Shown here: positions 1-64,000 of the stretch, one piece after another
Layout: every line of letters starts with the position of its first letter
Numbering within the stretch: position 1 is the stretch's first letter
DNA from: an uncultured Gemmatimonadaceae bacterium
Lineage (GTDB): Bacteria > Gemmatimonadota > Gemmatimonadetes > Gemmatimonadales > Gemmatimonadaceae
Length of the DNA stretch: 64,000 bases
Assembly: GCA_963716745.1 (NCBI GenBank)
Contig: OY970320.1
Span: 1,120,001 to 1,184,000, forward strand
Reading direction: 5' to 3'
Translations under genes and position numbers: made by a program
The notes under the pieces: model-generated
What the model was told of the DNA's origin: nothing
The model's database searches: none
Seen by the model: only the letters and a program-made list of their open reading frames with translations

Positions 1-2763
1 CGCGGGACGCACCTGGAAGAAGATCGGCCTCGACTCGACTCGGCACATCTCCCGCATCGTCGTGGATCCGCGCAACCCGGACGTGCTCCTCGTCGGCGCG
101 CAGGGGAACCTCTATGCGCCGTCGAAGCAGCGGGGCGTCTACAAGTCCAGCGACGGCGGCGCCACGTGGAAGAACACGTTGTTCGTGAACGAGAGGACCG
201 GCGTCGCCGAGCTGTCCATGGATGTGCGGAACCCGCGCGTGGTGTACGCCGCGATGTGGGAGCACGGCCGGCGTCCCTGGCAGGTCACGAGTGGAGGGCC
301 GGGCAGCGGACTCTACAAGTCCGTCGACGGCGGGGACACATGGGAGAAGATGACCAACGGACTCCCCGACAAGATGGGGAAGATGGCGATCGCCGTGAGC
401 CGGTCGAACCCGAACAAGGTGTATGCGCTCATCGAGAGCGACTCCTACAGCCCGGAGCGCGGACTCTACATGTCCGCCGATGCCGGCCGGACGTGGAGCC
501 AGGTGACGAGCGAGCCGCGGCTGCTGCAGCGCGCCTGGTACTACATCAAAGCTGTTCGTCGACCCCAAGGACGAGAACCGGGTGTACGTGATGAGCTCGC
601 CCGCGCTGCGCTCGAATGACGGAGGGAAGACGTGGGAGGAGGTCCCCACCCAACACGGAGACACCCACAACCTGTGGATCAACCCGGACAACTCCGACAA
701 CTTCATCCTCTTCGATGACGGCGGCGGCGCGATCACTTTCGACCGCGGCAAGAGCTGGAGCTCGCTGGGCACGGAGCCGACCGGGCAGTTCTATCGGATC
801 AACGTCGACAATCAGTTCCCCTATCGCATCTACTCGGCGCAGCAGGACAACTCCTCGGTGGTCATCGCGAGCCAGGAGCTGGGGAACGATGGGATCACCA
901 CCGACAGCTGGACCAGTTCGGCGGGCGGAGAGAGCGCGTTCCTGGCATTCGATCCGAACGACCCGCAGTACGTGATGGGCGGCAGCTACGCGGGAACGAT
1001 CGACGTCCTCGACACGAAGGCGCACGCGGGCACGAACGTCATGCCGGCGCCGATCCAGTACCAGGCCATGGACGCGAGAGACATGAAATACCGCTACGAC
1101 TGGAACGCGCCGGTCATCTGGAGCAAGTGGGAGCCGAACACCTTCTATCACGGCGCCCAGGTCCTGCTCAAGACGAGCGACCTCGGCAAGACGTGGAAGG
1201 CGATCTCCCCCGACCTCACGCGGAATGAGAGAGACAAGCAGGGGAAGGCCGGCGTCCCGTACACCAACGAGGGCGTGGGCGCCGAGACGTATGGCGTGCT
1301 CACCTACGTGGCGGAGTCGCCGCACGAACGCGGCGTGATCTGGACGGGGAGCGTCGACGGACTGGTCTACCTGACGCGCGACGGCGGGGCCACCTGGAAG
1401 AACGTGACGCCCAAGGGGCTCGCGGAATGCCTCATCAACGCGATCGAGCTGTCACCGTTCGACAAGGCCACGGCGTACATCGCGACCACTCGGTACAAGT
1501 TCAACGATCAGTCGCCCGGGCTCTACAAGACCACCGACTACGGCCAGAGCTGGACGCGCATCGATGCGGGGATCGCGCCCAATGCCTTCACGCGCGTCGT
1601 GCGTGAGGACGACATGCGGCGGGACCTGCTCTTCGCGGGCACGGAGCTGGGGCTCTACATCTCCTGGAACGGCGGGAAGAACTGGGTTCCATTCCAGCTC
1701 AATCTGCCGATCACGCCGATCACGGACCTCAAGATCCACCGGGGGAATCTGATCGCCGTCCACGTCGGGGCGCGGGCTCTGGATCCTCGACGACCTCACG
1801 CTGATCCGGCAGTATCGCGCCGATTCCTCGGGCTTCGCGGTCTTCCGCCCGGCGAACGTCATGCTGTCGAACAGCAGCAGCGAACTGGATGAGTCGAAGG
1901 AGGAGTTCACCGGCGCGGACCTGAGCCGGGGCGTCAACCCGGCAACCGGCATCGTGCTCTATTACCGGCTGCCCAAGCTCGAGAAGACCGACGTCGTGAC
2001 ACTCGAGGTGCGCGACTCCGCGGGCAAAGTGGTGCGACGCTTCTCGTCGGTGAAGGACACGACGTTCAAGAAATGGGACGGTGGTCCGCCGGCCGAGCCG
2101 GCGCTCCCGACGGCGACGGGGCTCAACCGGTTCGTCTGGGACCTGAGGTATCCGACCGTTCCGGGAGTCCCGGGCGTCCACCTCGAGGAGAGCTATCGTG
2201 GACACAAGGCGTCGCCGGGGTCGTACCGGTTCACGTTCACGGTGGGAAGCCGGACCGCTGCGACCGACGCCGCGATCCTCGCGAACCCGCTGTATCCGAC
2301 CGATGCCGCCACGTACGCCGAGTACAATGCGTTCATGTCGGGGATGGAGCGCGAGCTCACTGTGATGAACGAGACCGTCAATCGGTTGCACGCGATGCGG
2401 GAGCGGTTGGCGGCGGTGCTCGCGGCCCTTCCGCCGGGGGACAAGTACGCCGCCATTAAGAAAGACGGAGAGGCGCTCCTCGCCAAGCTCACCGCATGGG
2501 ATGAAGACATGGTCTCTCGGCGGACCAAGGTGTACGATGACGTGGAGAACTTCCCTCAGAAATTCACCGCCAACTACATCTTCCTCATCGAGCAGACCAA
2601 GAGCGATCTGCCACGGGTGAACCAGCCATCGCGGGACCGGCGGGCGGAGCTCGACAAGGATTGGGTGGCGCTCAAGGCGCGCTCCGACGCCATGGTGAGC
2701 GAGGACATCCCGGCGCTCAACAAAAAGATGTGGGATGCCGGCATCGGGGCGATCGGGGAGTGA
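1..2763 (+). CDS. Sortilin/VPS10-like BNR-repeat (WD40/YVTN) glycosyl-hydrolase-like protein; 5'-partial, split by frameshifts near ~555 and ~1770
   Basis: ORFs 62-619, 582-1892 and 1861-2763 form one continuous protein with repeated Asp-box motifs (SxDGGxTW) and the usual C-terminal NRFVWDLRY plus helical tail. Confidence 0.85.
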
Positions 2764-2767
2764 GCGA

Positions 2768-3313
2768 ATGGCCAAGCTCGTTTTCGGCATGATGCAGTCC
2801 CTCGACGGGTACGTCGACAACGACGCGGGCGGGCTGGTGATACCGCCGCCTGGCGCTGCGCTCGGCCGTCATTTCATGGATCATGTGCGCGGCCTGGCCG
2901 GCTGCTTGTATGGCCGGCGGATCTACGAGGTCATGCGCTACTGGGACGAGGATCGACCGGAGTGGGATGCGGGCGACCACGAATTCGCAGCGGCGTGGCG
3001 GGAGAAGCCGAAGTGGGTCGTCTCGCGTACGCTGAAGACGGTAGGCGCGAACGCCGCACTCGTCGGCGAGAACCTCGACGCGTTCGTGCGCAAACTGAAG
3101 AAAGACGTCGAGGGTGAGATCGACGTTGCGGGGCCTGTGCTGGCGGCGAGCCTCACCGAGCTCGGACTCATCGACGAGTACCGTCTCTACTTCCGCCCCT
3201 TCGTGCTCGGCGCCGGCAAGCCGTACTTCGCGGGTGCGCGGCCGCCGCTCCGCATCATTTCCAGCGAGCGTGTTGGCGAGGACGCGGTTCGGGTGACGTG
3301 TGTTCCGGCCTGA
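2768..3313 (+). CDS. Dihydrofolate reductase family (RibD C-terminal domain) protein
   Basis: MAKLVFGMMQSLDGYV...YGRRIYE...GLIDEYRLYFRPFVLGAGKPYF motifs; ATG at 2768. Confidence 0.9.
   Translation: MAKLVFGMMQSLDGYVDNDAGGLVIPPPGAALGRHFMDHVRGLAGCLYGRRIYEVMRYWDEDRPEWDAGDHEFAAAWREKPKWVVSRTLKTVGANAALVGENLDAFVRKLKKDVEGEIDVAGPVLAASLTELGLIDEYRLYFRPFVLGAGKPYFAGARPPLRIISSERVGEDAVRVTCVPA
3288..3313 (+). repeat. 26-bp direct repeat, copy 1 (3' end of the DHFR-family gene)
   Basis: TTCGGGTGACGTGTGTTCCGGCCTGA; matches 6790-6815 at 25/26. Confidence 0.85.
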
Positions 3314-3343
3314 CTGGAGTAATCCTGATCGTCGTCTCCGCCT

Positions 3344-3841
3344 TCACGCTGCAGCTTTGACCAGGTCGTCGAGGCGCGTGTAGCTGTGCTCCATGCCGTC
3401 GGTCATGCCCGTGGAGACCGCGTCATCACGCGCTTCCTTCGACGCGAACATCAAGTTGCAGACGAGCGTCGTGACGCCGCCCCGCTCACCGAGTTGCAGT
3501 GACACGATGCAGGGATCGCCGGCCGGCATGGCGCCGCCGATGTCGCCCGGGTCGTAGTACTCATCGTGGACGAGCTTCGACGGGCGGTCGACTTCGGTGA
3601 ACGTGCCGACGAAGCCGAAATGCTTGCCGTCTTCGCGGTTTCTCCATTGCCACTTGTATTTGCCGCCGACGCGGACATCCATGTCGCACACCGGCATGTC
3701 CCAGCCATCATAGCCGAGCCATTTCCGCATGAGTTCGGGCTTGGTATGCGCATCCCACACTAATTTGCGGGGCGCATTGAACGTGCGTGTGACGCGGACT
3801 TCACGATCGCTCGGCGACGTGACTTCTGCGGGCTTGGGCAT
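3344..3841 (-). CDS. SRPBCC/AHSA1 family protein
   Basis: VTRTFNAPRKLVWDAHTKPELMRKW...DVRVGGKYKW motif; follows an ArsR gene. Confidence 0.9.
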   Translation of the reverse strand: MPKPAEVTSPSDREVRVTRTFNAPRKLVWDAHTKPELMRKWLGYDGWDMPVCDMDVRVGGKYKWQWRNREDGKHFGFVGTFTEVDRPSKLVHDEYYDPGDIGGAMPAGDPCIVSLQLGERGGVTTLVCNLMFASKEARDDAVSTGMTDGMEHSYTRLDDLVKAAA

Positions 3842-3850
3842 GGTCTTCTC

Positions 3851-4207
3851 CTATTTTCTTGTTCGTTTCCGCTTGGACCGTTTCGCTTGCAGCTCTCCGA
3901 GCAGCGCATCGAGACGCTGGTAGTTCTGTTCGAAGATCTCGCGGTACCGCTCGATCCAAGCCACGGCTTCCTTCAATCGCTTCGGTTCCAGTTTGCGCGG
4001 GCGCCGTTGCGCATCGACGTCCATCGAGATGAGGCCGGCGCGCTCGAGCACTCTCAGATGTTTGGAAATGGCCGGCTGGCTCATCGCGAACGGATCGGCG
4101 AGCTCCGTCACGGTGGCCTCCCCCGTCGCCAGCCGCGCCAGGAGGGCGCGGCGGGTGGGGTCAGCCAGGGCGGCGAAGGTCAGGTCGAGACGTCCTGAGG
4201 TTTCCAT
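3851..4207 (-). CDS. ArsR/SmtB family transcriptional regulator
   Basis: FAALADPTRRALLARL...SQPAISKHLRVLERAGLI wHTH signature. Confidence 0.93.
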   Translation of the reverse strand: METSGRLDLTFAALADPTRRALLARLATGEATVTELADPFAMSQPAISKHLRVLERAGLISMDVDAQRRPRKLEPKRLKEAVAWIERYREIFEQNYQRLDALLGELQAKRSKRKRTRK

Positions 4208-4221
4208 AACCGTTTAGTTCC

Positions 4222-4237
4222 ATAACATGTTGGTTAT
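4222..4237. promoter_or_regulatory. Putative ArsR autoregulatory operator palindrome
   Basis: ATAAC-N6-GTTAT in an AT-rich patch just upstream of the arsR start; TTGACG on the minus strand at 4262-4267. Confidence 0.5.
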
Positions 4238-4391
4238 ATATATACAAGAATAAGACAGGCCCGTCAAGGCCTCTGGGGTCATATTTCCAGCGTCTCATCG
4301 CGCCAAGTAGCGAGACGTCGCTCTTGCGTCATGCGGCCTCGACCGCCAGCGTGGGAGATCCTCGAATGCACCGGAACGTAAGAGAGGCCAG

Positions 4392-5639
4392 GTGAACAGC
4401 GTGCCCAGTCGAACGCCGCGGCGATGGTTCGTGATCGCGCTCAGGATCGTGATCGTGGCATCGATATTCGTATTGTGGGCGTCAAACTCGCCGGTCAGGC
4501 AGTGGTTCCACGCGAAGTTCTCCACGGCCAAGGTCACCGACGACGCCGCCGTCGTACCGCCCGATTATGTGGACCAGCTGAGTGAGTACCTGGACGCGCT
4601 CGAGTACGAGTCCGGCGTTGATGTCCGGGTCAGTATCGTTCGCAGTACGCACGGGCAGCCGCTGCGCGCGTTCGCCTTGGACGTGATGCGGCAGCAAGGC
4701 ATCGGGAAGGAGGTCGGAGGCCGCGGTCTGCTCATCGTGATCGACGACTCCACGAAGGAGTCGCGCATCGAAGTCGGGCCTCACCTCGAGGGAATATTCC
4801 CCGACGGCTTCGTCGGATATCTGCTGCGTGAACAGTTGGGGCCGGTCTTCAACTCCGAGGGCCGAGGACGCTACGCGGGTCCCGGGCATGCGATCTATTC
4901 GACGCTGCTCATGATCCACCATCGGATCCGACAGGCGCGGCTCGGCAAGGAGTGGGACCCCCGCACGCTCCAGTACATCGAGGAGATGCGAAGTCTCGCA
5001 CGCGGCGGCGGCGCATCGGCGGCCATCCCGCATCAAGCGCAGCTGCGTCGGATCGCAAATGCGGCGACAGACTCGGCGATCGCTGCCTATTTCGGCCCGC
5101 AGCCGAGTGTGGAGGAGGTCTATCAACGGTATATGGAGTACTTGGCGCTCGGCCTTGCGCCGCGGTGGGTGCCGCTGTTCCTGCCAACCTCGCGCGACCT
5201 TCTGAGGGAGACCGAGCCCGACACCCGCGCCGACAATGACTATCTGCTCATGGCGTACTACGGCTACCGCCATGAGATCGACGAGCGGGGAGATTATGCG
5301 ATGCTGTACTACACCGATACGCCGTTCGAGTCGCCGCAGTTCTTCCGGCGAGGCGCCGATGGCTGGCAGATGGACCTCGTCGCCGAGATCCGGAATAGTC
5401 AGGAGATCATCGGGACCTTGTACACGTGGCGCATGCGCGTCGGCAGGGATCGATCCGCCGCCGTCTTCGCGGACCGCTTTGAGAAGATCGACGGCACGAA
5501 CGTCCCCGAGCTACTGCGCATTCGCGGGGGCGATAATCGGCCGCTGTGCATCTTCGGCGACCCGAAGAAGCCGGCCGAGCAAAGAGCGCTCGCAGCGAGC
5601 TGCCTCGCGGATTCGCTGAGGTACGGGAGTGGGAGGTAG
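4392..5639 (+). CDS. TPM domain-containing membrane-anchored protein
   Basis: N-terminal TM, then GIGK...GLLIVID...RIEVGPHLEGIFPDG TPM motif; C-terminal region not recognised. Confidence 0.75.
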   Translation: MNSVPSRTPRRWFVIALRIVIVASIFVLWASNSPVRQWFHAKFSTAKVTDDAAVVPPDYVDQLSEYLDALEYESGVDVRVSIVRSTHGQPLRAFALDVMRQQGIGKEVGGRGLLIVIDDSTKESRIEVGPHLEGIFPDGFVGYLLREQLGPVFNSEGRGRYAGPGHAIYSTLLMIHHRIRQARLGKEWDPRTLQYIEEMRSLARGGGASAAIPHQAQLRRIANAATDSAIAAYFGPQPSVEEVYQRYMEYLALGLAPRWVPLFLPTSRDLLRETEPDTRADNDYLLMAYYGYRHEIDERGDYAMLYYTDTPFESPQFFRRGADGWQMDLVAEIRNSQEIIGTLYTWRMRVGRDRSAAVFADRFEKIDGTNVPELLRIRGGDNRPLCIFGDPKKPAEQRALAASCLADSLRYGSGR

Positions 5640-5668
5640 CTGCGCATCAACCTGCCGGCGAAGTCGCT

Positions 5669-6112
5669 CTACGGTATGTCCTCGAGCTCCACGTCGAGCG
5701 CATCGATCTCGATCGTCAGGCTATATCCAGGCGGAGCACCGCAAGTGCGCGACCACCCCGCGAAGAGATGCAGCCGCCCCTGCCCGACCTCGTAGAGCGA
5801 GAACGCGCCGCCCACCTCGGCATCGTCGGACAATTCGTCCTGCACGCGCCACGAACGGACCGAGCGGATGGTGAGCTTGCTCGGCACCACATGTGGCTCA
5901 TTCGCGTAGCGCGTGAGTCGAATCCCGAGAAAATCAACGACGTGGTGTGCGGCCGGCCGTCGCACCAACACCGTGATCTCTCCCGGCGCCGTGCGAACGT
6001 CCGACTTCCGAACGCCGAGGGTCCAAGTCATCTCCGCGAACCGCTCGTGATCCCGGCGTGTGCTCGCGGCGGTCAGCCGTTCGCGCAAGGGAATCGGGTA
6101 AGGGACGAGCAT
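5669..6112 (-). CDS. Hypothetical protein (paralog A)
   Basis: 147-aa ORF, collinear with 6347-6785 (RKSDV, GE.V..RRPAA, VVPSKLT.RSV.S, SLY.V..G.L.L, ID.LDVELEDI). Confidence 0.7.
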   Translation of the reverse strand: MLVPYPIPLRERLTAASTRRDHERFAEMTWTLGVRKSDVRTAPGEITVLVRRPAAHHVVDFLGIRLTRYANEPHVVPSKLTIRSVRSWRVQDELSDDAEVGGAFSLYEVGQGRLHLFAGWSRTCGAPPGYSLTIEIDALDVELEDIP

Positions 6113-6346
6113 GAGTGGTGATCACCTATGCAAGAAGCAAGAGACACGATTGCAATTCCCCATGCCGTCCGCGGCCCGCGTGGTGACAGATCGGCATGGT
6201 TCGCAGATACCCGGGTCATTCTCCTCAGAGTCTGACCCGGAGTACCTCGCGGGAGTAACTTCTCCGTGATGCTCGCGCTGGGATCGAGGCAGCCCACAGT
6301 AGGTCAATGCGCGAGCCATTCTTGCTTGACTAGGTGAGGAGCCGTC

Positions 6347-6785
6347 ATGCGCATCCCCTGGCCGACCCCGCTTCATGAGCAGTTGCGCCACTCGAGCACA
6401 CGCGCGGAGCGCGAGCGGTTCCAAAGCCTTGTCGAGACCATCAGTTTTCGGAAGTCGGACGTCCACATTGCACGGGGAGAGCTCTCTGTCATGATCCGCC
6501 GTCCGGCCGCGCAGCGCTTCATTGGATGCCTTGGCATTCCCTCTCATAGCAATAGGCGGTGTGGAACCGCGTGTCGTGCCAAGCAAGCTCACCGTTCGCT
6601 CTGTGCACTCATCGCGGATCGAGCATGACGAACACCCGGGAGATGAAATCGACATAGGCGCGCTGTCGCTCTATCAAGTGGACAAGGGACTCCTGTATCT
6701 CGGAGAACGCCACGAAGCGGGCGAGCGATATGATCTTGAGATACACATTGACTCTCTCGACGTCGAGCTCGAGGATATCGCATAG
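6347..6785 (+). CDS. Hypothetical protein (paralog B), frameshift near 6540
   Basis: ORFs 6347-6628 and 6522-6785 join into a full-length homolog of 5669-6112; GAGGAG RBS upstream. Confidence 0.7.
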
Positions 6786-6789
6786 CGCT

Positions 6790-6815
6790 TTCGGGTGACG
6801 TGTGTTCCGGCGTGA
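6790..6815 (+). repeat. 26-bp direct repeat, copy 2 (displaced DHFR-gene 3' end)
   Basis: TTCGGGTGACGTGTGTTCCGGCGTGA. Confidence 0.85.
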
Positions 6816-6907
6816 GCACGGTATTCCGCTCGCGTGCTGAGGCTTGCGTTCGATACTATCCGGTGGCAACTAGACAATCGGCAGGCCCATCTTTTCGAGA
6901 GTACCGA

Positions 6908-7060
6908 ATGAGCCAACCTCTTCGACTGGCGATAGGTGTTCTCGGAATAGGATATTTCGCGGTGTCCGCCGTGTTCGGTCATGACCTCGCCGGCAATCTT
7001 GCGGGCCTCCTTATCTGTACCGTACTACTTGCGGCGCTCTGGTGGCGTCGCTCTGCCTAA
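6908..7060 (+). CDS. Small two-TM hypothetical protein (50 aa)
   Basis: MSQPLRLAIGVLGIGYFAVSAVFGHDLAGNLAGLLICTVLLAALWWRRSA; two hydrophobic stretches and a basic tail. Confidence 0.5.
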   Translation: MSQPLRLAIGVLGIGYFAVSAVFGHDLAGNLAGLLICTVLLAALWWRRSA

Positions 7061-7121
7061 GCGCGGTTGCAGTCGATGGGTGAACTCTGGAGTGCCCTGT
7101 TCGCTCGCACTTCGGAGAACG

Positions 7122-7192
7122 AAACGCCCCGCCTCGACGGTCAAGTCGAAGCGGGGCGTGATCTTGATCGGTATGGGCCTGCGAGGAATTGA
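7122..7192 (-). repeat. tRNA-Ile 3'-end fragment (19 nt, 7174-7192) plus terminator hairpin; att-like copy 3
   Basis: TGGGCCTGCGAGGAATTGA matches the tRNA 3' end with 1 mismatch; CGCCCCGC...GCGGGGCG hairpin; near identical to 9930-10000. Confidence 0.85.
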
Positions 7193-7204
7193 GCACTCTC
7201 GCGA

Positions 7205-8430
7205 TCACTCGCACGGCTCGACCCGGTACCACGGCATGCCGAGTGCACCTGGATGCAGCTTCACGCAGATCGCGGCCCCGCGTGCCGCTGCGTCGTACAC
7301 CCTACGAGACACGATGACGATTTCCCACTCAGTTCGTGGTCCCCACGGTGCGAGATCGACGTAGTACGTCGTCCCATTACGTCCGGAAGAGGTGTGCGCG
7401 TCTCGCGCCTGCGGGCGGAACACCTGTGGCGCTGCACCGTCGAATACTCTGTCGCACACAGCGATCGCTCCGTAGCCGTATGCCAACGAGACGACGAAGA
7501 GCAACGCAACGTTGGCGGCGCTCGCGCGCGGCTTCCTCTCGACACGGACGGCTGTCGCCACCAACACCATCGAGACCAGCGCGGCCGGCACGAACGCCAT
7601 TCGCGAGTCCACGAGGGGGACGCTGCCCAGCGCCAGCCAACAGAGCGCCAAGCCCGGCATCAGCATGACCAGCGAAAGGTTTACGCGCGCATCGTTCTTG
7701 TCATCATGCAGCCGAAACAGCCCGTCCCAGTGGTTGACGATCAAGATCCCCAGCCACGGCAGCGCCAACGGCAGTGCGGCAGCGAGCCAGAGCGGCGTCG
7801 GAAGCAAGAGGAGCACGATCGTCGCCATGCCAGCGACGTACGCTCCGGCCTTGACCCGATTGCGGACCGTCTGCAGAGAATCGACTCGAGCCTCCCGCGT
7901 GGTGCCGAGCGCGGGATCGGAGATGATGGCCTCCTGCGAGGCCCGAGCATCTCGAGGCATCGAGGTCGGTGAGTCCGCTCATCCAAGCCTGGAAGGCGTC
8001 GTCCGTTTCGATGGCCCCGTCGATGCGCAGTGATTTCAAACTGGTGAACCGCGGCACCAGTTCGAGTATCGGCTTCGCATCTCCGATGCCCGTCTTGATC
8101 GAGCGCATCCCTAGGATGTCGGCTCGGCGGAGAGTGCGGGTTCCGGAGAGCGTGCCCGTGACCGTGATCGAGTCGGCAGAGAGCACTACCCCCGTACGCA
8201 AGACGCCGGCGATCAGGTAGATCCCGAGACCGCCGGCGAGTGCGATCAGAACCTCACCAAGCGCGAGAGCCGCGCCCGGCGTCATGCCAAAGGGGGCGCT
8301 TCCACCCGATGCGACCACGTAGGTGGGGATCACCAACAGCAGGATGGCGCCGACCCAACTGAGCCGCCTTGCAGAGCCGGCGAGGCGGTACGTGCGCGGA
8401 TATAGCTGCGGCTCTATCGCCAACGGCGGA
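7205..8430 (-). CDS. Multi-pass membrane hypothetical protein, frameshift near ~7955; start uncertain
   Basis: Hydrophobic part of ORF 7704-8837 (YPRTYRL...AFQAWMSGL) continues into the multi-TM ORF 7205-7960. Confidence 0.55.
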
Positions 8431-8593
8431 TCCTCCGGAGAGGCGCTCTGGGCAGGCTGTGATCCACGCTTGATCTTACCGCGAGCTCGCGCGCGAGTCG
8501 AGTTGGTGAGCGCCAGGGTGCTGCAGTCGGTGAGTACAGCGCCCTTGATGCACGAAGCCTCGCGCAAGAGCTGTGCTCGCGCATCGAGTTCGG

Positions 8594-8665
8594 ATAGAGC
8601 GCATCGCGCGTTCTGTTCGGGACTCGGACTTGCGAAACGGCAGGAGTCCGGGTCGAACTTACACC
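8594..8665. repeat. Diverged copy of the element-end sequence at 10067-10138
   Basis: ATAGAGCG..TCGCGCG.TCTG...CGGCAGGA..CCGGGTCGAACTTACACC is shared by both loci. Confidence 0.7.
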
Positions 8666-8719
8666 GCAGCGTATATCGCGGCGCATTCGACGACTGGCAG
8701 TTAGTGTCGCACGCGTGAG

Positions 8720-9355
8720 CTATCGCTCGGTACCGCTGGAGGAGTCTGGTGTTCTCAGTTGTTCGGCGGGCCGCATCGACGGAGGCAGGAGCAGCGCATC
8801 CGGCGAAAAGGAGAACGAGAAAAGCGCCCGGCGCCAACCCTCTTCTCGAATTCCGTCACGTGTGCGCATGAACAGGAAGAGCAGCCCTCCAAAGAAGATA
8901 GCGACGTCAGCGAGATTGAAGATCCCAAATCGATATCCAAGGACACGCAGAACGATGAAGTCCGTCACGGTGCCACGGAGGATGAGATCCAGCAGATTGG
9001 CGATGCCACCTCCGACCATGATCGACAACGCCATCGCGTAGTGGCGAGCAGCGGACCGCGTTCGCGCAATCATCCAGAGGACCACCGCGATCCCGATGAT
9101 TGTGATCGTGAGCGAGACGGGCATGGGTATGACGTGACCATTGATCCTCACGAAGCCGGAGTTGTAGACCAGTACGAACCGCAGCGTCGTCTCTGGCACC
9201 GGACGAGTGGCGCCGACTGGAAGCAGACCGCGCGCCAACCATTTTGACACGGCATCGACCGCGACGGTCGAAGCGATCAGCCCCGGCACGAACAGCCGCA
9301 ACCTGGACGGGCGAGCGTGGATCGTCGCGCGGCGCCGCGCACTGGCTTCTCCCAT
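8720..9355 (-). CDS. lspA: Signal peptidase II (lipoprotein signal peptidase)-like protein
   Basis: D..SK, YNSG, GGGIANLLD...GTVTDFI and FNLADVAI motifs; both catalytic Asp present. Confidence 0.8.
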   Translation of the reverse strand: MGEASARRRATIHARPSRLRLFVPGLIASTVAVDAVSKWLARGLLPVGATRPVPETTLRFVLVYNSGFVRINGHVIPMPVSLTITIIGIAVVLWMIARTRSAARHYAMALSIMVGGGIANLLDLILRGTVTDFIVLRVLGYRFGIFNLADVAIFFGGLLFLFMRTRDGIREEGWRRALFSFSFSPDALLLPPSMRPAEQLRTPDSSSGTER

Positions 9356-9529
9356 TGGTCGCCTGCGTCCGAGGACAGAACAGCTTGTCGGTCGATCCTA
9401 AGCACGTGAGCGCATCGTAGCGACGCGTCGCTACACGCGAATCCAGCAACGGCACTGATGGGCTATCTGGACAAGAATCGACGAACTAACATGAGGAACT
9501 TAGACCATTGTCCGAAATCAGCGGATGGG

Positions 9530-9613
9530 AAACGCCCCGCGTCGACGGTCAGGTCGAAACGGGGCGAGCACATTCACCGATATGGGCCTGCGAGGAGTTG
9601 AACCTCGGACCTC
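9530..9613 (-). repeat. tRNA-Ile 3'-end fragment (31 nt, 9583-9613) plus terminator hairpin; att-like copy 2
   Basis: TGGGCCTGCGAGGAGTTGAACCTCGGACCTC is identical to 17260-17290; adjacent CGCCCCG...CGGGGCG hairpin. Confidence 0.9.
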
Positions 9614-9686
9614 GGTCTTCCTTGCGACCGTGCTCGGAGCGCCGCATTATCCGAGTTAGGCAGACACCGCGCACACGGGTGAGACA

Positions 9687-9851
9687 ATGGTAAAGAATGG
9701 ACGGCTGTGGTTGGCATATCTGGTAGCCGCGGCATTCCTGGCGGTTGCCGCATTTGATCTTTCGTCTGGGCATCGCATGCGTGCCGTGGGCATTCTCTCA
9801 TTCGGCGGAATCTTTTTCTCCCTGGCGTTGCGCGGCCGAACATCGGTGTAA
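9687..9851 (+). CDS. Small two-TM hypothetical protein (54 aa), missing from the ORF track
   Basis: Manual translation: MVKNGRLWLAYLVAAAFLAVAAFDLSSGHRMRAVGILSFGGIFFSLALRGRTSV*. Confidence 0.5.
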   Translation: MVKNGRLWLAYLVAAAFLAVAAFDLSSGHRMRAVGILSFGGIFFSLALRGRTSV

Positions 9852-9929
9852 CTGCCGTTGGAGCCCATGGATGAGCGGCCCGTAGCAGGCTAAGACCTGA
9901 GCGACGCCGCGGCTCGCTACCCCCAAACC

Positions 9930-10025
9930 AAACGCCCCGCCTCGACGGTCAAGTCGAAGCGGGGCGTGATCTTGATCGGTATGGGCCAGCGAGGAGTTGA
10001 ACCTCGGACCTCACGCTTATCAGGC
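9930..10025 (-). repeat. tRNA-Ile 3'-half fragment (44 nt, 9982-10025) plus terminator hairpin; att-like copy 1
   Basis: 43/44 match to 17260-17303, extending through the anticodon loop. Confidence 0.92.
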
Positions 10026-10129
10026 CATACTATAGTAGGCCGAAGTCCGGCACGATGCCGTGTTTCATAGAGCGGCTCGCGCGATCTGCCTGGACTTCGG
10101 ACCCGAGATACGGCAGGATGCCGGGTCGA

Positions 10130-10153
10130 ACTTACACCACGACTTACACCACG
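10130..10153. repeat. Tandem 12-bp direct repeat (ACTTACACCACG x2), arm-type-site-like
   Basis: Perfect tandem repeat ~105 bp inside the att-like tRNA fragment. Confidence 0.65.
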
Positions 10154-10243
10154 CGACGCCGACGATCGTTCGTCAGCCGGGACTCCGAGCCAAATGCCGG
10201 TGAGCGCCAATGCGATACGGTATCTAATGCGGTGGCTACGTCA

Positions 10244-12460
10244 TTACGGCACCCAGATCGCCGAGCTGCCGCCCCCTGCGACCGCAAAGAGCGAGCCGTT
10301 CACGGGCAACGCGATGACGCCGTAGATCAGGTTGTACTGGGTGTAGAAACTCTTGTAGATACTCAGGGGGCTTGGAGGTTGGACCGACCAACTGTTGGTC
10401 GAGGGATCGTAGAGCTGGAACGCCACCCCCGAATCCGCACTCACCGCGTAGAGCCGCGCCCCCAGCGCGACGGCCGCCAATCCATTGCTTCCCATGGGCA
10501 TGGAGGGCTTGCTGGTCCAGCTATCGGCCGCTGGATCGTACGCTTCGACGACATTGTTGGGATTCGGGGACGCGTAACCGCCGAATGCGTAAAGGATCCC
10601 GTTGACCACGCCCGCGGCCAGGCCAAAGCGCGCGGTGGGTATGGAGGCTTTCGTCGTCCAGCTATCGGTGGACGGATCGTAGGCCTCGACGGTGCGGAGC
10701 AAGTTCGCTCCCTCGTAGCCCCCCACCGCGTACAAGATCCCGCCCACCACGGCGACCGCTAGCCCCCCACGAGCCGTGGGCATCGGAGCGAGCATCTTCC
10801 AGTGGTCGGCGGCCGGATCGTACGCGAAAAGGCTGTTACTCTCACGCCCGCCGTCATCGAAGCCGCCAACGGCGTAGAGGATGCCATTGATGGACGCCAT
10901 CGCCAACGCGGATCGATCCCCCGGCATGTTGGCTCGCTGGGTCCAACCATTCGTCGCCGCATCGTATGCATACAATTCATGGCCGACCGAGTCGGGACCA
11001 TAGTCGCCCCAGTCATACATCCCGCCCGCGACGTAGACGGTGCCATTGACCGACGCGGCCGCCATGTTGAAAAAAGGGCCCGGCATCTGCGCTTTCCTGG
11101 CCCAGAGGTGTTGCAGCCCGAATCGCACCGGGAAGCTCCAGGTCAGACTTCCGAACCGTGCCGTCACGACGGCCGTGCCGGTGGTCGCGGGAGCGGTCAG
11201 CGTCGCGACGTAGGTCCCGCTCCCACTGACCGGCCCGAGCGACCCGAGCGTCGTCGTCAGGATGATGCTGTCGGCCGGTTTCGAGATATAGTGGCCATAG
11301 TAATCTCTCAGCCACACCGTGACCTGGGTAGTTGAAGCGCCATCCGCCAGCACGGTGGAGTCCTCCGGCTTCGCGCCCGATGCCACTTGGTTCACCGGAC
11401 CGAGCGGCTGGTCCACGAAACGAACCGTACACGTGCTCGGCAGCTGAATTCCGCTCACCGTCGCCGAGACCCTGGCGCTACCCAGGGTGGCGGGCGGCGA
11501 GAGGATCGCGGTATAAGTGCCGTCAGCGTGATCTGTCACTCCTTGGATGAAGCCAGCGGTCGAATTGATGAGGAACGTCGCGCCACCGTGCGCGATCTGG
11601 ACGTTGGACGAATCACGAAGCGTCAACGTGATCAGCACCGGGTTCCCATCGAACCACGTCGAGTCCGGGCTCGCCGACAGCGTGGAATTCGCGACGGACA
11701 CCGAGCCCGTCGATTCCGTCGAGTCCGTCGAGAACGATTGTGTCACCGGTGCAGCGAGCGGAACGCCATTCACATCCTGGATCGCCTGCGATACGAATAC
11801 TTGGTAGCTGGTGAACTTCTCGAGAGGGCTGTCTGGATAGAACTCCGCACTGAGCCCATTCGGCCCACTCAGCCGTACCGAGCCAGCGACCGGTGCGGAT
11901 CCGCGCAGGAGGCCGAAGGAGGTCGGGCTTAGGGTGGCTGAGTCGATCGGGGCGCTGAAGACCGCCACGATCTGGGCGTTGAGCGGCACATCCTTCTTGC
12001 CGGGTGGCGGCGTGACTCGTACGACGAGGGGAGCCCTTCCCGCCGCGACGACCTGGAATCCAGTCACGGCGGCGCCACCGCCCGACAGGGTGACGTCCAC
12101 GAAGAGGGTGTCCCCTACGCTCGCCGTGACCGCCACCGGATCGAAGCCGCCGTCCACCAGGGCCACGGTGATGCTGTCCCCGCTGCGGGCATTCAGGATG
12201 GTGGCGCTCTGACCGCCGGGTACGGATGCGGGCGGGAGTGAAACCCACGCGGTAGCCACTACTACAGCGGCATTCGCGCCGCGACTCGGGCTTCGCGAGA
12301 CGCTTGCGCCGGCGGGTTGGCTCTCAGGCGACGACACGATGAGCGACGGCAGTTGGTTCACTCGCCGCTGCTGCGACGGGCCGCTGCTGTCAACGCAACT
12401 AGCCATTAGGGCGAGTGTGGCGACCGTCACCGTCGAGAGCCTTCGTGTCGGGCGATTCAT
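10244..12460 (-). CDS. Putative lipoprotein with Big_5-like and invasin/Big_1-like Ig domains and a C-terminal Kelch beta-propeller
   Basis: Lipobox LMASC; VTPPPGKKDVPLNAQIVAVFSAPID Ig motif; DGTYTA motif; about six Kelch repeats (ILYAVGG...AYDP...W...MP..R). Confidence 0.8.
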   Translation of the reverse strand: MNRPTRRLSTVTVATLALMASCVDSSGPSQQRRVNQLPSLIVSSPESQPAGASVSRSPSRGANAAVVVATAWVSLPPASVPGGQSATILNARSGDSITVALVDGGFDPVAVTASVGDTLFVDVTLSGGGAAVTGFQVVAAGRAPLVVRVTPPPGKKDVPLNAQIVAVFSAPIDSATLSPTSFGLLRGSAPVAGSVRLSGPNGLSAEFYPDSPLEKFTSYQVFVSQAIQDVNGVPLAAPVTQSFSTDSTESTGSVSVANSTLSASPDSTWFDGNPVLITLTLRDSSNVQIAHGGATFLINSTAGFIQGVTDHADGTYTAILSPPATLGSARVSATVSGIQLPSTCTVRFVDQPLGPVNQVASGAKPEDSTVLADGASTTQVTVWLRDYYGHYISKPADSIILTTTLGSLGPVSGSGTYVATLTAPATTGTAVVTARFGSLTWSFPVRFGLQHLWARKAQMPGPFFNMAAASVNGTVYVAGGMYDWGDYGPDSVGHELYAYDAATNGWTQRANMPGDRSALAMASINGILYAVGGFDDGGRESNSLFAYDPAADHWKMLAPMPTARGGLAVAVVGGILYAVGGYEGANLLRTVEAYDPSTDSWTTKASIPTARFGLAAGVVNGILYAFGGYASPNPNNVVEAYDPAADSWTSKPSMPMGSNGLAAVALGARLYAVSADSGVAFQLYDPSTNSWSVQPPSPLSIYKSFYTQYNLIYGVIALPVNGSLFAVAGGGSSAIWVP

Positions 12461-12480
12461 TGCTGTCTCCGCTGTTCTGT

Positions 12481-15400
12481 TTACCGTCCGCCACTCATCG
12501 TGAACCCTGCCCAGTAGAACGGATGAGCGGTACCCGAATTGCGCAGCATGGCGCGCTGGGCGAGGGCGAGGGCCTCCGCTTCTGACCGTCCTGCAACGAG
12601 CGACTTGTAGAACTCGGTCATGAGGGTCGCGGTGGCGCGGTCGTCCACCGGCCAGAGCGCGGCCAACACGTGCGCCGCACCCGCGGCATGGAACGCCTGC
12701 ACGAGCCCGACCCAGTCGTCACCAGCCGGCACATCTTCCATCGCCCCGGCACTCACCGCGGTCTGGCACGCACTCAACACCACGAGGCGCGCGCTGAGCT
12801 GCATCCCGAAGACGTCGTGCACCTCGAGCCGGCCGGCGGATCCGCTCGCGGGCGCCAGCTCTACGAACGAGAAGAGCGGATTATCCTGGTTCAGCACGCC
12901 GTAGGTCGCGAAGTGGATGATCCCCGCCCTTGGCGCGGCCTCGCGCAGGGCGCGCTCGGACGCCTGCGCACCGACCAACACTTCCGCCTTCGCGCCATAG
13001 AGCGTTTCGATAGCGGCCACCTCCAGCGCCGAACCGGGGAGAGCGTCCACGCGGGGCGCCAAAGCGAGCACGGTGGTCCCGGTGTACGCCGGCCGTTCGC
13101 GAAGTCGCAACCAGACCGAAGCCGAAGGCGCGTACGACAGGCGGTAACGTTGCACGAGGAACTCGTCGCCACGCAAAGTGCTCGGCAACGCCGCGAACGG
13201 GATGAAATGCAGCTCGGCGTGCGGCACGATGATGAGCGCCGTCTTACCCTCCAGCAGCCCAGATGCAGCAGCCGGCTGAATCAGGAGCGCGCCAAGGCGC
13301 CGGAGCGGCGCGCGCCAAAGGTCGGGCGGCGTCCGCTGTCCGGGCCTCACCATGACCGCGCGGCTGAAATCCACCAGCTTTGCCAATTCGTGGCGTGAGA
13401 CTCCAAGATCGATCTCCGCCAGCGTGTCCGCAGTGGCCACGAAGAGCAGCGTCGTGGAGTCCCCAACGAGGTATTCCAGTAGCGCCTCATCCGGGGCGAG
13501 CTTGGACCGGACGATGCGTGACGGAGCGATCTTGCCGCTCACGATCGCGGCGTACGCGGGGTGCGACTCGCCGATCTGCAGAAGAAGCTCTCCGTAACGC
13601 TGCTGCGCCTGCGCGAGGGCCTCGCGCACCGCGCTGGCCGATCGCTCGAGCGAGACCGGTCCGCGCAACACGCCCGCCATGCGCCCGCCCTCGAGTTCAC
13701 CGGTTAGTATGTCGACTTGCCGCCTCAGATCCTGCTCGCGAGCCACCAGCGCATCGCTCCCGCCTCCCCGAGCAGGGACCGAGACGCGCCCGCGCGCGAG
13801 AAGGTCGAGCAGTTCCCGCGCCCGCAGCTGTTCGCTCGCCTCGAAGGCCGCGCCCGTGTTTCCGCGCGCGACCTCCACGCGCGCGAGCTGGGCGTACACC
13901 TCCCTCTTGTCAGCCGCGAATCCCGCGCGCCACTCATCTACCAGCAGAGCGGCCGACATCCGTTCGATCTGACGGGTGGCTCCGCGCAATTCGATGGCGG
14001 CTTCATCCAACGCGTGCCGGCTTCGCAACGCGCTCCCGAGTCCGGCGTGGAGCTGCCACGCGATCGTGGGCGCCGTGGCGTCGCCAAGCTGCGCGAGTGC
14101 CCGTCGGTACAAAGATTCCGCGGCGAGCGGGAGTCGTTCACGCGTGGCGAGTTCCGCGAGCGCACCAAGCGTTGCCGCCGCGCTCGCCGGATCGCCGAGC
14201 GCGCGCAACAATGCCAGCGCGCCCTCCAAGAGCGCCCGCGCGGCCGCCGTGTCGCCCACCTGCGTCCGGAGAGAGCCGAGGAGGAGCCGTGTCAGCGCGA
14301 TCGCACGCGGATCGCCGAGCGCCTCTTGCGTGCGCAGCGCCAGCGAGACGTGCGAGATCGCGCCAGGGAGATCGGCGCGTGCTGCCAACAGGAGACCCAG
14401 ACCGCCCTCCGTCTCCGCCTGCCCTCGGGAGTCGCCGGCCGCTCGGAAGAGCCTGTTGGCGCGGAGGTATTGACGCTCCGCCTCGGGATATGCGTTGAAT
14501 TGCACCGAGAGGTCCGCCCGCGCTAGCGCGAGTGACGCGAGCAGGGCGGTCCGCTGTTCGGCGGAGTCACCGGCGGCGAGGTGCTCCGCGCGGCGCAACT
14601 GAATGAGCGCGCCCTGCAGGTTCCCCATCGCGGCGTGCGTGATGGCGATATCGCGGCGCACATCGATCTCGTCCGGCAGAGGGCCCGTCTCGCGGAACAC
14701 CGCAAGCGCCTCCATGAACCGGTCGAGCGCATGGTGATAATCGCCGCGTTGCAGAGCGAGCAGCCCGAGCGCGCGCAGCGCCGAGGCCGCATCCACACGA
14801 TTCCCGCGCTCGCCGTACAGCGACAGCGCGTCCCGATAAGACGACTCAGCACTCGCGTAGTCGCCCTCGAGGCTCGACAAATTCCCGAGATTGATCAGAT
14901 TCACCGCGGCCGGCTCATCGCGCCCCGCCGCCCGGTTCGAGGCGAGCGCTTCATTGAAAGCCCGGCGCGCCCGGCCGAGGTCGCCGAGCTGCTGCGCGAT
15001 CAGCCCCAGATTGTTCCCGTCCGCCGCGGCGCCGCGGAAATCTCCCGTGCGAAGGCGCATCTCCTTCGCAAGCGCGTAGAGATCGACCGCGCCGCCGAAC
15101 TCACCGCGGTCGGCCTGGATCGCGGCCAGTGTGCCGACGGCATTGCCCGCCGTTCGCCAGTCGCCCGTGCGCTCGGCGATCTCCCGTGCGCGACTTAGAT
15201 AGTGTTCCGCACTGTCCTGCTCCTCCGATCGGTAGTAACCGGCGCCGATGTTCCCGAGAGCGGCGGCCATCCCCGCCGAGTCGCCGATCTGCGCGCAGCG
15301 CTGATAGCTCGCACGCCAGTCACGGAGCGCAGCGGCGAGCCCGTCACGCCCAAGGGCATCATTGCCGGCAATGCGCAGGCTGTCCGCAGAAGCCTTGATG

Positions 15401-15681
15401 CGCCGATCGGCCAGCGGCCACGACGCGAAGCGCGCCACTTGTCGCATGGGGAAGGAGTCGTTCCACGCGCCGGCGAGCGCTTGAGCGAGCCGCTCGGCCG
15501 TGGCGAGCTCCGTTGCCGGCTCCGAGTCGGCGGCGGCGAGCGCGAGCGTACGGCGCAAGGAATCGCGGATCGCATCCGGTTGCGCACGCGCCTTGGCGAC
15601 GAGCGCGCTGTCCGGCGTGCGAGGCGGCCCCGTTCCCCCCGTGATCGCGAGGAGCACTGACAATGCACCGACCGTGATCAT
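12481..15681 (-). CDS. TPR-repeat CHAT (caspase-like) domain protein
   Basis: Long TPR array; LIIVPHAELHFIPFAAL, HFATYG, VVLSACQT, LWPVDD and HPFYWAGF motifs; ATG at 15681 overlaps the upstream stop. Confidence 0.9.
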   Translation of the reverse strand: MITVGALSVLLAITGGTGPPRTPDSALVAKARAQPDAIRDSLRRTLALAAADSEPATELATAERLAQALAGAWNDSFPMRQVARFASWPLADRRIKASADSLRIAGNDALGRDGLAAALRDWRASYQRCAQIGDSAGMAAALGNIGAGYYRSEEQDSAEHYLSRAREIAERTGDWRTAGNAVGTLAAIQADRGEFGGAVDLYALAKEMRLRTGDFRGAAADGNNLGLIAQQLGDLGRARRAFNEALASNRAAGRDEPAAVNLINLGNLSSLEGDYASAESSYRDALSLYGERGNRVDAASALRALGLLALQRGDYHHALDRFMEALAVFRETGPLPDEIDVRRDIAITHAAMGNLQGALIQLRRAEHLAAGDSAEQRTALLASLALARADLSVQFNAYPEAERQYLRANRLFRAAGDSRGQAETEGGLGLLLAARADLPGAISHVSLALRTQEALGDPRAIALTRLLLGSLRTQVGDTAAARALLEGALALLRALGDPASAAATLGALAELATRERLPLAAESLYRRALAQLGDATAPTIAWQLHAGLGSALRSRHALDEAAIELRGATRQIERMSAALLVDEWRAGFAADKREVYAQLARVEVARGNTGAAFEASEQLRARELLDLLARGRVSVPARGGGSDALVAREQDLRRQVDILTGELEGGRMAGVLRGPVSLERSASAVREALAQAQQRYGELLLQIGESHPAYAAIVSGKIAPSRIVRSKLAPDEALLEYLVGDSTTLLFVATADTLAEIDLGVSRHELAKLVDFSRAVMVRPGQRTPPDLWRAPLRRLGALLIQPAAASGLLEGKTALIIVPHAELHFIPFAALPSTLRGDEFLVQRYRLSYAPSASVWLRLRERPAYTGTTVLALAPRVDALPGSALEVAAIETLYGAKAEVLVGAQASERALREAAPRAGIIHFATYGVLNQDNPLFSFVELAPASGSAGRLEVHDVFGMQLSARLVVLSACQTAVSAGAMEDVPAGDDWVGLVQAFHAAGAAHVLAALWPVDDRATATLMTEFYKSLVAGRSEAEALALAQRAMLRNSGTAHPFYWAGFTMSGGR

Positions 15682-16295
15682 GGACCCTTCGGATCGACCG
15701 AGAACTCGGTGAGTTCCGAGGGTATCCAGCGATTCCACCCGGTCTGCGCCTCGAGCTTCCAGAAGTAGCTCGTGCGAGGCTGGATATGAAGATCGGCGGG
15801 GATCGAGACGGACGTGTCTCGCGCCTGCGATTCGAAGATCGCGTTGCCGGCGTCGTCGAAGATGGTAACGCGATAGAGATCCGCGTACGGCACCGATGTC
15901 CAGATCAGCTGCGTCGGGCGGTGTACCGCCCCGCGCGGTGCGAGCGCAACGGGTACCACGGTGGTCGAGATCACTGGCTCGCGAGAGACCGGCACCGAGA
16001 TGGGCGGCGGCGCGGTATCGCGGCCCACCATCAGGAGGAGCGCAGCCGCTGCCCCGAGTGCCGCGGGCACGTACCAGCGCCGCAGCGGCGCTCGCTCGCG
16101 CGTCAGCCTCGACGCCGCGACCATATCGCCACGACAGGAATCGCAGTCCGCCATGTGCGCTTCGGCGGCCGCATGCTCCGCAGGCGGAAGCAGCCCGTCG
16201 GTGTAGGCGGCAAGTATCCCCGGGTCGAGATGGTCTCCCTCGCGATGCTCAGCGCTCATTTGGACTCTGGAGAGCGGGATCGTAGACGTCCTCAC
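15678..16295 (-). CDS. zf-HC2 anti-sigma factor with TM segment and C-terminal extracytoplasmic domain
   Basis: LAAYTDGLL...EAHMADCDSC (HxxxCxxC), TM helix, beta-rich C-terminus; start may be 16259. Confidence 0.85.
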   Translation of the reverse strand: MRTSTIPLSRVQMSAEHREGDHLDPGILAAYTDGLLPPAEHAAAEAHMADCDSCRGDMVAASRLTRERAPLRRWYVPAALGAAAALLLMVGRDTAPPPISVPVSREPVISTTVVPVALAPRGAVHRPTQLIWTSVPYADLYRVTIFDDAGNAIFESQARDTSVSIPADLHIQPRTSYFWKLEAQTGWNRWIPSELTEFSVDPKGP

Positions 16296-16331
16296 ACGTA
16301 TGGAACGGATGCGCCGCGCAAGATTGCGACC

Positions 16332-16982
16332 TCATGGCTCCGTCCCGTGCACACCGCGTCGCGCGAGCGCCGCTCGCAATCGTGCGAGCAGTCCGTTCAG
16401 GCGGCGGTAGATATGGAACGGACTGGGAGCCTTCACGATCCGCGCGATCTCGCGCGCGGAGAGGTCATCTTGGAACCGGAGCTTCAGGAGCAGCCGATCG
16501 CCGGCCGCGAGCGCGCCGACCGCGTCGTTAAGCGCGCCCGTCAGCTCGACGGCGCGCAGTCGGGTCTCGGCATCGTCTGGGGCATCGCTGGAGATCCCTT
16601 CGACATCGATCTCTTCGGCGACGTGATCGAGCAGCCGGCGGCGCGCGTCGTGCGCGTCGCGGCTCTCTGCACCGTCATTCTGTAAACGGCCATAGCGCTT
16701 CCGGCGGTAATCGAAGCAGAGGCGGCGTGCGACGACCACCAACCAGGTCGTAAACTTGCCGCGATCGTCCGCCGCATAGGCGCGCAGGCGCCGGCACTCG
16801 TCGCCTTGGAGTTGCTCGAGGAGAAAGGCGTACGCGTCCATCGCAGCATCGTGGTCCGATTCGACGCTACGAGCTACATGCAAGAGGAGACGGCTATGCG
16901 TCTCGACGAACTTCTGCCACGCCGCATCGCGAGCTTCGGGGTCGACCGCGTCCCGCAGAGCGGAGAGTTCCGGTGGCAGCAC
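16332..16982 (-). CDS. ECF RNA polymerase sigma-70 factor
   Basis: Region 2 (AWQKFV...FTTWLVVVARRLCFDYRR) and region 4 (DRLLLKLRFQDDLSAREIA). Confidence 0.88.
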   Translation of the reverse strand: MLPPELSALRDAVDPEARDAAWQKFVETHSRLLLHVARSVESDHDAAMDAYAFLLEQLQGDECRRLRAYAADDRGKFTTWLVVVARRLCFDYRRKRYGRLQNDGAESRDAHDARRRLLDHVAEEIDVEGISSDAPDDAETRLRAVELTGALNDAVGALAAGDRLLLKLRFQDDLSAREIARIVKAPSPFHIYRRLNGLLARLRAALARRGVHGTEP

Positions 16983-17207
16983 GAGCGGCGCCTCATGTAG
17001 TACAGGAGAAGCAGACTAGCTCCGTCCCTTCCGGCCCGCCAGCACCCTCGCCTTCGCGCTCATCACCGCGAAAAGGAGTATCGCTGCGGAACGGATGTCT
17101 CCGGGCGCCGATGGGCAGCGGCGGTCCGGCGTCGGAGTCTCGCTGCGGCGTGTCGGAGCTTGCCACCGCTACGACGCGGCATGAGATCCGCAAAAATGCG
17201 TGTGAAC

Positions 17208-17245
17208 GAAACGCCCCGCCCGAGCCATGAGCTCAAGCGGGGCGA
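17208..17245 (-). terminator. Intrinsic terminator of tRNA-Ile
   Basis: Minus strand CGCCCCGCTTGAGCTC-ATG-GCTCGGGCGGGGCG followed by TTTTCG. Confidence 0.75.
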
Positions 17246-17259
17246 CGTCTTGCTGGGTA

Positions 17260-17333
<74 letters not shown>

Positions 17334-17345
17334 GGTTAGCAACCA

Positions 17346-17374
17346 AAGTTAGCCGGGCTCTTACGCTCAGTCAA
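17346..17374 (-). promoter_or_regulatory. sigma70 promoter of tRNA-Ile
   Basis: TTGACT-17 bp-TAACTT on the minus strand, 12 nt upstream of the tRNA. Confidence 0.75.
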
Positions 17375-17557
17375 CGAACGAGGCTCGAAGATGCAACGAG
17401 GGCCGTCCGACCATGCGAACGGCCCTCCGGGCCCCATGGGCTCCACCGTGTGCTGCCGACGCGATGAACTGCGCGAGTGTGCGAGACTCGGCACCGCGGC
17501 CGACACCCAATAATATACACCGTTCTGCACGCCCTCTAACGTCCAACGTCTCAGCAG

Positions 17558-18250
17558 TTACTGCTGGATCATCTCCGAGAAATCCGTACTCGTGATGGTC
17601 ACAGTGATCTGCGCCCCAGTCGCGTTCAGGGTCTTCTGGTACGCATAGAACACGCCGTTGGGGAGCGTCGCGAACGTCACGTTCGCCGTCACCGGCACCG
17701 GACTCGCCGCCGTCCCCGTGTATGTCGAGATGCTCGCCGACACAAGCTGTTTTGTGGCCGCGTTGAACACCACGGTCACATTGTCGTTCGGCATCCGGTA
17801 GTTCGAGATCACCATCTTCTTGGTGCCGTTACTCGGATCCACGGAGATCGCCACATTCCCGCCCTGGTACGCCTTTTCCACGAGCGCCGGCGCGATCGGC
17901 ACGTACTCGGCGATCAGCGTGCGCACGGTGTCCATGTACGCCTTCATCTCCCCTTCCTTCTTCTCCGCGATCCTCCGCCGCAAGAACCCACTCGGCGGCG
18001 GCGCCTGCTGCAGGCTGATCTCAGTGCACGTCGGCTTCGGAGCAGGCCCGGCGTACTGGCAGTCCGTCACCTTGGTCACCTTGATCACGCCCTGGTACGC
18101 GACATGCGTGGTCTCGAGCCAGGTGTACATCCGGCGCTTGACTTGATTCGCCGACAGCATCTGGCGGAATTCGGCGACTTGCTGCTGCGGGGCCTGGGCG
18201 GCCAATGGAGCCGATAGCAGCAACGAGGCCACGAGGAGTCTCATGCGCAT
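17558..18250 (-). CDS. Secreted hypothetical protein
   Basis: Signal peptide (MRMRLLVASLLLSAPLAA), 230 aa, GGAG RBS. Confidence 0.75.
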   Translation of the reverse strand: MRMRLLVASLLLSAPLAAQAPQQQVAEFRQMLSANQVKRRMYTWLETTHVAYQGVIKVTKVTDCQYAGPAPKPTCTEISLQQAPPPSGFLRRRIAEKKEGEMKAYMDTVRTLIAEYVPIAPALVEKAYQGGNVAISVDPSNGTKKMVISNYRMPNDNVTVVFNAATKQLVSASISTYTGTAASPVPVTANVTFATLPNGVFYAYQKTLNATGAQITVTITSTDFSEMIQQ

Positions 18251-18391
18251 ACAGGATCTCCGTTGTTCAGGTGTGCAGTTCCAATCATCTCAATCATGTT
18301 CATCCTGTCAAGCAGTTCTTTAAAAAACTGCTTGGACAGGATGAGCATGATTCACTTACATGATTCGCATGATGACGGCGAAATCCGGCGA

Positions 18392-18667
18392 TCAGTCGTC
18401 GTATTTCCTGCGCGGGGCGTGCGGCGGATGCTGGCGCTCGCGGTCGCCTTCGGGGTCGTCGAATTCGTCGTCGAGATCGATGAGATCATCGTCGAGGTCG
18501 TCGTCGAGATCATCATCGTCATCATCCATCTCGTCGTCGTCGAGGTCTTCATCGTCGAAGTCATCCTCGTCGTCCGATTCCTGCGCCGCGCCAGCATCGA
18601 GGCCGTCGTTCCCGCTCATGGCACTCCGGGTTTCATCCGCCGCCTCGGGATCGTACCACATGACCAA
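18392..18667 (-). CDS. Small Asp-rich acidic protein
   Basis: GGAGG RBS; poly-Asp tract; directly downstream of typA. Confidence 0.6.
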   Translation of the reverse strand: MVMWYDPEAADETRSAMSGNDGLDAGAAQESDDEDDFDDEDLDDDEMDDDDDDLDDDLDDDLIDLDDEFDDPEGDRERQHPPHAPRRKYDD

Positions 18668-18692
18668 ATGCCTCCGCCATTGGATTAAAGTC

Positions 18693-20534
18693 TTACAGCG
18701 ACGCCCGCTCGCGCTCCCGCTTCAGCTCCCGCGACTGCTTCCGGCGGTCATTCGTGCTCAGGGAACGCTTCCGCAGGCGGATGCTCGCCGGCGTGATCTC
18801 AATCAGTTCATCCTCGTCGATGTACTCGAGGCCCATCTCCAGCGTCATGTCGCGCGGCGGCTCCAGCTGGATATTCTCATCGGTGCCGGTCGTGCGCATG
18901 TTCGACAGCTTCTTCTCCTTCGTGGGATTCACATCCATGTCGCCCGGACGTGAATTCTCGCCGATGATCATCCCTTCGTACACCGGCGTCCCCGGACCTA
19001 CGAATAGCGTCGAGCGGTCCTGAAGGTTCCATAATCCGAACGCGACGGCGACGCCCGCCTCCATCGACACCAGCGTTCCGCGCTTGCGGCCCGCGAGCGG
19101 ACCGGCCCACGGCCCGTATTCCAGGAAGCGATGATGGATGATCCCGGTTCCCCGCGTATCGGTCAGGAATTCCGAACGGTATCCGAACAATCCGCGCGCC
19201 GGAATGCGATACAGCAGCCGCACGAGGTTCTGCCCGGGATTCTTCATCTCGAGCATTTCGGCGCGGCGCGGTCCGAGCTTCTCGATCACGGCGCCGAGGA
19301 ATTCCTCGGGCACGTCGATGGAAAGCTCTTCGTACGGCTCGAGGCGCTCGCCGCCGGGTCCTTCGCGCGTGATCACGCGGGGGCGCGACACTTGGAACTC
19401 GTAGCCCTCGCGGCGCATCGTTTCCATCAAAATGCCGAGGTGCAGCTCGCCGCGGCCTGACACGCTCCACGTGTCCGTGGCGTCGGTGTCCTCCACGCGC
19501 AGCGCGACGTTGCGCTCGAGCTCGCGATAGAGCCGTTCACGCAGCTGTCGCGACGTGACGAACTTCCCTTCCTTACCGGCAAAAGGCGAATTGTTCACCA
19601 CGAAGTCGACGCTGATCGTCGGCTCTTCCACGGCGATGCCCTCGAGGCGCTCGGGGGTGGCCGCATCAGTGACGGTGAGACCGATCTCGACGCCTTCGAG
19701 CCCCGCGAGCGCCACGATGTCGCCCGACATCGCACTCGGCACTTCGAGCCGCTCGAGCCCCTCGTAGGTGAACAGCTTGGTGACGCGCGAGCGCTGCATG
19801 GGCAGCGTCTGGTCGAGTGGCAGCAGCGCGAGCTCGCCGCCCACGTTCACCGTGCCGCGCTCAATGCGGCCAATGCCAAGACGGCCGAGGTAGGGCGAAT
19901 GATCGATCGTGGAGATGAGCATCTGGAACGGCTCATCGGGCGCGAAGCGCGGCGCGGGCACGTGATCGACGATCGTCTGGAAGAGCGGCACGAGATCGGT
20001 GCCGGGCTTGTCGGCGTCCATCGTCGCGACGCCCTGGCGCGCGGAGGCATACACGACCGGCGCATCGAGCTGCTCGTCGTTCGCTTCGAGCTCGAGGAAG
20101 AGGCCGAGCACTTCGTGATGCACGCGGTGCGGATCGGCGCCGGGCCGGTCGATCTTGTTGATGACGACGATCGGTGTGCGGCCCAAGGCGAGCGCTTTGC
20201 GCAGCACGAATCGCGTCTGCGGCATGGGGCCATCGAAGGCATCGACCACGAGCAGCACGCCGTCCACCATGCGGAGGATACGTTCCACTTCGCCGCCGAA
20301 GTCGGCGTGACCCGGGGTGTCGACGATATTGATCTTCACGCCGTGCCAGCGCACTGACGTGTTCTTGGCAAGGATCGTGATGCCACGCTCGCGCTCGAGC
20401 GGATTGGAGTCCATGACGCGTTCTTCGACGATCTGATTCTCGCGGAACGCCCCGGCTTGCCGGAGCATTTTGTCCACGAGGGTGGTTTTGCCGTGATCGA
20501 CGTGCGCGATGATGGCGATATTACGGATATCCAT
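18693..20534 (-). CDS. typA: Translational GTPase TypA/BipA
   Basis: [40 protein letters not shown]. Confidence 0.97.
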
Positions 20535-20592
20535 AGTCAATCAATATAACCGGCTGGGTAGCGAGGCCAAAGTGTAGATATCGCAACGAATT

Positions 20593-20741
20593 AACCGCAA
20601 AGGGCGCGGTTGGTACCGCAAAGGGCGGGACTGGTACCGCTGAGGGCGGGATTGGCGTTGGATACTGCCGTTCCCAACGCTAATCCCGCCGTTAGCGGTA
20701 CCAGTCCCGCCGTCAGCGGTTCGACGCGCGCCGTTGGTGGT
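20593..20741. repeat. Intergenic inverted repeat with 21-nt periodic arms (family also at 58248)
   Basis: CCGC..AGGGCGGGACTGGTA-type units inverted against TACCAGTCCCGCCGTCAGCGG units. Confidence 0.8.
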
Positions 20742-20791
20742 CCACGACGCACGACTCGGTACTCACGGTTTTCGGGGTACGAGTCACGGAG

Positions 20792-21142
20792 TCAGGGTTG
20801 CGACTCACGCCCCTGCAGTTGTCGCGCAAATTCCGCCGCGCTCCAGGCGAGCACTCCGCCGAACACCAGCGTGAGCATAATGAGCCCCGACGCCGGCACT
20901 CCCACCACTCCGCCGAGCCGTCGAGCGAGTTCCCCCAGCGGCGCCGTCGCCGCGGTCCACAGGAGGATCAGCCCCCACCCGATCATCGCCGCAAACGCAG
21001 TTCTCCATGGCGCCCCGGATGGCCCCCGGTTCACGAACGTCCAGATCATCGCGAGCGCCGGAACCGCCCACCATCCGATCACCCACGTCGCGAGCGCGAA
21101 CGCCCCGGCCACGAGTGCCATGCGCAACAGCCCGCGCATCAC
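20792..21142 (-). CDS. Membrane hypothetical protein
   Basis: Several TM segments; start overlaps the acylase stop. Confidence 0.7.
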   Translation of the reverse strand: MMRGLLRMALVAGAFALATWVIGWWAVPALAMIWTFVNRGPSGAPWRTAFAAMIGWGLILLWTAATAPLGELARRLGGVVGVPASGLIMLTLVFGGVLAWSAAEFARQLQGRESQP

Positions 21143-23583
21143 TTCGGCGCCGGAGTCAACGTGAGCGTCGCCATCACCAACCGGTGGTCCAGCTCCAACT
21201 CGCTATGCGGGAATCGCACGCTGTCCAGTTCGCCCTTGCTCCACGTCACCAAATGATCCTGGTACCGCGAGCTCGCCGGATTCCCGCTCTGACCGCCCGG
21301 GTATGTCGCCATCGCGTGCACCGCCGGCCCCATCTCCACCACCATGCGCCAGCTCGCCCCGTGTCGGCCGTCGGTACCCACGGGATTCAAGGTGCTCGGA
21401 CCTCCCTGGCTCGGCACCAGTAGCGCGCTCAACGCCGGGATCTCGAGCATGTGATAGATGTTCGCGTGACGCAGCCGCCCCCAGCGCCAACCGCCTTCGT
21501 CGGGCTCGCCATAATCCTTCACCGCGCGCACGTACGCCGCGGCGAGCGATGCGGCGAGGATGTCATCGCGCGTCTCCACTCTGGGCGTGCGCTTGTCGTC
21601 CCACCAGACGCTCTTCGGCTGCTGCAACAACTCCGCGAGCACGCTCCCGCTCGGCGTGGGCAGGTCGGCGTCACTCGCCGCGCCGGTGCGCAATTCATCC
21701 CACGTGCGGCTGGATACTTCCTCCATCGCGTACTCGAATAGAATGGCGTGCTGGTCGTTCCCGGTGTATGCGCGGTCCCACTCGGCGAGCACTTCGCCGG
21801 CGCGCGCGAGCACCGGGTCGGAATTCACGCGCGCGTGCGCGGCGGCGATGAACGCGGGCACGAACAGCTCGGCGCGCGCGCTGCGCGGATCGGTCTGCCA
21901 CTTCCGCATGTCGTCCATGGTGACGTTCGCATCGGCGCGCATGAGCTCGTTGATGCGGATCGCGCGCCACGGCGGCGGCCAGTCGCTGCCGAGGTAGTGC
22001 GCGTTGTTCGCGGGATCCACCGGCTGCTGATTGTTCGACGAGAGATAACCGCGCGCCGGGTCGATCGACTGCGGATACTTGGCCAGCGGCAGATATCCCG
22101 TCCAGTCGCTCTTGCTCGTGGACCCATCGCGCATGAGATCGCCGCGGCCGTCGCCGGGCCGGATCGGGTACAAGCCCGTGGAGCGTATCCCGATCGAACC
22201 CGCGCGGTCGGCGGCCAGCATGTTCTGCGGCGGCGAGGCGTAGGGCGCCATTGTCGTCATGAATTCCGCGACCGATCGCGCGTGCGCGGCCTGATCGAAG
22301 TACACCGAATTAAGCGAGCTGTCGTTGGCGGTCCATCGCGTGGAGATCCAGCGGCCGAGCGCGCGACGCATGGGGCCGCGGTGCGTCCAGTACGTCGTGT
22401 CGGTCGCGATCGCGGCGCCGTGCTGGTCGCGGTACGTCTCGGTGCGCGTCACGAGCGGGCGCCACTTGCCATCGACCATGTACTTGGTGGGATGCGCGGT
22501 GTCGTCCACCGTTTCGAAGTAGCGGTCCACGAAATCGCCCGAGACGTTCGTGAACGTCCACGCCACGTCGCGATTGAAGCCGATGATGATCGACGGCGCG
22601 CCGGGGATCGTCACGCCATACACGTCGAGCGCGCCGGGCACGACGAGATGCGCTTCGTACCAGATGGACGGCAGCGAGAGCGTGAGATGCGGATCGCCCG
22701 CGAGGATCGCGTGGCCGTCGTGCGTACGCCGCGGCGACACGGCCCAATTGTTCGAGCCGATGACGAGATCCTCGTTCGACGGCTTGAACTCGGCAACGCG
22801 CGCGCGCGCCGGCTCCGGCTTGGCGGGCGGCGGGATCACGTGGAAATCCGTGCGCGGTTCGGGGCGATCCGATACCTGGATCGGCTCCTGAATGGGACTG
22901 TTCACCGGGAAGAGCGCGTCGGCGGCCGCGCGGCCAACACGCTGGCGCACGGCGTAGTTCACGATCTCGTCGTCGTTGTACGAGAGATCGAGGGTCATGT
23001 TGTTGAACAGATGGATGCTGTTGATCGGCTGCCAGGGATCCGGCGCGCGGGACAGCAGCTTGTCTTCGAACGGGTAGTCGCGCGGCGCCAAATGGCTGAT
23101 GTAGGCGTTGACGCCGTCAGCAAAGGCGACAAGGCCGACGGCGGACTGTCGGCTGTCGGCTGTCGCGAGCTTCCACTCGGCGGAGAGCGGGAGCCCCAGG
23201 CCGCGCATGCGGCGGTCGACGGGTAGTGCGAGTCTGCCCACCATCTCCGTGAGCGTGCCGGCGCCGGCGTGCGCGTGGAGTTCCAGCTGGAACAGGCGGT
23301 CGCGGGCGACCACGTAGCCGAGTGCGCGCTGCGCGTCGCGCTCGGTGGCGGCGAAGATGTGCGGCACGGCGCGATCGTCGTACACGACGCGCACTGGAGC
23401 GGTGAGTCCGGGGATCGTGGCGCGCGCATCGCGCGGCAACTCGGCGTTCGCCGCGACGTGCCAGATGCCGTTGGCCGGATCGAGCAGTGGACCGAGCGCG
23501 GGTACGCCGCGCACGCTGAACGCGCCCACCCAGAGGCCGCCGAAGAGGACGGCGGCGGCGAGGAGCGCGCGGAAGATCCTCAG
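21139..23583 (-). CDS. Penicillin acylase / Ntn-hydrolase family protein
   Basis: GYVVARDRLFQLE, GSNNWAV (nucleophile Ser), GDPHL, YPGGQSGNP; frame extends upstream to a CTG at 23583. Confidence 0.92.
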   Translation of the reverse strand: MRIFRALLAAAVLFGGLWVGAFSVRGVPALGPLLDPANGIWHVAANAELPRDARATIPGLTAPVRVVYDDRAVPHIFAATERDAQRALGYVVARDRLFQLELHAHAGAGTLTEMVGRLALPVDRRMRGLGLPLSAEWKLATADSRQSAVGLVAFADGVNAYISHLAPRDYPFEDKLLSRAPDPWQPINSIHLFNNMTLDLSYNDDEIVNYAVRQRVGRAAADALFPVNSPIQEPIQVSDRPEPRTDFHVIPPPAKPEPARARVAEFKPSNEDLVIGSNNWAVSPRRTHDGHAILAGDPHLTLSLPSIWYEAHLVVPGALDVYGVTIPGAPSIIIGFNRDVAWTFTNVSGDFVDRYFETVDDTAHPTKYMVDGKWRPLVTRTETYRDQHGAAIATDTTYWTHRGPMRRALGRWISTRWTANDSSLNSVYFDQAAHARSVAEFMTTMAPYASPPQNMLAADRAGSIGIRSTGLYPIRPGDGRGDLMRDGSTSKSDWTGYLPLAKYPQSIDPARGYLSSNNQQPVDPANNAHYLGSDWPPPWRAIRINELMRADANVTMDDMRKWQTDPRSARAELFVPAFIAAAHARVNSDPVLARAGEVLAEWDRAYTGNDQHAILFEYAMEEVSSRTWDELRTGAASDADLPTPSGSVLAELLQQPKSVWWDDKRTPRVETRDDILAASLAAAYVRAVKDYGEPDEGGWRWGRLRHANIYHMLEIPALSALLVPSQGGPSTLNPVGTDGRHGASWRMVVEMGPAVHAMATYPGGQSGNPASSRYQDHLVTWSKGELDSVRFPHSELELDHRLVMATLTLTPAPK

Positions 23584-25172
23584 CGGCCCTTGCCGGCGGG
23601 CACTGCGGCGGCCGGCGGAGCGGAGCCCACCGTCGCGGCGAGCTCGATGCCGTCGAGGAACGACACGTCGTGCCCCTTGGCGCGCAGGAGATTCACGAAG
23701 CCCGGCTTGTCATTCGCCTTGAAGTAGGCTTCTTGCGGCTCGACCTGTTCCTGGTCCACGAGATCGATGAGTGCATCGCTGAGCGGCACCATGCCGATCT
23801 TCTTGGACGTCTGCAGCACGCTCTGCAGCTGGAACGTCTTCCCCTCTCGAATGAGGTTGGACACGCCCTGCGTGCTGAGCAGGATCTCGCGCGCGGCCAC
23901 GCGGCCGCCGCCGATCTTCTTGCACAGCGTTTGTGAGATCACGCCCTTGAGACTCTCGGAGAGCATCACGCGGATCTGCTCCTGCGCATCGGCGGGGAAC
24001 TGGTCGATGAGGCGGTCGATCGTTTGAGCGGCGCCGGTGGTGTGAAGCGTCCCGAACACCAAGTGTCCCGTTTCGGCGGTCTCGATCGCGATCGACACTG
24101 TCTCGAGGTCGCGCAGTTCGCCCACGAGCACGATGTCGGGATCCTCACGGAGCGCGGCACGGAGCGCGTGTTTGAACGAGCTCGTGTGCACGCCCACCTG
24201 CCGCTGCGTGATGACGCATTTCTTGTTGTGGTGCACGAACTCGATCGGGTCCTCGATCGTGATCACGTGATCGTTGCGCGTGGCGTTGCAGCGATCGACC
24301 AGCGCGCAGAGCGTGGTGGACTTGCCGCTGCCGGTGGGACCGGTCACGAGCACGAGTCCGCGCGTGAGGTTGCAGAGTTGCTGCACCTCTTCGCTGAGGC
24401 CGAGCTGTTCGACCGTGACGACCTTGGCGGGGATCACGCGGAATACCGCGCCCGCGCCGTGATGGTCGCGCAGCGCGTTGCAGCGGAAGCGCGCGACGCC
24501 GGTGATCTCGTAGGCGAAGTCGCTGTCGTTGATCGCGGCGTATTCGTCGCGATTCCGCTCGGGCATGATCGTGCGCAGCATCACCTCGAGCCGCGCGTTG
24601 TCGAGCGGGCGCTGGTCGGTGAGGCGCTTCATCTCGCCGTCCTTGCGCAGCACCGGCGGCTCGCCCACGCGGAGGTGCAAGTCGCTGCCGCCGTCCACCA
24701 CGAGTCGGCGGAGCAGCGTATCGAGTTCATCGCGGTACGCACTGTCGGCCGGCTCGGAATCGGCGTTCACGCGGATCTCCGCGCGCGCCGGATTCGCCGC
24801 GACCGCCACCGCTTCGGCGGCGGTCGCGGGCGTTGCCTCGCGCGCGGCGGACGGTTCCTCTTCGCCATCGGCGCCGTCGGGGCGGATGCTCGCCGCGAGG
24901 CGGCCGGCCGCGAGGCCATAGCGCGCGGTGAATCCCCACTCGGTGGTCTTGTACTTGAAGGTGATGTCGCGCCCCGCGTCGATGTCGGCGTGGATATCTG
25001 CGGGCGCGATCTCCTTCATGAGTGCCGCGAGCTGCGATCCAGTGATCGGTTGCTTCGTGACCGGCCGCGGACTTCCCGCGAAATCGAATTGCGCGCAGTC
25101 GTCGGCCTGCAACAGCAAGGCCGTCGCGCCGTTAGTCAGCAACGCGGAGAGGAAGCGGTCCAAGTGGGGCAT
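23580..25172 (-). CDS. pilT: Type IV pilus retraction ATPase PilT family, with an N-terminal extra domain
   Basis: GPTGSGKSTT, TIEDPIEF, ALREDPD, AETGHLVFGTLHT. Confidence 0.92.
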   Translation of the reverse strand: MPHLDRFLSALLTNGATALLLQADDCAQFDFAGSPRPVTKQPITGSQLAALMKEIAPADIHADIDAGRDITFKYKTTEWGFTARYGLAAGRLAASIRPDGADGEEEPSAAREATPATAAEAVAVAANPARAEIRVNADSEPADSAYRDELDTLLRRLVVDGGSDLHLRVGEPPVLRKDGEMKRLTDQRPLDNARLEVMLRTIMPERNRDEYAAINDSDFAYEITGVARFRCNALRDHHGAGAVFRVIPAKVVTVEQLGLSEEVQQLCNLTRGLVLVTGPTGSGKSTTLCALVDRCNATRNDHVITIEDPIEFVHHNKKCVITQRQVGVHTSSFKHALRAALREDPDIVLVGELRDLETVSIAIETAETGHLVFGTLHTTGAAQTIDRLIDQFPADAQEQIRVMLSESLKGVISQTLCKKIGGGRVAAREILLSTQGVSNLIREGKTFQLQSVLQTSKKIGMVPLSDALIDLVDQEQVEPQEAYFKANDKPGFVNLLRAKGHDVSFLDGIELAATVGSAPPAAAVPAGKGR

Positions 25173-25189
25173 GACGCTCGGGAAGAAAG

Positions 25190-25313
25190 GGCGGACTGTC
25201 GGCTGTCGGCTGTCGCCTGCAAGACTACTGAAGCGGCCCAGAGTATCACGAAAAGCAGAGCCGCGCGCAACGGTGTCGAAGGGCGTACGCGACAGCCGAC
25301 AGCCGACAGCCCG
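25190..25313. repeat. Inverted repeat with heptamer (GGCTGTC)n arms
   Basis: GGACTGTCGGCTGTCGGCTGTCGC ... GCGACAGCCGACAGCCGACAGCCC. Confidence 0.85.
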
Positions 25314-25322
25314 TATCTGCTC

Positions 25323-26259
25323 TTAGGCGTGCCGGTGCCCTTCCTTCTCGAACATCTCCGTGCGCTCCATTTGAATCGTCAAATGTTCGATCCCGAAGAG
25401 CGCCATCGCGTCGTGGATGTGCTCGAGCACGTGCTGGTGGCGCTCGGGCTGGCGGACGATCGCGTGGGCGCTCATCGCGATCACGCCCGAGGTGACGGTC
25501 CACACGTGCAGGTCATGCACGCTCTCGACGCCGGGGATCGCTTCGAGCTGTTCGCGCACCTTGCCCAGCGAGATGTACGACGGCGTGGACTCGAGCAGCA
25601 CGTCCACCGAATCGCGCACGAGCGCCCACGCGCCGCGCACGATGAGCAGCGTGACGAAGATCGGACGCGATGGTGTCGGCCGGCAGCCAGCCCGTGCGCC
25701 AGATGATGAGCGCCGCCACAATGGTGCCGATGAAGCCGAGCACGTCGCCCAGAATGTGGAGATAGGCGCCGCGCATATTCAGATTGTCGTGGCTCGCGGG
25801 GTGCAGCACTTTGGCCGACGCGAGATTCGCGACGAGGCCGAGCAATCCCACCGCGAACATGAGCGGGCCCGCCACCGGCTCCGGGTGGCGCAGCCGCGCG
25901 ACCGCCTCCCAGATGATGAGCGCACAGATGAGCAGCAACGTCGATCCGTTCGCGAAGGCGGCGAGGATCTCGAGGCGGCGGTAGCCGTACGTGCGGCGCG
26001 GCGTCTCGGGGCGGCGGCTCAGGATCGCGACGAGCAGCGAGAGGCCGAGCGCGGCGACGTCGGTGAGCAGATGCCCCGCGTCGGCGAGCAGCGCCAGCGA
26101 GTTCGCGAGCCACCCGCCCACGAACTCGGCGACGAGCAGCAGCGCCGTGATCGTGAGCGCGATCGTGAGACGCCGCTGCTGGTCCGCGCCGCCATCGCCG
26201 TGGTCGTGCGTGTGTCCGTGAGCGTGGTCGTGCGAGTGGCCGGCGTGGCTATGCCCCAT
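25323..26259 (-). CDS. Cation diffusion facilitator (CzcD/ZitB-like), frameshift near ~25665
   Basis: His-rich N-terminus, SLALLADAGHLLTD, HILGD, HDLHVW. Confidence 0.9.
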
Positions 26260-27130
26260 GGATCACCTTGGCGATGCGCGCGCATTCGAGGATCGCGAGG
26301 ATCATGCTCTCCGGCTTCGCGCGTCCGGTGCCGGCAATGTCCTTCGCCGTGCCATGATCGGGCGACGTGCGCGGGAACGGAAGGCCGAGCGTGACGTTCA
26401 CGGCGCTGCCGAAGGAGGCGACCTTGATCGCGGTCATGCCTACATCATGGTACGGCGCGATCACGGCGTCGAATTCGCCCTGCATCGCGCGCACGAATAC
26501 CGTGTCCGCCGGGAAGGGTCCGGCGATCCCGGCGGCGCGCGCGGCGGGGGCGAGCAGCGTGTCGTCCTCGCTGCCGAAACTCCCCTTGTCGCCGGCGTGC
26601 GGGTTCAGTGCACAGAGCGCGATGCGCGGCTCGGCGATGCCGTACCAGTCGCGCAATCCAGCTGTCGCGATCTTCGCGGTGGCGGCGATGCGTTCGCCGG
26701 TGAGCATCGTGGGCACGTCGCGCAGGGCGATGTGCGTGGTCGCCAGGATCACGCGCAGCTTCTCGGACGCGAGCATCATCGCGACGGGCACGTGCGTGAG
26801 GCGCGCGAGCATTTCCGTGTGACCGGGATCGGTGTGCCCCGCCTGGTGCAGTTCGTGCTTGTCGATGGGCGCGGTGACGATGCCTTGCACGTAACCCGAT
26901 TGCGCGAGCATCACCGCGCGCTCGATCGCTTTCGCGGCGAGCGCGCCGGCTGAGTCTTCGCCATTCCATTGTCCCACCGATTCATCGACGGCAGTGCCCG
27001 TCCCCTCGGGACCTACGATGATCAGTTCGCACGCCGCCGTCACGCGCGCGTCGGCCATCGCGGCGCGCACGATCTCCGGCCCGATCCCCGCCGGGTCGCC
27101 GAGCGTCACCGCGAGCTTGGGGCGCGTCAC
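26249..27130 (-). CDS. pdxA: 4-hydroxythreonine-4-phosphate dehydrogenase
   Basis: TLGDPAGIGPE, GHTE, NPHAG, YHD, RTSPDHGTA; GTG start overlaps the upstream stop. Confidence 0.93.
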   Translation of the reverse strand: MTRPKLAVTLGDPAGIGPEIVRAAMADARVTAACELIIVGPEGTGTAVDESVGQWNGEDSAGALAAKAIERAVMLAQSGYVQGIVTAPIDKHELHQAGHTDPGHTEMLARLTHVPVAMMLASEKLRVILATTHIALRDVPTMLTGERIAATAKIATAGLRDWYGIAEPRIALCALNPHAGDKGSFGSEDDTLLAPAARAAGIAGPFPADTVFVRAMQGEFDAVIAPYHDVGMTAIKVASFGSAVNVTLGLPFPRTSPDHGTAKDIAGTGRAKPESMILAILECARIAKVIHGA

Positions 27131-27387
27131 GGCGCGCGGTCGTCGCGCACGATGGTGTACAGCGTCTTCGCCTGTGCGCGGCTCACGCTCTTGCCGATGT
27201 CGCCCGTGAGTTGGATCTCGAGCGTGCGATCGGCGTAGTCGATGCGCACGCGGTCCCCGGTGCGCACTTCCGCGGAGGCCTTCGCGCGCGCGCCGTTCAC
27301 CATCACGGCCCCCACATCGCACGCCTCCTTGCCCTCGGTGCGGCTCTTCACGAGCAGGAGCCGCTTCAGCGCGAGGTCCACGCGCAC
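27127..27387 (-). CDS. S4 RNA-binding domain protein (Hsp15/YabO-like)
   Basis: RVDLAL...KSRT..KEACD.GAV.VNG..AK. Confidence 0.85.
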   Translation of the reverse strand: MRVDLALKRLLLVKSRTEGKEACDVGAVMVNGARAKASAEVRTGDRVRIDYADRTLEIQLTGDIGKSVSRAQAKTLYTIVRDDRAP

Positions 27388-27390
27388 AAC

Positions 27391-28737
27391 CTAGAGGCGC
27401 ACCACCACGAACGTCTGGCGCCGAAGGGTGTCGAGGTAGCGCCGGATGGCCTTCTCCTGCGCGAGCTGGTCGCGGATCCGGTCGCGCCAGTCGGCGACGG
27501 ATGGATCGCGATCGTCATCGATCGTCACGATCTCCACCACGAAGAACTTCGGCACGCCACGCTGCTTGTCCTCCATCGAGAATGGATCGAGGATGTCGCC
27601 CGGCTTGTGCCCCTTGATCGCCGTTTGATATTCGATCGGCAGCTGCGACTGGGGGAAGGGATTCAGGATCGCCTTCTCCTCCGTGGGATCGTGGTACTTC
27701 TTCACGAGCGTGTCGAACTTCGCGCCCGCGCGCCACGCGGCCATCACGCTGTCGGCGCGCCGCCGCGCTCTGGCCACATCCAACGAATCGATCTTGGGAC
27801 GGATCAGGATCTGGCGGCCCTTCACTTCGGACGGCTGCACGCGGTCCACGCGCACGATGTGCCAACCGATCATGGTGCGGAACGGCGGGCTCACGTGCCC
27901 GGGGAGCAGGCCGAAGTACACCTGGTCGAACTCCGGCACGAAATCGCCGCGGCGCCGCCAGCCGAAATCGCCGCCGAGTTCGCGCGTGGCCTGGTCCTCG
28001 GAAACGCGCTTCGCGATCTGCTCGAAGTCGCCGCCCTTCACGATCTGCTGGTAGATGGTGTCGGCGCGGTAGTACGCCACCGAGTCGGCGTGCGGACTCG
28101 GCAGTGGCGTGATGACCACCTGCCGCAGCGTCACCGAGGGAGGCAGGCGCGGGATCGAATCCTTGTGCGCCTGGAAATACGCCGTCACTTCCGCATCGGT
28201 CACGGGCACGGCCGGCAACTTCTTGTCCTCTTTCAGCCGCTCGAAGAGTTTCTGCTCCAGCGCCTGCTTCTTGGCGCCGTCGATCATGAACTTGCGATAC
28301 TCCTCGGGGGAGCCGAAGCCCGCCTTGCGGAGCTCGCTGCGATACTCGGCGTCGCTGGTGAATCGCGCGCGGATCTGCGCGACCTGCTTGTCCACCATCG
28401 GCGAGACGTCGTTCTCGTTGACGGTCACCTTGAGCTCGTTCGCTTTCTGCACGAGCAGTTCCTCATCGATCAACTCGTTGAGGAAGCGGACCATGAGCGC
28501 GCGCTGCCCCGCGGAATCCGTTGGGAGCGACGCACCGGTGGCGCGGTAGCCGACGATCCGCTCCTCGAGATCGGTGCGGAGGATGGCGTCGGCGCCGACG
28601 ATCGCGACCACGCCATCCATCGTGCCGTTAGCCGAGGCGGGTGCCATGTTCTGCGCCGCCGCGGCGCGCGCGAGCCCTGCCGTGCCCGCCAATGCGGCGA
28701 GCAGGGACAGGGCCAGTGCGTTGCGAATCTCCATCAT
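27391..28737 (-). CDS. surA: SurA-like peptidyl-prolyl isomerase/chaperone
   Basis: Signal peptide, SurA N-domain (VVAIVG..AIL), two parvulin domains; next to pdxA. Confidence 0.8.
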   Translation of the reverse strand: MMEIRNALALSLLAALAGTAGLARAAAAQNMAPASANGTMDGVVAIVGADAILRTDLEERIVGYRATGASLPTDSAGQRALMVRFLNELIDEELLVQKANELKVTVNENDVSPMVDKQVAQIRARFTSDAEYRSELRKAGFGSPEEYRKFMIDGAKKQALEQKLFERLKEDKKLPAVPVTDAEVTAYFQAHKDSIPRLPPSVTLRQVVITPLPSPHADSVAYYRADTIYQQIVKGGDFEQIAKRVSEDQATRELGGDFGWRRRGDFVPEFDQVYFGLLPGHVSPPFRTMIGWHIVRVDRVQPSEVKGRQILIRPKIDSLDVARARRRADSVMAAWRAGAKFDTLVKKYHDPTEEKAILNPFPQSQLPIEYQTAIKGHKPGDILDPFSMEDKQRGVPKFFVVEIVTIDDDRDPSVADWRDRIRDQLAQEKAIRRYLDTLRRQTFVVVRL

Positions 28738-28774
28738 GCTCTCCAATACCCCCGACGCTGCGTGGCGGTCCGGC

Positions 28775-30229
28775 TCAGGGCTTCGGCTTGGGTGGGGCCG
28801 CGGGCGGCGTCGTGCCCATGGGCACTTCGCTCGGCGGACGCGTGGCCGTCTTCACCGAGTCGGCCGTCTTCTTCATCTTCATGCCCATCTCCACCGCGCG
28901 CTGCAGCCCGGCGGTGCTGAGATTGAAGCCGTACTTCGTGCGCGCCACGCTCTCCACCGGCGGCGCGATCGCCACGAACTGCGCCTGCTGGTTCATGAGG
29001 CGATCCATGAACGAATTCGCCATGCCGGCCGCGACGCGCTCGCGCGCCGCCGCGGTCTTGCCGCTGTCGGCGAGCACCGACGGCGTGATGCCGAGCTGCG
29101 TCCACGAATTGACGACGGCCGCGGTGTAGCGCTCATGGATCGTCGCCATCTCCGCGGAATCGATCACGACTCTCGCGCTGTCGGCCGCCTTGAGCACGAG
29201 CTCATTGCGGAGGATCTGCTTGAGGATGCCCACCACCGACGAATCCGGCATCTGGCGCACCTGATCGGCCATCTGCTCCTTCTGCGGCGCCGCGGACAGC
29301 CACTTCACGAGGCGCGCGACGGTGAAGTCGCCGCCCTTGTACGTCGCGAGCACGGTGTTGTCCTTCGCATGACCATCGAGATCGGTCACGACGGTCTTCA
29401 CCGTGGCCGCGGCGGTGGGCTTGATCACGATGTTCGCCGCCGTTTCCATGCCGGTCATATAGATGCTGTCGGCCTTCTGGATCGCCGGGCCGTTCGCCAT
29501 GCGCTCGTACTCATCCTTCACTTCGGCGTACGTGTTGCGGCGAATGATGTGGAAGCCGAACTGCGTCTCGACCAGGCCGGAGATCTGTCCCGGCTGGAGC
29601 GCTTCCACCGCCTGCTGGAACTGCGGCACCATCGCGCCCTTGTTGAACACGCCCAGCGAGCCGCCCTTCGATGCCGAGCCCGGATCGCCGCTGTACTTCT
29701 GCGCCATCGCCGCAAAGTTCGCCGACGTCACCATGCCCTTCACTTTCTGCGCTTCGCGCCGCACGGAGTCTTTCTGCGCTGGCGTGGCGGTGGGCTGCAC
29801 GATGAACAGGATGTGCTGCGCCGCGAGCACGTCGCCCTTCGCGTAAGCCGCGGGGCCGGACGAGGCGGGAATGTTGTACGTCTTCACGATCTGCTCGTGG
29901 TACTTGCCCACGCGCTGCTGCGCGAGGAATGCCCAGAGCGCGTCGTCCACGAGCTTCGGATCGTTGAGCGTGTCGTTCTTCGCCGCGGCCACGCCGAGCA
30001 GCTGGTAGTCCACCCAGATGTTCGCGATCGCCTTGGCGATGTCGGCGGTGAGGGGCACCTGGACGCCCGCCAGCAGCTTGCTCAGCTGATCGACGGTGAG
30101 CTCCTGCGAGCCGGCCTTGGCGGCAACGTTGACGTGCGCGGTGAGCGCTTCCTTGAGACCCTGGCAGGCGGCGACGCCGAACGAAAGGGCGAGGGCGGCG
30201 GCAAGAGCGAGAACGGTGCGACGCTTCAT
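28775..30229 (-). CDS. Parvulin-type peptidyl-prolyl isomerase lipoprotein
   Basis: Lipobox VAAC; AQHIL...YSGDPGSASKGGSLG.F..G.MVPQF...ETQFGFHII. Confidence 0.85.
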   Translation of the reverse strand: MKRRTVLALAAALALSFGVAACQGLKEALTAHVNVAAKAGSQELTVDQLSKLLAGVQVPLTADIAKAIANIWVDYQLLGVAAAKNDTLNDPKLVDDALWAFLAQQRVGKYHEQIVKTYNIPASSGPAAYAKGDVLAAQHILFIVQPTATPAQKDSVRREAQKVKGMVTSANFAAMAQKYSGDPGSASKGGSLGVFNKGAMVPQFQQAVEALQPGQISGLVETQFGFHIIRRNTYAEVKDEYERMANGPAIQKADSIYMTGMETAANIVIKPTAAATVKTVVTDLDGHAKDNTVLATYKGGDFTVARLVKWLSAAPQKEQMADQVRQMPDSSVVGILKQILRNELVLKAADSARVVIDSAEMATIHERYTAAVVNSWTQLGITPSVLADSGKTAAARERVAAGMANSFMDRLMNQQAQFVAIAPPVESVARTKYGFNLSTAGLQRAVEMGMKMKKTADSVKTATRPPSEVPMGTTPPAAPPKPKP

Positions 30230-30260
30230 GTGGGCGTGTGGGGTAGGCGTGATTGTGGGA

Positions 30261-33200
30261 TCAGGATCTGACTGTCAGGCTTCTCAGCGCCCGCGCGAGG
30301 CCATCCAGCAGCGTAGCGCCTCCCAGTCGCGTGAGCTTGAGCGACAGCGGGTTCGTGCGGCGGACTTCGGCCTGGAATTGCACCTCGTGAAAGGCCGCGG
30401 TCAGCCCCTTCAATCGAGGCGCCGCATCAGCCCGAAATGTAATACGGGCCTCCTCGCCGCGCACCAGCACCCCCTCGATCCCCAGACGCCCGCCCAGCAC
30501 GCGCAACAGCGCGGCGTACAGCAGCGCCTCCGCCGGCGGCGGCAGCGGGCCGAACCGGTCGCGCAGCTCGGCGCGCATCGCATCGATCTCGTCCGGCTCG
30601 GTGGCGGCGGAGACGCGCCGGTAGAAGCCGAGCTTCACTTCGGGCACGCCGAGGTAGTCGTCGGGGAGATAGCTAGGCGCGTCGAGCGTCACGTCGGCGG
30701 GCACGATCGCCGGCGCGTCGGGACCGCGCATGACGCGATGCACCGTTTGCTCGAGCATCTTGAGGTACAGTTCGAATCCCACCGCCTGCACGAATCCGCT
30801 CTGCTCGGGGCCGAGGAGGTTCCCCGCCCCGCGCATCTCGAGATCCTTCATCGCCACGCGATAGCCGGCGCCGAGTTCGGTGTGGTGCTCGAGCACCTCG
30901 AGACGGCGTTCCGCGTCGGGATCCACTTCGTCGGGCACGAGCAGGTAGCAGTACGCGCGGCGGTGCGATCGCCCCACGCGGCCGCGCAGCTGATAGAGCT
31001 GCGCGAGACCCGAGATGGTCGGCGCGGCTCACGAACATCGTGTTGGCGTTGGGCACGTCGAGGCCGGACTCCACGATGAGCGTGCTCACGAGCACCGTGA
31101 TCTCGCCGGCGACGAAGCGGCGCATCACGTCATCCAGATCGCGCTCGCGCATCTGGCCGTGCGCGACGGCCACCACCGCGCGCGGCGCGAGGCGGCGCAC
31201 ATGGTCGGCGATCGCTTCGATCGTCTCGATGCGGTTGTGCACGAAGAACACCTGGCCGCCGCGGTCGAGCTCGCGCGCGATGCCTTCCTCGATGAGCCCG
31301 TCGTCCCACGGCTCGACGAAGGTCAGCACCGGAGAGCGGTCGCGCGGCGGCGTCTCGATCACGGTCATGTCGCGCAGGCCGGCGAGCGACTGGTGGAGCG
31401 TGCGCGGGATCGGCGTCGCGGTGAGCGTGAGGACGTCGGTCTCGAGCTTGAGCTGCTTGAGCCGCTCCTTGTGCTTGACCCCGAATCGGTGTTCTTCATC
31501 AACGATGACGAGGCCGAGATCGGAGAACTTCACATCGGGGCTCAGCAGCCGGTGCGTGCCGATCACGATGTCGATCTGCTTCGCGGCGAGCGCGGCGAGC
31601 ACGCCCGTCTGCTCCTTCGCGGTCTGGAATCGCGACAGCGTGGCGATCTTCATCGGGAAATCGGCGAGGCGGTCGCCGAAGGTGCGGCCATGCTGTTCGG
31701 CGAGGATGGTCGTGGGCACGAGCACGGCCACCTGCCGCCCCGACTGCACCGCCTTGAACGCGGCGCGCACGGCGATCTCGGTCTTCCCGTAGCCGACATC
31801 GCCCACGAGCAGGCGGTCCATCGGGCGCGCGCTCTCCATGTCGCGTTTCACTTCCACGGTGGCGCGTCGCTGGTCGGGCGTGTCTTCGAAGAGGAAGCTC
31901 GACTCGAGCTGACGCTGCCAGCTGCCGTCGGGATGCGCCGGCTGTTTCGACGCGACCCGTCTCCGCGCGTAGAGGACGAGCAGCTCCTCGGTCATCTCCT
32001 GGAGCGCCGCGCGCGTGCGATCGCGCTGCCGCGCCCAGCTGCGGCCGCCGAGCTTGTGGAGGCGCGGGGGCGGCGTGTCGTCGCCGGTGTCGCGCGCGGC
32101 GCGGTAGCGCTCGATCTGATCGATGCGATAGAGCGGCACGTTGAGCCGGTCGCCGCCTTCGTACTCGATGACCGCGGCCTCGATGGTGCTCTCGCCCACG
32201 AAGATGCGCTCGATGCCGCGGAAGATGCCCACGCCGTGCTCGAGGTGCACCACGTAGTCGCCAGCCAGCAGCGCGGTGACGTTCACCGCGCCGGCCGCGC
32301 CGCTCGCGTAACGCCGCGCGCGCCGGATGCGGCGTTCGCGCCGGAAGATCTCGTGGTCGGTGAGCACGCGCAGTCCTGCGTGACCGCCGCCGGGCGGGAT
32401 CACGAAGCCGCCGTCGAGCACGCCGACGGCGAGCGCCGCGCTCGACGGACGCGCCGCGCTCTCGCTCAACAATTCATCGAGGCGCTCCGCCTGCCCCGCG
32501 TTGTCGCACAGGATGATCGTGGGCATGCCATCGTCCACGAGACGGCGCAGGCGCTTGATGTCGCGCTCCACCGGCTCGGGCGCGCGCAGCGGGAACAGGA
32601 ATTGCGCGGGCGGCGCCTCGGGATCGGCGCCGCGCTCCACGATCGCGATCGTCCCGAACGCCGCGAGGTCGCCGAGTGCGTCGGACGGCGAACGGAACAG
32701 CTCGTCGCGGTCCGGCGTGTCCTCGCCGCGGCGGCGCGCGAGCTCCGCATGGTGCTGCGCTTCGTCCCACGCGCGGCGCATCTCGGGCTCGAGATGCGCG
32801 TGCGATGGGAGAATGAGCAGCGCGTCGGGCGGGAGTAGGTCGGTGAGCGCGCCGCGCTCGCCGGCGGCGGGCGTTTCGCCATCCTCGCTTTCCTCGCGCG
32901 CCGGCGCCTCCACCGGCAGGACCACCGCGCGATCGGCATCGCGCGTGGAGAGTTGCGTCGCGATGTCGAAGTGGCGCAGCGACGCGATCTCGTCGCCGAA
33001 GAATTCCAGGCGCACGGGCTCGGCCATCCCGAAACTGTAGATGTCCACGATCCCGCCGCGCACCGAGAATTGCGCGACTTCGTCGACGAGCGGCACCTGC
33101 TCGAATCCCACCGCGCGCAGATGCGCCGCGAGCGACTCGAGCCGGTGCGCGCCGCCTACTTTCAGCTCGAGGCGTGCGGTACGCACCACGCTCGGCAGCC

Positions 33201-33591
33201 GCGTGCGCTCGAGCACGGCGCGCGCGGTGGTGACGAGCATGCGCGCCTCGCCGCGCGCGAGGCGTTCGAGGGTCTCCACGCGCTCGCCCGCGACCTCGAG
33301 ATGCGGCTCGATCTCGCCGAACCCTTCGCGCGGCGGATACAGCGCCGCGCCGCCCGCACCGAGCAACGCATCGAGATCCGCGAGCCATCGCTCCGCCTCG
33401 GCGATCGTCGCGGTGACCACGACGAGCACGCGCCCCGACCCCGCGCCGCGTGCGAGCGCGGCGGCGAGCGCCGCATCGCTGGAGCCGGGCAGCCCGCCGG
33501 CGGTGACGCGCGCGCGCGGCGCGGGCAGCGCGGCAGCGAGGCGCGTGAACACCGGCAGCGCGTCCATCGCGTCGAGCAGCGCGGTGAGCAC
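30261..33591 (-). CDS. mfd: Transcription-repair coupling factor, frameshift near ~31005
   Basis: GDVGYGKTE, DEEHRFG, TATPIPRTL; C-terminal TRCF domain in ORF 30261-30977. Confidence 0.95.
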
Positions 33592-35409
33592 TAGCGCTCC
33601 ACCGGACGCCGGTCGGCCGCGGTGAGTGCGCCCTCCACGAGCAGCAATGCGAGCGCGACGCCCAGCAGCCAGCCGCCGATCGCGCGGCGCGGCGCGCCGC
33701 TGAAGGCCGCGGCCGCGAACGCGGCGCTGTCGGTCATGACGCTCACCGCGCGCGCGTGCAGCCGCGACGAGATCGCCGCCGAATCGAGGCGCGCGAGATC
33801 GCTCTCGCCCGGCTCCGCATCCACGACGAGCGCGCCGGCGCGCGCACCGGAGCGAACGAACCAGTACACGCCCGGTTCACCCGGTACGTCGAGCGTGTCG
33901 CCATCGATCGGCGCGCGCGTTCCGGAAGGCGATTCCAACTCGCCGGCGTTCGCTGGACGCGCCACTCGCGACAGCGGCGCCGCGGTGACCACGCGCCCTT
34001 CGGCGCCGAGGTCCTGCGACAGCGCGTCCGCGATCCACGGCACGAAGGCCGCGCGCACAGGGAAGTCCGTCGCGTCAGGAACGAGCGGGCTCGCGACGAG
34101 CACGTAGCCGGGCCCGCGCACGATCCACGGCTCACCAGCGGCGATCGAGATGGTATCGGCCGGCGCCGGCGCGGTGCCGCTCGCGCGCATCAGTGCGTAG
34201 CGAAGCTGCACCGTCACGCCGGCGGGAGCGCTCGCGCTCGCCGCGCCACGCTGGATGGCGCCGAAACGCCACGGGACGCCGAGCCGTTCCAGTGCGCGAT
34301 TCGCGGCGCCAATGCGCACGGGATCCGCGGGCGCGGTGAGCAGCGCGGGCAGCGACGGCGCCGCATCGGCCGACGCGATCGTGATCGCGCTGCCGGCCGA
34401 GACGCGTCCGGCCTGCTCGAGCGCCTCGACCGCGGTGCGCGCGAACATGCCCGCCGACGGATCGACGTGCACGCTCGGCGGCGCGCCGATCCACGCGGCG
34501 AAATTGCGCACGTCGTCGCCGCGCAATTCGTCGGGCTCGAGTTCGACGCGCCCCGCGACCCATCCGCGCTCCGCCGGCGAAGCGCGCACGAAGATCTCGC
34601 CATCGGGGCCGGCGATGCCGCGCGCGAGCGTGCGCGTGCCGAGTTCGATGCGATACGTCACCGAGTCGCTGGCGCGCACGCGCGCGTGCACGGCGCCGCG
34701 CGGCGTCCAGCGCACCGGCTCGGCGGCCGCCATCAGCACCGCGTGATCGGCGGGCGGGCCGCCAGCCGGGCGGTACACGCGAGACGCGCACGTCGCCGAG
34801 CGAGAGCGGCGTGCTCCACGCGCTGGCCTGGGCGTCGGTGACGATCACGAGTTCACGGTCGGGGAGCGGGCTGGCGAGCACGACCGCCGCCGCGTGCCGT
34901 GCGGCGTCTTCGAGGCGCCCGGCGCCCGCGAGCGGCGCGGCCTGCGCGATGCGCGCACGCACGGCGCCGCGATCTCCGCCGTTCACCGTGCCGTCGGCGG
35001 TGATGAGCCAGAGCCGGTCGTCGCCGGAGGCGCGCGACGCGACCGCCATCGCGCGCGACTTGAGATCGTCGAGCACCGCACGACCGTTCACGACCGCGGT
35101 GGTGCTCAGCGAGTTGTCGAGCACGATCGCGATGGCGGTGGGCGCGTGCATGAGGCCCGCGCCCGCGATGCGCGCCATGGGGCGCGCCGCCGCGAGCGCG
35201 AGCAGCAACACCGCGGCCACGCGCAGCAGCATGAGCAGCAGATTGCGCAGTCTGAGCGAGCGGCTGTGCTCACGTTCGGCGCGCTCGAGCCAGCGCACCG
35301 CCGGGAATTCGAGGCGCGCGCCGGTTCGGCGGCGCATCAAGTGGATCACGAGCGGCACCGCGGCCGCGAGCGCCGCGAGCAGCCACCACGGCGAGAGGAA
35401 CGCGATCAC
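33591..35409 (-). CDS. BatA-domain / vWA-like membrane protein, frameshift near ~34780
   Basis: FLSPWWLLAALAAAVPLVIHL...FP, VLDNSLS MIDAS-like motif, VIVTD; C-terminal ESDL plus TM. Confidence 0.8.
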
Positions 35410-36311
35410 GGCAGCTGCTGGCGCACGGCGAAGGCGCGGCGGAGCGGCACGCCGAAGGGCGCGTCGGTGCCGATCACGACGTGCGTGGCGCCCGCGCGCG
35501 CGAGCTGCTCGCGCCACTCACCCAACGCCTGTGCCACCGTCTGACGGTACGCCACGCGCACGTCGGCGACGCTCGCGGGCACCGCGCGATCGCTTTCGGG
35601 ATCCACGAAGAGCGCGTCGCCGGCGGGCGCGGCGAGATCTTGCTCGGCCGGATCGAGCACCTGCAGCACGGTGACCTGATGTCCCGCGCGGCGCAGCGCG
35701 CGCACCGGGCCGAGCACTTCCTCCGGTTCGAGCAAGAGATCGGAGATCAGCACGATCAGGCCGCGTCGCGGCACGAGACGCCCGGCCTGCGCGAACGCCG
35801 CGCCCGCGCGCGTCGCTCGCCCGGCGCCCGGATCGTCCAGCGACGCGACGAGGCGCTTCCATTGCCCCACGCGCGCGCGCGGCGCGATCGCGGTGCGCAC
35901 CTCCGCGTCGAAGCGGATGAGCCCCACCGCGTCACGCTGACGCAGCAGCAGCAACGCGAGCGCCGCCGCAAGACGCTCGGCGTACGCGAGCTTCGTGAGG
36001 CGCGAGCGGTCGCCGGTCCACGCCATCGAGCGGCTCACATCGAGGATGATCGTCGCGCGAAGATTGGTCTCCTCTTCGAACTGCTTCACGACCAGCCGGT
36101 CGGAGCGCGCCGCGATCTTCCAGTCGATCGTGCGCGGCTCGTCGCCGGGTTGGTATGGCCGGTGCTCCGCGAACTCGACCGAGAATCCCTTGCGCGGCGA
36201 CCGGTGCAGCCCGCTGAGGAACCCATCCACGATCCAGCGGGCGATGACCTCAATGCGGCCGAGCGCGGCGATACTCGCAGGATCCAGCAGGTCGGCTCGA
36301 GCGGATTCCAT
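35406..36311 (-). CDS. DUF58 domain protein
   Basis: GLHRSPRKGFSVEFAEHRPYQPGDE..IDWK, KQFEEETN. Confidence 0.92.
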   Translation of the reverse strand: MESARADLLDPASIAALGRIEVIARWIVDGFLSGLHRSPRKGFSVEFAEHRPYQPGDEPRTIDWKIAARSDRLVVKQFEEETNLRATIILDVSRSMAWTGDRSRLTKLAYAERLAAALALLLLRQRDAVGLIRFDAEVRTAIAPRARVGQWKRLVASLDDPGAGRATRAGAAFAQAGRLVPRRGLIVLISDLLLEPEEVLGPVRALRRAGHQVTVLQVLDPAEQDLAAPAGDALFVDPESDRAVPASVADVRVAYRQTVAQALGEWREQLARAGATHVVIGTDAPFGVPLRRAFAVRQQLP

Positions 36312-36370
36312 GCGGCGTGTAAGGGGAGCGTTGAAGGTAGACATGCACACGACGGCGGGCAATCATCGCG

Positions 36371-36753
36371 CGTTCGCTCGTCCGCGCCCAGGGGACCGCC
36401 ATACGAGCCGCTCGTTCCGTGACTCGCGCACTGCGCGCGCGAGTCCCTCACTGGGCTCGATGTCGGCCCCCTGGCCGCGTCCTCGCTCTAGCGACTTCTA
36501 CCCCACTCACGCCGTTCAGCCCGCCCCCCTCTCATTGCGGAGCATGCGAGGAGCGCTGACGTCGCCGTTCAAGTCCCGAGAGCGAGGACGCGGCCGCGGG
36601 CTTGAGGCGAGCCCAGTGAGGGACTCGCGCGCGCAGTGCGCGAGTCACGTAACGAGCGGCTCGTCCGAAGGCCCGCGGACGCGGACGAGCGACCGTGCGC
36701 GAGTCACGTAACGAGCGGCTCGTCCGAAGGCCCGCGGACGCGGACGAGCGACC
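36371..36753. repeat. Long nested palindrome plus 59-bp tandem duplication
   Basis: 36403-36459 and 36608-36664 are inverted at 56/57; inner IR ~36473-36488/36580-36595; 36636-36694 is repeated at 36695-36753. Confidence 0.85.
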
Positions 36754-36805
36754 CGCGCTATATTTGAACGTCGTCGTATATCGTCTCGCAAACCCGGGAA
36801 ATCGA

Positions 36806-38602
36806 TTGAAGCTCGACCATATCCGCAATTTCTGCATCGTCGCGCATATCGATCACGGGAAGAGCACGCTCGCCGACCGGCTCATCGAGAAGACGGGCAC
36901 GATCCAGAAGCGCGAAATGAAGGCGCAGATGCTCGACACGCTCGACCTCGAGCGCGAGCGCGGCATCACCATCAAGCTCAACGCCGTGCGCATGACGTAC
37001 AACGCGCGCGATGGCCGCGCCTACGAGCTGAATCTCATCGACACGCCGGGCCACGTGGACTTCACCTATGAGGTGTCGCGCTCGCTCGCCGCGTGCGAGG
37101 GCGCCATTCTCGTGGTGGACGCGTCGCAGGGGATCCAGGCGCAAACGCTCTCGAATCTCTTCCTCGCGCTCGACGCGGGACTCGAGATCATCCCGATCCT
37201 CAACAAGATCGATCTGCCCGGCGCCGAACCCGAGCGCCGGAAGCAGGAGCTGCACGATCTCATCGGCGCGAACTCGGACGACATCCTCCTCGTGAGCGCG
37301 AAGGAAGGACTCGGCATCGACGAATTGCTCGAGCGCATCGTGGCGGCCGTGCCGCCGCCGGTGGGCGATCCCGAAGCGCCGCTGCGCGCGCTCATCTTCG
37401 ACTCGTACTACGACCGCTACCGCGGCGCGATCCCGAGCGTGCGCGTGGTGGACGGCGTAGTGCGCCCGGGCATGAAGATCACCTTCGGCGCGAGCGAGTC
37501 GGTGTACGATGTGGCCGAGGTCGGCTTCATGCAGCTGCGGCAGGTGAAGACCGAGGAACTTCGCTGCGGCGAGGTGGGCTACGTGGTGGCCAACGTGCGC
37601 CGCGTACAGGAGACGCGCGTCGGCGACACGGTGTTCGACGCCGAGCGTCACGCCGAGGTCGCGCTCCCCGGCTACCAGGACGTACACAGCATGGTGTTCG
37701 CGGGACTCTACCCCACCGACACCGATCAATACCCCGAGTTGCGCGACGCGCTCGAGAAATTGCAGCTCAACGACGCATCGCTGCAGTACCAGCCCGAAAC
37801 GTCCACCGCCCTGGGCTTCGGATACCGCTGCGGATTCCTCGGCCTGCTGCACATGGAGATCGTACGCGAACGGCTCGAGCGCGAGTTCAACTTGAATCTC
37901 GTCACCACCGTGCCCACGGTGGAGTACCACGTGTACAAGCAGGATGGCACCATGCAGCTGCTCGAGAACCCGTCACTCATGCCGCACGGCTCGGTGGTGG
38001 AGCGCGTCGAGGAGCCGTACGTGAAGGCGCGCATCGTCGCGCCCGCGGATTACATCGGCCCCATCATGACGCTCGGCAACGAACGGCGCGGTGTGTACAA
38101 GAACATGTCGTACGTGGACACGAGCCGCGTCGAATTCGACTGGGAATTCCCGCTCGGCGAGATCATCCTCGATTTCTTCGACAAGCTGAAGACCATCAGC
38201 AAAGGCTATGCGACGCTCGACTACGAGATGCTCGCGTATCGCCGGAGCCAGCTCGTGAAGCTCGACATGCTCATCAACGGCGAGCCGATCGACGCGTTCA
38301 GCGTGATCATCCACCAGGACAAGAGCTACGAGTGGGGGCGCAAGGTGGCCGACAAGCTCAAGGAGCTGATCCCGCGGCAATTGTTCGAGGTGGTGATCCA
38401 GGCGGCGATCGGCCAGAAGGTGATCGCGCGCACCACGGTGAAGGCGCTGCGCAAGAACGTGCTCGCGAAGTGTTACGGCGGCGACGTCTCGCGCAAACGC
38501 AAACTCCTCGAGAAGCAGAAGGAGGGGAAGAAGCGCATGAAGCAGGTGGGCAGCGTGGAGATCCCGCAGGAGGCGTTCCTCGCCGTGCTCCAGGTGGACT
38601 GA
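36806..38602 (+). CDS. lepA: Elongation factor 4
   Basis: [49 protein letters not shown] start. Confidence 0.97.
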
Positions 38603-38605
38603 GCG

Positions 38606-39698
38606 ATGACCGCGACGCCGACGGCCGAGCTTCCCGCGGTCCAGCGGCAACGCGTGCTCGATCCACCGCTCGCCGTGGAGCAGTTGGTGTTGCAGACGAG
38701 TTTCCTCGGTGACGCGGTGCTCACCACGCCCCTGATCACGGAACTCGCGATGCGCGGCCCCGTGGACGTGCTCACCACGCCGGCGGCCGCGCCCGTGCTC
38801 GCGAACAATCCACACATCCGCGCGATCCACATCTACGACAAGCGCGGAGCGGACGCGGGCGCCACCGGATTGCACCGCGTGGCGCAGCGCCTGCGCGACG
38901 CGATGCGCGGGCGGCTCGCGACGCGCAGCATCGCGTACCTCGCGCAGGGTTCGCTGCGCACGGCGGCACTGGCCGCGCTTGCGGGCTACGATGATCGCGT
39001 GGGATTCGGCGATGCCGCGGGGCGGTTCTTCTATACTATGCGCGTCGAGCGCCGGAACGACCGGCATCACGCCGAGCGATTGTGGCGTTTGGCGTTCCCA
39101 TCGAACCCGAACGTGGAGCCGCCGGAGGGTGCGTTGCGGCCGCGGTTGTATCCCGGCGCCGCGGATCACGCGGCGGTGGACGCGGTGCTGGGCGCGTGGG
39201 CGCACGAGCCCATCATCGCCTTAGCGCCGGGTTCTGTTTGGGGAACCAAGCGCTGGCCCTACTATAGTATGCTCGCTTCACGGCTTTCCAAGCGGCACCG
39301 GCTGGTCGTGGTGGGGGGCCCGGACGACAAGGCGCTGGCCGCGGAGATCCTGGCGGCGGCCGAACCGGACATGGCGCTGGATGCGACCGGAAGGCTCTCG
39401 TTGCTGGCATTCGAGCGAATTGATCCAGCGCGCGCGGCTGCTCGTGACCAACGATTCCTCGCCGCAGCATTTGGCGAGCGCGATGAACACGCCGACGATC
39501 ACGATCTACGGACCCACAGTGCCGGCCTTCGGCTTCGGCCCCCTCGCGCCGCATTCGCTGATCGCCGAGAACAAGGATCTTCCTTGCCGCCCTTGTCACC
39601 ACCACGGCCCGCCGACGTGTCCACTCACGCACTGGAAATGCATGAAGGAATTGCCGGTGGAGCAAGTCGAGCAGATGGCGAATCAACTCCTTCGCTAG
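38606..39698 (+). CDS. Glycosyltransferase family 9 (LPS heptosyltransferase II-like), frameshift near ~39410
   Basis: QTSFLGDAVLTTP, APGSVWGTKRWP, TNDSSPQHLA, CRPC. Confidence 0.9.
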
Positions 39699-39706
39699 AT
39701 TGAACG

Positions 39707-40697
39707 ATGCCTAACACAAAATTCATCGTCGGAGTCGACCTGGGCGGAACCAACATCGTCGTTGGCGCGATGCCCGAAGATGGCAGCCGCGAGATCGCCG
39801 TCCGCTCCGAGCCCACGCACGCGCAACGAGGCGCCGAAGGCGTCGTCGATCGCATCGTCGCGCTCATCGCGCAGACGATGTCGGATGTCTTCGCGAAGGA
39901 GCGGGCGCAAGCGAGCGATTTCCTCGGCATTGGCGTGGGCGCGCCCGGTCCGCTCGACCGCGAGCGCGGCGTCGTGGTGATCGCACCCAACCTCGGATGG
40001 CGCGATTTCCCGCTGCGCGACGCGATCACCGAGAAGATCCGCCTGCCGCGTGACGCTCGACAACGATGCGAATTGCGCGACGCTCGGCGAATGGTGGCGC
40101 GGCGCCGCGCGCGGCGCGAAGAACGTCGTGGGCGTCACCATCGGGACCGGCATCGGCGGCGGCGTGATCATGGACGGCAAGCTCTATCACGGATCGTCCG
40201 ACGTGGCGGGCGAGATCGGGCACACCACCATCGACTCGACGGGGCGCTACTGCCGCTGCGGCAACTATGGTTGCCTCGAGGCGTACGCGAGCGGGCCCGC
40301 GATCGCGCAGCGCGCGCGCGAGGCGCTCGAGCGCAACGAGGCGAGCGCGCTCTGGAAGATGGCGGGCGGCGATGTCACGCAGCTCACCGCCGCCACGGTG
40401 TACGAGGGCGCGAACCAGGGCGATGCGCTCGCGCTCGAGATCGTGCGCGACACCGCGCGCTTCCTCGGCACCGGCATCGCGAATCTCCTGAACATCCTCA
40501 ACCCCGACGTCGTCGTGATCACCGGCGGCGTGACGAAAGCGGGCGAGCGATTGTTCGAGCCGCTGCGCGCCGAAGTGAAGCGCCGCGCCTTCCGCCCCGC
40601 CGTGGCCGCGTGCCGCATCGTGCCCGGCGAACTCGAAGGCAGCGCTGGCATGGTGGGCGCCGTCGCGACGTTCAAACAGCAGCGCGGCTCGCTGTGA
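39707..40697 (+). CDS. ROK family sugar kinase (glucokinase-like), frameshift near ~40045
   Basis: GVDLGGT, NDANCA, GTGIGGG, GEIGH, CRCGNYGCLE. Confidence 0.93.
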
Positions 40698-40698
40698 G

Positions 40699-41670
40699 AT
40701 GAAGCGGCGCCTCGGCGTCATCGGCACCTTCGTCTGGGACACGATCCACGGGCGGAACATCGCGCCGGTTCAAGAGTGGGGCGGCATCACGTATTCGCTC
40801 GCGGCGCTCGACGCTGCACTCGACGACGAGTGGGAGATCGTGCCGCTCATGAAGGTCGGGAGCGATCTCATCGTGCGCGCGCGCGAGTTCACCGCGTCGC
40901 TCCGCCACATCGCGCCGGACGCCGCGCTCATCGAGGTGCCGCAGCCGAACAATCGCGTCGAGATCGTCTATGAGTCGAGCGAGCGGCGCTGCGAGCGCCT
41001 CACCGGCGGCGTGCCGGGCTGGACGTGGCTCGGGCTCAAGCCGCTGCTCAACAACATCGACGCGCTCTACATCAATTTCCTCTCGGGGTGGGAGCTCGAC
41101 CTCGAGACCGCGCAATTGCTGCGCCAGCACTTCAAGGGTCCCATCTACTGCGACCTGCACATGCTCGTGATGGCGGTGCAGCCCGAGGGATGGCGCGCGC
41201 TGCGGCCGCTGCCGAACGTCGCCGAGTGGTGCCGCTGCTTCGACCTGCTGCAGATGAACGACGAAGAGGTGACGGCGGCGGCGCCCGACCCGATGGCGCT
41301 CGCCGCGACGGCGCTCGCGCACGGCGTGCGCTCATTGTTCGTCACGCTCGGCCCGCGAGGCGCGGTGTACTTCGCGGCGCCGGGCTTCGACCGTCTCGCC
41401 GACTTGACACGCGCGCCACGACTCGACCGTGGCGCCGCCGGCAGCGGACCCATCCGCACCGAACGCGTGGACGCGGATGCGCTGCGTCAAGAGGGAGATC
41501 CCACCGGATGCGGCGATGTGTGGGGCGCGACCTGTTTCTCCCGGCTGCTGCACGGTGATAGCTTACGCTCGTCGATCGATGCCGCGCACGCCGCGGCCGC
41601 TCGCAACGTTTCGCATCGCGGCGCCACCGGACTCACCCGTCACTTGCGCGGAGAGATCAGCTCGACATGA
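40699..41670 (+). CDS. PfkB/ribokinase-family carbohydrate kinase
   Basis: VTLGPRGA and DPTGCGDVWGA C-terminal signature. Confidence 0.8.
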   Translation: MKRRLGVIGTFVWDTIHGRNIAPVQEWGGITYSLAALDAALDDEWEIVPLMKVGSDLIVRAREFTASLRHIAPDAALIEVPQPNNRVEIVYESSERRCERLTGGVPGWTWLGLKPLLNNIDALYINFLSGWELDLETAQLLRQHFKGPIYCDLHMLVMAVQPEGWRALRPLPNVAEWCRCFDLLQMNDEEVTAAAPDPMALAATALAHGVRSLFVTLGPRGAVYFAAPGFDRLADLTRAPRLDRGAAGSGPIRTERVDADALRQEGDPTGCGDVWGATCFSRLLHGDSLRSSIDAAHAAAARNVSHRGATGLTRHLRGEISST

Positions 41671-42554
41671 CCGCTGTCGTCAACGTCCCGCCCTCGCTTG
41701 ATGACAAGACGTTCGAGCAAGTGCTCGAGCAGATCGCGCCGCTCGCGCCCGACGAGAAGTTCGTGCTAGATGCGCGCCACACCCGCTGGGCCAGTCCGTA
41801 CGGACTCACCGCGTTGCTGACGCTCGCGCAATCGCGCGCCGCGCGCTCCGAGTTCATCCCGCCCGAAGCGGAAGAGACCGCGGGCTACTGGGCGCGCACT
41901 GGATTCTTTCAGCACGCTTCCGAGCTCTACGACTTCGTGGGCAAAGTGCCGCGCGCGCGCGGCGGCGAGAGCAGCGTGCTGCTCGAGATCACGCCGATCG
42001 CGAAGAGCGACGACGTGCACGAGGTGGTGGGCCGCATCCAGCAGAAAGCCACGCAGATCCTCGTGAAGGAACTCAACGTCGATCCCAAGGCGACGATGGG
42101 ATTCGCGATGACGCTGAGCGAAGCGTGCCAGAACATCGTGGAGCACGCGGGGCGCGGCGGCTGGGTGGCGGTGCAGACCTACACGTGGAAGAAGCGGCTG
42201 CAGGGACGCCGCGTCGTGGTGATCGCGGTGTGCGATGCCGGCGTCGGATTCCGGCAGTCGCTCGAGAGCGCGCACGGCCGGCGCCTTGACGAACGGTGGG
42301 GCGATGGCCGCGCGCTCGAGGAAGCGGTGCTCCGCGGCGTTTCCCGGTTCCAGGATCCGGGCCGCGGTCAAGGCCTCGCGGGCGTGCGACGTTACATTGG
42401 AAGGTGGCAGGGGAAGTTGTCCGTTCGTTCCGGAACCGCTAGAATCGCTATCGTGCCTTCCTGGGATGAGGACGTGCCGCTCGAAGAGAAGCTCCCGAAT
42501 TTCCCGGGCGCCCAGATCCAGATCACCATCCCCGAGCACGTGGCGGATCGATGA
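41667..42554 (+). CDS. STAS-like + HATPase_c ATP-binding protein
   Basis: SEACQNIVEHA (N box), CDAGVGF (G1), GRGQGL (G2). Confidence 0.8.
   Translation: MTAVVNVPPSLDDKTFEQVLEQIAPLAPDEKFVLDARHTRWASPYGLTALLTLAQSRAARSEFIPPEAEETAGYWARTGFFQHASELYDFVGKVPRARGGESSVLLEITPIAKSDDVHEVVGRIQQKATQILVKELNVDPKATMGFAMTLSEACQNIVEHAGRGGWVAVQTYTWKKRLQGRRVVVIAVCDAGVGFRQSLESAHGRRLDERWGDGRALEEAVLRGVSRFQDPGRGQGLAGVRRYIGRWQGKLSVRSGTARIAIVPSWDEDVPLEEKLPNFPGAQIQITIPEHVADR
42417..42445 (+). promoter_or_regulatory. Putative internal sigma70 promoter
   Basis: TTGTCC-17 bp-TAGAAT in a locally AT-enriched patch ~105 nt upstream of 42551. Confidence 0.5.
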
Positions 42555-43117
42555 TCAATCACATCGACCTCACCGGCGTGCTGCGCCGCACCGTGTGCGA
42601 CCTCTACTCCGATCTCGTCACGCGCCCCACCGGCGCCGCGGTGCGCGATGGCATCGAGAAGCAGCTCGCGGAACTCGGCGACCGCTCGCTCACCGTGATC
42701 GACTTCTCGCACGTGGGCGTGATCGACTACTCCTGCGCCGACGAGATCGTCGCGAAGCTCCTCATGCGCTACGCCGGCCTCGATGATGCCGCACCGCCGC
42801 CCCGCGATGCGTACTTCGTGTTCCGCGGCGTGCGCGACGAGCACTACGATGCGATCGAAGCGGTGCTCGAGCGCCACGGCCTCGCGATCGTCGCGGAAGT
42901 CGATGGCGGCGACGTGATCCTCATCGGCATCGTCGCCGAAGAAGAGCGCATGGCGTGGGACACGCTCTGCCGCCGCGGCCGGCTCACCGCGCACGAGCTC
43001 GCCTGCGAAGTGGGACTCGCCGGCTTCGACGCCGAGCGCGTGCTCGACCGCCTCTTCCGCCGCCGCCTCGCCATGCGTCTCGAACAGAGTTATGTCGCCG
43101 TGGGAGCGGCGCAGTGA
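42551..43117 (+). CDS. STAS-like (DUF4325-like) plus C-terminal wHTH protein
   Basis: LVTRPTG..VR, IDFSHVGVIDYSCADEIVAKL; C-terminal LTAHELA...LDRL. Confidence 0.65.
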   Translation: MINHIDLTGVLRRTVCDLYSDLVTRPTGAAVRDGIEKQLAELGDRSLTVIDFSHVGVIDYSCADEIVAKLLMRYAGLDDAAPPPRDAYFVFRGVRDEHYDAIEAVLERHGLAIVAEVDGGDVILIGIVAEEERMAWDTLCRRGRLTAHELACEVGLAGFDAERVLDRLFRRRLAMRLEQSYVAVGAAQ

Positions 43118-43419
43118 ACGAGACGTTCAATCCGCCGCTCCGGGTCATTGATTTCATCGCCACCCGACCCACGGACCTCGAGCGCGGTACGAAGGTATGG
43201 ATGTGCGCGGAGGACGCGCGGCTCCGAATCCTCACGGAGGGGGAACTCGTCTGGGTGTATGGACCTCGTCGTCACGAACTCGCCACGCTGGCGATCGACG
43301 ACGCGATCCCGCGGGGTCACGTGGTGCTGCGTGACATCGCCGGCACACTGCCGTCCGAAGTAGTGACGATCGTGAAACCGAACACCGACGCCCGCACCGG
43401 GCGCGGTCGCAACGTCTGA
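43114..43419 (+). CDS. Small double-psi-barrel (molybdopterin dinucleotide-binding-like) protein
   Basis: VWM..EDA.LR.L.EGELVWVYGPR...IPRGHVVL; GTG start overlaps the upstream stop. Confidence 0.65.
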   Translation: MNETFNPPLRVIDFIATRPTDLERGTKVWMCAEDARLRILTEGELVWVYGPRRHELATLAIDDAIPRGHVVLRDIAGTLPSEVVTIVKPNTDARTGRGRNV

Positions 43420-43431
43420 GCCGCGAGCCTC

Positions 43432-44591
43432 ATGCCCACCTCTGAATCCCGACCCGGCCTCTCGACGCTCGCCTTGCACGGCGCGCGCGAGTCGCGCGAC
43501 GCCGACACGCCGATCGTCTCGCCGCTCTATCAGTCGGTCAACTTCATCCAGGAAGTCGGCACCGGCGACGGGCTGCGCTATCCGCGCTACGGCAACAATC
43601 CGACGGCCGAACTCGTGCAGCGCCGCCTCGCGCTGCTCGAAGGCGCGGAGGCCGGCCTCGTACTCGGCAGCGGCCAGGGCGCCACCGCGTGCGCGCTGCT
43701 CGCCCTGCTCCGCCCCGGCGATCACCTGCTGGCGAGCAAGTGGATCTACGGCGGCACGCACAAGCTGCTCACGCGCGAGTTCGAGGCGATGGGCATCAGC
43801 GTCACACTCGTCGATCCGCTCGAGTCGCGCGGCTGGCGCAAGAAGCTCCGCAAGCACACGCGCGCGGTGTTCGTCGAGACGCCGGTGAACCCGAGCTGCC
43901 GCGTGCTCGACCTGCGGCCGATCAGCTACCTCACGCAGGAGACTGGCCTCACGCTCGTCGTGGACTCCACCTTCGCGTCGCCGATCAACATCCGTCCGCT
44001 CGAGCACGGCGCCGACGTCGTCATCCACTCGGCCACGAAGTATCTCAACGGCCATCACGACATCCTCGGCGGCGCGGTGATGGGCACCAGCGACTACATT
44101 GAGGAAGTGCGGCAGAAGATGATCCTCTGGGGCCAGGCGCCCGACCCGTTCGCGTGCTGGCTGCTCGAGCGCGGACTCAAGACGCTCGAGGTGCGCGTGC
44201 AGCGGCAGAACGAGAACGCGATGAAGGTCGCGCAGTGGTGCGCCGGCCAGAAGGCGTTCACGGCGGTGCATTACCCCGGGCTCGAATCGCATCCCGATCA
44301 TGCGATCGCGCGCGAGCAGATGCGATGGCTTCGGCGGCATGCTCGCCGTGGAAGTGAAAGGCGGCGGGGCGGCGGCGGAGCACATTCCTGCGCCGCCTGC
44401 AGATCTTCGCGCACGCGACGAGCCTGGGCGGCGTGGACTCGCTCGTGTGCGAGCCGCGCTTCACGTCGCACGCGCACATGACGCCCGCCGAGCGCGCGGC
44501 CATCGGCATCCCCGACGGCTTCGTGCGCATCTCCGTGGGCATCGAGAACGCCGCCGATCTCATCGCCGATCTCAAGCAGGCGATCCGCTGA
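43432..44591 (+). CDS. Cys/Met metabolism PLP enzyme (cystathionine gamma-synthase/lyase family), frameshifted
   Basis: YPRYGNNPT, ETPVNP, VDSTFASP, HSATKYLNGH; SLGGVDSL and RISVGIE in an alternate frame. Confidence 0.9.
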
Positions 44592-45294
44592 TGATCCGCT
44601 TCACGCGCGTCACGAAGGAGTATCCGCGCACCGGCGTCGCGCTCAACGACGTCACCTTCCGCGTGAACAAGGGCGAGTTCGCGTTCCTCACCGGGCCGAG
44701 CGGCGCCGGGAAGTCCACGATCCTGCGGCTCATCCTCATGGAGGAGCATCCCACCTCGGGCGAAGTGCGCGTGAGCGGCACCGCGGCGAGCGAGATCCGC
44801 CAGCGCGACGTGCCGCTGCTCCGCCGCAAGCTCGGCGTGGTGTTCCAGGATTTCCGGCTGCTCGAGGACCGCACCGCCGAAGAGAACGTCGCCTTCGCGC
44901 TCGAGGTCACGGGTGCCTCGCGCGACGGGCTCGCCGCGCGCGTGAGCCGCCTGCTCACGCAGGTGGGGCTCGCGAGCAAGGGCACGAGCTATCCGCAAGC
45001 GAACTCTCCGGCGGCGAACAGCAGCGCGTCGCGATCGCGCGCGCGCTCGTGCACGATCCGATGCTGCTCATCGCCGACGAGCCCACCGGCAACCTGGACG
45101 AGCGCGCGACGCGCGGCGTCTTCCAATTGCTGCGCGACATCAACGCGGCCGGCACGGCGATCATCATGGCCACGCACAATCTCGACCTCGTGCGCCGCTC
45201 GAACTACCGCGTGATCGAACTGAATCGCGGACAGCTCGTGTACGATTCGGCGGCGCAGCCCGTGCCCGCGGCACCGATGGACGGAGACGCCTAA
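44591..45294 (+). CDS. ftsE: Cell division ATP-binding protein, frameshift near ~44998
   Basis: GPSGAGKST, LRRKLGVVFQDFRLL, ADEPTGNLD. Confidence 0.92.
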
Positions 45295-46144
45295 TGCGCC
45301 TCACGCTCCGCGAAGTCGCGCTCGGTCTCCGGCGCTCGCCGCTGCTCAGCACCCTGAGCATCGTCACGATCGCGTTCAGCATGTTCGCCGTGGGGCTGTT
45401 CGGCCTCGTGGCGCTCAACGTGAGCCGCGCGCTGCGCGGCCTCGAAGAGCATGTCGAGATCCGCGCCTTCATCGCCGAGGGCACCTCGCTCGAGGCGATC
45501 ACCACCGCGCTCGGCGACCTCAATGCGTTCCCCGAAGTGCAGCACGTGGAATACGTGACGCCCGAGATGGCGCTCGCCCGCGCGCGGAAGGAGCTCAGCG
45601 AGTTCAGCGACGTGTTCGACGCGAATGTGCTGCCGGGCTCGCTCGACATCCGCCTCAAGGAAGGCTATCGCGATCCCACCAACGTGGCCGCCGTCGCGTC
45701 GCGCGTGCTCAACTATCCGTTCGTGGATGACGTGCGCTACGGCGAGGAATGGGTGAAGAAGCTCTATCGACATCCGCCGCCTCGCCGTGGCGGCGGGCAT
45801 CGTGCTCGGGCATCGCCTTCGCCGCCGTGGCCGTGATCATCATCGGCACCACGATCCGCATGGCCGTGCTGGCGCGCGCGCGCGAGATCTCGATCATGCG
45901 CCTCGTGGGCGCGACGAACGGTTTCGTGCGGCGCCCATTCCTCATCGACGGCTTCCTGAAGGGCGTCGCCGGCGGCGCGCTCGCGCTCGTGCTCACCTGG
46001 GCCGCGAGCCAGCTCATCAGCGACCGGTTCATCACGACCGTATTCTTCGACCGCGACATCGCGCTGCTCGGCATCCTTGGCGGAGGACTCATCGGCCTGC
46101 TCGGCAGCGCCATGTCCGTCGGGCGCCACCTGCGCGACGTGTGA
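45294..46144 (+). CDS. ftsX: Cell division permease, frameshifted
   Basis: N-terminal TM, periplasmic domain, TIRMAVLARAREISIMRLVGATNGFVRRPF. Confidence 0.9.
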
Positions 46145-47346
46145 GCGCGAGACACGCACTTGCCGCGGCGCTCGCGGCGCTCGCGCTCCTCGCGGGCGCG
46201 CCGCGCGCAATGGCGCAGCAGCCCACCCTGCAGCAGGCGGAGCAGCGGCTGCGCGATGAGCGCGCCCGCCTCGACCAGCTGCGCAACGAGCGCCAGGAAC
46301 TCGAGCGCCGCCGCACGGCGCTCCAGGGCACCGTGCACGATCTCTCGGAAGAGCTCGAGAACGTGAACCGGCAGGTGGAGATGACCGCGCGCGTCGTGCA
46401 GACGCTCGACAGCCAGCTCGCGGCCATCAACGCCGATGTCACCGTCACCACCGCCGACCTCGTGCGCGCGCAGGACGAGCTCGAGGTGAAGAAGGTGGTG
46501 CTCCAGCACCGGCTCGTGGACATCTACAAGCGCGGCGGACTCTACTCGAGCGAAGTGTTGCTGAGCGCGAACAGCTTCGCGGACCTCGTGGCGCGCTACA
46601 AGTATCTGCATCTCGCGGCGCTGCGCGACCAGGCGCTCGTGAAGCGCGTGGACGACCTGCGCAAGCAGATCGACCACCAGCGCGAGAACCTCGTGCACTT
46701 CCAGGACGAGATCGAGATCAATCTCGCCGAGAAGGGCGAAGAGGAGCGCCGCCTGCGCAGCCTGCAGGAGGAGCAGGCGAACAGCCTCGCCAGTGCGAAG
46801 CAGAAGACGCGCGAGACCGAGAAGCGACTCGCGTCGCTCTCCGAGGATGAGCAGAAGCTCACCGACATGATCGGTACGCTCGAGACCGCGCGGGCGAAGG
46901 CCGAGCGCGACTCGCGCGCGCCGAAGGCGGCGCCGACGCTCAAGAAGGGCGGCACCGGTACATTCGATTGGCCGGTGAAGGGGAATCTGCTCTACAGCTT
47001 CGGACGCGTCGTGAATCCCAACAACACCACGGTGCGATGGAACGGCATCGGCATCGCGGCGCCGGAAGGCACCGAGGTGCGCGCGGTCGCATCGGGCAAG
47101 GTGGTCGTCGCCGAAGCGCTCAGTACGTACGGCCTCACGGTGATCGTGCAGCACGCCGGCGGCGATTACTCCGTGTACGGTTCGCTCAGCCGCCTGAACG
47201 TGAAGAAGGGCGACATCGTGAATCGCGCACAGGTGATCGGCTACGCAGGCGTTTCGGATCCCGAACTCCCCGCGCATCTGCACTTCGAGTTGCGCCCCGC
47301 GGGGCACGCGGTGGATCCGCTGGATTACCTCAAGCCGCTCCCGTGA
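46141..47346 (+). CDS. envC: Murein hydrolase activator EnvC (coiled coil + M23 domain)
   Basis: Signal peptide, long coiled coil, WPVKG, GIGIAAPEGT.V.A, LHFELR; follows ftsEX. Confidence 0.85.
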   Translation: MSARHALAAALAALALLAGAPRAMAQQPTLQQAEQRLRDERARLDQLRNERQELERRRTALQGTVHDLSEELENVNRQVEMTARVVQTLDSQLAAINADVTVTTADLVRAQDELEVKKVVLQHRLVDIYKRGGLYSSEVLLSANSFADLVARYKYLHLAALRDQALVKRVDDLRKQIDHQRENLVHFQDEIEINLAEKGEEERRLRSLQEEQANSLASAKQKTRETEKRLASLSEDEQKLTDMIGTLETARAKAERDSRAPKAAPTLKKGGTGTFDWPVKGNLLYSFGRVVNPNNTTVRWNGIGIAAPEGTEVRAVASGKVVVAEALSTYGLTVIVQHAGGDYSVYGSLSRLNVKKGDIVNRAQVIGYAGVSDPELPAHLHFELRPAGHAVDPLDYLKPLP

Positions 47347-48226
47347 GCGAAGCGCCGCTCGGCGCGCATTGCAGCACCGCGGGCGGCGGCACGACCACCG
47401 CGCCGCCCCGCGCCAAACTCATCAAGGCCACCGCGCTGCAGCTGTTCACGAAGGCCGCGAGTCGCTGGCAGGAGCGCGAGTGCGACGCCGCCGAGATCAC
47501 GGAGTTCAAAGCGCAGCTCGCGCTCACCGATGTGCGCGTCACCATGGCGCACGATTCGTATCTCATCAATCTCGCGAGCCCCGACAAGACGCTTCGGCGC
47601 CGAGCACCGAGAGCTTCGTTGCGGAATTGCGGCGGTGCGAACAACTCGGCCTCACCTATCTCGTGAGTCACCCGGGCAATTTCATGGACGATCGCGCGAG
47701 CGGGCTCGCGCGCAACGCCGACGCGATCGCGGAGGCGCTCGAACGCGCGCCGGGCCGCACGGTGCTCTGCCTGGAGACGACCGCCGGCAGCGGCACCGCG
47801 CTCGGCGCCACCTTCGAGGAGCTGGCCGCGATCATCGCGCGGCTCCCCAAGGCTCAGCAGAAACGCGTTGGTGTGTGCGTCGACAGCTGTCACGTCTACT
47901 CGGCGGGCTACGATCTCGTGAAGGATTACGACGGCGTGTGGGCGCGCTTCGACGACGTGCTCGGACTTTCGCGCCTGCGCACCATGCACCTGAACGACTC
48001 CAAGACCCCGTTCGCCAGCCGCCGCGACCGTCACGAGCTGATCGGCGAGGGGTCGCTGGGGAAGAGGCCATTCCAACGGATCATGACTGATCCGCGTTTA
48101 GCGGGTGTCGCGAAGGTGATCGAGACGCCGAAGGGCGATGATCACGCGAAAGCCGACGGGAAGATGCTGAGGAGGCTTCGGGGGTATGCGCGCGGGCGCA
48201 GCTTCGAGTCGGTAGAGCAGACCTAG
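47343..48226 (+). CDS. nfo: Endonuclease IV, frameshifted
   Basis: LGAHCS.AGG, HDSYLINLASP, HPG, LETTAG.G, DSCH, HLNDSK, DRH, ETPK. Confidence 0.92.
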
Positions 48227-48302
48227 ACGCTAGACCTAGACGTTAGACTACTCCCGCAGCCGCAGTTTTATGCTAACGTCTAGGTCTAGCGTCTAGGTCT
48301 GC
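48217..48302. repeat. Perfect 30-bp inverted repeat with TAGAC-periodic arms
   Basis: GCAGACCTAGACGCTAGACCTAGACGTTAG (48217-48246) and its exact reverse complement (48273-48302). Confidence 0.9.
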
Positions 48303-48306
48303 AGTT

Positions 48307-48334
48307 TTGACACGGGCTCTCCCAGCGCTACCTT
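48307..48334 (+). promoter_or_regulatory. sigma70 promoter, probably giving a leaderless transcript
   Basis: TTGACA-16 bp-TACCTT; ATG at 48341 begins 7 nt after the -10 box; no SD. Confidence 0.7.
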
Positions 48335-48340
48335 GAAAAC

Positions 48341-48694
48341 ATGCCTCGCGTGAGACCCCGACGCCTAAGAGTACTCTCAGCCGTACTGATCGCCGCGACC
48401 CAGTTCGCGGTCGTCGGGTTCGGGCCGCTCGTCGATGGCATCCAGGGTGCGAGTGCGCCGGCGCACGTCGAAGAGTTCGGCATCCATCTCCACTATTCGC
48501 ACGATCCCGACAATTGCGCCGCGTGTGCCGCGTCGCACATGGTCGGCGACTCGCCCCGCGTGCCGACGCCCGCGCTCCTGCTGGCGCCGCAGCGCGATGG
48601 GATCGCGATCGCGCTCGTCGTTCCCGCCGTACATCGCGCCGGCACTCCCAAGTCTCCGCGCGCGCCTCCCCGCTCCGCCGCCGCCGCTCGCTGA
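48341..48694 (+). CDS. CruR/DUF2946-like leader protein 1 (CxxC + RAPP arrest motif)
   Basis: Basic N-terminus, hydrophobic helix, HLHYSHDPDNCAAC, C-terminal PRAPP; upstream of a TonB-dependent receptor. Confidence 0.75.
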   Translation: MPRVRPRRLRVLSAVLIAATQFAVVGFGPLVDGIQGASAPAHVEEFGIHLHYSHDPDNCAACAASHMVGDSPRVPTPALLLAPQRDGIAIALVVPAVHRAGTPKSPRAPPRSAAAAR

Positions 48695-48839
48695 ATCCAG
48701 CTGAGCGCCACTGACAATTGATCGCGCGCTCGCTGTGGCCCTTTTGGGGCTCCGCTCGGCGCATCCCAATCTCGGTCTTTCGGCGGAGCCGCATTCGCGT
48801 GCGCCTCCGGGGGACTCGCACATATGCCCGGAGCGATCC

Positions 48840-51202
48840 ATGTCCAGCAGAACACTCGAACGCGTCCGTCAGCTCGCCGGCCTCGCCGCGTGCCTGGCGT
48901 TCGCACTCTTCGTCCCCTCGACCGCGCATGCCGCCGTCGATCCCGATAACTCCGATGTGAGCGGCACCGTCACCGATTCCGCCACCGGCCAATCGCTGCA
49001 AGGCGCGCAGATCAGCATCCTCGACGGCCAGCAGCAGGTCGTGTCCCGCGTGCTCGCCGACGCATTCGGACGGTTCGTGATCCACAACGTGAAGCCCGGG
49101 CAGTATCTCCGTCCTGGTGCGCTTGATCGGCTTTCGCCCGGAGGACCGCCCGATCGAGTTGAAGGACGGAAGGAACGTCTCGCTCTCGTTTAAGCTGGCC
49201 GCAGTCGCCGTCACGTTGCAGTCGATCTCCGTGGCGACTGCCGTGCCGATCACCATCGACACGCGCAGCGGCGTGCAGGTCTTCCAGCAGGATGAGTACC
49301 ACGGCTCGCCCACGAACACGACGTCGCAGATCCTGCAGCAAGCGATCACCGGCGCGGCACGCGCGCCCACGGGAGAGGTGCATATCCGCGGGCAACACGC
49401 GGAATACACCTACTACCTCGACGGCATTCCCGTGTACCCCGGGATCTCCGGCAGCCTCAATGAACTGTTCGATCCGTCCATCGTCGATCGCATCTCGTTC
49501 ATCACCGGCGGCTGGGACGCAGAATACGGCAATCGCAACACCGCGATCGTGAACGTCGCCACGCGCGTTCCTGTCGGCGCATTCCACATGGGCGCGTCCG
49601 CCTATGGCGGGATCGTACAACAGCAATGGTCAGACGTTCGACCTGAGCAGCAGCAATGGCACATGGGGATTCTTCGGCGCCGCGACGCGGCAGGTCACGG
49701 ACATGCGGCAGTATCCCGTGGCGTTCGACACGAGCCAGCTTCAAACCATTCAACTACAGCAATCACGGCGAAGATCTCTTCGGCTTCGGCAAGATCGAAT
49801 ACTCGCCCGGCGACGCGGGATCAGCTGTACCTCGAGGGGAACGCGTCCACCACCACCTTTCAGATCCCGTTCGACTCATCCACCGGCATCATCGACGACC
49901 ATCAGAACGACAAGAACAGTTTCCTGAACTTCGGGTGGCACCACCTCACCGGCTCGCCGCAAGCGGGACCGGATCGAACCCGGCGGCGAAATGTTCACCG
50001 GACTCTTCTACCGGAAGGGGTCGCTCCTCTACACACCGGGCGAGAACGACGATCCTTCATTCATGTTCTTCCCCGATACGACGCCGTACAACCTTCACGA
50101 GGATCGCAATTTCCAGAGCTACGGCCTCACGGCGAGCTATGCCTGGCGCACCGGTCACATGTTCTCGTTCAAGGTCGGTGCGCTCGTCTCGCAGACGACC
50201 GGCCACGAATCGTTCACCTCGGTGGATTCTCTCGGGAACGCCGGGCCGGCGTCGAATGCCGATCTCAACGGCAGCGATGTGGATGGCTACGCGCAGACGG
50301 TGATCGCGCCGTCGGAGTGGCTCGATTTTCACCTCGGCGTTGCGATACGACAACCACGCGGCGCCATTCGCCGGCCACCAATCCCAGTGGAGCCCGCGCG
50401 TGCGCGTCAATTTCTATCCCAGCGCGGGCAGCACGATCTATCTCTACTACGGCCGGCTCTTCATGCCGACCAACGTGGAGGACCTGCGAACCATCACGAG
50501 CGTCGCCGACTCGGGCGTCGTCACCGCGCCAACGCTGCCCGAGCGCAATGATTTCTACGAGATCGGCTACGTGCAACGCGTCGCGATTCGGCGTGCTCAA
50601 GTTCTCCGGCTACCACAAGCAGAGCACTCCCGGGATCGACGACCAGACCGTGCCCGGCTCCGCGATCGTCACATCGGTGAATCTCGCGTCGGTGCACATC
50701 ACGGGCCTCGAAGCTACGTTCGAGGTCCGGCCCGCCGGACCGTGGTCAGGGCTACGTGAACTTCTCGATCAATCATGCATACGGTCGCGGCCCGATCACC
50801 GGGGGCTTCTTCCCGGTGGACTCCACCGGCGTGCCGGGCAACTGGTTCGATCTCGACCACGACCAGCGGATCTCGTCCGTAGCTTCGGTCGTGTATTCGG
50901 GAAAGCGCTGGTTCGCCAGCGCATCGGGAACGTACGGCACCGGGCTCACGAACGGCGCCGAGATCACGCAGCCGATCGGCACCGGGTTCTTCGATTTCAA
51001 CCGCGACATCCACGTCGCGCCGAACTTCATCACGACGCTGAGCGCCGGTTATACCTGGCTCTTCGGCAAGACCGTACTGCGCCCGGTGCTCTACATCGAC
51101 AACGTCTTCAACTCGCAATATCTCCTCAAGGGGCAATTCTTCAGCGGCGCTTCGGCAGGACGGCCGCGCACCGTGCAACTGCAGGTGTCGGTGAATCTGT
51201 AA
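48840..51202 (+). CDS. TonB-dependent receptor with N-terminal carboxypeptidase-regulatory-like domain, several frameshifts
   Basis: Signal peptide, VSGTVTDSATG, plug HIRGQH...YYLDGIP...ITGGWDAEYG, C-terminal IDNVFN..Y...GRPRTVQLQVSVNL. Confidence 0.88.
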
Positions 51203-51228
51203 CGAACGGGCCGGCTGGCGCGTTTTAC

Positions 51229-51311
51229 CTACAGACTGAGACGTTAGACTTAGACGTTAGAAGGCTACGACTCCCGCATTCTAAGTCTCAGTCTAAAGTC
51301 TCAGTCTGTAG
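51229..51311. repeat. Imperfect inverted repeat with AGAC-periodic arms
   Basis: CTACAGACTGAGACGTTAGACTTAGACGTTAGAA ... TTCTAAGTCTCAGTCTAAAGTCTCAGTCTGTAG. Confidence 0.8.
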
Positions 51312-51315
51312 TGTT

Positions 51316-51344
51316 TTGCCAACCCGGAACCAGCCAGGTAGCTT
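51316..51344 (+). promoter_or_regulatory. sigma70 promoter, probably giving a leaderless transcript
   Basis: TTGCCA-17 bp-TAGCTT; ATG at 51351 begins 7 nt after the -10 box. Confidence 0.65.
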
Positions 51345-51350
51345 GATAGT

Positions 51351-51720
51351 ATGAAGCCCATGAATCCGCCGCCGCCGATCCCGACTCCGCGTCCTCGCCG
51401 CCGCCCTCGTGGCGGCGTCGCAGTTCGCGGTGTCGGCGTTCGCGCCGATGGCGGATTCCGGGGCCGGCAACAGCGCGCCGTCGCACGTCGAGGCGTTCGG
51501 CGTGAGCCTGCATTTCGCGCACAATCCCGACGATTGCGCGGCGTGCCTGGCGCAGTCGATCATCGGCATCACGTCGCACGGGTCGGCGACGATCGTCGCC
51601 CAGGACGCCGCGACATCCGAGTTCGACGCGGCCGCGCCTGCGGCCGCCACGCGCATCGCCTGGAGTCCCGGCGCTCCGCGCGCACCTCCCGCCCCGCTCC
51701 GCGCGCGCCTCAGCAGCTGA
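51351..51720 (+). CDS. CruR/DUF2946-like leader protein 2 (CxxC + RAPP), 1-nt indel near 51363
   Basis: The frame of 51409 extends upstream as RRRRSRLRVLAAALVAASQFAV, homologous to leader 1; LHFAHNPDDCAAC; PRAPP. Confidence 0.72.
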
Positions 51721-51824
51721 TCTGAGCGCGCCCGCCGGCCATCGTGCCGGCGCCAAGCCGACCGCACGCCGCACCGCCGCCGCGATAGTCGCGGCCGCAC
51801 GGCGCGCGCCGACATCACGGAGAC

Positions 51825-53244
51825 ATGCGCATTCCATCGATCACTCGCCGCGGCTTGGGGCCTCATCGCCCTTCCGCTCGCGGCTCAGCAGTCCGACTCC
51901 ATCGCCCGCGCCTTGCACGTCGCGGACTCGATCGCGCGTTGGCGCGCCGATTCCGCGAACGTCGCCAAGGAGCGTCAGCGCATCATGCACGAGCCGCGCG
52001 CGCACCCGCCGGCTCCGCTGCCGCCACCGCCGATCCGCCTCACGAAACAGCAGGCGATCGACAGCGCGCTCGCGCACAATCCCACGATCGTGATCGCGCG
52101 CGAACAGGTCGCGCAGGCGAACGCGCGCGTCACGCAGGCCACCGCCTTCCCCGACCCCACGCTCGGCTTCACGGTGCAAGGCGTCGGGCGCGCGATCAAT
52201 CCGCACCCCGCATTCGAGACCGACATCATCGCCGGCTTCACGATCCCCTTCCCGCAGAAGTTCTGGCTCCACGGGCAGGCGGCCGACGGTGACGTCGGGA
52301 ATCTCGAGGCGGCCTACCGCACGCAGCGCGCAGGTGATCGCCACGGAAACGGCGCAGGCCTACGACTCGCTGCTCGTCTCGCTGAAGCACCGCGACGATC
52401 TGCTGCTCGCGCGCGCACTCTCGCAGGATTTCCTCAAGAAGACGCAGGCCCGCTTCAACGCGGGCACCACCGCGCGACTCGACGTCGTGAAGGCGCAGGT
52501 CGGCGTCGCGCAGAGTGGAGAACGATCTCATCGCGAACGAGCGCGGCGTCGCGCAACGCGCGCGCCGCGCTCAACCGGCTGCATCGGCCGCATCCTCGGC
52601 GCGGGCATCGACGCGGTGGACACGCTCGCGATCGTGCCCGTTCCCGAGGACTACGACCGGCTCCAGCAGGTCGCGATGGAGCATCGCCCCGAGCTCGCCG
52701 GCATCGAGCGCCAGATCGCGGCGGCGCACTCCGCCGAGAAGCTCGCGCAGCAGTACTACTTTCCCGACCTCAACGTGAGCTTCCAGCACAACGATCCGTA
52801 CGGCGTGCCCGGGCCTGCCCGTCATGAGTTGGACCAGCGGCGTCGGCATCAGCGTCCCGCTGCTCTTCTGGCAGCACCAGAACGGCGAGGTCGCCGAGGC
52901 GAAGCATCTCGAGCTCGAGCTCGCCGCCACGCAGCGCGACGTGTTCGCGCAGGTGGAGCAGGACCTCCGCAACGCGTACTCCACCGCCACCACGAGCTAC
53001 CGGCAGGCGGTGTTCATTCGCGATGAGCTGCTGCCGTCCGCGCAGGAGCAATACGACATCGCATTCAAGACGTACAGTCTGGGCGGCGCGAGCTGCGCTC
53101 GAAGTGATCGACTCGCAGAACGCCTTGCTCGACGCGAAGAACCAGTTCGCTACCGCGCTCGGCGCGCTGAATGATGCCGTCGCCGACCTGCAGCGCGCCG
53201 TCGGTGCGCCGCTCGACACCATGCCTTCGGACACCCGCCAATGA
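51825..53244 (+). CDS. TolC/CzcC family outer membrane efflux protein, frameshifted
   Basis: LT..QAI..ALAHNP, RFNAG....LDV, AM.HRPEL, YFPDL and GISVPL motifs across frames. Confidence 0.85.
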
Positions 53245-54414
53245 GTGATCACATCATGCGGCACGCCGCGCGCGTCATCCTCCTCGCGGCCATCGCCGGC
53301 GCGGCCGCCTGCTCGGCGAAGAACGAGCGCGGCGAACGGCGCCGGCCGACAGCAGCCGCGCCGGACGCAGCGCGCCGCTGACGCTCTCGCCCGACCAGCG
53401 CGAGCACCTGACGCATGGTCCCCGTGACCATGGAGAGCTATCGTCCCACGATCGCAGACCACGGGCACCGTGGCATTCGACGGCGAACATCTCCACGCAG
53501 GTGCTCGCGCCGATCTCCGGACCGGTGCTGCGGCTGCTCGTGGAGGTCGGCGCGTCAGGTGAACCGCGGCGATCCGCTCGCGCTGCTCTCGTCGCCCGAC
53601 TTCGCCGCGGCGGTGTCCGCGTACCGCAAGGCGCAGGCGGCGGCGCTGCAGACGAAGCGCGTCGCCGATCTCAACGCCGAGCTCTTCAAGGCCGATGGGA
53701 TCGCGAAGCGCGACCTCGAGCAGAGTCGAGGAGGACGCCGAAGCCGCCGCAGTCGGACCGCGACGCCGCGCTCCAGCAGCTGCGCGCGCTCGGCGTGGAC
53801 TCGGTCACGATCGCCGCGCTGCAGGATCCGAAGAAGAGCGTGCCGGTACAGGCGTACATTCGCGCGCCGATCGCCGGCACCGTGGTGGAGAAGCTGATCA
53901 CGCCGGGCCAACTGCTGCAGGCGGGCACGACGCCGTGCTTCACCGTGGCCGATCTGTCGCGCATGTGGGTGCTCGCGAACGTATTCGAGTCGGACCTCGC
54001 GTTCGTCTCGCCGGGGGACAAGGCGCAGATCACCGGCGCGGCGCTGCCGCATCCGCTCACGGGCGTCGCGATCTACGTCGCGGCGCTGGTGGATCCCTCG
54101 ACGCGCGCCACCAGCGTGCGCATCGAGGTGCCCAACACGGGGCGCGTGCTGCGGAAGGACATGTACGTCGAAGCGGCGATCCAGTCGTCGCGCACGATCA
54201 AGGGGATGCTCATTCCCGTCTCGGCGGTGCTGCGCGATGACAACAACCTGCCCTTCGTGTTCGTGGAGAGCGACCGAAGGGCACGTTCTCCCGCCGCGTG
54301 GTCACGCTGGGCAACAGGCTCGGCGACCGCTACGAGGTGAAAGACGGCCTCAAGGAAGGCGAACAGGTGACGGCGGAGGGCGGGCTCTTCCTCGAGTTCG
54401 CGCAGGGCCAGTGA
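53241..54414 (+). CDS. RND periplasmic adaptor (CzcB/CusB-like), frameshifted
   Basis: IRAPIAGTVVE, ADLSRMWVLANVFE, VDPSTR...VRIEVPN....LR..MY. Confidence 0.85.
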
Positions 54415-57400
54415 GCCGGCCGGAAGTACCGAAGGATCGCGCCGCTCACACGGCGAGCTTCGTCAACTACCTCGTGGCGGCGGCGGTCGACCAATGGCCG
54501 ATCGTCGCCTTCCTCGCGCTGCTGTTCGTCGGCGTCGGCATCTGGTCGTTCCTGCGCCTGCCGGTGGACGCGTATCCCGACCTGTCGCCGCCGATGGTCG
54601 AGATCATGACGCAATGGCCGGGCCACGCCGCCGAGGAAGTCGAGCAGCTCATCACCGCGCCCATCGAACTCTCGATGAACGGCGTCCCGAATCTCAAGGT
54701 GATGCGCTCGATCTCGCTCTACGGCCTCTCCGATGTGACGCTCACCTTCCGCGACAACACCGACGATTACTTCGCGCGGCAGCGCGTGTTCGAGCGGCTG
54801 CCCGACGTCGCAGCTGCCAGAGGGGATCACGCCGAGTGTGTCGCCGCTCTTCTCGCCGTCGGGGCTCGTGTACCGCTACGTGATCGAGAGCAAGGACCGG
54901 AGCGCGATGGAGCTCAAGAACATCCAGGACTGGGTGCTCGAGCGCCAATACCGCTCCGTGCCCGGCGTGGCCGACATGAGCTCGCTCGGCGGCGAGACGA
55001 TGCAGTACCAGGTCGTGATCGATCCGGTGCGGCTCGCCGGCCGCGGACTCACGGTGCCCGCCGTCGCCGCCGCGCTCTCCGCGAACAACAGCAATGCGGG
55101 CGGCGGGTTCTACTCCGAAGGCGGCCAGTTCTACTACGTGCGCGGGCTCGGCCGCATGGCGACCACCGAGGACATCGGGCGCACCGTGGTGGCCGTGAGC
55201 AACGGCACGCCCGTGCTCGTGAGAGACATCGGCGAGGTGGTGATCGGCGCGGCGCCGCGACTCGGGACAGTTCGGCTTCGACAGCGTGAACGACGCCGTC
55301 GAGGGCGTGATCCTCATGACGCGCGGCGAGCAGGCACAGGTCGTGCTGAAGAAGGTGCAGGCCAAGACGACCGAGTTGAACGACTCGCTCTTGCCGAAGG
55401 ACGTGCACATTCGCCCCTACTACGACCGCAGCGAACTGATCGCACTCACCACACGCACGGTGGAAGACAACTTGCTGCGCGGCATCATCTTCGTGCTCGT
55501 CGTACTGATGTTCTTCCTGTACGACGTGCGGTCGGGGCTGATCGTGGCCACGACGATCCCGCTCTCGCTGCTCTTCGCCTTCATCTGCCTCGATCTGCGG
55601 CACGTGCCGGCCAATCTCCTCTCCATCGGCGCGATCGACTTCGGCATCATCGTCGACGGGGCCGTCGTCATGGTGGAGAACATATTCCGCCAGCTTTCCG
55701 CACGGCGTGAGGAAAAAGACGTGAGCGTGCGTGAAGTCATCATCGCCGCCGCCGCGGAGGTGGACCGGCCCGATCCTGTATGCGGTGGCGGTGATCATCG
55801 CGGGATTCCTGCCCATCTACGTGCTCGCGGGCCCGTCGGGCACGCTGTTCCGCCCGATGGCCGATACGACGATCTTCGCGTTGATCGGCTCGCTCCTCCT
55901 CACGCTCACGCTGCTGCCCGTGCTCTGCTTCTTCGTGCTCGGCGGCCATGCGCGCGAGCGGCACAATCCGGGCTTCGAGTGGATCAAGCGGCACTACACG
56001 CGCGGCCTCGACTGGTCGATGCGAGTACCCATGGCGCGTGATCGGCGGTTCTACGCTGCTGCTCGGCGTCGCGCTGGCGCTCATCCCGTTCATCGGCGCG
56101 GAGTTCATGCCCAAGCTCGACGAGGGCGCACTCTGGGTGCGTTCCACGATGCCGTACACGATCTCCTTCGAGGAATCGTCGCGCATCGTGCCGCAGATCC
56201 GCGCGGTGCTGCGCTCGTTCCCGATGGTCACCGTCGTGGCGGATGAGCACGGCCGTCCCGACGACGGCACCGACGCCACCGGTTTCTTCAATGCCGAGTT
56301 CTACGTTGGGCTCAAGCCCTACAACGAATGGACGGGACCGATCCGCACGAAGGCGCAGCTCATCGACAGCGTGGACAAGCGCCTCGCCTCGTTCACCGGC
56401 ATCACGTTCAACTATACGCAGCCCGCCGAGGATGCGGTGAACGAGGCCGAGACCGGTCTGAAGAGTTCGCTCGACGTGAAGGTGTTCGGCACCGATCTGG
56501 AGCTGCTCGAGAAGAAGGGGAACGAGATCAAGAAGGTGATCGAGGCGGTGCCGGGGATCACGCACGTGACCGTGGTGGAGGAACTGGGCCAGCCGAGTCT
56601 CACGATCAGCATCGATCGCGCGAAGACGTCGCGGTACGGCATCAACGTGGACGACGTGAACGGACTCGTGGAAGCGGCGGTGGGCGGCAGCGCGGCCACG
56701 ACCATCGTGCAGGGCGAACGGCGGTTCGATCTCGTGGTGCGTCTCAAGCCCGAGTCGCGCCGCACGCCGGAGGAGATCGGGCACATCCTGGTCGCGGCGC
56801 CCGGCGGACAGCAGATCCCGCTGCGCGAACTGGCCGACGTGCGCGTGAACAACGGTGCGTCGTTCATCTACCGTCAGGACAATTCGCGTTTCATCGGCAT
56901 CCAGTACTCGGTGGAGGGCCGCGATCTCGCGAGCGCCGTGCAGGAAGCGCAGAAGGCCGTGGCCGCGAAAGTGCGCGTGCCGCCCGGCTATCGCGTGCGC
57001 TGGGGCGGCGAGTACGAGGATTACACCGCGTCGCGCGACCAGCTGCAGTTCGTGCTGCCGGTCACGATCGTGCTCATCTTCCTCATCCTCTTCTCTCTGT
57101 ACAACAATTTCAAATTCCCCTGGATCACCGTGGTCGGCGTGGTGCTCTCGGGGCCGATCGGCGGGATCTTCACGCTCTGGCTCACCGGCACGCCGTTCTC
57201 GGCGAGTTCGGGTATCGGATTCCTCGCGTTGTTCGGCGTGTCCGTGCAGACGGCCGTCGTGTACATCTCCTATGTGAACGAGTTGCGGCGCGATGGCATG
57301 GACATCGTGCGCGCCACGCATGAGGCTGCGCTGCTGCGGCTGCGGCCGATCATGATGACGGCGCTCGTCGCCGCACTCGGCCTGCTGCCCGCCGCACTCT

Positions 57401-57543
57401 CCACCGGCGTCGGGAGCGATTCGCAGCGGCCCTTCGCGCTCGTGATCGTGGGCGGATTGTTCTCACGGCTCCTGATCAGTGTGTTCCTCATGCCGTCGCT
57501 CTATGTGGTGGTCGCGAAGGAGGGCGACCGCCTCGAGGTCTGA
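54411..57543 (+). CDS. CzcA/CusA family heavy-metal RND permease, frameshifted
   Basis: LPVDAYPDLSP, GAIDFGIIVDGAVVMVEN, EFMPKLDEG, RLRPIMMTALVA.LGLLP. Confidence 0.92.
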
Positions 57544-57590
57544 GCGCGCTCATTCTTGCGCGACGGAACGTCAGGGCGTAGCGTGGACCG

Positions 57591-58244
57591 ATGAGCGAGC
57601 AACGGGCGATCACCGAGCGGGAAGTGCGCCGCCTCGCGCGCGACGGCGCGAAGATCATCGACGTGCGCGGCGCGATCGTGACGCCCGGTGCACGCTCGGC
57701 CGCGCGCGAGTTGGGGGTGATCCTCACCGGATCCGAAACGCCCACCTCCGTGCTCCCCATCCGCGCGTACGGTGCGTTCGACCCGAGACCGTTCGTGCCG
57801 AGCACCGTGGCGCTCGCGTGCGACCAGTCGGGCACGATGATCAAGGAAGCGGTGGCCGCGCGCCTCTATCAGTTGCAGCACACCGTGACCGATCTCGTGG
57901 GCCCGGAGAAATCGCTGCTCGAAACGACCGCCGCGGCGGTGCTCGTCGCGCGCGAAGTCTCCTCCGGCCGCGCCCGCTTTGGCGTCGTGGTGGATGGCAC
58001 CGGCGTCAGCGCGTGCATCGCGGCCAATAAGATCAAAGGCGTGCGCGCGGCGCTCTGCCACGATGTCACCACCGCGGTCAGCGCACGCGAACACTCGGAT
58101 GCGAACGTCCTCGCGCTCGCCGGTTCCCTCATCGGCCCCCGCCTCGCCACGGCCATCGTCGAGACGTTCCTCACGCGGGACTTCGTGCCGGAGCGCTACG
58201 CGGCTCGGCTCGAGAAGCTGAAAGAACTGGACGAGCAGAGATAA
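57591..58244 (+). CDS. RpiB/LacA/LacB family sugar-phosphate isomerase-like protein with N-terminal extension
   Basis: GTGV..CIAANKIKGVRAALC, AREHSDANVLAL. Confidence 0.8.
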   Translation: MSEQRAITEREVRRLARDGAKIIDVRGAIVTPGARSAARELGVILTGSETPTSVLPIRAYGAFDPRPFVPSTVALACDQSGTMIKEAVAARLYQLQHTVTDLVGPEKSLLETTAAAVLVAREVSSGRARFGVVVDGTGVSACIAANKIKGVRAALCHDVTTAVSAREHSDANVLALAGSLIGPRLATAIVETFLTRDFVPERYAARLEKLKELDEQR

Positions 58245-58247
58245 CTA

Positions 58248-58364
58248 CGGGACTGGCACCGCTGACGGCGGGATTAGCATTGGAGGCTCAGCTCTTCCCA
58301 ACGCCAATCCCGCCCTCGGTGGTACCAGTCCCGCCGTCAGCGGTGCCAATCCCGCCGCTTCGGT
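58248..58364. repeat. Intergenic inverted repeat with 21-nt periodic arms (same family as 20593-20741)
   Basis: CGGGACTGGCACCGCTGACGGCGGGATTAGC ... GCCAATCCCGCC..GGTACCAGTCCCGCCGTCAGCGG. Confidence 0.8.
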
Positions 58365-58385
58365 CTCCAGAGTAACTTTCCTCGA

Positions 58386-60632
58386 ATGAAAAAGCAGGAC
58401 GCACTCGATTACCACAGCAGTGGAAGACCCGGCAAGATCGCCGTCGTCCCCACCAAGCCACTCAACAATCAGCGCGACCTCGCGCTCGCGTACACACCGG
58501 GCGTCGCTGAGCCGTGCCTCGCGATCCAGGCGAATCCGGACGACGCCTACCTGTACACCGCGCGCGGCAATCTCGTCGCGGTCGTGACGAACGGCACCTC
58601 CGTGCTCGGCCTCGGCAACATCGGCGCGCTCGCAGGCAAGCCGGTGATGGAAGGCAAGGGGAACCTCTTCAAGCAGTTCGCGGACCTCGACGTGTTCGAC
58701 ATCGAGGTGAACGCCGAGGATCCCGAGGATGTGATCCGCTTCTGCCAGATGCTCGAGCCCACGGTGGGCGGAATCAATCTCGAGGACATCCGCGCCCCCG
58801 ATTGCTTCCGCATCGAAGAAGAGCTCAAGCGCACGCTCAAGATCCCGGTGTTCCACGACGATCAGCACGGCACCGCGATCATCTCTGGCGCGGCGCTCCT
58901 GAACGCGCTCGAGATCGTGCACAAGAAGATCGACGAGGTGCGCGTCGTCTTCTCCGGCGCCGGCGCCGCCGCGGTCGCCACCGCGAATCACTACATGCGC
59001 CTCGGCGTGAAGCGCGAGCACATCACGATGTGCGACGCGCACGGCGTGATCTTCGAAGGACGCACGATCGAGATGGACCCATACAAGGGCCGCTTCGCGC
59101 AGCGCACGGAGATGCGCACGATCAGCCAGGTGCTCGTCGGCGCCGACGTGTTCGTGGGCCTCTCGCGCGGCGGCGTGATCTCGGGCGCGATGATCGCGGC
59201 GATGGCGAAGGATCCCATCGTGTTCGCGCTCGCGAATCCCACGCCCGAGATCCTGCCGCACGAAGTGCACGCCGCGCGCGCCGATGCGATCGTCGCCACC
59301 GGCCGCAGCGATTATCCCAATCAGGTGAACAACGTCCTCGGTTTTCCTTTCATCTTCCGCGGCGCGCTCGATGCACGCGCGACGCAGGTGACCGAGGAGA
59401 TGAAGATGGCCGCCACACGCGCGCTCGCCGCGCTCGCGCGCGAGCCGGTGCCCGATTCCGTCGCGCGGCTGTACGGCCTGAAGAACGTCGCCTTCGGACG
59501 CGACTATCTCATTCCCTTCCCCTTCGACCCGCGCGTCCTCCTCTGGGTCGCGCCCGCGGTCGCGTGGGCCGCGGTGGCCAGCGGCGTCGCGCGCGTGATC
59601 ATCGACGCCGAGGATTATCGCGCGCTGCTCGAATCACGTTTGAGCCGCGCGCGCGGCATCATGCGCGGACTCATCAACCAGGCGGTGCAGGATCCGCGCC
59701 GCGTCGTCTTCCCCGAGGGCGAGGACGAACGGATCATCAAGGCTGCCCGCATCGTGCTTGACGAAGGGATCGCCGAGCCCGTGCTCCTCGGGAACATCGA
59801 CGCCATCCGCCGCACCGCGTCGGAAGTGCGCATCTCCCTCGAAGGTCTCACGCTCGCCGACCCGGCGGACCCGACCCGTCTCGACGCCTTCGCCGACTAT
59901 CTGTTCGAGCGCCGCCGTCACAAGGGAATGACCAAGGCCGATGCTCGCGCGCGCGTAACCGACCCCGACTACTTCGGCAGCCTCATGGTGGCCGCCGGCG
60001 ACGCCAATGCGCTCGTCTCCGGCGTCACGCAACAGTACCCGGCCACCATCCGTCCCGCGCTCGAAGTGATCGGAGCGCACCCCAAGGGCGGCCTGGTGAG
60101 CGGCTTCTACATGCTCGTGTTCGAGAAGCACGTCGTGTTCCTCGGCGACACGACGGTCACCATCGCGCCCACCGCCGAGAAGCTCGCGCAGATCGCGTAC
60201 TCGGCCGGGCGGCTGCTGCGGACGTTCGGCATCGAACCGCGCGTCGCGATGCTATCTTTCTCGAACTTCGGTTCCGTGCGGGACGAGGAGGCGGAGCGCG
60301 TGGCCGCGGCGGTGAAACTGATCCGCCAGCGCGATCCGAGTCTCGTGGTGGATGGCGAGATGCAGGCCGATCTCGCCATGAACGAGGAGAAACTGCGGAG
60401 CCAGTTCCCGCTGAGCCTGCTCTCCGGGCCGGCGAACGTCCTGATCTTCCCGAACTTGAGTGCGGGCAATATCGCGTACAAGTTACTCCGTGAGTTGGGC
60501 GGGGCCACGGCCATCGGGCCGATCCTGGTAGGCATGCGGCTCCCCGTGCACGTGCTGGAAGCCGGATGCGATGTGCAGAGCATCGTCAACATGGCCGCGG
60601 TAGCTGTTGTGGACGCGCAGTCACGCAAATAG
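58386..60632 (+). CDS. maeB: NADP-dependent malic enzyme with PTA domain
   Basis: AYTPGVA, KPVMEGK, FHDDQHGTA, GRSDYPNQVNN; C-terminal PTA domain (DGEMQAD). Confidence 0.96.
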   Translation: MKKQDALDYHSSGRPGKIAVVPTKPLNNQRDLALAYTPGVAEPCLAIQANPDDAYLYTARGNLVAVVTNGTSVLGLGNIGALAGKPVMEGKGNLFKQFADLDVFDIEVNAEDPEDVIRFCQMLEPTVGGINLEDIRAPDCFRIEEELKRTLKIPVFHDDQHGTAIISGAALLNALEIVHKKIDEVRVVFSGAGAAAVATANHYMRLGVKREHITMCDAHGVIFEGRTIEMDPYKGRFAQRTEMRTISQVLVGADVFVGLSRGGVISGAMIAAMAKDPIVFALANPTPEILPHEVHAARADAIVATGRSDYPNQVNNVLGFPFIFRGALDARATQVTEEMKMAATRALAALAREPVPDSVARLYGLKNVAFGRDYLIPFPFDPRVLLWVAPAVAWAAVASGVARVIIDAEDYRALLESRLSRARGIMRGLINQAVQDPRRVVFPEGEDERIIKAARIVLDEGIAEPVLLGNIDAIRRTASEVRISLEGLTLADPADPTRLDAFADYLFERRRHKGMTKADARARVTDPDYFGSLMVAAGDANALVSGVTQQYPATIRPALEVIGAHPKGGLVSGFYMLVFEKHVVFLGDTTVTIAPTAEKLAQIAYSAGRLLRTFGIEPRVAMLSFSNFGSVRDEEAERVAAAVKLIRQRDPSLVVDGEMQADLAMNEEKLRSQFPLSLLSGPANVLIFPNLSAGNIAYKLLRELGGATAIGPILVGMRLPVHVLEAGCDVQSIVNMAAVAVVDAQSRK

Positions 60633-60685
60633 CCGGCGCCGCGGCGCCGCTCTCTTTCATAGACCTCGAGCCGCAGGATCACATC

Positions 60686-62308
<1,623 letters not shown>

Positions 62309-62321
62309 CGGCGCCCGAAAC

Positions 62322-63539
62322 GTGACCACGATCCGCGATCCACTCTGGAACAACATCCGTGTGGACGCGGTCGCCCGGCAGCTCATCGACACGCCCGCGC
62401 TCCAGCGGCTGCGCTACGTGCGGCAGCTGGGGCTCGCGCATCTCGTCTATCCCGGCGCCACGCATTCGCGCTTCGAGCACGCGCTCGGCGCGTACCATCT
62501 CGCGAAACGCACGCTGCACGCGCTGGGCGACGCAGGGGCGCTCGCCGGCGTGCGCGGCGATGAGCCGGCGATCGTCGCCGCCACGGCGCTCCTGCACGAC
62601 GTGGGTCACTACCCGTTCAGTCACGCGCTCGAGGAGATCGGCGTCGCGCATCATGAGGAGGTGGCGCGCGATCTGATCACGGGCGGCGAGGCCGCCGCCA
62701 TTTTGAAGAAGGAATACGGTCCCGACGCGCCCGCGCGCGTCATGGCGCTCATCCAGGGGAAGAGCGAGTCGCCGTTGCAAGGACTCATCTCGGGTTCGCT
62801 CGACCTCGACAAGATCGACTATCTCAAACGCGACGCGAAGATGTGCGGCGTCCCGTATGGCGAGATCGATGAGGATCGCCTGCTCTTCGCCATCGTGCTG
62901 CTCGCCGATCCCACGACGAAGCGCACGGTGACCGGCGTACGCGCGAAGGCGCTGAGCGCGCTCGAGTCGCTGCTCTTCGCCAAGTACCAGATGTACCGGA
63001 ACGTCTACTGGCATCACGCCGTGCGCAGCGCCACCGCGATGTACAAGCGGCTGGTAGAGGACGCGCTGCGCGCCGGAACGCTCAGCGCCGCCTCGCTCGT
63101 GCACTTCACCGACGAGGGATTGTTGCACGCGCTCGAACAAGGCACGCCGCATCCCCTGCTCGCCGCGATCCGCATGCGGCGGCTGTTCAAGCGCGCCTTC
63201 GAGACGCCCGCGGCGACGCTCGAGGGCCGCGATCTCGAATGGATCGCTACCGACCGCGACCGCGTGCGCGTCGCCGAGGAGAGCCTTGGGAAGGCCGCCG
63301 GCCTCGCGCCCGGCGAACTGCTGCTCGATTACCCCGCCAAGACGCAAATGCTCTCACTCGACCTGCCGGTGCTCATGCGCGACGACTCGGTGGTGCGTCT
63401 CACCGCCGCCGGCATGGCCGGCGCGATCGACTTGCCTTTACTCGCCGACAGGCTGTACAAGTCGGCGCGGTGGCTGAGGGTGTTCACGGCGCATCGCGTG
63501 ACGTTGAGCGAAGCGCAGGTATTTCAGGCTCTCAGCTAG
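62322..63539 (+). CDS. HD domain phosphohydrolase (dNTPase-like)
   Basis: QRLRYVRQLG...YPGATHSRFEHALG, LLHDVGHYPFSH, DKIDYL.RD, VYWHH. Confidence 0.9.
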   Translation: MTTIRDPLWNNIRVDAVARQLIDTPALQRLRYVRQLGLAHLVYPGATHSRFEHALGAYHLAKRTLHALGDAGALAGVRGDEPAIVAATALLHDVGHYPFSHALEEIGVAHHEEVARDLITGGEAAAILKKEYGPDAPARVMALIQGKSESPLQGLISGSLDLDKIDYLKRDAKMCGVPYGEIDEDRLLFAIVLLADPTTKRTVTGVRAKALSALESLLFAKYQMYRNVYWHHAVRSATAMYKRLVEDALRAGTLSAASLVHFTDEGLLHALEQGTPHPLLAAIRMRRLFKRAFETPAATLEGRDLEWIATDRDRVRVAEESLGKAAGLAPGELLLDYPAKTQMLSLDLPVLMRDDSVVRLTAAGMAGAIDLPLLADRLYKSARWLRVFTAHRVTLSEAQVFQALS

Positions 63540-63546
63540 GTAGCGC

Positions 63547-63639
63547 TCGGGATTCGGCACTCGGGACTCGCGCCCGCGAGAATACCGCCCCATGTTACCC
63601 GCCGTTGGCTGTCAGCGAGTCCCGAGTCCCGAATCCCGA
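63547..63639. repeat. Inverted repeat with heptamer (CGGGACT)n-type arms
   Basis: TCGGGATTCGGCACTCGGGACTCGC ... GCGAGTCCCGAGTCCCGAATCCCGA. Confidence 0.85.
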
Positions 63640-63689
63640 ACGTCGCTGCCACTTAGATCCATCGTCACTCTCCAACCCCAGCCCAAACG

Positions 63690-64000
63690 ATGATCCTCAT
63701 TCTCCGCTTGCTCCACATCGTCCTCGGCGCCTGTTGGGTCGGTGCCGTGGTCGCCTTCGCGCTCTTCGTCGAACCCGCCATCCGCGCGGCCGGTGCGGCG
63801 GGCAGCGCCGTGATGATGCAGATCGTGGCGCGGAAATTCAGCCAGGCCATGGCCGCCACAGCCGGCCTCACCGTGCTCACCGGGTTCCTCCTCTTCTGGC
63901 ACGACGCGCGCACCGGCGGCCCCTCCTGGCCGAGCACGCCGGTGGGCATGGGATTCTCGGTGGGCGGTGTCGCGGCGCTCTCCGCGATGCTCGTGGGCCT
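63690..64000 (+). CDS. Membrane hypothetical protein, 3'-partial
   Basis: Manual translation MILILRLLHIVLGACWVGAVVAFALFVEPAIRAAG...; frame stays open to the window end. Confidence 0.7.
   Translation, partial: MILILRLLHIVLGACWVGAVVAFALFVEPAIRAAGAAGSAVMMQIVARKFSQAMAATAGLTVLTGFLLFWHDARTGGPSWPSTPVGMGFSVGGVAALSAMLVG

Follow-up and report, generated by a model that had tools for sequence, protein, structure and literature searches.

The window, a 64,000-nucleotide stretch of Gemmatimonadaceae DNA, carries two short leader genes in tandem, whose sequences place them as a remote Gemmatimonadota lineage among the arrest-peptide sensors of the CruR/CutF (DUF2946) type. Each leader would act in cis and sense metal through its nascent peptide, as CruR and CutF do, with zinc the likeliest metal. 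The first leader precedes a TonB-dependent receptor and the second a tripartite RND pump, and these two modules may form a single programme for low metal. The whole explanation, with zinc arrest sensors, a single low-metal programme, and a pump that clears competing cations, is offered tentatively, at slightly less than an even chance. The features of the locus are as follows.

48217..48302, no strand assigned: 7-nt periodic hairpin, first copy, with 30-nt perfect arms (z -10.8)
48307..48340, plus strand: promoter-like site 1, TTGACA (48307-48312), 16 nt, TACCTT (48329-48334), 6 nt to ATG
48341..48694, plus strand: leader 1, 117 aa, putative DUF2946-like arrest sensor with a hydrophobic N-terminal helix, H42/H51/H54, C59xxC62, and R107APP
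48695..48839, plus strand: spacer 1, 145 nt, in ribosome-free mRNA predicted to base-pair with the part that encodes RAPP (MFE fold)
48840..51202, plus strand: TonB-dependent receptor (TBDT1) with an N-terminal carboxypeptidase-regulatory domain
51229..51311, no strand assigned: 7-nt periodic hairpin, second copy of the same genome-wide repeat
51316..51350, plus strand: promoter-like site 2, TTGCCA (51316-51321), 17 nt, TAGCTT (51339-51344), 6 nt to ATG
51351..51720, plus strand: leader 2, ~122 aa, intact in genome G004
51721..51824, plus strand: spacer 2, 104 nt, stacked hairpins and ribosome site, with a homologue in G003 that precedes the Znu cassette
51825..53244, plus strand: TolC/CzcC-type outer membrane factor (OEP)
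53241..54414, plus strand: CzcB-type periplasmic adaptor (MFP)
54411..57543, plus strand: CusA/CzcA-family RND protein, ZneA-like, with DFG..DGA..VEN kept and the CusA methionines absent

CAAC starts at 48515 and 51535 and RAPP at 48659 and 51679, which bears out the 48-codon distance that an earlier note on this DNA had read in both leaders. The linkers, which it had called diverged, are unrelated. The N-terminal halves align with 27 of 50 residues identical (E 5e-20), and leader 1 shares 49 of 117 residues overall with the intact G004 copy of leader 2. A six-frame scan of the source genome found 1897 RAPP/RGPP words, 49 of them with an upstream CxxC and a nearby stop, and among these 49 only the two leaders have a spacing of 48. 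A leader alignment profile also matched only these two loci in the source genome (G000), and the tandem pair is present in four of five same-genus genomes. The twins are thus real, but only leader 1 is an intact open reading frame in the source assembly, where leader 2 has its ATG (51351) in a different frame from CAAC and RAPP. The TonB, OEP, MFP, RND, and nfo genes are likewise split over several frames, which points to assembly error. A true frameshift was rejected because the G004 orthologue of leader 2 is a single open frame and the adjoining genes are equally broken; TBDT1 occupies one frame in G004 and G005. Contigs aligned over the leader 2 position came mostly from relatives. Among the sequencing runs listed for this DNA, none is of RNA, and its shares in them are small. 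The leader N-terminus is basic and then hydrophobic, with a predicted helix at residues 6-34, and an AlphaFold model (pTM 0.44) contains helices only, without site geometry.

RAPP and CxxC are invariant across 26 aligned leaders, and their start-to-start distance is 47-49 codons in 95 of 99 relatives, so RAPP and the spacing, whose loss would have counted against the earlier note, are both conserved. In 107 leader sequences, C59 and C62 are invariant and the three His are conserved at 90% or more; variant leaders in which Cys is replaced by His keep the distance to RAPP. The proposed comparison with DUF2946 gave a mixed outcome. Leader 1 scores 10.1 bits (E 1.4) against PF11162, below the 23.7-bit cut-off; a genome search found no PF11162 match at either leader locus, and scanning the leaders directly against Pfam and NCBIfam gave no significant match (LpqS, E 0.75). 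Homology is reached through profile relatives. PF11162 is matched by 17 of the 26 aligned leaders at E <=10 (best 3.6e-5) and, among the 88 near-full-length profile homologues of 150 listed, by 32 at E <=0.01 and by four above the cut-off. One Atlas neighbour cluster is 11% PF11162. Together, the invariant motifs, spacing, and DUF2946 kinship argue for the CruR-like nascent-peptide metal sensors that had been suggested.

CruR (Bp2923) of Bordetella pertussis is a DUF2946/PF11162 protein (PMC9426467) for which arrest has been shown (PMC12992588). Like CruR, the leaders come first in the operon, with an export signal (here a candidate one), CxxC, and RAPP at the C-terminus, ahead of a TonB receptor (here leader 1) and a long spacer (here 145 and 104 nt). 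CruR has 45 intervening residues between CxxC and RAPP (+/-1-2), and both leaders have 44. Unlike CruR, they fall below the Pfam cut-off, occur in two tandem copies, have zinc-type rather than copper targets, and have a predicted leaderless mRNA; CruR acts via Rho, whereas folding here favours occlusion of the ribosome site. The second relative is CutF of Rhodobacter capsulatus, described with a CutF-like collection that includes CzcI (PMC9973294; bioRxiv 10.1101/2025.02.05.636593). When CutF stalls, a stem-loop that covers the next gene's ribosome site is opened, as is proposed for the leaders here, and the genes found most often beside such leaders are OEP/RND and TonB genes, as here. CutF has a CxxxC motif and a metal-induced stall, in contrast to the CxxC of our leaders. 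Copper acts on CruR and on CutF in opposite directions (PMC9426467; PMC9973294), and the sign can therefore flip within the family.

Every one of the 120 leaders with readable downstream DNA heads a TonB receptor, a Znu cassette, or a ZneA/CzcA-like pump (OEP-MFP-RND, 34; porin-ZnuA-(ZnuC)-ZnuB, 33; TBDT1, 24; a second TonB type, 29), and the neighbourhood survey thus placed a metal-transport target behind all of them. The first gene is always an exported outer-membrane protein, and none of the 120 has a copper gene behind it. The binding protein of the Znu cassette has a three-His site, with ZnuA/AdcA as top structural relatives, and one cluster of Znu-cassette porins is auto-named 'zinc-regulated'. 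Zinc-type targets and the lack of copper genes behind the 120 leaders point to zinc rather than copper, the cue of CruR, as the metal sensed; we regard this as reasonably probable.

The transporters of the window are indeed a TonB receptor, for which no solved structural relative was found, and a CusA/CzcA-family OEP-MFP-RND system. Intact orthologues of the RND protein score 846.6 and 888.9 bits against TIGR00914 (cut-off 701.45), and the DFG..DGA..VEN motif is invariant. ZneA (E 1e-96) matches the pump better than CusA (E 1e-68) does, and at the positions that we take to be the CusA methionine triad the pump has residues other than Met. It has acidic residues at ZneA D602, E610, D654, and D658, which we take to be metal ligands. 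ZneA/CzcA pumps (PDB 4k0e) are its best structural relatives and share DFG..DGA..VEN. Unlike other CusA/CzcA proteins, it belongs to a separate clade (orthologues ~60-90% identical, others <=45%), and a plasmid search returned distant pumps only (<=43.6%). Members of the clade, often preceded by a leader with CxxC and RAPP, occur in Gemmatimonadota, Acidobacteriota, Verrucomicrobiota, and some Gammaproteobacteria.

In the proposed mechanism, each leader would be translated from its own leaderless mRNA until the ribosome stalls at RAP/P, as has been shown for CruR (PMC12992588), ApdA, and ApdP. The His/CxxC site, 48 codons back, would then lie outside the tunnel. The stalled ribosome would cover the Pro-Pro codons and the tail, which would otherwise pair with the downstream ribosome site, and folding suggests that the stall means ON; Rho-based control may add to this. 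Metal binding would fold the site and release the stall, turning expression OFF, as with CruR and as suits importer targets. On modelling and analogy, we hold these four steps together to be highly probable. For the first of them, TAnnnT lies 5-8 nt upstream of the ATG in 43 of 81 leaders; the corresponding figures are two of 99 for downstream starts and 0.85% for ATGs genome-wide. A consensus promoter scan of the window returned no sites; read by eye, both leader promoters look as if they yield leaderless mRNA.

For occlusion, the control compared each leader's own upstream part with 12 foreign upstream parts, and it replaced a first opening-energy table that had no null. The own part occludes the ribosome site more than the foreign ones in 73 of 94 modules and beats all 12 in 38, where ~7 would be expected; 11 of the 32 pump leaders are among these. 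By class, occlusion is seen in 20 of 32 pumps (per-genus p 0.05, n=29) and 29 of 31 porins, and is absent from 12 of the 32 pump leaders. At spacer 1, the own upstream part beats 12/12 controls, but with opening energies of 12.4 (free) vs 12.0 kcal/mol (stalled), a weak signal in the model, and occlusion flips between near-identical congeners (G000 beats 12/12 controls, G005 none). A direct duplex test was weak and tells against the pairing, with only 18 of 96 modules in the top 10% (control 0/96) and neither window module among them. Overall, modelling suggests that the stall means ON, with a strong signal for importers and a weaker one for the pump. Additionally, a Rho gene is present in the source genome, and there is a mild C>G skew around RAPP (class medians 0.19-0.31, without a control).

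The sign of the pump module bears on whether the locus serves opposite processes, uptake and efflux, as the earlier note had it. In the congener G003, the second leader heads a zinc uptake cassette whose promoter, spacer, ribosome site, and signal peptide are homologous to those of the window; the window OEP shares its signal peptide and N-terminal extension with the G003 porin. G005 and G003 are ~60% identical from the promoter through the N-terminal extension. Likewise, G016 (pump) and G091 (Znu) share 82% of the promoter, 68% of the leader, 79% of the spacer, and 83% of the signal peptide, after which identity drops to 39%, and both have the same anti-ribosome-site hairpin. The common spacer and signal peptide are clear in these two genera only. 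A quick leader tree, in which 49 of 96 forks stay open, groups the two leaders of the window in a single clade at genus level (support 89), and pump- and Znu-heading leaders interleave in it, with G016 beside G091 and G261 (support 100) and G092 within 12 Znu leaders (support 98). In congeners, one set of leader, spacer, ribosome site, and signal peptide would thus serve both pump and ZnuAB, for which reason the pump probably has the importers' sign; that it is made at low zinc is somewhat favoured on these sequence comparisons. With both modules on at low metal, a reading of uptake versus efflux is undercut. In cells that have no selective ABC importer and depend on the TonB receptor and ZIP-type uptake, the ZneA-like pump would most plausibly rid the periplasm of competing divalent cations. 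In agreement with this, Cupriavidus metallidurans has no ZnuABC and combines broad uptake with efflux by RND pumps.

Pump and Znu cassette occur together in four of 197 genomes (23.9 expected). ZnuA is present in 85 of 144 pump-less genomes, and 59 of the 197 have neither cassette, which shows ZnuA to be dispensable. On the opposing side, replacement in one slot alone yields this exclusivity, and related genomes among the 197 are not independent. We did not find such alternation in one slot in print, and the available portions of the CutF-like literature mention neither ZnuA-type neighbours nor exchange of pump and importer cassettes. ZIP was considered as a ZnuA substitute and set aside as not discriminating, being present in 66 of 80 genomes across both groups.

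Opposite signs are the strongest alternative, plausible although less likely than a shared sign: leader 1 would shut the importer at high metal, as CruR does, and leader 2 would turn on an ordinary exporter, either as CutF does or through rewired RNA, with alternation of pump and Znu, in a slot open to exchange, reflecting metal-rich and metal-poor habitats. The pump is a canonical HME-RND with its proton-relay motif intact and a ZneA-like acidic site. Caulobacter CC2720, a DUF2946 gene, heads the zinc-induced czrCBA-zntA and so also precedes a divalent-metal RND operon (PMC4176598); unlike here, czrCBA is activated by Zur in zinc, and no cassette swap is described. CzcI heads czcCBA, and the gene most often next to CutF-like leaders is OEP (PMC9973294; bioRxiv 10.1101/2025.02.05.636593). 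These sources, with PMC4176598, already place leaders ahead of TonB receptors and CzcCBA pumps, and a leader ahead of an exporter is accordingly no novelty. The 12 pump leaders without occlusion fit this alternative as well, as do those of G224 and G038, where 11/12 and 10/12 controls are as high. Against it stand the 79-83% identity of promoter, spacer, and signal peptide in G016 and G091, together with their common hairpin. Furthermore, by eye, alignment revealed no residues that separate pump from Znu leaders and no clear difference in CxxC-RAPP spacing or core His/Cys ligands, and the leader-headed TBDT1 is kept more often in pump genomes (20 of 36) than in Znu genomes (11 of 39).

It is improbable that the RND complex is itself an importer, with outer channel, adaptor, and pump replacing porin, ZnuA, and ZnuB one for one; the clade would then be, rather than a resistance pump, a starvation-induced tripartite RND system run for uptake, a plug-in cassette behind a zinc-sensing leader. 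It shares slot, leader, and signal peptide with the Znu cassette and is nearly exclusive with ZnuA in Gemmatimonadales. ZnuA occurs in only seven of 50 pump carriers outside Gemmatimonadota and in five of 34 Acidobacteriota carriers vs 79 of 151 genomes in a phylum draw, although that draw was not class-matched and held only five pump carriers (one with ZnuA). However, the efflux motifs are unchanged, the widespread ZIP could cover uptake, the genomes with neither cassette speak against a need for it, and no precedent was found in the literature; ExsFGH was set aside as a possible one.

Very improbable is a role for the leaders in monitoring protein export or outer-membrane assembly, SecM/Apd-like, with the Cys/His site secondary: the hydrophobic helix, the exported first targets, and known RAPP export monitors agree with it, but the conserved Cys and His, the spacing kept by Cys-to-His variants, and the restriction of targets to metal transport do not. 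Copper as the cue is the least probable, even though both characterised members, CruR and CutF, sense it, given the absent copper genes, the pump's lack of CusA methionines and closeness to ZneA, and the zinc-type ABC cassette.

Translational sensing by proteins would reach beyond copper if zinc is what the leaders sense; no zinc riboswitch has been described, according to the CruR paper. The natural swaps G016/G091 and G005/G003 offer matched pairs for what sets the sign of an arrest switch. Should the pump be switched on at low zinc, a clade that is widespread in soil and carries the annotation of heavy-metal resistance would have its place in metal acquisition, as filter or importer, and counts of resistance from soil metagenomes would be misinterpreted.

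The earlier note had drawn a repeated module of hairpin, promoter, ORF, and transporter. Promoter-like site, leader, and transporter do recur, but the hairpin is not module-specific: it is a genome-wide repeat with 63 clusters of BLAST matches in the source genome (half-arms included) and no match in Rfam, and it was rejected as a regulatory part. As the note had stated, none of the ORFs nearby was recognised as a regulator gene; the source genome does have genes of the Fur, DtxR, and CsoR families, away from the locus.

The twin-leader feature is real. As described in the earlier note, CAAC and RAPP start at 48515 and 48659 in one leader and at 51535 and 51679 in the other, 48 codons apart in each; the N-terminal halves are homologous (27/50 identical, E 5e-20) and the linkers are non-homologous. 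In a six-frame scan of the 3.29-Mb source genome (G000), 49 of 1897 RAPP/RGPP words were preceded by a CxxC and soon followed by a stop codon, and only the two window leaders among these candidates have a spacing of 48. The features of the locus are:

48217-48302, periodic hairpin
48341..48694, + strand, leader 1, heading a TonB receptor (type TBDT1)
51229-51311, periodic hairpin
51351..51720, + strand, leader 2, heading the OEP-MFP-RND pump operon
57591-58244, after the pump, RpiB/LacAB isomerase, extended at its N-terminus by ~70 aa

The leader 2 start is out of frame in the G000 assembly. Because its orthologue in G004, from the same genus, is intact and the neighbouring TonB, OEP, MFP, RND and nfo genes are likewise split over frames, the breaks are read as assembly errors. 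The proposal that the periodic hairpin belongs to the switch was not borne out, as both flanking hairpins are copies of a genome-wide repeat with 63 hit clusters. Besides this hairpin of 7-nt periodicity, several further families of periodic inverted repeats are present in G000 (14-nt seeds gave 415 inverted pairs). A promoter-like TAnnnT box lies 6 nt 5′ of each window leader ATG, and such a box precedes 43 of the 81 leaders with an in-range ATG vs 2/99 downstream starts; the leader mRNAs are thus probably leaderless.

The kin of G000 fall in Gemmatimonadaceae, judging from named pump relatives. A profile built from 26 leaders retrieved 979 representatives (50% clustering) and matched at least 95 of 301 Gemmatimonadota genomes, with 14 candidates scored per genome and G012 included in the tally. 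Across 107 leader sequences, no change is seen at C59, C62, P109, or P110; conservation is at least 90% at Q21, H42, V43, E44, G47, H51, H54, R107, and A108. CxxC-to-RAPP spacing is 47-49 in 95/99 CxxC leaders, the motif being sought within 40-60 codons. In another 19 leaders CxxC is missing, with CxxH or HxxC-like variants in most of them. Variant leaders at L237, L153, L227, L229, and L238 have a single Cys or CxxxxC plus extra His, and the last Cys lies 49-50 residues before RAPP in the four measured (L237, L153, L227, L229). This suggests that the ruler is set by the second Cys or by a ligand equivalent to it. The link to DUF2946 (PF11162), raised in the earlier note, stands only through homologues: neither window leader reaches the Pfam cut-off in profile scans, and 32/88 homologues match at E ≤0.01, four of the 88 above the cut-off. 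The window leaders probably act in the manner of CruR/CutF and form a distant branch of such sensors, without being formal Pfam members. No Fur-family gene was found in G007, a 99% complete genome in which three loci hold a leader or TBDT1; in its group, the role of Zur may be taken by arrest leaders.

Leaders 5′ of TonB receptors and of CzcCBA-type pumps are already published (Roy 2022, PMC9426467; Ozturk 2023, PMC9973294; PMC4176598), so the leader-transporter architecture itself is of a known kind. The literature covered also included Ozturk 2025 (10.1101/2025.02.05.636593), 10.1101/072470, and PMC10760861. Among titles and abstract openings in the openly accessible literature, there was no account of pump/ZnuAB exchange, of a leader of this kind sensing zinc, or of the branch found in Gemmatimonadota; its proteins may be listed in the large supplements to Roy 2022 and Ozturk 2023. 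The chief value of the locus is a cassette swap, which makes the switch sign and the pump's role directly testable.

After removal of 3 frame fragments, 2 contig-end leaders and G012 from 126 rows, all 120 leaders head one of four operons, assigned by tblastn against chosen references: OEP-MFP-RND (34), porin-ZnuA-(ZnuC)-ZnuB (33), TBDT1 (24), and a second TonB type (29). The usual order in the slot is nfo, leader, cassette, maeB, for pump and Znu alike. In the window's own genus the pump is carried by G000, G002, G004, and G005, and in G003 the orthologous leader 2 heads porin-ZnuACB instead. G005 and G003 share ~60% identity from promoter through leader, spacer, start and signal peptide to the N-terminal extension. 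A pair from another genus, G016 with the pump and G091 with Znu, agrees at 82% in the promoter, 68% in the leader, 79% in the spacer, and 83% in the signal peptide, and beyond that at 39%. The shared spacer and signal peptide are clear in only these two genera (33 pump leaders compared). A quick tree intermingles pump- and Znu-heading leaders. It places both window leaders in a single clade at genus level (support 89), which suggests that leader 1 arose recently, probably by copying of the slot leader. Tandem pairs also occur as pump plus TBDT1 (G117, G038 with twins 58% identical, G082, L153), Znu plus TonB receptor (G059, G192, G259, G295, G089), and pump plus Znu (G224). At L183:3763-12400, nfo and a lone porin precede a leader and pump, which looks like an insertion that displaced ZnuA/ZnuB.

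Among 80 hand-picked leader-bearing genomes, 36 have the pump (that of G271 taken from the leader-neighbourhood survey), 39 ZnuA, 1 both, and 6 neither. An even phylum draw at order level (n=197, without G000 and G012) gave 53 with pump, 89 with ZnuA, 59 with neither, and 4 with both vs 23.9 expected; frameshifted pumps are missed at the threshold and kin are non-independent, so the Fisher values for exclusion are overstated. Both states occur inside at least 10 genera. ZIP genes are present in 66/80 leader-bearing genomes, in both groups alike, and TBDT1 in 20/36 pump vs 11/39 Znu genomes. Outside Gemmatimonadota, ZnuA occurs in 7/50 pump carriers (50 of 54 loci covered), many of which, read by eye, have a CxxC-RAPP-like leader 5′ of the pump. 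For comparison, ZnuA is present in 79/151 genomes of an Acidobacteriota draw including G405; this draw contained no more than 5 genomes with the pump, of which 1 has ZnuA. Among L155-L226, loci of the same RND clade, CxxC-RAPP or CxxC-RPPP leaders precede the pump in Acidobacteriota and Verrucomicrobiota, and none was detected at the Gammaproteobacteria loci.

On RAPP peptides, including CruR, the stalled ribosome holds the first Pro in its P site (PMC10951233, PMC12992588). The energy needed to open each downstream ribosome site was computed with the 55 upstream bases of its leader and, for comparison, with 12 foreign upstream parts. The leader's own bases occlude the site more in 73/94 cases and exceed all 12 in 38 (~7 expected); by class, the 73 comprise porin 29/31, TBDT1 14/19, second TonB type 10/12, and pump 20/32. 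In pump genomes G016, G035, G137, G294, and G315 and Znu genomes G091, G261, G218, and G081, the ribosome site is paired in clear hairpins with the Pro-Pro codons and the tail. This modelled occlusion favours stalling as the ON state; since importers are expected to be off in metal, metal should then release the stall, as in CruR. However, G000 and G005 give opposite outcomes, occlusion is absent at the pump leaders of G224 and G038, and the plain duplex test is weak. Rho is present, and a mild, uncontrolled C>G skew was measured. For the pump in the window itself, the sign is thus an inference from the swap.

Our preferred reading, held tentatively, is that low zinc turns both modules on, the pump clearing competing cations in cells without a selective ABC importer. 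C. metallidurans, without ZnuABC and balancing broad uptake by RND efflux (PMC11112998), is a loose parallel. An ordinary metal-induced exporter, its sign opposite to that of the importer module, is less likely but still plausible; the pump leaders that show no occlusion speak for it, and the close match of G016 and G091 speaks against it. That the pump itself is an importer is improbable. Leaders acting as export monitors are very improbable. Copper as the cue is the least credible, since no copper gene was seen downstream of the 120 leaders and the pump, which is closest to ZneA, lacks the CusA methionines.

Zinc is the best guess for the sensed metal, with manganese or another divalent ion as the alternative. 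The ABC binding protein of the Znu cassette (PF01297) has three His ligand positions, and ZnuA/AdcA structures rank first in structure comparison, with Mn proteins close behind. Of two second-type TonB receptors tested, one scores best on ZnuD and the other on a haem receptor, then ZnuD, both below cut-off. We take DFG..DGA..VEN to be the pump signature and likewise assume the CusA and ZneA ligand positions; a His-versus-Glu rule presumably separates Zn from Mn binding proteins. Many porin-ZnuA-ZnuB cassettes have no ATPase gene in the operon (L060, L061, L062, L067, L095, L106, others); ZnuA in these often scores in two halves separated by an insert. At L070:6535-7848 (- strand), the porin-like gene that opens a Znu cassette has no Pfam/NCBIfam match; its Atlas neighbours are porins, nameless clusters, and one cluster with the automatic name zinc-regulated TonB receptor.
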